Part shown: positions 1 to 28,851 of the stretch, piece after piece
Numbering within the stretch: position 1 is the first letter of the stretch
Layout: each line of letters starts with the position of its first letter
Virus record (IMG/VR): IMGVR_UViG_3300042860_003264
Coordinates: 1-28,851 of that record
From: a virus
Taxonomy: Duplodnaviria > Caudoviricetes
Strand: one strand, 5' to 3'
Length of the DNA stretch: 28,851 nt
Notes under the pieces: generated by a model
What the model was told of the DNA's origin: nothing
Seen by the model: the letters and a program-made list of their open reading frames with translations, nothing else
The model's database searches: none
Translations under genes and position numbers: made by a program

Positions 1-408
1 GAGGAATTGAGGGCCTTTTGCGTCGACGAAAAGATAATCGACAACGTGCTAGCCAAGGAATCGATTCTAAAAATCGACGATACGTTTACCGTTCCGCTTC
101 GGGCGTTTAAGGCTAGGCAAACGGTTGAAGGGGTCGAGATTGAATTCGTTCGAGGCACCCCGGCAATGGTATTCGACGGGGCTTTCGGGCCGAAGATCGC
201 CAAGCTAGGCAGGAACATTTACAAGCGGCTCGGACGGGCTCGATTTCCAATCCAGAAACTAAGAGACTTGCAAGCTACCAAGATCGAGGGCGTCAAAGAT
301 GCTTTTGATCGCGGGGCGGCTCAAGCTAAATCAATAATGGTTCGCAAGCTCAAAGAAGCCAAACAGGACGCAAACGACATACTCGGGAGAGACAAATATG
401 CTACTTAG
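1..408 (+). CDS. Tail completion protein, lambda gpZ-like (probably 5'-truncated by the window edge)
   Basis: Basic protein with C-terminal IYKRLGRARFPIQKL resembling gpZ-family ends; lies directly upstream of the tail tube gene. Confidence 0.55.
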   Translation, partial: EELRAFCVDEKIIDNVLAKESILKIDDTFTVPLRAFKARQTVEGVEIEFVRGTPAMVFDGAFGPKIAKLGRNIYKRLGRARFPIQKLRDLQATKIEGVKDAFDRGAAQAKSIMVRKLKEAKQDANDILGRDKYAT

Positions 409-1336
409 AAAAAAGACCGTTTTGGGTGCCAAGATTGAATCGACCGTAGGCACAGCCGAAACCATCGCGGCAGCCGATTGCACGGTCAATGCTTATGACC
501 TTATGATTAACCCGGAGTTTCCTTTTGAAGAAAGGCAAGGCCAAGGCGGATTCGGTCGCTTAACCTCGATTCCAGGGGCCAGAATTGGCCGGGCTACATT
601 CTCGGTTGATCTAGCTTATGACGGCTCGGCAGTTCCGGCATGGGCCAGCACTTTCCTGCCTGCTTGCGGCGTTGTGCTTTCAACGGCTACTTGGTTTCCT
701 AAAACCGAAGTTCCGGCATCGGGCAGCAGCGTAAAGACTCTCACCATTGCGGGGTTCTTCGATGGGGTGCGGCGGCGTATTTACGGGGCTGTCGGCAATG
801 CCCGGTTCGTCCTGCCGACCGGGCGAATGGGCCGGGTTGAATTTGATTTCCAAGGGGTCTACGACGACGAAGCAGACGCGGCAATCCCATCTTCGATCAA
901 CTACGTCAACACGCTACCGCTTCGTGTTGCAGGCGGTGCAACGTCTTGGGCGTCGACGAATATCTGCCTTGAATCGGCAACGATCGATCTAGGCAACGTG
1001 ATTACCGCTCGGGAATGCTCGACCTCGGCGGCAGGCGTCGATAGCTTTGTTATCACGGATCGCAATCCGCGAATCACTGGCAATCCTGAATCCAAGTTGA
1101 TTGCCACTCAAAACCGATACAGCCAATTCCGCGACGGGACAGAGGCAAGCCTATCGTTTACTATCGCGGGACCAACAACCTCAACGCTTGTCTTCGCAAT
1201 GCCCAAGGCTCAGCTAGTAGCCAAGCCAATGGGTGAGCGGAACGGCATTATGACCGATCAACTCGAATGGCAAGCCAACAAAAACGTAGACGCTTCGGAT
1301 CAAGAATTCTCAATCGCTTTCAACCATGCAGCCTAG
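398..1336 (+). CDS. Major tail tube protein
   Basis: 312 aa, beta/Thr/Ala-rich, N-terminal LGAKIESTVG motif; position before the chaperone and tape measure genes; GGGAG RBS. Confidence 0.75.
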   Translation: MLLRKKTVLGAKIESTVGTAETIAAADCTVNAYDLMINPEFPFEERQGQGGFGRLTSIPGARIGRATFSVDLAYDGSAVPAWASTFLPACGVVLSTATWFPKTEVPASGSSVKTLTIAGFFDGVRRRIYGAVGNARFVLPTGRMGRVEFDFQGVYDDEADAAIPSSINYVNTLPLRVAGGATSWASTNICLESATIDLGNVITARECSTSAAGVDSFVITDRNPRITGNPESKLIATQNRYSQFRDGTEASLSFTIAGPTTSTLVFAMPKAQLVAKPMGERNGIMTDQLEWQANKNVDASDQEFSIAFNHAA

Positions 1337-1625
1337 TACATTTACAGACAAAATTGACGGGTGTGACATCGAGTTTACCTTGAATCGCCTGAAGTTCCGA
1401 AAGACCGAACAGGTCCTGGGGCTTATCAGCGACTTCAGGGAATCGACCGAACCAAAGAAACAGATGGCAGCAATCCGCGAAGCCGTCTCAATTTGCTTGG
1501 CCGGTTGGAGTCTCGACAAGCCCATAAGCGATTGGGATGAAGAAATTGAAGTTGCCGACGCGGTAAAGCTTGTTAGTTGCTGCCTACGCGGCAATTCGGC
1601 TAGCGAAGGTGATAAAAAAAAATAA
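1326..1625 (+). CDS. Tail assembly chaperone (G-like)
   Basis: 99 aa between tube and tape measure; ends GAT AAA AAA AAA TAA (slippery A9). Confidence 0.8.
   Translation: MQPSTFTDKIDGCDIEFTLNRLKFRKTEQVLGLISDFRESTEPKKQMAAIREAVSICLAGWSLDKPISDWDEEIEVADAVKLVSCCLRGNSASEGDKKK
1614..1622 (+). other. Programmed -1 ribosomal frameshift site (A AAA AAA)
   Basis: A9 run at 1614-1622; the -1 frame is open from 1622 (IRTAAFIRCGELCKSC...) into ORF 1712-1972. Confidence 0.8.
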
Positions 1626-1972
1626 GGACAGCCGCATTTATCCGATGCGGCGAACTATGCAAGTCTTGCACTCGAAACCAATGCAACAACAAGCCAAGCA
1701 ACGACCTCCCGTTGATGCTAGCTTGTCCAGGTTGCGACGAATCCGGGTGCGATGCTTGCGAGGGTCGAGGGTATTTTGAAATCAACGATTGCCCGAAGGA
1801 TTACGTAGGGCATCGAGTCAGTACAGCGGCTAACCTTGCGGCTTGGGTCTCGAAAGGGGTCTTGCCAGAGGCGGGCGGGATTTACGATCAAGACGCTTGG
1901 TTTGTTTCGGTGCAAAACGCACTCGAAGCCGACGTGAACCGAATCGAAGAGCAAAGGCGCAAAAATGGCTGA
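1622..1972 (+). CDS. Tail assembly chaperone T-like extension (GT fusion), Cys-rich
   Basis: -1 frame continuation; motifs CGELCKSC, CPGC, CDACEGRG; overlaps the tape measure start. Confidence 0.7.
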   Translation: MRTAAFIRCGELCKSCTRNQCNNKPSNDLPLMLACPGCDESGCDACEGRGYFEINDCPKDYVGHRVSTAANLAAWVSKGVLPEAGGIYDQDAWFVSVQNALEADVNRIEEQRRKNG

Positions 1973-3407
1973 CGTAGAGGTGACACTTGGAGCGAAAAAC
2001 GAAGCTTCGGCGGTGTTGCGTCAATTCTCGGCAGAAGTAACGCAAACGGCTCAGCAAGTCGAGTTTTCGATCCGTGGGCTAGCCCAATTGGCAGGCGTGA
2101 CGGCAGCGGTGATTGGAATCGTCGAAGCGGGGCGGGCCATTGTTGGCTTTGCATCGGCATCGGTCGCAGCGTTCGACGATTTGAACCGATCATCGATCAA
2201 GCTTGCCGAGACCGTCGCTCTAATCCCAGGGGCAGGCAAAGCGGCATCGGATGAGATGGTCAAAGTTGCCAATAGCCTTGAGCGAATGACCAACGTAGAT
2301 TCGGGACGCATCCAAGACCAAATGGCCCAGGCATTGCGGCGCGGTGCTGGTGTTGGCGATATCGAGGACATGGCCGAAGCGGCTCTTGGGTTATCGCGGG
2401 TGTTCGATCGAGACTTGTCCTCTGCGATGCGGATGGTTGAGGACGCAACAAAGGGCAACTTCGGGGCGTTCGAGGGGCTTATTCCCAATATCAACGAACT
2501 AGCCACAACCGAAGAACGGCTTGCGGCGGTTAGTGAATTGGCCACCAAGGGCTTGCTAAATAAGGCCGACTCGGCAAAGTCGGCGTTAGAAGCTAGCGAA
2601 GCCTTGAACGTGGCTACGAAAAACCTTTACGAGTCAACTGGGGCTTTGCTTGCACCCATCCGGGATGTTGTCTATCGAGGCTTTGCGGTGGCCTTCGAGT
2701 ACATTCAAGCCTCAATGATTCCGGCAATGGATGATTTTGAGCAACACGGAAAGCAGATGGCCGATTCTTCGCAGGAATCGGGATTGAGAATTGCCGAAGG
2801 TTTTGTAACCGGGTTCACGGCGGCAGAGATTGCGATATTCCGGTTTGAAGACGTTATGGAATCGGTTTCGGCGTCGATTCTGTTGAGCGTAAACCGCATC
2901 GCTAACGATTCTGTTTTTCGATTCCAGGAAATGGCGGTTCAAGCCTCTTGGTTAGTTGAAAATATCGGGGCCATTACGGCTGTTGTGGCGATGGGCAAGA
3001 CTACGTTTGCCGAAGCCTTTCAGGATATGCCATCGTTCGGCGAAAGGGTGATAACCGAAACAGAAAAGAGCTTGCAAGCAATCCTCGATGAATCGGTTGG
3101 CGGGCTTACCGAAGATTTTGACTCGAAGATCCGAGAGCGGCTAGCAGCATTGCAAGACGCAATGAAACTAGAAATTGGCATTGATTTGAAGCCAAGAGCC
3201 GGGGCGGCTAGTGCGTTGCAGGACCAGATTCGATCGCTAACTGCCTTTGAATCGCGGGTGCTTGTACGAGGCCAAACGGATAGCCCAATCGATAAGCTAA
3301 TCAAGAACACGGCAGAGGCTAGCAAGCTGCTTTCGAGCATCGACGGAACGCTAAAGAGCCCAACGGAAGCCCCGAAGGAACAATTCCAGCTACAGGAGAT
3401 CCGCTAG
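1965..3407 (+). CDS. Tape measure protein (short, 480 aa)
   Basis: Ala-rich helical protein, N-terminal V-E-V-T-L-G-A-K-N-E-A-S typical of TMPs; follows the G/GT chaperones. Confidence 0.8.
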   Translation: MADVEVTLGAKNEASAVLRQFSAEVTQTAQQVEFSIRGLAQLAGVTAAVIGIVEAGRAIVGFASASVAAFDDLNRSSIKLAETVALIPGAGKAASDEMVKVANSLERMTNVDSGRIQDQMAQALRRGAGVGDIEDMAEAALGLSRVFDRDLSSAMRMVEDATKGNFGAFEGLIPNINELATTEERLAAVSELATKGLLNKADSAKSALEASEALNVATKNLYESTGALLAPIRDVVYRGFAVAFEYIQASMIPAMDDFEQHGKQMADSSQESGLRIAEGFVTGFTAAEIAIFRFEDVMESVSASILLSVNRIANDSVFRFQEMAVQASWLVENIGAITAVVAMGKTTFAEAFQDMPSFGERVITETEKSLQAILDESVGGLTEDFDSKIRERLAALQDAMKLEIGIDLKPRAGAASALQDQIRSLTAFESRVLVRGQTDSPIDKLIKNTAEASKLLSSIDGTLKSPTEAPKEQFQLQEIR

Positions 3408-4361
3408 ATGCTCAACGATAAAATCTACAGCGTTGATCTTATGTGGTCCGGTCTCGGCGGCGATATTTCGATTACCGACAACTTCCGGCGGGCCGATGCG
3501 CGTTTACAAAAGGTCTATCAAGTATTTACAACCCCCGACGCAACCTTAAACGACGTTTTGCAAGCCCCCGGAATTCCTGCGGCTGGATCGTCATTCGGCA
3601 ACGGGTTCGATTTTGTGTTCGCAGTCCAGGCAAGCCCGAAAAGGCAAAGCCCGGTTTACTGGATCGTCACAGTACCCTATGAAGGCGAAGTATCCTTCGG
3701 CTCGGGCGGTCCACAGGGTAATCAAAACAACGGCGTACAAAGCCCATTGCTAGCCCCCGCGATTATTGATTTTGACGACGTAGAAGAGGAGCTAGAAATC
3801 GATGAGGATTTCGACGGCAATCCTCTGGTGACAGCCAACGGCGAACCCGTCAACGGCATTCGGCGTAAGTTTGCAGACCAAACCGTTACGATTCAAAAAA
3901 ACATGCTGACGTTCTCAAGCTACGTTCAGGGGAGATACCGTCATTCGGTCAACTCCGATACTTTCCTAACGTGGCCAGCGGGTACGGCGAAAATGCAAAA
4001 GCTCCGAGCCAAGGCGGTTGCCTCCCCCGAAACTCCCTTCGGCGGCTACTACCAAGTTACGGCTGTAATTCAATTCCGCTACCCCTACCGAACTACACCG
4101 GAAAAGGCGTGGCATTCGCGATCGCGCCATGAAGGGTACTATAAGCGGGTTGAACTACCAGGGCCTCCAGTCAACGGGGTTCAGCCTACGGCAATCGTCC
4201 GAGCAACCAGGGCAGGCGAACCAACAGCCAAGCCGGTGCTACTCGACGAAAAAGGATTTCAGCTACCCGACGTAGATCCTCCGGCGCAGCAAACAGCGTT
4301 TTGGCAGGAAAAAAAGCTTTACGAACCACTAAGTTACAACGCACTAGGACTATTACCATAA
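3408..4361 (+). CDS. Putative distal tail/hub protein
   Basis: 317 aa immediately after the TMP; beta-rich; positional inference. Confidence 0.5.
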   Translation: MLNDKIYSVDLMWSGLGGDISITDNFRRADARLQKVYQVFTTPDATLNDVLQAPGIPAAGSSFGNGFDFVFAVQASPKRQSPVYWIVTVPYEGEVSFGSGGPQGNQNNGVQSPLLAPAIIDFDDVEEELEIDEDFDGNPLVTANGEPVNGIRRKFADQTVTIQKNMLTFSSYVQGRYRHSVNSDTFLTWPAGTAKMQKLRAKAVASPETPFGGYYQVTAVIQFRYPYRTTPEKAWHSRSRHEGYYKRVELPGPPVNGVQPTAIVRATRAGEPTAKPVLLDEKGFQLPDVDPPAQQTAFWQEKKLYEPLSYNALGLLP

Positions 4362-4371
4362 GGCCAACAAA

Positions 4372-5001
4372 ATGAGCACAATTCAAAGCGTCATTCTCCA
4401 GATTCCCGATCGATCACTGACCAACAACGACATTGCAGGCAATGCGAATATCGAACCATCGAAGCTAGGGCAAAAAGTCTTAGCCGAATATGTGGTCCCT
4501 GTTGAAGCCTTTAAGACGCATGACGCAGTGGCAAGCAATCTGCCCGCAGCGGCAGCTAGCGACGATCTAGGGCTAGTCTCAGGCACTTGGTTGACGAATC
4601 CGGCGAGGATCACGGCGGGCGATTGCAAAAACCTAGGGGCCACAACGCGGAGGGCCTATTTTTCAATTCCGATACCGCCGAATTATGACGACGGAGAAAC
4701 AATTCAAGTCCGAATCCGGGCAGCGATGGAAACTACCTTGGCGTCGACCTCTTGCACGATCGATCTAGAGGCCGTGGTTGGGTCAAGCGGAACGCCCACA
4801 GCGGATTTGGTAACTTCGGCGGCTCAGTCGATGAATAGCCTCACAGCTGCTGATTTTGACTTCATGCTAAACTCGGCTAGCGTAAACCCAGGGCAGTTGC
4901 TTGAGTGTCGCTTGTCGATTTCGTGCAATGACACCGCGACAGCTACGGCGGTGACTCCAGCGATCTACAAAGTGTCCCTACTCGCAGATACCAGGGGCTA
5001 A
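4372..5001 (+). CDS. Putative virion structural protein (tail tip)
   Basis: 209 aa, Ala/Thr/Ser-rich, within the tail operon. Confidence 0.45.
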   Translation: MSTIQSVILQIPDRSLTNNDIAGNANIEPSKLGQKVLAEYVVPVEAFKTHDAVASNLPAAAASDDLGLVSGTWLTNPARITAGDCKNLGATTRRAYFSIPIPPNYDDGETIQVRIRAAMETTLASTSCTIDLEAVVGSSGTPTADLVTSAAQSMNSLTAADFDFMLNSASVNPGQLLECRLSISCNDTATATAVTPAIYKVSLLADTRG

Positions 5002-5003
5002 GC

Positions 5004-5687
5004 GTGGCTCAAAAGGATATCGGGTACTACAGTCCAACCCTTGCGAAACGGATTCGCGATAATTCGTTCGCTTGGGAACGCGAAAGGGCGGCAAAGCCGA
5101 TCGAGATTCGGCAATCGACCCCTGACCCGATTTACTTTTACAACGCATCGACCGAAACGATACCGGCTTACGGTTGCATCCAAAAAGTCGGCATGGAAAC
5201 CATCGATGGGCAGTCGGTCCTCAAAGTCGACAGGCCGATCGATTACACCGCTTCGGTGATGGGTCCGTTTTTGCTCAATGGGCCAGCGGAGGTAGCGGCA
5301 AACGGGCTCGGCACGGCTCAATGGGGGCCGATCTACCGTGCAAAGAAAGACTCAGCGACCTACTCGACCGGTACGCGAATGGGGCCGGTTGAATCGTCGT
5401 TCGACCTGTCAAAAGGGTGCCTTTTTTCTTACATCGGTGACGACGAGCAAGGGGACGATCTGATTAAGGTGATTGCTTGCGAGACGCCATTGCTTGCGGT
5501 GGCAGGTTCGGGTATCGGTGCGAATACGAGCGGGACCGTGACAGCTAAGCAACCCGCGAGCGGCAATTGGACGGCAGGGACAGTAACCTATACGGCATGG
5601 AATCCTACAGGCGTGGCGATCGCTTCGGCGGCTAGCGTCCTGCTGTTTCCGGTCGATGCCAAGTGGCTTGCAGTGGAGTTGTGCTAA
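5004..5687 (+). CDS. Putative tail-tip/baseplate protein ending in a terminal Cys
   Basis: 227 aa, GTG start, Gly/Ala/Thr-rich C-terminus ending WLAVELC. Confidence 0.45.
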   Translation: MAQKDIGYYSPTLAKRIRDNSFAWERERAAKPIEIRQSTPDPIYFYNASTETIPAYGCIQKVGMETIDGQSVLKVDRPIDYTASVMGPFLLNGPAEVAANGLGTAQWGPIYRAKKDSATYSTGTRMGPVESSFDLSKGCLFSYIGDDEQGDDLIKVIACETPLLAVAGSGIGANTSGTVTAKQPASGNWTAGTVTYTAWNPTGVAIASAASVLLFPVDAKWLAVELC

Positions 5688-7121
5688 ATGGGCGGTGTAG
5701 GTCGATGCTGTTGCACTTGCGAATGCTTGGCGGTCGAGGATTTGCCGACCGTTACGATCAGCGGCTACACCGGCGGCGGTTGGACCGGCAATTGTTGCTA
5801 TGAACAGACTTTCACGCCGAACGCTACGCCGAGTTGGTCGAAAAGTTGCAGTTCTTTACTTTACGAAGGCTCAGTACTCCAAGAATGCACAACGCTTCAC
5901 ACAAGGCAGGGCAGAGGCAGCTATCGCGGCTTTGAGTATGGACCCTTGGGCGGCGATTGTAGCGACGTTCCAGAGGACTACTGTTGCGGTGGCAGCTACT
6001 CCCCAATAGCCGAAACCCAAAGCACGGCGGCATATACCGACAATGCTTTTATGGCGGTTTGGCGCAGGCCAAAAAACATCATCGTTCGGATTAGCCAAGA
6101 GGAAGTTGACTGCGAAGGCGTTGAGGGTCAAACCGGCGGGTGTAAAATCGTTATCCGGTCTCGATTCAACTACGAATACGAAACGGCGATCTATCAAAAC
6201 GGCTTAACCAGCGGATCGCAAACGGTGACGATGCTCAATACCGACTGCTTTGAGGTAAACCCGGATTACGAAATAACGATAGGGGCGGGCAGTCCGATCA
6301 CTTGCAGCGACGTACCAGCCGACCCACCGCCTTTTAGCGGCTCGAGTTTATGCCGAAACTCAGGCGTGTTCGGCTTTGATCGAGTTCGATACTATGACGA
6401 AATGCCGACCGGGGCGATACAATTTACAAATGCCGAAGTCCCTGGTTGCCAAGCTAGCTCCTGCAATTACGAACCGTACAACTACGCAAGCTCGGTTTGC
6501 GTTAACTCACCATCTAGCCCATCTGCCCTTACGGGGTGCTTTTTCAACGAGCCTTGCTACTGTACCGATGAGGTGACTTCGGGCGGGCCTATCATCGAGT
6601 CCGAAGCGGAAAACTGCTTTAATGACGGGCTAGGGGTAGAGCCAAACGTGACGGATATCGACGGATGTTTTGACGACCCTTGCATCCCGGCGGTATCTTG
6701 CACGACGAATTTAACGATATGCGCGACCCCTGAATATGAATGCCCAGGCACGGCGTTTTCGGTGAACTGCCTAGACTTCCAGATTAACCCAGAGAATGAA
6801 GCGACTTGCTTCAGGCCCGGCGTAGGATTTCCTTTTGGGGGTTTCTTGGCTTGCGGTTGCGCGATCAGCGTAGGCGGTGCGGGCGAAACAGAGCCTCCTT
6901 ATTTTGATACATCGGATTGCTTTATTGGCAATTGCAACCAGGATTGCTGCGATTTTCTCGACGATTGCGAATGTTGCCTGCCCGATGGCCGATGCTTGCC
7001 TAAGTTCGGCAAAAAATGGAATCAAACAGTTACAGCCCACACTCGAACCCAGACGTGCTCGGGTTTTTCAAGTCAATCAGTCTGTACAGGTGCTCCATCG
7101 TGGACAATCAATCTAGCCTAA
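5688..7121 (+). CDS. Cysteine-rich putative tail fibre/receptor-binding protein
   Basis: 477 aa with about 43 Cys by hand count (~9%), starts MGGVGRCCCTCEC, no signal peptide, last gene of the tail block. Confidence 0.6.
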   Translation: MGGVGRCCCTCECLAVEDLPTVTISGYTGGGWTGNCCYEQTFTPNATPSWSKSCSSLLYEGSVLQECTTLHTRQGRGSYRGFEYGPLGGDCSDVPEDYCCGGSYSPIAETQSTAAYTDNAFMAVWRRPKNIIVRISQEEVDCEGVEGQTGGCKIVIRSRFNYEYETAIYQNGLTSGSQTVTMLNTDCFEVNPDYEITIGAGSPITCSDVPADPPPFSGSSLCRNSGVFGFDRVRYYDEMPTGAIQFTNAEVPGCQASSCNYEPYNYASSVCVNSPSSPSALTGCFFNEPCYCTDEVTSGGPIIESEAENCFNDGLGVEPNVTDIDGCFDDPCIPAVSCTTNLTICATPEYECPGTAFSVNCLDFQINPENEATCFRPGVGFPFGGFLACGCAISVGGAGETEPPYFDTSDCFIGNCNQDCCDFLDDCECCLPDGRCLPKFGKKWNQTVTAHTRTQTCSGFSSQSVCTGAPSWTINLA

Positions 7122-7129
7122 ATATCAAC

Positions 7130-7561
7130 ATGGATGGAACGCCGTTTACCCCAGGGGCTGCGCCACAACCCAGGACGTTCACGATCACGATGCAGGGCGA
7201 CCCACCGCCGACGATCAGCCAAGAGCAAGTCAACGCAAAGCGGATCGAGCGAACAATCAAACAAGGCCAATTCGCTTGGGCCAAGCTCCATTCCTATCGC
7301 GGTTGCGATCCTCAATGGCTCGATATCTGGCAGTACCTCATTCCCCAGCGGTGCGATTGCAAAGACGGCTACCAGCGGATCCTTGCCGAGATCCCCCCCG
7401 ACTTCACCTCCCCCGAAGCATTTTTTGCATGGGGTGTTGCACTTCATAACGCCGTCAACGCGAAGCTTGGCAAGCCCGAAATCACGATCGACGAAGCCTA
7501 CTCTATTTGGAGGAAATCAGATGGGGTCACCACCGAAAACAGCGGGACGAATCTACCTTGA
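7130..7561 (+). CDS. Erv1/ALR-family FAD-dependent sulfhydryl oxidase-like protein
   Basis: AWAKLH ... IPQRCDC ... FFAWGVALHNAVNAKLGKP matches the Erv signature WxxLH / PCxxC / WxxxxHNxVNxxLGK; start ATG 7130 or GTG 7100 (ORF track starts at 7016). Confidence 0.8.
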   Translation: MDGTPFTPGAAPQPRTFTITMQGDPPPTISQEQVNAKRIERTIKQGQFAWAKLHSYRGCDPQWLDIWQYLIPQRCDCKDGYQRILAEIPPDFTSPEAFFAWGVALHNAVNAKLGKPEITIDEAYSIWRKSDGVTTENSGTNLP

Positions 7562-8522
7562 GGAACTTTGCAAAAAGTTCCCTGATGCGCCGAACATTGG
7601 GCTAGCTAAGCGGGCCAAGCAGGAAAGGCCAGAGGCGTTTGCGACGGTCGACACCGCAAGGAGCATGATTCGCAACATTCGCGGAGCTATGGGAAAAAAG
7701 AATCGCAATCAAGCGACCCAGCTAAGGCCAAAGGGTAAAGCAGGCCAAGCCCCAAAGATGCCCCCGTCGTTAGCGGAACCCTGGGTTCCGATCGAGCTCG
7801 ACTGCAAGCGATGCGGGATAATCTCGGACGTTCATATTCCCTATCACAGCGAAGTGGCTTTCGAGGCGGCGGTCCAGTCCCTTAAGAAATCTAAGATCGA
7901 CACGCTACTAATCAACGGGGACTTTGCAGACTTTTACCAAGTCTCCAGGCACCAGCGAGACCCCAACCATCGAAAGCTATCGACCGAATTGAAGCTGGTA
8001 ATTGAGGGGCTTGAGTGGTTGCGATCGGAATTCCCAAAGCAAAAAATCATCTACAAAATGGGCAATCACGAGGAGCGCTGGGACCATTTTATCTGGAATC
8101 GCGCTCCTGAGATTTACGACCTAGCCAATGTTCGACTCGATGAGCTATTGCAGCTCAAGCGGCTTAAAATTGAAATGGTCGGAGACAATCCGATTATGCT
8201 CGGCAAGCTTCCGGTGCTTCACGGTCACGAATTAGGCAAGTCGATTTTCAGTCCGGTCAATCCGGCTAGAGGGGCATTTCTTCGGACCCATCATAGGGTT
8301 TTGGTCAGCCATAGCCACCAAACATCGAATCACACGGATACCGATATGTTTCATTCTATGACCCCTACTTGGTCAATGGGGTGCCTTTGCGATATGACGC
8401 CGAAGTACGCAAGGGTAAATCGATGGAATCACGGTTTCGCGATGGTCGACGTTTCCAGCGATGGCAATTTCAACGTAAGCAACTACCGCATCAATCGACG
8501 CGGGGAAGTGTGGAGCGCGTAG
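7521..8522 (+). CDS. Calcineurin-like metallophosphoesterase with N-terminal helical extension
   Basis: SDVH, NGDFAD, GNHEER, HGHE, SHSH motifs; true start ATG 7521 after GGAGG. Confidence 0.85.
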   Translation: MGSPPKTAGRIYLEELCKKFPDAPNIGLAKRAKQERPEAFATVDTARSMIRNIRGAMGKKNRNQATQLRPKGKAGQAPKMPPSLAEPWVPIELDCKRCGIISDVHIPYHSEVAFEAAVQSLKKSKIDTLLINGDFADFYQVSRHQRDPNHRKLSTELKLVIEGLEWLRSEFPKQKIIYKMGNHEERWDHFIWNRAPEIYDLANVRLDELLQLKRLKIEMVGDNPIMLGKLPVLHGHELGKSIFSPVNPARGAFLRTHHRVLVSHSHQTSNHTDTDMFHSMTPTWSMGCLCDMTPKYARVNRWNHGFAMVDVSSDGNFNVSNYRINRRGEVWSA

Positions 8523-8785
8523 TGAAAGCCATTATCCGCAAGCAAACCTGGACGATTCGCGACGACACTAGGCCCGATGAATTTGGCTATTGCGACCTTG
8601 AAGGCGATCGGGGCCAGCCTAGGACGATCGGCATCCGATCAGGGCTCGATGAAGGGCAAGACCTCGATACAACGCTCCACGAATGCCTTCACGCAGCGAT
8701 GCCCGACTTGTCGGAGGATGCGGTGACGGAAATAGCTAGCGACCTAGCCAGGGTGCTTTTGGCTAGAGGTTTCGGGCGATCCTAG
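8522..8785 (+). CDS. Small HExxH zinc-metallopeptidase-like protein
   Basis: GTG start overlapping the previous stop; GYC...TIGI...DTTLHECLHA...E motif. Confidence 0.65.
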   Translation: MKAIIRKQTWTIRDDTRPDEFGYCDLEGDRGQPRTIGIRSGLDEGQDLDTTLHECLHAAMPDLSEDAVTEIASDLARVLLARGFGRS

Positions 8786-8882
8786 CCACCTAGCCAAAAA
8801 AACCACAATCTTTTTTCCCTGCGTTTTCGTTGGCGAAACGTATGTTTTGGGAAAAACTTCGATATCTTTTTGGATAAAGGTG

Positions 8883-8912
8883 TTGATCTTTGTTTGGTGG
8901 GTCGATTAAGAT
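8883..8912 (+). promoter_or_regulatory. Sigma70-like early promoter, copy 1
   Basis: TTGATC-18bp-TAAGAT with an A/T-tract upstream; duplicated at 9255. Confidence 0.6.
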
Positions 8913-8967
8913 ACACACGTCGGAAGCAAACGAGACTGACGACGCAACGCAAACCAGGAATGAAAAG

Positions 8968-9180
8968 ATGAACGCAGCACAAGCCAAAATGACCCAGTAC
9001 GCCAAGTCGCAAACAACCGAGACCCTCATCGACGCACTCAAGAAACTGAATTGCGACTACCGCCCAGAGGCGATTATTGCAAGCACTTTCATTACCAGGG
9101 AGCTTGCGGACAGGATGAGCTACGCTGAGTTTCTTGAGCTTATGCAATGGTGCGAGGCTGAGCTCGACGCATTAGCCTAA
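8968..9180 (+). CDS. Hypothetical early protein (70 aa)
   Basis: AGGA RBS, ATG 8968, lies between promoter 1 and a terminator. Confidence 0.6.
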   Translation: MNAAQAKMTQYAKSQTTETLIDALKKLNCDYRPEAIIASTFITRELADRMSYAEFLELMQWCEAELDALA

Positions 9181-9192
9181 CCCACTGACTTG

Positions 9193-9221
9193 GCCGGGGG
9201 GAATGGGCCTCCCGGCTTTTT
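9193..9221 (+). terminator. Rho-independent terminator
   Basis: GCCGGGGGG/CCTCCCGGC stem followed by T5. Confidence 0.65.
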
Positions 9222-9254
9222 GGAAAAACTTCCACATCTTTTCCAAAAAACCTG

Positions 9255-9283
9255 TTGATCTTTAATCCCCTGCCCGATAATAT
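9255..9283 (+). promoter_or_regulatory. Sigma70-like early promoter, copy 2
   Basis: TTGATC-17bp-TAATAT followed by the same ACACACGTCGG leader as copy 1. Confidence 0.65.
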
Positions 9284-9333
9284 ACACACGTCGGCAACAA
9301 CGCTGACGCAAACCACTAACCGGAGACGATACG

Positions 9334-9498
9334 ATGCAAACGACGATTCGAATCGAAGACGCAAACAACGAGACGCAAACCCGAGGCGTATTCAAGAACG
9401 CCGACGGAACTTACACCGCGATGACCTTCACCCAGAGCAAGGACTTTAAGACCCTCAGGGGTGCTCAAAAGTGGCTCGAAGCTCGAACCGCACGCTAA
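9334..9498 (+). CDS. DUF1391 (YdaF-like) small phage protein, 54 aa, absent from the ORF track
   Basis: MQTTIRIEDANNETQTRGVFKNADGTYTAMTFTQSKDFKTLRGAQKWLEARTAR; NNE...GVF.N.DGT.TAMT...SK.FKT..GA..WL pattern; GGAG RBS. Confidence 0.75.
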   Translation: MQTTIRIEDANNETQTRGVFKNADGTYTAMTFTQSKDFKTLRGAQKWLEARTAR

Positions 9499-9570
9499 CC
9501 CACTAACCAGCCACCAACGGCGAAACCCTTCGGGGTCTTTTTACTCACACTTTTTTGGAGACGATGAACG

Positions 9571-9846
9571 ATGACGATAAGCGAACTGATTGAACGGCTC
9601 GAAGAATACCGCGACGAAATTGGCGGTGATACCGAAGTCCGATTGATGACCCAAGAAAACTGGCCCTTTGAAAATTCGATTCGCGGCTTGTGCTCGGGTA
9701 AAGAGATTAGCGAATGGGGCGACAGCGATGACGATGACGATGACGATGACAGCGACGGCGATTCCGATCCATCGGTGGTTTACATCGTCGAGCAGGACCA
9801 GCTTGGCTACGGGACAAAGCGAGCATGGGACGTTGCGAGACGATGA
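9571..9846 (+). CDS. Acidic hypothetical protein with poly-Asp tract
   Basis: MTISELIERLEE start common in phage small proteins; GAC/GAT tract at 9721-9768. Confidence 0.7.
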   Translation: MTISELIERLEEYRDEIGGDTEVRLMTQENWPFENSIRGLCSGKEISEWGDSDDDDDDDDSDGDSDPSVVYIVEQDQLGYGTKRAWDVARR

Positions 9847-10052
9847 AACCCTGCACAAAATGCACCCTTGCCAAGCCCCTCTGCGAGTTCCGGCGATCCA
9901 ACCGGACCAAGGACGGGCTAGACACTCAATGCCGATCCTGCCGAGCGGCCAAGGCCAAGACGGCAGAGGCCAGAAACACGCCTTCGACGCGGGCTAATTG
10001 GGCACGCGGGACGATGGCAAACTTACACTTAACTGAGAGGGATTATTCGTGA
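9843..10052 (+). CDS. Small zinc-finger protein (CxxC...CxxC)
   Basis: KPCTKC..KPLCEF...KDGLDTQCRSC, like the Zn ribbon preceding HNH/EndoVII domains, but no nuclease domain follows. Confidence 0.6.
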   Translation: MKPCTKCTLAKPLCEFRRSNRTKDGLDTQCRSCRAAKAKTAEARNTPSTRANWARGTMANLHLTERDYS

Positions 10053-10279
10053 AGAAAACAGACGGCGAACTACTCGACGATATCCGGCAGGCGGCTTTAG
10101 CGATCCGTGACGCAAGCGATGAAATCCCCCTAGTGGGCTCGATGACGATCGCGGAGATACAGCGGCTAGAAAGCTACGGCAACGCTCTAGCGATTTTTTG
10201 CAAGCTTCTGCGGCAGCGGCTTGAAGCACAAGACCCGGCAATCCAACACTTACGCAAAACACTAGCGGAGGGCGAATAG
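10049..10279 (+). CDS. Hypothetical protein (paralog A)
   Basis: Coupled start; similar to 10281-10484. Confidence 0.6.
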   Translation: MKKTDGELLDDIRQAALAIRDASDEIPLVGSMTIAEIQRLESYGNALAIFCKLLRQRLEAQDPAIQHLRKTLAEGE

Positions 10280-10280
10280 C

Positions 10281-10484
10281 ATGGGGATGAGCGACAAAAC
10301 CAAAGTGGAGCTGCTAATGGACATCAGGCACACGGCTTGGGTGGTCGGAAACGGCAGCGAAAAGATACCTATGGATAGGGATTGTCTTTTGCGGTTGCAG
10401 GGCCATAGCCAGCGACTAACCGATCTATGCGCGGTACTGCGAGGTCGGCTTGAGCAATCGCAACCAACGACGGAGGGCGAATAA
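10281..10484 (+). CDS. Hypothetical protein (paralog B)
   Basis: KTxxELLxDIR...IP...LRxRLE...EGE shared with the upstream gene. Confidence 0.6.
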   Translation: MGMSDKTKVELLMDIRHTAWVVGNGSEKIPMDRDCLLRLQGHSQRLTDLCAVLRGRLEQSQPTTEGE

Positions 10485-10696
10485 TGGCAGATCATTCAGC
10501 GAACGAACTTAGGGCAATCGCGGAACTTTTGGACGCGATCGAAAAGTTTCAATGCGATCACTCGCACGACTTAACTTTAATTGGCAGTCTCGACGTCTCT
10601 GACGGGCTAGAGAATCCAAGGATCGGACAGATGCAAATCAGCGGCGACAACTGGCACTACGTACCGGCAACACAGGAGGCCAAGGAAAATGAGTAG
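10484..10696 (+). CDS. Hypothetical protein
   Basis: TAATG coupling, GGAGG RBS. Confidence 0.6.
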   Translation: MADHSANELRAIAELLDAIEKFQCDHSHDLTLIGSLDVSDGLENPRIGQMQISGDNWHYVPATQEAKENE

Positions 10697-11075
10697 CAAT
10701 CAAATACCGGGCGTACCAGAGGGGTGGGAAGTCGAGCATGTAAGCAGGTTCGGCGAACCAGGGGAGCATTGCGTCAGCCCCGAAGGAGAGCCGCATTTGA
10801 TTGTGGTGCGGACTGTTTATCGCGTTTGCATCATCCGCAAGATCGAGAAGCCCGCACGCTATCGACATTTTAAGGATGCGGACGAGTATTTACCTCACTG
10901 GGGCAAGCCAATTCGCTTAAAGGACGGGACGGGCTTCGATAGCGTGGTTAGCACTAGCAAGCTTGGAGTTTACGTTGCGGCTGGAAGCACAATTATTCGC
11001 CACGCAATGGTTGACGCTTTTAGGCTATTTGAATTTGCCGACGGAACCCCCTTTGGAGTTTGCATTGATGAGTAA
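10689..11075 (+). CDS. Hypothetical protein
   Basis: Overlapping start; C-terminal F.F.DGTPFG motif typical of phage small proteins. Confidence 0.6.
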   Translation: MSSNQIPGVPEGWEVEHVSRFGEPGEHCVSPEGEPHLIVVRTVYRVCIIRKIEKPARYRHFKDADEYLPHWGKPIRLKDGTGFDSVVSTSKLGVYVAAGSTIIRHAMVDAFRLFEFADGTPFGVCIDE

Positions 11076-11325
11076 CACGGTCAACGTAAACACAACGCAA
11101 CCCCTACGCATTGCGGAGCTACTAAGCGAAGCGGCGGAGGCTGAGGGCGTCGAGAAATCGGCGTTCGTTGGGTTGGCGATTGTAGACAGAGCAATTTGGA
11201 TCCTTAGGCTAAACCGCAAGGAGACGCTTGCATCGATCCCAGATCGCGGTAGAGGGCGGCCGGTCCGCTACAACCTCAAGGACGCTCCAGCGATCAAACG
11301 AAAGCGAGGTAGGGCCAATGGATGA
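11068..11325 (+). CDS. Ribbon-helix-helix-like DNA-binding protein with AT-hook-like RGRGRP
   Basis: NVNTTQP...AAEAEGVEKSAFV strand-helix-helix pattern; start ATG 11068. Confidence 0.5.
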   Translation: MSNTVNVNTTQPLRIAELLSEAAEAEGVEKSAFVGLAIVDRAIWILRLNRKETLASIPDRGRGRPVRYNLKDAPAIKRKRGRANG

Positions 11326-11707
11326 GTTTTATTTGTTGGTCGTGGCTCGGCGTAAGCAGCGAAAGCGGACCAAGGCACCTAACGGGAGATGGCTGAAACA
11401 AAAGCCGAAAGACCGGACTCGGATTACGCGGGTAGCGAAATGCACGTTCGATCACTACTCGGCACCTAACGGCGTTGTTGCTGGTCGATGGTACAACCTT
11501 CACATTTACGATAGCCCCTTTCGGGGCATGCTCGATGCGGTTTTTGTTGGCGTATCCTCCGACCCTGGCGTAAGGGCAGCGGAAGCACTAGCCGAGCGAA
11601 TGGTATCGGGCTTGGGTCTTGCGAGCGGCGTGAAATGGGAGGCCAACTGCGGCCCCATCGATGCCGAGGATGCAGCGTTACTTAGGATTGAATTGGAAGT
11701 TGTTTAA
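11318..11707 (+). CDS. Hypothetical basic protein
   Basis: GAGGT RBS, ATG 11318. Confidence 0.55.
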   Translation: MDEFYLLVVARRKQRKRTKAPNGRWLKQKPKDRTRITRVAKCTFDHYSAPNGVVAGRWYNLHIYDSPFRGMLDAVFVGVSSDPGVRAAEALAERMVSGLGLASGVKWEANCGPIDAEDAALLRIELEVV

Positions 11708-11728
11708 CCTTTTTTTGGAGAAGTTGAG

Positions 11729-11947
11729 ATGCAAAACGAGATTACTTTTTTGAGGCGTCGACACGCTAGCCTAGAACGGGCAGTTGACAACCTGGAGCGA
11801 AACCTAAACGCATTCGAGGACTGCGGACTGAACGTAAGCGAACTGGATGAAATCTTCGATCGCATTGATGAGTGCCTGAGTGAAGTCAGGGCGATTCGCG
11901 TGGCGATCAGCGACAAGATGAGCGAATTGGAGGTGCGTTGTGAATAA
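11729..11947 (+). CDS. Hypothetical coiled-coil protein
   Basis: GGAG RBS; heptad pattern. Confidence 0.6.
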   Translation: MQNEITFLRRRHASLERAVDNLERNLNAFEDCGLNVSELDEIFDRIDECLSEVRAIRVAISDKMSELEVRCE

Positions 11948-12386
11948 ATTCGAGGCGTTAAAACAGTTCCAAGCGTGGCCCCCTGAGTGGCAGCGACTCT
12001 GTGCGGAATACTGGATTGAGACGGGGGAGGTTGAGCCTACGAAGGTTTCGACGTTCGGCGAAAGGCTAGAGTCAGCCAAAAAGCTTTTGATGGGCCAGGA
12101 AAGCGTACAGGCCAAGATATCAGCAAGGCTAGCGCAAGAGCAACCCAAAGCGGCGAAGGTGGCAGCGAAGCCAGCACGCAATTTTATGCGATACACCCGC
12201 GATGAGTTGACCGAAGTGGATTCGCATGTCTCGGAGGGTCGAGGGCCTTCGGAAGTTGCTCGAATCATGGACAAGAAATACCCTAAGCAGCGAACTATCG
12301 ACGCATGGGAAAAGATGGCGAACCGGATTAAAAAGTTCGGCTTCCTGCACATGATGGATCGGGCTGTCGATGTGGAGTTCAGGTAA
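11940..12386 (+). CDS. Hypothetical protein with possible C-terminal HTH/Myb-like domain
   Basis: RYTRDEL...GRGPSEVARIM...RTIDAW pattern. Confidence 0.5.
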   Translation: MNKFEALKQFQAWPPEWQRLCAEYWIETGEVEPTKVSTFGERLESAKKLLMGQESVQAKISARLAQEQPKAAKVAAKPARNFMRYTRDELTEVDSHVSEGRGPSEVARIMDKKYPKQRTIDAWEKMANRIKKFGFLHMMDRAVDVEFR

Positions 12387-12472
12387 TGGCAATCCTACTT
12401 GTCCTAACTGGCTTTGTCCTCGGTTGCTCCTTCGGTTGCGGAATGGTGCTATGGGGGCTCATGGATGATTGA
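12386..12472 (+). CDS. Small hydrophobic peptide (28 aa)
   Basis: MAILLVLTGFVLGCSFGCGMVLWGLMDD; TAATG coupling. Confidence 0.45.
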   Translation: MAILLVLTGFVLGCSFGCGMVLWGLMDD

Positions 12473-12560
12473 TACCGTCGAGATCTGCCGAGCAATGTTT
12501 GCCGGTGGAGTTGTTGCAATTCTTTTGGCTATTTTTTCAGAGGTGATTTATGGGGAGTGA
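12465..12560 (+). CDS. Small hydrophobic peptide (31 aa)
   Basis: MIDTVEICRAMFAGGVVAILLAIFSEVIYGE; overlaps both neighbours. Confidence 0.45.
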   Translation: MIDTVEICRAMFAGGVVAILLAIFSEVIYGE

Positions 12561-13521
12561 CTATTACCAGATCAAGGCCCTCTCGCATTCGATGCTATCC
12601 TGTCTGGCTCAAAATCCGATGGAATGCAAAATGCGGTATGTTGACGATCCGCCAAGCCTACCGCCAAAAGACTCGGCAGCGTTCGCTATGGGTCATGCGG
12701 TTCATTGCCTAGCCCTTGAGCCTGAGAAGTTCGATGAGCGGTTTGTTGTCGTCGAGAAGGTGCTATCGGCCAATTCGACGGCGGGACAGATTGCGGCTTG
12801 GTTGCTCGATAAGAACAACGAGGGCAAAATCATTCCGTGGGCCGGTAAGCCTGAAGGGGTCAACCGGCGAACCAATCTAGGCAAGACGCAATGGGCTAAT
12901 TTTGAGGCCGATTGCAAGCGAAACGGATTGGTGATTGTCGATCCAGAGGCTATCGAGATTGCTCACGATTACGCTCAATTGGTTAAGGGCAAAACGGTCC
13001 TCGACGAACAGGATCACGCCGACGCCGTGGCTTGCGTCCAGGCACTCAATAACCACCCGCAGTTCGCAGCCATCATGGCGCAACCTCGGCGAGTCGAAGT
13101 GGAGCATCATTTTGATTTGTTTGGGCATCGCTTCAAAGCTCGGTTAGATTGCGTTATCGACTCTGAGGAATGGGTCGTGGACATCAAAACGACCGACGAT
13201 GCGCGGCCGTGGAAGTGGAATTGGTCCGCTCAGGATCTTTGCTATGACAACCAAGCTTACATTTACAGAGAGGCGATTTACCAAGCAACCGGGAAACGAT
13301 ACCGATTCTTTTTCGCCGTCGTCGAAAAGCCAAAACCATCGACGCGGGGCATACCGCCAACAGCCGTGGTTTTTGAAGCAGAAGAAGACACAATGAAATC
13401 GGGCGAAACGAATACAAAAAAACTTGTCGCTGAGTACTTGCAGCGAATTACAGACAACGATTGGACGCGATCCTATAGCAAAGACATTGAGCCTTTGCGG
13501 TTGCCCGGTCGAAGATTTTAA
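12550..13521 (+). CDS. PD-(D/E)xK exonuclease, RecE/ExoVIII-like (DUF3799 type)
   Basis: LSHSML, FAMGHAVHCLALEP, KARLD, VVDIKTT, YDNQAYIY, FFFAVVEK motifs. Confidence 0.85.
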   Translation: MGSDYYQIKALSHSMLSCLAQNPMECKMRYVDDPPSLPPKDSAAFAMGHAVHCLALEPEKFDERFVVVEKVLSANSTAGQIAAWLLDKNNEGKIIPWAGKPEGVNRRTNLGKTQWANFEADCKRNGLVIVDPEAIEIAHDYAQLVKGKTVLDEQDHADAVACVQALNNHPQFAAIMAQPRRVEVEHHFDLFGHRFKARLDCVIDSEEWVVDIKTTDDARPWKWNWSAQDLCYDNQAYIYREAIYQATGKRYRFFFAVVEKPKPSTRGIPPTAVVFEAEEDTMKSGETNTKKLVAEYLQRITDNDWTRSYSKDIEPLRLPGRRF

Positions 13522-13538
13522 CCAGGAGAACGAATTAT

Positions 13539-14318
13539 ATGAACGAAGTTATCGAAGGTGAAATTGTCGCGACCGAATCCACGGCGATCATAGCCCAGCG
13601 ATCCGAACACGAAATGAAAGTGGCGACAGCCAAGAAGTTCCCTAGGTCCGTGAAGGCATTTAAGAACCAAACCAGAGAGCTTGCAACGCTCGATGAGGAA
13701 ACGGCAGGGCAATGCTTTTACGTTCTTCCAAGGGCCGATAAGGCGATTGAGGGGCCTTCGGTTCGCATGGCTGAGATTGTAGCGGCATCATGGGGCAATC
13801 TTTCCTATGGGGCTCGGATTGTCTCGGAGGATGATAAGTGGATTACCGCGCAGGGCATTTGTTACGACTACGAAAAAAACATTTCGGCATCAATCGAGGT
13901 TCGGCGTAGGATCACGAACAAAAACGGACAGCGATTCGGCGACGATATGGTTCAGGTGACAGGGCGAGCGGCTTGTTCTATCGCCTTGCGTGAAGCGATT
14001 TTCAAGGTGGTCCCGAGGGCCTTTTGGAGCGACATCCTCGATGAAGCTAAATCGGCATCGGTCGGCAAGGGGCTGACGATGGACAAGCAGCGCGAGAAGT
14101 GCATGGACTTTTGGAAAAAAGCCGGTGCAACCGAGGCGATGGTTTTGGCTTGCATCGACAAAAAAGGCGTCGAGGATATCACGATAGACGACCTTGTTTT
14201 TCTTCGAGGGTGCGCAACCGCAATGAAGGACGAGGGCATCGGAGCGGATCGCATTTTGAGCCGTTCGGATGTTGACGCACCGAAAAACAGACTGACTCCG
14301 AAGGGGCCAGCGGAATAG
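13539..14318 (+). CDS. Putative ssDNA-annealing/recombination protein (exonuclease partner)
   Basis: AKKFPRS...CFYVLPR...IEGPSVRMAE...WGNL; position next to the exonuclease. Confidence 0.5.
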   Translation: MNEVIEGEIVATESTAIIAQRSEHEMKVATAKKFPRSVKAFKNQTRELATLDEETAGQCFYVLPRADKAIEGPSVRMAEIVAASWGNLSYGARIVSEDDKWITAQGICYDYEKNISASIEVRRRITNKNGQRFGDDMVQVTGRAACSIALREAIFKVVPRAFWSDILDEAKSASVGKGLTMDKQREKCMDFWKKAGATEAMVLACIDKKGVEDITIDDLVFLRGCATAMKDEGIGADRILSRSDVDAPKNRLTPKGPAE

Positions 14319-14340
14319 CGAACCAGGATCGGCGGCGTGG
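14309..14340 (+). repeat. 32-bp perfect direct repeat, copy 1
   Basis: AGCGGAATAGCGAACCAGGATCGGCGGCGTGG, identical at 14736-14767. Confidence 0.95.
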
Positions 14341-14430
14341 CGAAAGTCACGCTAGATAGCGTAGGATTCCACTGCCAAGGTTGATCCCAGCGGTAGCGGC
14401 TAAAATGTAATCCCGCCGATCTTTTTATTT
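14326..14430 (+). ncRNA. Structured element (tRNA-like/terminator-like) 1
   Basis: Closing stem GATCGGCGG/CCGCCGATC, internal hairpin GCGTGGC-GAAA-GTCACGC, T-tract after. Confidence 0.45.
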
Positions 14431-14454
14431 TTAGCAATTAAGGAGTTTAGAGAG

Positions 14455-14745
14455 ATGAGTCGAATTAACGACGGCGGGCCAGCGTTCCCGGTGCACGACA
14501 CCTACCACCCAAACGGTCAGGTTCAATACGGCTCTAGCGGCATGAGTTTACGGGATTACTTTGCGGCTCACGCAAGCGAGCGCGACATTGAAGAGCATTT
14601 GGGTGGCAAGATATCTCCGAAGACAGGTTGCAAGACAGACTGCTTGTCGCGAGAAAAAGCAAAATTCGCCTATGCCGATGCGATGATAAAAGCGGCAAGC
14701 GAACATTCCAATCCTTTAGGCCAGGAGATAAGGCGAGCGGAATAG
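14455..14745 (+). CDS. Conserved phage hypothetical protein (GGPAFP...GMSLRDYFAA family)
   Basis: Recognisable motif; AAGGAG RBS. Confidence 0.75.
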   Translation: MSRINDGGPAFPVHDTYHPNGQVQYGSSGMSLRDYFAAHASERDIEEHLGGKISPKTGCKTDCLSREKAKFAYADAMIKAASEHSNPLGQEIRRAE

Positions 14746-14767
14746 CGAACCAGGATCGGCGGCGTGG
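14736..14767 (+). repeat. 32-bp perfect direct repeat, copy 2
   Basis: Identical to 14309-14340. Confidence 0.95.
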
Positions 14768-14818
14768 TCGGAACATCGAGTATCCCACGCCAAGCAGGTA
14801 ACCAATCCTGCCCGATCC
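14753..14818 (+). ncRNA. Minimal tRNA-like three-way-junction element 2
   Basis: GGATCGG/CCGATCC 7-bp stem, GGCGTGG/CCACGCC arm, GCAGG-TAACCAAT-CCTGC T-arm-like hairpin. Confidence 0.55.
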
Positions 14819-14906
14819 TTTTGATTTTGCGGAACACCCCGCAAGAAAGGCGAATGGTGAAAAATGACAAGACCAGATAAGCAGGTGTTTGCGAGGCTGG
14901 TTTTTT

Positions 14907-14999
14907 GCCCTGGAAGTTATTGCGGCGGAACAGCCGTGCCTTCGGCTCATTGAGCTAGTGTAGGCACGGAAGGCGAGGGTTCAAATCCCTCTCGGGGCT
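14907..14999 (+). ncRNA. tRNA-like RNA with canonical T-arm and expanded anticodon arm (or pseudo-tRNA)
   Basis: Acceptor GCCCTGG/TCGGGGC, T-arm GAGGG-TTCAAAT-CCCTC, long arm CCGTGCCT/AGGCACGG; no 7-nt anticodon loop and no CCA. Confidence 0.55.
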
Positions 15000-15036
15000 T
15001 TTGCCAACCCATTTCGGGGCGGCGTATGGAGGTTGA

Positions 15037-15249
15037 ATGATGAAGGTTACAGTACGAGCTTTCAATGCAGATGGCTACCACAGGGACATTTGCATCATGA
15101 GCGAAAAGCAGGTTCATAGCGTCGATCCTCGGATCGATGAGACTTGCACGCTCAGCATGATGAGCGGATTGCTTGGGGTTGCTCATGCGGGCATTGATCC
15201 GGCAAAGTTTCCAGAGGCGATTAGGTTTGAAATTGTCGTCGAGAAATGA
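15037..15249 (+). CDS. Hypothetical protein
   Basis: GGAGG RBS. Confidence 0.6.
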   Translation: MMKVTVRAFNADGYHRDICIMSEKQVHSVDPRIDETCTLSMMSGLLGVAHAGIDPAKFPEAIRFEIVVEK

Positions 15250-15277
15250 AAGGGTTAAACATGCTGGAGATACTACT

Positions 15278-15382
15278 ATGGTTCGTCGCGTTTGCTGTTT
15301 TTGTGTTTATTGTTGCGTTTATGTTTGCATCGTAGGTTGCAAGGCGCAACCTGTGCGGTATGAGATCGTTCAAGTCTACTAG
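15278..15382 (+). CDS. Small Cys-rich lipoprotein-like peptide (reading frame ambiguous)
   Basis: MVRRVCCFCVYCCVYVCIVGCKAQPVRYEIVQVY after GGAG; paralogous to the start of the ORF at 15397. Confidence 0.35.
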   Translation: MVRRVCCFCVYCCVYVCIVGCKAQPVRYEIVQVY

Positions 15383-15493
15383 GAGATTCAAGTGACATGG
15401 CTAATCGTATTTTTTGTTTTTGCGTGCTTGGTTGTTTTGGTTTTTTCCTAGGGTGCAAGTCGCCCGCATTGTATGAAATAATCGAGGTTTCAA

Positions 15494-15847
15494 ATGGCGA
15501 AAAGATGCAGTATTTGCACCGACGCATTCGAGGCGGCAAAGCGCGACAAATGCCCGAAGTGCCAGCTGCTAACCGATCTTGGAATCGACAAAATCAGGAT
15601 CCTGCTAAAGCTTGCGGAGACGATTCCGCGAAGGGCAAGGCGATACTTGGAGCGGGTGAACTATTTCACACCGTATTCCGTTGAGCCTATGCCACTATTA
15701 CCAGATGGCATTAAAGACCATCAAGCACGGCGGGCGATCGGTAGCAATGAAAAGACGAGTGTTTACTGGTGCTCGAAGTGCAACGTGCCCCTGAGTCGTC
15801 CATTTTGTTTGGTTTGTAAACTGAGAGGGAAAAAAGATGACCGCTGA
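15494..15847 (+). CDS. Zinc-ribbon protein (four CxxC)
   Basis: CSIC, CPKC, CSKC, CLVC; GAGG RBS. Confidence 0.6.
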   Translation: MAKRCSICTDAFEAAKRDKCPKCQLLTDLGIDKIRILLKLAETIPRRARRYLERVNYFTPYSVEPMPLLPDGIKDHQARRAIGSNEKTSVYWCSKCNVPLSRPFCLVCKLRGKKDDR

Positions 15848-16433
15848 AAAGATCGAAGCATTCTGGGTCAACGCAACGGCGAAGGATGTCGAGCGGGTGA
15901 TGCAGGGCGAAACGGTTGAGGCTAGGTTTCGGGATCACTTGCAAGAAGATTGGTCCAAGACCGTTTGGCTTCTTGCTGGTTACGACTCAACGGAAGAAAA
16001 TTGCTGGATCGATAACACGGGCTGTCCTTGGCGATACTGCCAAGTCTACCGCGAACCCTCCTGGCACGCCAACAAGCCCGATCCGGGGCCAGGGTATCGG
16101 TTGCTTGAGAAGCTTCCTGATGAGGAATTAAAGCCGGGGGATGAGTGCTTTTCGAGTACCGGAAAATGGGATGAAAGCCATAAGGCAACAATCGGCGGAC
16201 GCCAAAGCTACGGCATTTGGTATCGCCGACGCCTCGAGCCTGTGGAGCCTGAGCCTAAGCACTACGTTTTGCGGGTCGGCGATACGGTCGAGAACCCAAA
16301 CGGCGATTGTATCAAGGTTGTAAACCCTGGCTTCGAGCAAAGCCACTACGCGCTCAAGGTCGGCGATACGATTAGCACTCCCAGCGGCCAGACTATCACG
16401 ATCACGGCGAAAGGCTTTGAGGTGACAGAGTGA
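15837..16433 (+). CDS. Hypothetical protein with duplicated C-terminal HYxLxVGDT module
   Basis: HYVLRVGDTVENPNG...GFE / HYALKVGDTISTPSG...GFE. Confidence 0.65.
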   Translation: MTAEKIEAFWVNATAKDVERVMQGETVEARFRDHLQEDWSKTVWLLAGYDSTEENCWIDNTGCPWRYCQVYREPSWHANKPDPGPGYRLLEKLPDEELKPGDECFSSTGKWDESHKATIGGRQSYGIWYRRRLEPVEPEPKHYVLRVGDTVENPNGDCIKVVNPGFEQSHYALKVGDTISTPSGQTITITAKGFEVTE

Positions 16434-16687
16434 AATTCGAGATTATCGACTATATCGGGGCGGCTAGTGTCTACTTTGCTCTTGTTGTTTCGGTGGCTTA
16501 CCTGATAAGGCTTGCAGATCCTTGCTACAGCGAACCCAGCGACCCCCAACGCTATACCGTTCACTTCGACGGCATCGATTACCAAGATTTGACGCGAACC
16601 GGCGGCTCTGGCCAATGGTCGTCATACAAAACCAAAGCGGGCAAACGTATTGAATTTCACGGCAATTTTTACGAGGTTGAACAATGA
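16430..16687 (+). CDS. Hypothetical membrane-anchored protein
   Basis: N-terminal hydrophobic helix; GTGA coupling. Confidence 0.55.
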   Translation: MKFEIIDYIGAASVYFALVVSVAYLIRLADPCYSEPSDPQRYTVHFDGIDYQDLTRTGGSGQWSSYKTKAGKRIEFHGNFYEVEQ

Positions 16688-16875
16688 GCAAGTATATCCC
16701 GACCACCCCAAAGCCTTACGCTATCGTTTTTCGATGGAGGGACTCAAGGCACGGCGTTCTTGACGTTAAAGAGTATTTTGCGACCGAAGCAGAGGCTAGG
16801 GCCTGCTTGCGTCTTATGACCATCCCCAGCGGAGTCGAAAAGGCCGAAGTTATGAAATACGAGGTTGAGCAATGA
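16684..16875 (+). CDS. Hypothetical protein
   Basis: ATGA coupling; ends YEVEQ like the upstream gene. Confidence 0.55.
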   Translation: MSKYIPTTPKPYAIVFRWRDSRHGVLDVKEYFATEAEARACLRLMTIPSGVEKAEVMKYEVEQ

Positions 16876-17300
16876 CACAATGGCAAGCAACAACTAGAGG
16901 CGGGCATCAATACCGGATCACAGCAAAGAACCCCGGAGCAAAATATCCTATTATTGGCGAGGTGACTGATTTGGGAATGGCGATCCCCGTTTCCTGGAGG
17001 GATGACGGCAGGCAGGCATCGGACGGCGAAAGCCCATACGACCTACTCCCCATCGAACCAGAGGCCCCTAGCCCTGCGAAGGCGCGAGTCGATTTGGCTT
17101 TGGCGGCGATGGCGTACAAGCTAGCTAGCGACGCAGAGCAAGCAGCTATGGAAAGAATGAGCGATGCCGACGAGAAACTTCGAGAGGCTATGAGGGCGTG
17201 CGGTAAGGAAAACGCTTTGGTCTCGATTCACGGCGAACTATTTCTGTTTCAGATCGACGAGGACGGCTGTATTTTTACCGAAAAAACGGAGGTGCTTTAA
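16872..17300 (+). CDS. Hypothetical protein (TRGG...WxxDG...SxxDL family)
   Basis: Shared motif with 17300-17530 and 17779-18141. Confidence 0.6.
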   Translation: MTQWQATTRGGHQYRITAKNPGAKYPIIGEVTDLGMAIPVSWRDDGRQASDGESPYDLLPIEPEAPSPAKARVDLALAAMAYKLASDAEQAAMERMSDADEKLREAMRACGKENALVSIHGELFLFQIDEDGCIFTEKTEVL

Positions 17301-17530
17301 TGAGGCAATGGGAACCAACGACACGCGGCGGCTATCGGGTGCGAAACATCGAGCCGATCAATGGCGACGGCTACGGCTACGATCTACGCGGGGAGGTCGG
17401 CAATCATAGCAACGAGCCGCCGAGTGAAGATCCGGCTGACTGGGCCCAGGAAACGTGGCGTAGCGATGGGCGGTATATGGTCGGAAAGGAAAGTGTTTTT
17501 GATTTAATTGAGGTGCAAGATGGCGAATAG
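17300..17530 (+). CDS. Hypothetical protein (TRGG...WxxDG...SxxDL family)
   Basis: MRQWEPTTRGG...WRSDGRY...ESVFDL. Confidence 0.6.
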   Translation: MRQWEPTTRGGYRVRNIEPINGDGYGYDLRGEVGNHSNEPPSEDPADWAQETWRSDGRYMVGKESVFDLIEVQDGE

Positions 17531-17789
17531 CAGCGAAGAAATCGACGATGGCAACATTGAAATGCAAGTCTGGTACGTTAGCCCGGACGAAGAGGGAAAG
17601 CCAAACCGAATCGTATTTGATGACTCGGATGACATGCTAGAACACGCTCATAACGTGCTAGACGCCATGTTTGGCAGGCTTGGCGAGGAAGGCGAAGAAA
17701 ATGTTGCGATCCTCACGATAGAGCAGAGCAAAATGACGCGGGGTGAATGGCGGGCAATTGCTAAAGTGAACGGAGGCGATGATGAATAA
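17520..17789 (+). CDS. Acidic hypothetical protein
   Basis: GAGGT RBS, ATG 17520. Confidence 0.55.
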   Translation: MANSSEEIDDGNIEMQVWYVSPDEEGKPNRIVFDDSDDMLEHAHNVLDAMFGRLGEEGEENVAILTIEQSKMTRGEWRAIAKVNGGDDE

Positions 17790-18141
17790 ATGGCAGATCG
17801 GGCCGGTTAAACTGGCAAACGGCGAAGAGGCCTTTATCGACGCGATCAACGAGGGGCAAGAGGCTTTTCGATACACTGGCAGGACCAAATGCTTGGGGCA
17901 ATGGGAGGCTGCAGGATGGGACGAGACAGGGCGCAAAATGTACAATCCGACTGATTCCCCTCGGAACCTAGCCCCACCGCCGAATAAAACGATTCGGGTG
18001 CAAAGGTGGATGGTGGTTTACGCAAACGGCGGAACGTGCGTTTTTATGCTCCAATCCGAAGCAATCGCAGAGGCTAGGATGTACGGTTTCGCCCTGATCG
18101 AAATCGATCGCGAAGTCACGGAAGGAGAGGGGCTATCGTGA
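17779..18141 (+). CDS. Hypothetical protein (distant member of the WxxxG...SxxNL family)
   Basis: VKLANG...WDETGR...DSPRNL. Confidence 0.55.
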   Translation: MMNKWQIGPVKLANGEEAFIDAINEGQEAFRYTGRTKCLGQWEAAGWDETGRKMYNPTDSPRNLAPPPNKTIRVQRWMVVYANGGTCVFMLQSEAIAEARMYGFALIEIDREVTEGEGLS

Positions 18142-18323
18142 CTGACCAAGAAATCCTAGATCGGATCGATGCGGAGATCGCGGCAACTCGAACGACATGC
18201 GAAAATCTCAAGCGTGGCACTTTGGGCTACCACGAATTGCTTTGCGGGCATATTGGTTTCATCAACGGGCTTAAATTCGCCAGGGCATTAATTGAGAAAC
18301 AAACGGAAGGGGAGGGGCTATGA
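18138..18323 (+). CDS. Hypothetical protein
   Basis: GTGA coupling. Confidence 0.55.
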   Translation: MTDQEILDRIDAEIAATRTTCENLKRGTLGYHELLCGHIGFINGLKFARALIEKQTEGEGL

Positions 18324-18715
18324 TCTACATCTACAAAGCCGGATTAATCCGCGTAGTCGATGGCGATACCGTGGACCTGATTGTTGACCTGGGATTCGAC
18401 ACGTCACGCAAAGAGCGATTCAGGCTCTACGGCATCGATGCACCTGAGATGAATACCGCTGAGGGCAAGGCGGCTAAGGCGTGGCTACGGGAGGTACTGC
18501 AACCCCTTGAGGCGATCTACGTACAGACGATCCAGCTAGAGACTAAGGCCAAGCGGGACAAGTACGGGCGATTTCTGGCGGTGCTGTACAAGAGCGAGGC
18601 AGACATGGAGCGAGATATGGATTACGCAGACGCCCAAGGAACGCAGAATTTTTTCCAGGGTTCAATTAACAGGCGGCTAATCGTCGAAGGTCACGCCAAG
18701 GAAAGGCACTGGTAA
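18320..18715 (+). CDS. Thermonuclease (SNase-like) family nuclease
   Basis: RVVDGDT, RFRLYGIDAPE, DKYGRFLA, INRRLIVEGHA motifs. Confidence 0.9.
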   Translation: MIYIYKAGLIRVVDGDTVDLIVDLGFDTSRKERFRLYGIDAPEMNTAEGKAAKAWLREVLQPLEAIYVQTIQLETKAKRDKYGRFLAVLYKSEADMERDMDYADAQGTQNFFQGSINRRLIVEGHAKERHW

Positions 18716-18882
18716 TGAATCCCTACCAACCCCCTGACGACGAAAGCCAACTCGACCGGATCGAGCGGAAGCTAGATAGGTTGAATGGCGAGTTCGCGTT
18801 GACGCTAATGACGGGCGCGATTGTTGCGACGGCTTGCCTGTTTGCGCTCGAGGTGCTTCGGGTCAATGGATGGAAGTTTTAA
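18715..18882 (+). CDS. Small membrane protein with N-terminal NPYxPP motif (55 aa, not in the ORF track)
   Basis: MNPYQPPDDESQLDRIERKLDRLNGEFALTLMTGAIVATACLFALEVLRVNGWKF. Confidence 0.55.
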   Translation: MNPYQPPDDESQLDRIERKLDRLNGEFALTLMTGAIVATACLFALEVLRVNGWKF

Positions 18883-18907
18883 GTTTCAATTCTTTGGAGG
18901 TGGATAG

Positions 18908-19129
18908 ATGAATCGCGAATGGGAAGTAAAGTTCAAACCAGGGCAAACCGTAATCCTTGACAAGAGCGGAATCCCCTGCGAGGTTGAGATCGAAGGGGTC
19001 TTTTGCCATAAGGCGACAGGCTGGCAAGTGATTTACGATGTTCGAGAGATCGAATCAAAAGTCGCTTACTCGGCGAGCCAAAAGAGTTTGAGCAGCAAGC
19101 CAGCGAAGAAACTAGACCCGCAACCCTAA
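18908..19129 (+). CDS. Hypothetical protein (SH3/KOW-like)
   Basis: KFKPGQTV motif; GGAGG RBS. Confidence 0.55.
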   Translation: MNREWEVKFKPGQTVILDKSGIPCEVEIEGVFCHKATGWQVIYDVREIESKVAYSASQKSLSSKPAKKLDPQP

Positions 19130-19148
19130 CCGATTGAAAGGCTACTCG

Positions 19149-20105
19149 ATGAAAACCAACAGAATAATCTGCGGCGATAATTGCGAGGTGATGCGAACCA
19201 TGCCGAGCGAGTCGATAGATTGCTGCGTTACTTCGCCTCCTTATTGGGGCTTGCGTGACTACGGCCACGACGGCCAAATAGGGCTTGAGTCTACGCCGGA
19301 GGAATACGTTGCTCGAATGGTCGAGGTATTCCGCGAAGTCAAGCGGCTTTTGAAAGGCGACGGAACGCTATGGCTTAACCTTGGTGATAGCTACGCAAGA
19401 AATGGCGGCGGTGTTCAATCAAAAATGAACACAGTACACAAAATGGGGGTTGGTCAAAAAGCGACTTATCTTGCGGGTGGGATGCAAAGCATAGACAAAG
19501 TACCCGAAGGATTGAAAGCCAAAGACCTCATCGGCATACCCTGGCGCGTTGCGTTTGCATTGCAAGCCGACGGCTGGTACTTGCGGCAGGACATTATTTG
19601 GCACAAGCCGAATCCGATGCCTGAGAGCGTCACGGATCGCTGTACCAAGGCGCATGAGTACGTTTTCTTGCTAAGCAAGTCGGAGCGGTATTACTACGAT
19701 GCCGAAGCGATTAGCGAGGAAGCGGTATGCGACAGAAAGCCAGGCCGAAAGATTACCGACACTCGCGAGACGCACGGTACTGGAGGCGGCAACGCGGGGA
19801 TAAACTCGTTTCTAGCCCGCTATCACGAAGGAATCGCGCCAACGATCCGCAATCGTCGCTCCGTATGGACCATAACAACTAAGCCTTACAGCGGGGCGCA
19901 CTTCGCGGTAATGCCTGCCGACTTAGTTAAACCTTGCATCATGGCAGGATGCAGGGAGGGAGGCGTTGTGCTTGACCCGTTCAGCGGATCGGGTACTACG
20001 GCGATGGTGGCTAGGGGCCTTAGTTGCCGGTATGTCGGCATCGAACTTAATCCTGAGTACGTCGAAATCAGTTTGAAGCGATTGGAGCAAGGCGTTTTAT
20101 TTTGA
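19149..20105 (+). CDS. Orphan beta-class N4-C/N6-A DNA methyltransferase
   Basis: TSPPY motif IV at the N-terminus, VLDPFSGSGTT motif I at the C-terminus, HFAVMP. Confidence 0.92.
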   Translation: MKTNRIICGDNCEVMRTMPSESIDCCVTSPPYWGLRDYGHDGQIGLESTPEEYVARMVEVFREVKRLLKGDGTLWLNLGDSYARNGGGVQSKMNTVHKMGVGQKATYLAGGMQSIDKVPEGLKAKDLIGIPWRVAFALQADGWYLRQDIIWHKPNPMPESVTDRCTKAHEYVFLLSKSERYYYDAEAISEEAVCDRKPGRKITDTRETHGTGGGNAGINSFLARYHEGIAPTIRNRRSVWTITTKPYSGAHFAVMPADLVKPCIMAGCREGGVVLDPFSGSGTTAMVARGLSCRYVGIELNPEYVEISLKRLEQGVLF

Positions 20106-20116
20106 CCCCAAAGAGG

Positions 20117-20263
20117 CTGGTCCACCTCGGCAAAGGTGCTTGCTGTCTACTGGCAAGAATCCCGCTAAGAGGAATTTCCTCACGGACTGGTGCGCGGATC
20201 GTGCCGGGTTTAATCGGCCCAAACGACCGTTGGCAAGTGGCGTTGAAACTTCCGCCGTTTGCC
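20117..20263 (+). ncRNA. Candidate multi-stem structured RNA
   Basis: Six potential stems in a ~230-bp intergenic gap (see findings). Confidence 0.4.
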
Positions 20264-20266
20264 CCA

Positions 20267-20307
20267 GGGCCGTCCGTCCTAACGGGCGGGCGGCTCTTTT
20301 AATTTTT
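20267..20307 (+). terminator. Rho-independent terminator
   Basis: 13-bp stem GGGCCGTCCGTCC-TAAC-GGGCGGGCGGCTC followed by TTTTAATTTTT. Confidence 0.8.
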
Positions 20308-20334
20308 GTTTCAATGGCTTTTGAAAGGCGAATA

Positions 20335-20700
20335 ATGAGCGACGTAAACGAAAAGATTCTGAGGACTGTTGCGGCTAGAGGGGAAGCGGTGTTTACGATC
20401 GTTTGTAAGCCGTTTGAGCACTATTGCGAGTTCGAGGTATTCGAGATCCTTTCGAGCGAACCGACTACCCTATGGAACTTGCCGACCGGATCGAGGCCAA
20501 ACCCAACGGACGACTTGTCAAAAGCCGAGCGGTTTTTGCATGGCTCGATTAAATGGGACGGATGCTCGAATTGGCACTTCGATATTCAGGATGATTGCAT
20601 GATCCATTTTTGTTCGGCTCAAGATGCGGCGGCTATCGGCGTATTGTTCGCCGAGCTTTACAGTATCGCAGACGAATTGATTCCCGGCGGTATTCGCTAG
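20335..20700 (+). CDS. Hypothetical protein (GSIKWDGCSNWHF motif)
   Basis: GAAAGG RBS, ATG 20335. Confidence 0.6.
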   Translation: MSDVNEKILRTVAARGEAVFTIVCKPFEHYCEFEVFEILSSEPTTLWNLPTGSRPNPTDDLSKAERFLHGSIKWDGCSNWHFDIQDDCMIHFCSAQDAAAIGVLFAELYSIADELIPGGIR

Positions 20701-20750
20701 GGGCGGCTCTTTTACGCTCCGTGTGGGGCGGTTTTAACTTGAAAGGAAAT

Positions 20751-21047
20751 ATGATGGCAAAATCGAAATTCACTCCGGGTCCGTGGGGGTTTCAGGAATC
20801 CGAGGCGTACAAAAATACATGGAGGATCACAGCAGACGGCCAGCGATTAGCTAGCCTCGACGGTGGCGATGGCGAACCCGCACAGACGCAAGCCAACGCC
20901 GAACTGATGGCCGACGCTCCAAGATTGCTGGAGGTGCTGAGGAAGATCCTCACCCACTCGGAACCCCTCTTGGGCTGGCAGCATATCGACGAGGCGGAAC
21001 AGGCTTTCGGAGATGCTAACGACCTACTCGAAAAACACGGCGGCTAG
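20751..21047 (+). CDS. Conserved phage protein (TPGPW...ANAxLxAxAPxLL family)
   Basis: Recognisable motif; GAAAGGA RBS. Confidence 0.7.
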   Translation: MMAKSKFTPGPWGFQESEAYKNTWRITADGQRLASLDGGDGEPAQTQANAELMADAPRLLEVLRKILTHSEPLLGWQHIDEAEQAFGDANDLLEKHGG

Positions 21048-21079
21048 ATTATTGTTTGGTGGTTTTAACTGAGGGTGAA

Positions 21080-21841
21080 ATGATGGCCGGTGATTGGATC
21101 AAAATCGAGCATGGGCTATTGGGCAAGCCCGAGGTTATGCTGCTGGCCGACACGCTCGACGCTTCGCCCCATGAAGTGGTAGGGCATCTAGTCGCGTTTT
21201 GGCTTTGGGTCGACCTGAATCTGTCCCCAGATTGTCCCCAAGTAAAGGGGACAAAAAAGGGACTAGATAGGGTCGCAGGGAGGGACGGGTTTGCAGACGC
21301 TCTAGTTTCGGTCGGCTGGCTATACGTCGAGGATGGCGTGGTTTCGATTCCCGGGTACGAGGTTCACCTGTCGAAAAGCGCGAAAGAACGTGCAAAAGGC
21401 CAGAAAAAGAAGGCTATGCAGCGTATAAAGCTGTCCCCTAGCAAGGGGGACAAACCGGGGGACAAAACCGGGACGGAACAGGGGACCAGAGAAGAGAAGA
21501 GAAGAGAAGAGTATTCAAATATAGATACACTGCCTAATTGGCTCAAAAAGGATTGGGTCCGATGGCTGGACTTCCGATTCGCGAAGGATGGGCAGTGGAT
21601 GCCAGAGGCTCAAGCCGACGCGGTGATTATGGACTTGCTCCGAAGGGGTGAAGCCAAGGCCCTGAAAGACATCGAGTTTTCGATTCGGATCGGGGCCAAG
21701 AACATTTGCCACGATGACGGCGGGCAGGGCTTGCTAAAGCCGGTCGGCGGGCCAGCGACAGGAGCCCAACCCAGCAGAAAACTTACCAACGCAGAAAAGA
21801 CCCTCAAGCTTATCGAGGAAATGAACAATGGAAACGTCTGA
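21080..21841 (+). CDS. Phage replication initiator (lambda O/replisome-organiser-like)
   Basis: MAGDWIK...KPEV wHTH-type N-terminus, REEKRREE linker, internal iterons, W..W..FR C-terminal domain. Confidence 0.75.
   Translation: MMAGDWIKIEHGLLGKPEVMLLADTLDASPHEVVGHLVAFWLWVDLNLSPDCPQVKGTKKGLDRVAGRDGFADALVSVGWLYVEDGVVSIPGYEVHLSKSAKERAKGQKKKAMQRIKLSPSKGDKPGDKTGTEQGTREEKRREEYSNIDTLPNWLKKDWVRWLDFRFAKDGQWMPEAQADAVIMDLLRRGEAKALKDIEFSIRIGAKNICHDDGGQGLLKPVGGPATGAQPSRKLTNAEKTLKLIEEMNNGNV
21222..21511. repeat. Putative replication origin iterons (GGGGACA/TGTCCCC) plus (AGAGA)n tract
   Basis: TGTCCCC at 21222, 21233, 21432; GGGGACA at 21247, 21446, 21458; partial copies at 21259, 21470, 21481; purine tract 21488-21511. 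Confidence 0.7.
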
Positions 21842-22295
21842 GAATCGAGAATTTTTTACGCGAATCGCCATGATCCATTTTCCGAGCCTTGGCACCTACC
21901 TGAACAAAGAGACAAGCAGCGTGCTCGGAACTATCGACGCTTGGGCAATGACCCTCCGGGACATTACAACCCAGGAAGCTATCTCCGTGGTTTATCGATG
22001 GTCCAAGGACGAACTGCCAAGGCCTCAATATTACGAGCTAGGCGATTTTGCTTTACACCTTCGGGCGGTTGTCTTGCAGGATCGGGTAAACGCACGCAAG
22101 ACGCAACTGGTTGACATGATTCGCAACAGAGAAGAACCGACGGGCAATTACAGCCATGTTTCGCTGCGGCCATTCATTGCCAGGGTGCTTGAGTCCGGCG
22201 AGCAATGCAAGCTTGGCAAGATCACCAAAGCGGAACACTACGCGACTCGGGACCAAGTTTTAGCGGATTTGGCAGCGGCGCAGGTGCGACGATGA
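21828..22295 (+). CDS. Putative helicase loader/inhibitor (P/G39P-like)
   Basis: Follows the initiator; WAMTLRDITTQEAISVV...P pattern. Confidence 0.45.
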   Translation: METSENREFFTRIAMIHFPSLGTYLNKETSSVLGTIDAWAMTLRDITTQEAISVVYRWSKDELPRPQYYELGDFALHLRAVVLQDRVNARKTQLVDMIRNREEPTGNYSHVSLRPFIARVLESGEQCKLGKITKAEHYATRDQVLADLAAAQVRR

Positions 22296-22444
22296 CCGAC
22301 GACGAAAAGACCCGCAAACTCCAAGACAAAGTGTATTGGCTGGAAATGCGGGTCAAACTACTACAGGAACGAAACAAGGGGCTTAGGCAATGGATCACGA
22401 AATTGACAAACAAGACCCATCCAGCAAGGAGGGCGGGCAAGTGA
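22292..22444 (+). CDS. Small coiled-coil protein
   Basis: ATGA coupling; heptads. Confidence 0.55.
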   Translation: MTDDEKTRKLQDKVYWLEMRVKLLQERNKGLRQWITKLTNKTHPARRAGK

Positions 22445-22851
22445 AGGCAGGCGATTTTGTCTGGATTAAGTGCAAGGTGATTGATCCCTGCGAGAGCCTG
22501 ATAAAGGTCACGCCGAGCGGTAAGGATAACTGGTTTTGGGCTGGCAGGAAGCAATGCCGACCCGTCGAGCCGGCCAACTCTTCGGAAATCCCGAATAGTT
22601 CGAGCGACCCCATCAAGGTCGGCGATGCGGTGCGATTTGTTTCGCCGGGGCATAAGAGGCATGGAACGGAAGGCTTCTTGAAATCGATTCACCACGGACC
22701 AAAGAACGCCTACATGTTCGTTTCCAATTGCGGCCAATTCCATCGCTATTGCACGGTCAAAGAGCTGGAGCGATTCCCTTTTCTTTGTGTCAACGAAGAG
22801 CAAGAGTTGAGCGGTCAATGGGACCAATGCAGGATCGAGGTCTGCGAATGA
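22441..22851 (+). CDS. Hypothetical protein with two KxGDxV (KOW/SH3-like) modules
   Basis: VKAGDFVWI and IKVGDAVRF. Confidence 0.55.
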   Translation: MKAGDFVWIKCKVIDPCESLIKVTPSGKDNWFWAGRKQCRPVEPANSSEIPNSSSDPIKVGDAVRFVSPGHKRHGTEGFLKSIHHGPKNAYMFVSNCGQFHRYCTVKELERFPFLCVNEEQELSGQWDQCRIEVCE

Positions 22852-23057
22852 GCAAGTTTAGAAAAATCACGGAAGCCGAAGCAGCGGCGATAGCAAGCGG
22901 CAGCGAAGCTGGAAGGATGCTAGTTATGGAATGCAGGCTACTTCGCGAGTTGGTAAAGGCCAAGGATGAGTACATCGCCTGTTATAAGACCGGCAAGCGA
23001 CCAAGCGAGAAACTTTTCGCTAAGCTTGAGCGATTGATTAAGGAGGTGGGCGAATGA
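22848..23057 (+). CDS. Hypothetical protein
   Basis: ATGA coupling. Confidence 0.55.
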   Translation: MSKFRKITEAEAAAIASGSEAGRMLVMECRLLRELVKAKDEYIACYKTGKRPSEKLFAKLERLIKEVGE

Positions 23058-23458
23058 AGATCTTTATTCCAGGCGAACCGATCGCCCAGCCAAGAGTCAA
23101 GGTTTCGACAAAGAACGGCTTTGCGAGGGCCTACACAGAGCGAGACCATCCGATTCACGCCTACAAGCAAGCAGTCAGGTTGGCTTACGTCAACGCAGGC
23201 GGCGAAGTGGTAGAGGGGCCGGTTGAAATTCGGATCGTTTGTTTGTTCGACCGACCAAAGAGCCACAGCAAGAAGCGACGGCAACAGCTAGAACCAAAGA
23301 CCACAAAGCCGGACCTGGACAATGTCGGCAAGGCAATCCTCGATGCCTTGAATGAAATCGCCTACAATGACGACGGGCAAGTGTTTATGCTTACGGTCGC
23401 GAAGTGGTACGTTGGCCCATGCGATTCAGTCGGAACGATCATCGAGGTGACCCAATGA
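23054..23458 (+). CDS. rusA: RusA-family Holliday junction resolvase
   Basis: IPGEPIAQPR, KPDLDNVGKAILDALN, YNDDGQV. Confidence 0.9.
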   Translation: MKIFIPGEPIAQPRVKVSTKNGFARAYTERDHPIHAYKQAVRLAYVNAGGEVVEGPVEIRIVCLFDRPKSHSKKRRQQLEPKTTKPDLDNVGKAILDALNEIAYNDDGQVFMLTVAKWYVGPCDSVGTIIEVTQ

Positions 23459-23727
23459 CCGAACGCAAAAACATAATCAACTGCGAAAAGGCATCGCAAA
23501 ACCATCATTTAGCTAGTTACGGCAAGGAAAAATTCCGCTTCGAGTGGGGATACGTAACGCATCCCGGCATCTGGGCTTGCGGTGGTGGGCAGCAAAACAT
23601 TGCTCCGGTGCTGGTCGGTGTTACATTCCAAGCACCGCAAAGCGAACCGGAGTTTGCGTGGTGGTGCTATATCGGGCCTCGGCCAGAGTTTGAAAACGAG
23701 TACGGCTCAACTCAGGAGGTAAAATGA
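23455..23727 (+). CDS. Hypothetical protein
   Basis: ATGA coupling; first 20 nt identical to the gene at 23888. Confidence 0.55.
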   Translation: MTERKNIINCEKASQNHHLASYGKEKFRFEWGYVTHPGIWACGGGQQNIAPVLVGVTFQAPQSEPEFAWWCYIGPRPEFENEYGSTQEVK

Positions 23728-23891
23728 ACGGTTATTTTGAGTCAATGCGAAAATCCCACCCAGTCAAACTGGGCGACATGATTGAAGGGAAAAAGGTTGT
23801 TGCGACGTTTTGGCAGTGGACGCCAAAAGCAGGAAACTTGCCAATGTTTATGCTTGAGGGGGAAGCAGAATCGAGGGTTTTTACAAGATGA
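23724..23891 (+). CDS. Hypothetical protein (55 aa, not in the ORF track)
   Basis: AGGAGG RBS; MNGYFESMRKSHPVKLGDMIEG...; ATGA coupling at both ends. Confidence 0.6.
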   Translation: MNGYFESMRKSHPVKLGDMIEGKKVVATFWQWTPKAGNLPMFMLEGEAESRVFTR

Positions 23892-24088
23892 CCGAACGCA
23901 AAAACATCTCCCAGCCCGAAGAGGCTTGGGCGGCATGGGACAGGCAAGCGGCAGCGATGGATATGACCCTGAGCGGGCTAATTTTCGAGGCCATGAACGA
24001 GCACTTAGGGCTATTCTTGCCACGCAAAATCAAAAAGCGGCCAAAGTCCAAGCCGGTGGCGAAGAAGCGAAGGAGGGGCAAAGCGTGA
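23888..24088 (+). CDS. Ribbon-helix-helix-like DNA-binding protein
   Basis: RKNISQP...WDRQAAAMDMTLSGLIFEAM followed by a basic tail. Confidence 0.55.
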   Translation: MTERKNISQPEEAWAAWDRQAAAMDMTLSGLIFEAMNEHLGLFLPRKIKKRPKSKPVAKKRRRGKA

Positions 24089-24312
24089 CCAAACTCTACC
24101 AATCCTGCCTCTGGGCCTTGCGATCCGTCGCGGTGCTTTTCTTTTGGGGCGACTTGGCGTCGATCCATCCGACTTGGATTATCCTTGAGTTTTTCCACAG
24201 TCTGGCGTTGCTTTCCTGCCCGGCGGCGTTTTTGTTTTGCGTAAATGCGATTTTGTGTACCTGGAGCCCTCCGGCTCCGCATCCTGGAGATTTGAAAAAT
24301 GTCGAAAGTTAG
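24085..24312 (+). CDS. Small membrane protein
   Basis: GTG 24085 after AGGAGG; two hydrophobic stretches. Confidence 0.45.
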   Translation: MTKLYQSCLWALRSVAVLFFWGDLASIHPTWIILEFFHSLALLSCPAAFLFCVNAILCTWSPPAPHPGDLKNVES

Positions 24313-24625
24313 AATTTTGCGTGAGGCGTTGCAACAGTGTCTCAGCCACATCGAAGCGAGCGAACACATCCACGGGAGGAAGTTCGGCGCGGGCAATGTC
24401 GCGAGAAAAGCGTTGCGATTGACAAGGCAAGCCAAACTGAGCAAGACGGCAGAATTTGCCATGCTGCTGAGCCTGCCCGAAATCGTTCGGTACATGGACA
24501 CTATTGGGCTTGCAGCGTATGCCGAGCATTTTACCTTCGAGGAGATCCGAAAACACGCTCAGGCGCACAAGCTGGACCCCGATAACGTCAATGCCTTGAT
24601 CGGCAACCTGGAAATGGGGCCATGA
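24299..24625 (+). CDS. Hypothetical protein
   Basis: GGAG RBS. Confidence 0.55.
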   Translation: MSKVRILREALQQCLSHIEASEHIHGRKFGAGNVARKALRLTRQAKLSKTAEFAMLLSLPEIVRYMDTIGLAAYAEHFTFEEIRKHAQAHKLDPDNVNALIGNLEMGP

Positions 24626-24644
24626 CAAAAATTTGCCCCGGTGA

Positions 24645-24673
24645 TTGTCAAGCCCCTTGACTGGGGATAAGAT
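24645..24673 (+). promoter_or_regulatory. Sigma70-like promoter with overlapping palindrome
   Basis: TTGTCA-17bp-TAAGAT; GTCAAG-CCC-CTTGAC inverted repeat at 24647-24661. Confidence 0.65.
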
Positions 24674-24695
24674 GTTAGCAAAGGAGATTTCAACG

Positions 24696-24890
24696 ATGAG
24701 CGGATTTTTTGCATCAGATCGCAACAAAGCCTTTGTTGGAGGGCTAGTTGCGTTGGTCGTTTCGGTCTATTTGAAGGATCGATTGCCATTCGACGAGACT
24801 CAACTGAAATGGCTGACCGACAACGCTACGATCTTGATTACCGGCTGGCTTGTCAGTCGCGGCATTCGCAAGCCTGAGGTGGCAAAGTGA
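24696..24890 (+). CDS. Holin-like small two-TM protein
   Basis: 64 aa, two hydrophobic helices, basic C-terminus, first gene after the promoter; AAGGAG RBS. Confidence 0.5.
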   Translation: MSGFFASDRNKAFVGGLVALVVSVYLKDRLPFDETQLKWLTDNATILITGWLVSRGIRKPEVAK

Positions 24891-25207
24891 TTGCATTCCC
24901 AAGACTCCAGGAGCTAGCCCGCAAGCACAACGCGGATTTTGCCCAGGCCTACGCCGATGCAGACGGCAACACTCGCAAGGCTCGAAGGGCTCTTCGCTCG
25001 AAGCTTGTCGGTCTTTACGGTCTCGACCCGGCAACAATCGCGATGATTTTCGCGCTGATTCAACTGGCCTTCAAGGTCTGGAAATGGGCCAAAGACAACG
25101 GCTATCTTTCGGCTTACGATGCGTCCGATGCTCCGATGGGGTACATTCTTCAGACGGCTTGGGATGCGGGTGAATTTGACGGTGACGACGAAAGCGACGA
25201 CGAATAA
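24887..25207 (+). CDS. Hypothetical membrane-associated protein
   Basis: GLDPATIAMIFALIQLAFKVW hydrophobic segment, acidic tail. Confidence 0.55.
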   Translation: MIAFPRLQELARKHNADFAQAYADADGNTRKARRALRSKLVGLYGLDPATIAMIFALIQLAFKVWKWAKDNGYLSAYDASDAPMGYILQTAWDAGEFDGDDESDDE

Positions 25208-25278
25208 CCCCTAGCCAACCCGAACTTTTCCGATGTATAGGGCTCGGTGAGTTGGCAGGGGGCAAACTGGAGAGACGG

Positions 25279-25656
25279 ATGGCGAAGCAAAAAGACAACT
25301 GGATTCCTTGGCTAATCATTGGGGGCTTGGTCCTCTACGTGATGAACCAGCAACCAAAGGGAGGGGGTGATTCATCTAAGCCGGCCGGAGTAACTGCCGT
25401 GGTCCGGTCGACGATTCCATCAATTAGGGCGGCTTACAAGCAAGCCTTTCTCGATGCAGCGGCGAAGATCGAAACGGGCGAAATCAAAGACCAAGAGCAA
25501 TGGACCAAGTTCATCTCGGACAATGCAGGCGGGAAGAATCGCGAAGCCCTCGACCGAGTGTACACGGCGATCGATGAACTAAAATTGCCCGTGACGTTTG
25601 CGGGGCGTGAAGCGGAAATAGCACGAATCAACAGAGAAATTTCGAGGGCTTGGTAA
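25279..25656 (+). CDS. N-terminally anchored periplasmic protein
   Basis: WIPWLIIGGLVLYVM TM followed by a helical domain; ATG 25279 after GGAG. Confidence 0.6.
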   Translation: MAKQKDNWIPWLIIGGLVLYVMNQQPKGGGDSSKPAGVTAVVRSTIPSIRAAYKQAFLDAAAKIETGEIKDQEQWTKFISDNAGGKNREALDRVYTAIDELKLPVTFAGREAEIARINREISRAW

Positions 25657-25898
25657 TGACTGAAATCGGATTGTTCACTTGGTATTTGGTTCAGCTTGTC
25701 CTATGGGCAGGGCCTTTTGGCGTTGGGGCATTCTTGGCGGGGTGCTTCTTCTCGGGCTATTTCTTAGGCCTCAAGGTGTCGAGGCTCAAGCGATCCAATC
25801 CGATGGGGGCCCAAAAGCTCGATCATATCAAATACGATATACTGCCCGATGGCACGCTGGGCCCTGGCGATCCGAGAGGGCTGGAGGATCCAGAATGA
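25656..25898 (+). CDS. Small membrane protein
   Basis: Hydrophobic N-terminal half; TAATG coupling. Confidence 0.55.
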   Translation: MTEIGLFTWYLVQLVLWAGPFGVGAFLAGCFFSGYFLGLKVSRLKRSNPMGAQKLDHIKYDILPDGTLGPGDPRGLEDPE

Positions 25899-26053
25899 AG
25901 CGGGCAAGGCGGTATGGGGCTCGGGCGGTTTTGTTTGCGTTGCTTGTCGCAGCGTCTCCGTTTGCGATAACCAAAATCCTTGCTGATGCGCTCTTTGATT
26001 TTGTCGTCGTTCCGATGCTCGAAAGCCTGGAGGTGATCGCAGACGATGAGTGA
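25895..26053 (+). CDS. Small membrane protein
   Basis: MKRARRYGARAVLFALLVAASPF...; ATGA coupling. Confidence 0.5.
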   Translation: MKRARRYGARAVLFALLVAASPFAITKILADALFDFVVVPMLESLEVIADDE

Positions 26054-26873
26054 TTTTTTCTCCGGCTACGACCCCACAATCGAGAACCGCGACGAGATCC
26101 GAGCGACATCGACCGAGCTTGGGATTCGCGTCGGCGATTACGAGGCTCCGGAGGAAATTGACTTCCGGAAGCTAATCAGGCATGACGACCAAGGGCAAAT
26201 GAATTCTTGCGGGGCCTTTGGGAATACCAATTGCGGCGAGGGCCTTTGGGCTTTGTCTCACGGGGCTATCAGCGAGGAAAGGCAGTTTTCCCCTACGTTT
26301 ACCTACATCGAAACGCAGCGGAGAGACGGCAACGGGCTTTTCGGCGTGGATCGAGGATCGACGGTAAGCGGCGGATTGTGGGTTAGCGCAAACATCGGCT
26401 ACCTACCTTACAAGCACTTGCCATATTCGACTCCGTACCCGCGAAACGCCAAAACACTTATTACTGACGAAATGCGGACGCTTGCAAGCCCCTTTAAGAT
26501 TCGCTCGCATACTTGGCTTGATTCGTATGACGCAATCAAAAACTACTTTGCGTCTGGCGTAGGACTCGGCTTTGCTGGCACTCTATGGAACGGATCGTTC
26601 TATTCGCAAAACAAGGTACTTGAGTCGGTCAGTCTGCGCAGCGGCGGCGGCCATGCTTATTGCTTGGCGGGCTACTCCAAACGCAAAGACTCGCGCGGCC
26701 GGAACTACATCTGGCGGTTGAACAGTCACGCAAACGACTCTTGGACCGAAATTGCCCCATCGGTTATCGATCAGCTTTGCCGACACGAATACACCTCAAT
26801 CGTCGGCGTATCAGATTTGTCGACGCCGGGACCAAGGGCGGTATCTTGGATGAAGGATAGGCCGTTAGGATGA
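26046..26873 (+). CDS. Papain-like (C1 family) cysteine peptidase
   Basis: DQGQMNSC (oxyanion Gln + catalytic Cys), GGGHAYCLAGY (His), WRLNSH (Asn). Confidence 0.85.
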   Translation: MSDFFSGYDPTIENRDEIRATSTELGIRVGDYEAPEEIDFRKLIRHDDQGQMNSCGAFGNTNCGEGLWALSHGAISEERQFSPTFTYIETQRRDGNGLFGVDRGSTVSGGLWVSANIGYLPYKHLPYSTPYPRNAKTLITDEMRTLASPFKIRSHTWLDSYDAIKNYFASGVGLGFAGTLWNGSFYSQNKVLESVSLRSGGGHAYCLAGYSKRKDSRGRNYIWRLNSHANDSWTEIAPSVIDQLCRHEYTSIVGVSDLSTPGPRAVSWMKDRPLG

Positions 26874-27304
26874 ACGAAAAAGGAGGGCCGGTAATCATGG
26901 TCGTTTTGTTGCTTGGATTGTTTTGGTTTTGTAGCGAACCGGCTAAGGATCCTACGCAATGCGACTTGATGGACACTACGCCGTTGATCGAAGAAGTCGC
27001 AACTGTCAAGGAATCCTTTACAGTTGAGCCGATCGACCCGCAGCCAAGTCCAAGCGACAAGCACGAAGCAACCAAACGCGAGATCCTAGTCTTCCTGGCC
27101 CCTAAAGACCAAAAGTGCGAGCCTTGCGACCGATGGAAGCGGTGTGAAATGCAAAGATTTATGGATGCTAAGTGGGAGGTTGCCATTTTCGATGAGCCTC
27201 ACAGCTACGGGCGAACGCCGACCTTTGAAATAAAATCGGGCGACAAAAAAGCGACCCTGACAGGCTACACAACCTTGGAGCAAGCAGCGGAGGCGGTGCG
27301 ATGA
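26870..27304 (+). CDS. Membrane-anchored thioredoxin/glutaredoxin-fold protein
   Basis: N-terminal TM; ILVF...CEPC redox motif, TPTF cis-Pro motif, GY near the C-terminus. Confidence 0.7.
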   Translation: MNEKGGPVIMVVLLLGLFWFCSEPAKDPTQCDLMDTTPLIEEVATVKESFTVEPIDPQPSPSDKHEATKREILVFLAPKDQKCEPCDRWKRCEMQRFMDAKWEVAIFDEPHSYGRTPTFEIKSGDKKATLTGYTTLEQAAEAVR

Positions 27305-27561
27305 GTTGGCTTTTCTTGGCTCAAATGACATCGAACGACACAACCTTTATCGGTGTTGCCACTACCATCGTAGGGGCTTTAACCGGTGCTGTTGTCCATC
27401 TTTACTTCCAGAATTCAACCATCCGAAAAGACCTTACCGAAACGGTGGCAAAAGAGTTGGTCGAGTGCAAAGACGACAGAGACGAGCTGAGAAAGCTTTA
27501 CTGGCAATTGCAGAGCCAAGTTAATCACATCGGGCATACCGCAAGGGAGGAAAAGCGATGA
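27301..27561 (+). CDS. TM plus coiled-coil small protein (holin/spanin-like)
   Basis: Hydrophobic helix followed by the coiled coil ECKDDRDELR. Confidence 0.45.
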   Translation: MSWLFLAQMTSNDTTFIGVATTIVGALTGAVVHLYFQNSTIRKDLTETVAKELVECKDDRDELRKLYWQLQSQVNHIGHTAREEKR

Positions 27562-27998
27562 GCCAAGCACTGATCGACGAGCTTTCAAAAGCCGAATACG
27601 CTTCGATGAGCGACCAAGCGGCAGCGGATGCAATTAACGCGAAAACTGTAGCGGTACGCAAGCCTGTTGACCTCTGGATGGTGGTAGAGCATTCATCGAG
27701 GAACGGCTATCGAGCCAAGTTGGAGCTTGCGAGGACAAACGGCAACCATCCATGCCAGGAGACGGCAATTAACATTCTTGAATACATCAATTCGCCAAGG
27801 CTCCAGACGGTCGACATGGATTTACCCGCTACGCGCGGAATGGTGCAAGCCTTAGTCCAGTGTCAATTTGCTACGCAAGCAATGGCCGACGAACTGTTGG
27901 CTTTGGCAGATCAAACCGTTCGATGGGTCGATCATAACGGCATCGGCACGCTAGGCGTTGGATTAGTTCAAAACGCTCGAAAGATGATGGGGGCATAG
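27558..27998 (+). CDS. Hypothetical protein
   Basis: GGAGG RBS, ATGA coupling. Confidence 0.65.
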   Translation: MSQALIDELSKAEYASMSDQAAADAINAKTVAVRKPVDLWMVVEHSSRNGYRAKLELARTNGNHPCQETAINILEYINSPRLQTVDMDLPATRGMVQALVQCQFATQAMADELLALADQTVRWVDHNGIGTLGVGLVQNARKMMGA

Positions 27999-27999
27999 C

Positions 28000-28497
28000 A
28001 TGGCCGATATCCTTTTAGCTTACCCAGCAGCAACAGACGCAACGATCACGATTGCCAGTCTTGCAAGCGATACCAATCTACTCGCGGGGGCTGAGTCCAA
28101 TTCAATCAGCAATTTAACCAATAAATACCTCGATTACTTGATTAGTGGCAAGATTCGCACGGGAACAAGCCCAACGACGGCCAAATCGATCCAAGTTTGG
28201 GCCGTGGCATCATGGGACGGAACAAACTGGCCGGATGTTTTTGATGGGACGGCATCGGCTGAGACGATCACAAGTGCCAACCACAAAAACGCAATTTGCA
28301 GGCTCGTTGCTGAAATGGCTACAGATGCAACCAGCGATCGAGACTATCACTTTTCTGGCGTATCAATCCGCGATTTATTCGGCGGAACTTGCCCCCCTGC
28401 TTTCGTGCTTTTCGTGACCCACAATACAGCAGCCAACCTTAACTCGACGGCAGGGAATCACCAGATCCGAATTCAGGGCGTTTACGAAACGGTTTAA
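28000..28497 (+). CDS. Putative virion structural protein (beta-sandwich)
   Basis: 165 aa, Ala/Thr/Ser/Asn-rich; precedes the LamG gene. Confidence 0.5.
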   Translation: MADILLAYPAATDATITIASLASDTNLLAGAESNSISNLTNKYLDYLISGKIRTGTSPTTAKSIQVWAVASWDGTNWPDVFDGTASAETITSANHKNAICRLVAEMATDATSDRDYHFSGVSIRDLFGGTCPPAFVLFVTHNTAANLNSTAGNHQIRIQGVYETV

Positions 28498-28499
28498 GC

Positions 28500-28851
28500 A
28501 TGGCCCAAGTACGGCAGCAAAATATCGTCGGTAGATGGTGTCCCTCTGCGGGTGCTACGGGCTTTCGCTTGGTTGATCGCTCAGGACGGTCGAATCATGG
28601 CACGCTGACAAGCATGGACCCTGCTAGCGATTGGGTGGTATCAGGGGGAAAGGGTGCTTTGGATTTCGACGGGTCAAACGATCGCGTATCAGTCAATGCT
28701 TTGAGCCTCAGTACCCTCGATTTTGCCATATCGTTTTGGGCCCAGCAAAGAGGTGCTAGTGCGATCGGGATGCCCATCGGAAATACTGGCGCGACCAACA
28801 GCTACATTTGGTTTCGATCCGGGAATTACTTGCGTTTTCAAATTCCGGCGG
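28500..28851 (+). CDS. LamG/concanavalin A-like domain protein (3'-truncated)
   Basis: MAQVRQQNIVGRWCPS...LVDRSGRSNHGTL...GALDFDGSNDRV...FAISFW; open to the window end. Confidence 0.75.
   Translation, partial: MAQVRQQNIVGRWCPSAGATGFRLVDRSGRSNHGTLTSMDPASDWVVSGGKGALDFDGSNDRVSVNALSLSTLDFAISFWAQQRGASAIGMPIGNTGATNSYIWFRSGNYLRFQIPA

Follow-up and report, generated by a model that had tools for sequence, protein, structure and literature searches.

A CxC-type Erv/ALR homologue encoded directly behind a cysteine-rich protein gene in a lake-water tailed phage: a candidate route to disulfide bonds in the bacterial cytoplasm

The cysteine-rich and Erv-type genes behind a phage tail module

The window, by which we mean the whole stretch of 28,851 nucleotides analysed here, comes from a viral record (IMG/VR IMGVR_UViG_3300042860_003264) that is about 78% complete. 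The stretch is present in 24 lake-water metagenome runs, three of which are possibly its source, and no RNA dataset is found among the listed runs that contain it. A tail module leads into a gene for a cysteine-rich protein, which is followed by a homologue of the Erv/ALR sulfhydryl oxidases:

398-5687, plus strand: upstream tail module, comprising the tail tube gene, two small ORFs and then four further ORFs
398-1336, plus strand: tail tube gene (PF18906 Phage_tube_2; phrog_290)
1965-3407, plus strand: 480-aa protein with 0 Cys, tape-measure-like by position only
3408-4361, 4372-5001 and 5004-5687, plus strand: further tail-module ORFs
5688-7121, plus strand: gene of the Cys-rich protein, 477 aa with 43 Cys (9.0%)
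5706-5726, plus strand: N-terminal Cys cluster CCCTCEC, residues 7-13, within the motif MGxxGxCCCxC
7130-7561, plus strand: Erv/ALR-homologous gene, 143 aa from ATG 7130, which lies 8 nt past the upstream stop
7277-7291, plus strand: WAKLH motif in helix 1 (W50, H54)
7352-7360, plus strand: C75-D-C77, predicted redox-active pair at the N-terminus of helix 3
7445-7477, plus strand: HNAVNAKLGKP motif in helix 4
7521-8522, plus strand: metallophosphoesterase gene, ATG 7521 after GGAGGA, overlapping the end of the Erv gene by 41 nt

All genes from the tail tube gene through position 7121 lie on a single strand, a gene order that fits the description of the Cys-rich ORF, in an earlier note on this DNA, as the last gene of the tail module. 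Behind the Cys-rich and Erv genes come the metallophosphoesterase and then recombination and replication genes, and a scan of 4300-9600 for promoters and terminators gave results at chance level. The start of the Erv gene is uncertain: GTG 7100, the choice of the gene callers in close relatives, would give a protein of 153 aa, and the longest ORF begins at ATG 7016.

The same note had counted about 43 Cys in 477 aa, and we obtained exactly this number. The other window ORFs that were counted contain 0-2.8% Cys against the 9.0% of this protein, and five upstream tail-module ORFs (398-5687) have 0-4 Cys apiece. The pattern recurs at 100 related loci, where exactly 95 of the 534 plus-strand ORFs of at least 250 aa are Cys-rich (at least 5% Cys), one per locus, and the Cys content of the remaining ORFs has its median at 1.3% and reaches 4.8% at most. 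The Cys excess of the 477-aa protein is therefore far beyond chance. The protein matches no Pfam family and no PHROG, and its N-terminus, MGGVGRCCCTCECLAVEDLP, has no hydrophobic stretch on inspection by eye.

In tblastn searches of 50,697 phage records, neither the tail gene nor the Cys-rich gene found a match, and the sole match of the Erv gene was a Mollivirus record; the exonuclease had only distant matches, at 24-28%. A profile of the Erv protein found no relative among 185,579 species, each represented by one genome. For the host, the tail-gene profile pointed only to two short MAG contigs (7.5 and 5.7 kb) from unrelated phyla, an assignment that we do not trust. A literature search found no published paper on the pairing of Erv and Cys-rich genes in phages.

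An Erv/ALR homologue with a CxC cysteine pair

The Erv1/ALR identity of 7130-7561, which the earlier note had read from motifs, is borne out by profile searches and by the predicted fold. The protein scores 36.3 bits against PF04777 (Evr1_Alr; cut-off 27.6), in an alignment limited to positions 30-92 of the 93 in the profile, and 37 bits in the genome search, and a profile built from 22 relatives matches human ALR (3mbg) with an E-value of 2.3e-10 as well as Erv1, pB119L and Erv2. The AF2 model, with a core pLDDT of 89-95, places helices at residues 31-55, 61-70, 76-87, 95-113 and 120-127, a predicted five-helix Erv core fold in agreement with the helical FAD-binding core of the family, in which a short fifth helix joins a four-helix bundle. 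Foldseek ranks 1-25 in the PDB are without exception Erv/ALR-type oxidases (ALR, Erv1, Erv2, pB119L), and the best superposition is with the African swine fever virus (ASFV) protein pB119L (TMt 0.68, rmsd 2.8 Å).

The motifs WAKLH and HNAVNAKLGKP are present as described. The W and H of helix 1 and the H, N, V, N and K of helix 4 are invariant in a 22-sequence alignment (A1); W50, H54, H106, N107, V109, N110 and K115 are presumably the residues that contact the flavin in Erv enzymes. Among the best 150 of 2,995 representative clusters (clustered at 50%), W50 and H54 are each found in 148/150, H106 in 150/150, N107 in 148/150, V109 in 142/150 and N110 in 144/150, with K115 kept in 126/150 and replaced by Arg in 11 more.

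The redox dithiol announced in the earlier note holds in part: a Cys pair does occupy the site, but with the spacing CxC (C75-D-C77) and not the CxxC of the family. The pair is placed opposite the CEEC of ALR, a gap of one residue making up the difference, and is invariant in the 22 aligned relatives. In the best 150 of the 2,995 clusters, C77 is found in 150/150 and C75 in 136/150, the other 14 being gaps; the spacing is CxC in 122/150, CxxC in 15 and CxxxC in 4, always at the same place. Some of the CxxC-type relatives have N-terminal CxxC pairs.

Features of the Erv/ALR family, as given in one published account, include a proximal CXXC by the flavin, a C-terminal CX16C structural disulfide and a distal shuttle disulfide (PMC4019985). 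The phage protein finds its best matches, both by sequence profile and by fold, among cellular members of the family (human ALR, 3mbg/1oqc; yeast Erv1, 3w4y/4e0h; Erv2, 1jr8). In common with it, they have a helical core of about 100 residues, the motifs W-x3-H and H-N-x-V-N-x-x-L-x-K, and two Cys where helix 3 begins; identity across the aligned core is about 25-28%. They differ from it in their proximal CXXC and in their CX16C and shuttle disulfides, neither of which was found in the 143-aa protein: its only three Cys are at positions 59, 75 and 77, none beyond residue 77, and the extra C59 is kept in only 33/150 of the best 150 of 2,995 clusters. Unlike the cellular enzymes, it is encoded by a tailed phage, beside its presumed substrate. 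The distal shuttle disulfide, borne on a flexible N- or C-terminal arm, is a variable feature in the family and is absent from minimal viral Erv enzymes, to which vaccinia E10R and baculovirus Ac92 belong; ASFV pB119L (3gwl) and mimivirus R596 (3gwn) are likewise small virus-encoded Erv cores without it, as is the phage protein.

One general statement of the earlier note, that Erv-type oxidases are typical of eukaryotes and of large eukaryotic DNA viruses, needs revision, as they are not rare outside these groups. The proteins related to that of the window form a large, phage-associated and unnamed clade, and the best 150 of the 2,995 clusters are of this type. The Erv protein of the window has a single domain. 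Some relatives carry the Erv domain in fusion with a GT4 glycosyltransferase or a sulfotransferase domain, and three representatives (P0203, P0206, P0242) have tandem double Erv domains. These fusions came from the loci and from the representative search; a word-based search for longer fused forms returned one protein only. Multidomain architecture is also known from QSOX-type enzymes, in which a thioredoxin domain is fused, whereas none is fused in the phage clade.

Since CxC replaces the defining CxxC, and since we know of no characterised Erv enzyme with CxC beside the flavin, activity cannot be assumed. The loss of the canonical CXXC would suit a non-catalytic pseudoenzyme that serves the Cys-rich protein and the fused transferases as a dedicated chaperone or docking adaptor, with disulfides forming spontaneously after lysis in oxygenated water. 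The recurrent GT4 and sulfotransferase fusions suggest such a recruiting role, and the N-terminal 25-50 residues of the Erv protein, which are variable, change with the type of Cys-rich partner. However, a scaffold would have no need of W50, H54, H106, N107, N110 and both Cys, which are kept in 136-150 of the 150 representatives, and the CxC, CxxC and CxxxC variants all retain two Cys at the same place. We regard a pseudoenzyme as very unlikely.

Linkage of the two genes and conservation of the partner cysteines

The earlier note had suggested a survey of whether homologues lie beside Cys-rich genes in other phages, and the answer was uniform. A Cys-rich ORF (354-880 aa, 22-55 Cys) is found directly upstream on the same strand in 114/114 related viral loci in which DNA preceding a CxC-type Erv gene allowed adjacency to be judged (78/78, 22/22 and 14/14 in three sets; alignments A5 and A6 were used for the locus scans, A4 being too diverse). 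Thirteen of these 114 partners do not match the HMM of the Cys-rich family, and hhalign comparisons of three of them were not significant in two cases. When relatives were sought through the tail gene instead, both genes were present in 33/33 of those whose sequence continues for at least 2.9 kb past that gene. The Cys-rich and Erv genes are joined by an ATGA stop/start overlap in 22/78 loci, and a member of the metallophosphoesterase family follows the Erv gene in 82/82 loci with a downstream ORF. Part of this linkage is owed to the shared gene order of one broad lineage. The pair is present in every relative found, with no phage carrying the Cys-rich gene but not the Erv gene, so there is no natural contrast by which dependence of one on the other could be tested.

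Within this fixed arrangement, the Cys-rich gene is exchanged mosaically among relatives, in a manner typical of host-range genes and modules. At three loci (L005-L007) the Cys-rich proteins are 47-48% identical and the Erv proteins 95-96%. Where the Erv protein does vary with the partner, it does so at its N-terminus: in 36/36 loci where tblastn finds no match to the partner, the Erv alignment starts at residue 23 or later.

The near constancy that the Erv core often shows when the neighbouring gene is swapped could also indicate an active oxidase aimed at the host, one that shifts the thiol redox state of the cytoplasm late in infection, for instance by disabling thioredoxin or glutathione functions or a defence system, so that adjacency would reflect shared late timing only. 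An Erv enzyme with neither a shuttle disulfide nor a visible substrate-specific domain would be in keeping with this, as would two CxxC-type phage Erv genes for which no Cys-rich gene lies within 6 kb. Shared timing accounts poorly for a Cys-rich neighbour at all 114 CxC-type loci, 13 of them outside the family HMM, for a single Cys-rich ORF per locus and for overlapping stop and start codons; moreover, the Erv fusions are to protein- or glycan-modifying transferases and not to host-directed domains. An oxidase directed at the host is, in our estimate, a distinctly improbable explanation.

Evidence on the partner itself comes from 61 homologues of the Cys-rich protein, whose identity falls to 17%. 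Their alignment has 17 invariant columns, every one of them Cys, including C7, C9, C11 and C13. Of the 34 variable Cys columns, half are matched by another Cys column that co-varies with them perfectly, compared with 0-22% for nine other residues. The predicted model, a confident one (pLDDT 79.8), is all-beta; a Foldseek search with it against the PDB and BFVD gave nothing usable (TM ≤0.18), and neither sequence profiles of the family against the PDB and Pfam nor a search of the ESM Atlas produced a match. By these patterns the partner gene product behaves like a Cys-scaffolded protein, and from its place behind the tail genes it is likely a distal tail or receptor-binding protein, which would be located in the virion.

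The N-terminal cluster deserves separate consideration, since CCCxCxC looks as plausible as a metal site as it does as a disulfide knot. The MGxxGxCCCxC-type N-terminus recurs in the partners at loci L223 and L205, which otherwise have no significant profile similarity, and related variants of the Cys run are found in the partners at L193 and L195. Such recurrence in dissimilar partners would be compatible with a metalloprotein that carries Fe-S or Zn at least in this cluster, the Erv-like protein then being a folding or assembly chaperone or a thiol handler in cluster insertion. The tail-tip protein family of lambda gpL contains an Fe-S cluster, and co-varying Cys columns suit multi-Cys metal sites as well as they suit disulfides. 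The Cys count, too, is odd in 40/61 homologues, and close relatives differ by a single Cys; not all Cys can therefore be paired within one chain, and parity is not decisive as a test for disulfides. On the other side, about 19 other conserved Cys are spread one by one over the 477-aa all-beta protein, CxxC is the rarest short Cys spacing and His amounts to 0.75%. The fixed neighbour, moreover, is a homologue of a disulfide-forming enzyme with its catalytic-type residues kept, which makes little sense for thiols that must stay reduced. A metalloprotein is thus an unlikely reading of the family.

A proposed route to disulfide bonds in the bacterial cytoplasm

We favour the interpretation, with a probability of roughly 60%, that the 143-aa Erv/ALR homologue binds FAD and, through its CxC pair, oxidises Cys of the upstream 43-Cys protein, which would be its substrate. 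It is likely, then, that this phage forms disulfide bonds for itself within the bacterial cell. Both genes would be read late from the tail operon, with stop and start codons that often overlap, and the Cys-rich protein would fold in the host cytoplasm, because neither protein shows a visible export signal. Its thiols would donate electrons to the disulfide of C75 and C77, adjacent to the flavin, which may hand them on to O2. The many disulfides so formed could hold a fast-evolving all-beta protein fixed in a form stable in oxic lake water.

Disulfide formation is regarded as disfavoured in the bacterial cytoplasm, and the virion proteins of tailed phages as Cys-poor. For the Erv oxidases of eukaryotic viruses, the proposed role is the oxidation of virion proteins in a reducing cytoplasm, in which poxviruses employ thioredoxin-like relay partners (vaccinia A2.5L and G4L). 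The phage system would differ in having a bacterium as host, CxC at the active site and a presumed substrate encoded immediately upstream. The earlier note had drawn a parallel to the poxvirus pathway, with a phage oxidase building a disulfide-stapled fibre or receptor-binding protein. The homology, the fold and the linkage sustain the idea of such an oxidase; the parallel is incomplete, as the Pfam scan of the 36 window ORFs, in a record of the completeness given above, found no thioredoxin-like, glutaredoxin-like or isomerase gene, though a relay gene may be encoded beyond the window.

That the proposed chemistry is feasible is shown by a report in which yeast Erv1p and PDI form disulfides in the E. 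coli cytoplasm with its reducing pathways intact (PMC5471842). This system, CyDisCo, likewise combines an Erv-type oxidase with a disulfide-rich client in a bacterial cytoplasm. It is man-made, however, and for clients with many disulfides it usually depends on an isomerase, for which the phage window offers no candidate.

More tentatively, the observations can be extended to a widespread clade of freshwater tailed phages with a kit resembling that of the secretory pathway, in which a CxC-type Erv oxidase, sometimes fused to a transferase, possibly builds a disulfide-knotted receptor-binding protein of unseen fold in a reducing cytoplasm. The disulfide scaffold might then be what lets this protein diversify so far in sequence and remain stable.

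If the favoured interpretation is correct, phages have solved the problem of cytoplasmic disulfides as poxviruses and other giant viruses did, and in this pair nature would have its own equivalent of the engineered CyDisCo, possibly with compact new oxidases for producing disulfide-rich proteins in bacterial cells. The known chemistry of the enzyme family would be broadened by an Erv active site spaced as CxC, and the partner proteins, hypervariable and Cys-scaffolded, would make up a new class of host-range proteins. The glycosyl- and sulfotransferase fusions hint at further modification of tail proteins by these phages. As a separate observation on the Cys content of these genomes, some relatives have a second Cys-containing ORF (214-239 aa, 15-17 Cys) about 8 kb downstream, which gives a weak zinc-ribbon match.

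Gene order and the coupling of the two genes

The window, at 28,851 bases the whole of its IMG/VR virus record and with an estimated completeness of ~78%, belongs to a tailed phage. Every long ORF lies on the + strand, in the following order:

398-1336, +, tail tube gene (PF18906; phrog_290)
after the tail tube gene and before 1965-3407, two small ORFs
1965-3407, +, ORF of 480 aa without Cys
3408-4361, 4372-5001 and 5004-5687, +, three ORFs with no family match
5688-7121, +, Cys-rich gene, 477 aa
7130-7561, +, Erv-like gene, 143 aa; earlier starts possible at GTG 7100 and ATG 7016
7521-8522, +, metallophosphoesterase gene (phrog_221), with GGAGGA before its ATG and a 41-nt overlap with the end of the Erv gene
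after the metallophosphoesterase gene, an exonuclease VIII-like gene, a DNA methyltransferase, a replication initiator and a RusA-like resolvase

The product of 5688-7121 contains 43 Cys (9.0%), in agreement with the earlier note, which had described a 477-aa protein with about 43 Cys encoded by the last gene of the tail module; that placement also holds, by position. The five upstream tail-module ORFs encode 0-4 Cys each.

Viral contigs were scanned with A1, a set of 22 Erv relatives picked from clusters to cover 40-100% identity, which yielded 133 relatives, of which 80 were kept. In 78 of these 80 loci the start of the Erv gene abuts or is overlapped by the end of a same-strand ORF (433-880 aa, 31-55 Cys), in 22 of the 78 through an ATGA stop/start overlap; L019 and L058, the remaining two, have their Erv gene within 400 bases of the contig end. 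We also searched independently of Erv, using the conserved tail gene 3408-4361, and obtained 66 further loci. Both genes are present in all 33 that extend at least 2.9 kb downstream of the tail gene, and the remaining 33 stop short of this; the 66 yielded no relative that lacks the Erv gene. Two scans with CxxC-type representatives (alignments A5 and A6) returned 80 and 68 loci, of which the 25 and 14 new by contig name were analysed. In 22 of the 25 the Erv gene is CxC-type and immediately preceded by a Cys-rich ORF of 354-535 aa and 24-47 Cys; one further locus lies at a contig edge. All 14 new A6 loci have the Erv/Cys-rich pair. The two remaining A5 loci are CxxC-type (L150:5941-6375, on a 107-kb contig, and L155:5794-6288), and within 6 kb of these genes we found no ORF of at least 150 aa with at least 4% Cys.

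The survey proposed in the earlier note, of whether Erv homologues are linked to Cys-rich genes, thus returned a Cys-rich neighbour in 114/114 judgeable CxC-type loci, which are not independent events, many being close relatives and some identical copies on different contigs. More telling than this total are 13 partners (8 + 5), on contigs of 10-65 kb, mostly 38-65 kb, that fall below a match to the Cys-rich family HMM at E 1e-3. Three of them were compared by hhalign: one (L192, 97%) is a remote homologue, and two (L223, 0.3%; L193, 17%) gave no significant match. As background, we took the + strand ORFs of at least 250 aa in 100 loci (n=534). Exactly 95 of these reach at least 5% Cys, one per locus; the others do not exceed 4.8%, with their median at 1.3%. 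The gene linkage is very strong, and the feature is real. Wherever a locus has an ORF downstream of the Erv gene (82 loci), the gene that follows belongs to the metallophosphoesterase family.

A CxC-type variant of the Erv/ALR fold

As the earlier note had anticipated, the Erv-like protein is a Pfam Evr1_Alr hit (36.3 bits, cut-off 27.6), aligned to positions 30-92 of the 93 in the profile; it has no PHROG family. The Erv1/ALR signature read in that note stands in part: WAKLH and HNAVNAKLGKP are both present, while the redox dithiol is C-D-C and not CxxC. A word-based search for relatives gave 179 clusters of 79-251 aa, with a precomputed PF04777 hit in 120/120 among the matches listed. The listed relatives come from metagenomes, on contigs up to 40 kb, and those inspected are annotated 'hypothetical protein' or are nameless. 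Across A1, the residues W50, L53, H54, W67, P72, C75, C77, D91, H106, N107, V109, N110 and K112 are invariant. Searched as a profile, A1 hits human ALR (3mbg) at E 2.3e-10 and also Erv1, AtErv1, ASFV pB119L and Erv2; in the ALR alignment a gap of one residue sets the CxC against CEEC.

The AF2 model (mean pLDDT 78.5, core 89-95) predicts five helices (31-55, 61-70, 76-87, 95-113 and 120-127), whose boundaries place the C75-C77 pair at the start of helix 3. The Erv fold expected from the earlier note was recovered by Foldseek against the PDB, in which ranks 1-25 are all Erv/ALR-type chains, including ALR (1oqc, E 2.9e-4), Erv1 (4e0h, rmsd 2.9) and pB119L (3gwl, TMt 0.68, rmsd 2.8).

When 1.84 billion representatives were searched in full with the profile, 2,995 scored at E <= 1e-3, of which 841 reached <= 1e-10 and 37 <= 1e-30; the weaker hits among the 2,995 must include cellular Erv/ALR proteins. 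Motifs were analysed in the best 150 of the 2,995, by inspecting the 50 residues before the HNxVN helix. The pair is CxC in 122 and CxxC (PCGxC) in 15; seven carry other motifs (CGGxC in 4, CC in 1, and 2 incomplete sequences), and in six the helix was missed by the regular expression. In a MAFFT alignment of the same 150, C77 is conserved in 150, C75 in 136 (with 14 gaps from spacing variants), W50 and H54 in 148 each, H106 in 150, N107 in 148, V109 in 142 and N110 in 144. We take the W50/H54 and H106/N107/V109/N110 motifs to be the flavin contacts of Erv enzymes. From these counts, the two Cys and the presumed flavin-contact motifs are strongly constrained, unlike the spacing between the Cys. 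Such constraint favours a functional redox site over a relic, short of proving one. Several CxxC-type representatives have extra N-terminal CxxC pairs (alignment A4) that could be shuttle disulfides.

The part of PMC4019985 that defines the Erv/ALR family lists a FAD-binding core of ~100 aa, a proximal CXXC, a CX16C structural disulfide and a variable shuttle disulfide. By this definition, the Erv-like protein shares the predicted ~100-aa FAD-binding-type core, has CxC in place of the proximal CXXC, and lacks the structural and shuttle disulfides. In the accessible portion of PMC10598087, PF04777 is assigned to 'few bacterial groups' and 'some dsDNA viruses', with CXXC as the family signature and nothing on phages, and that of PMC3509050 mentions bacteriophage merely in passing. 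In full-text searches of literature outside the subscription journals, no paper on an Erv oxidase from a bacteriophage came up. We place the Erv-like protein on a divergent branch within the Erv/ALR superfamily. Because it departs from the CXXC criterion as written, the most fitting label is a new CxC-type variant, not an ordinary member.

The Cys-rich protein and its exchange

The Cys-rich protein has no match in Pfam, PDB sequences or Atlas. Its confident AF2 model (pLDDT 79.8, pTM 0.72) is all-beta; three of its strands (51-75, 104-141 and 151-182) are very long, and it has no usable fold match in the PDB or BFVD (TM at most 0.18). We collected 63 distinct sequences and aligned 61 as set A2, omitting two long forms (L048, 880 aa; L059, 855 aa). 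Even at identities to the window protein down to 16-23%, Cys occupies every one of the 17 invariant columns (residues 7, 9, 11, 13, 36, 37, 100, 142, 152, 254, 259, 290, 327, 345, 411, 427 and 430), and six further Cys columns are at least 90% conserved. Mean conservation in the alignment of 63 is 0.76 for Cys columns against 0.34 for the others. CC (318) and CxC (192) abound, CxxC (59) is the rarest short spacing, and His makes up 0.75% of the family.

When the alignment is reduced to 22 types at 80% identity, 34 Cys columns vary. For half of them another Cys column, separated by 3 columns or more, co-varies perfectly; for nine other residue types in the same sequences the corresponding share is 0-22%. 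Joint gain and loss of Cys, as expected of disulfide partners, would fit this pattern, and a metalloprotein with multi-Cys sites would match equally well. Cys counts are odd in 40 of the 61 sequences and 16 of the 22 types, and close relatives have 42, 43 or 44, which disfavours simple intrachain pairing. An N-terminal MGxxGxCCCxC (window 5706-5726) is common to partners otherwise without detectable similarity (L185, L195, L205, L223, L228), and could form an interchain knot, bind metal or serve in docking.

Percent identity to the window at related viral loci
L005-L007: flanking tail genes 93-96, Cys-rich 47-48, Erv 95-96
L010-L011: flanking tail genes 59-73, Cys-rich 93, Erv 94-96
L024: flanking tail genes 89-93, Cys-rich 18 by alignment (no tblastn match), Erv 86 (residues 29-143 only)
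L049: flanking tail genes 94-100, Cys-rich 30, Erv 61

The discordance between the Cys-rich protein and the flanking tail genes marks its gene as an exchange hot spot, like host-range genes. The first 25-50 Erv codons are often part of the exchanged unit: the Erv match starts at residue 23 or later in 36/36 loci whose partner has no tblastn match, and at residue 1 in 33/33 loci whose partner has at least 46% identity.

Proposed function and further observations

The explanation with the best support, to which we give a probability of roughly 60%, is that the phage makes its own disulfide system for a tail or receptor-binding protein. The Erv-like protein would act as a FAD-dependent thiol oxidase on the upstream Cys-rich protein, in the cytoplasm and with O2 as final acceptor; FAD binding, turnover, disulfides and virion location are all predictions. 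Cytoplasmic oxidation of this kind is feasible in light of CyDisCo, in which, according to the relevant part of PMC5471842, an Erv oxidase works in the bacterial cytoplasm with reducing pathways intact. CyDisCo usually adds an isomerase, whereas a Pfam scan found no isomerase candidate among the window ORFs.

Domain fusions also bear on function. At seven loci (L125, L133-L135, L137, L138, L141) an Erv domain (C-K-C) forms the N-terminal part of a 438-aa protein with a C-terminal GT4 glycosyltransferase, still encoded directly after the Cys-rich gene (11626-12942 in L125). Among 24 long representatives are six Erv-GT4 fusions, three weak GT8 matches below cut-off, one sulfotransferase domain (26.2 bits, cut-off 22) and three chains of 299-368 aa with two Erv domains (P0203, P0206, P0242), which may be pseudo-dimers. 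The Erv-transferase fusion proteins are P0164, P0171, P0177, P0185, P0209, P0267 and P0193, and several forms of 349-397 aa have a C-terminal half without family assignment. Fusion to protein- or glycan-modifying enzymes fits a maturation role on a shared client. A non-catalytic adaptor or chaperone predicts such fusions too.

Two other ORFs of the window have Cys motifs. An 86-aa ORF (1712-1972) without Pfam match, lying between the tail tube gene and the 480-aa ORF without Cys, contains CPGCDESGCDACEGRG, a DnaJ-like CxxCxGxG zinc-finger pattern. The second Cys-containing ORF (15494-15847, 117 aa) has paired CxxC motifs, and its relatives (L007:18572-19291, L034:18031-18675, L061:17495-18160) have 214-239 aa and 15-17 Cys; the sole match of this family is a weak double zinc ribbon, and it looks like an early-region zinc-finger protein. 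Two short contigs with this phage's tail gene (L148, L149) were assigned to MAGs from two unrelated phyla, one a Crocinitomicaceae bacterium and the other a Methanothrix, and are probably mis-binned phage DNA rather than host evidence. Window DNA recurs in 24 lake-water metagenome runs, three of them possibly the source of the record. Since 5688-7561 is nearly complete in more than 20 such runs, dated 2020-2024, the phage is recurrent in freshwater, which is compatible with an oxic habitat.
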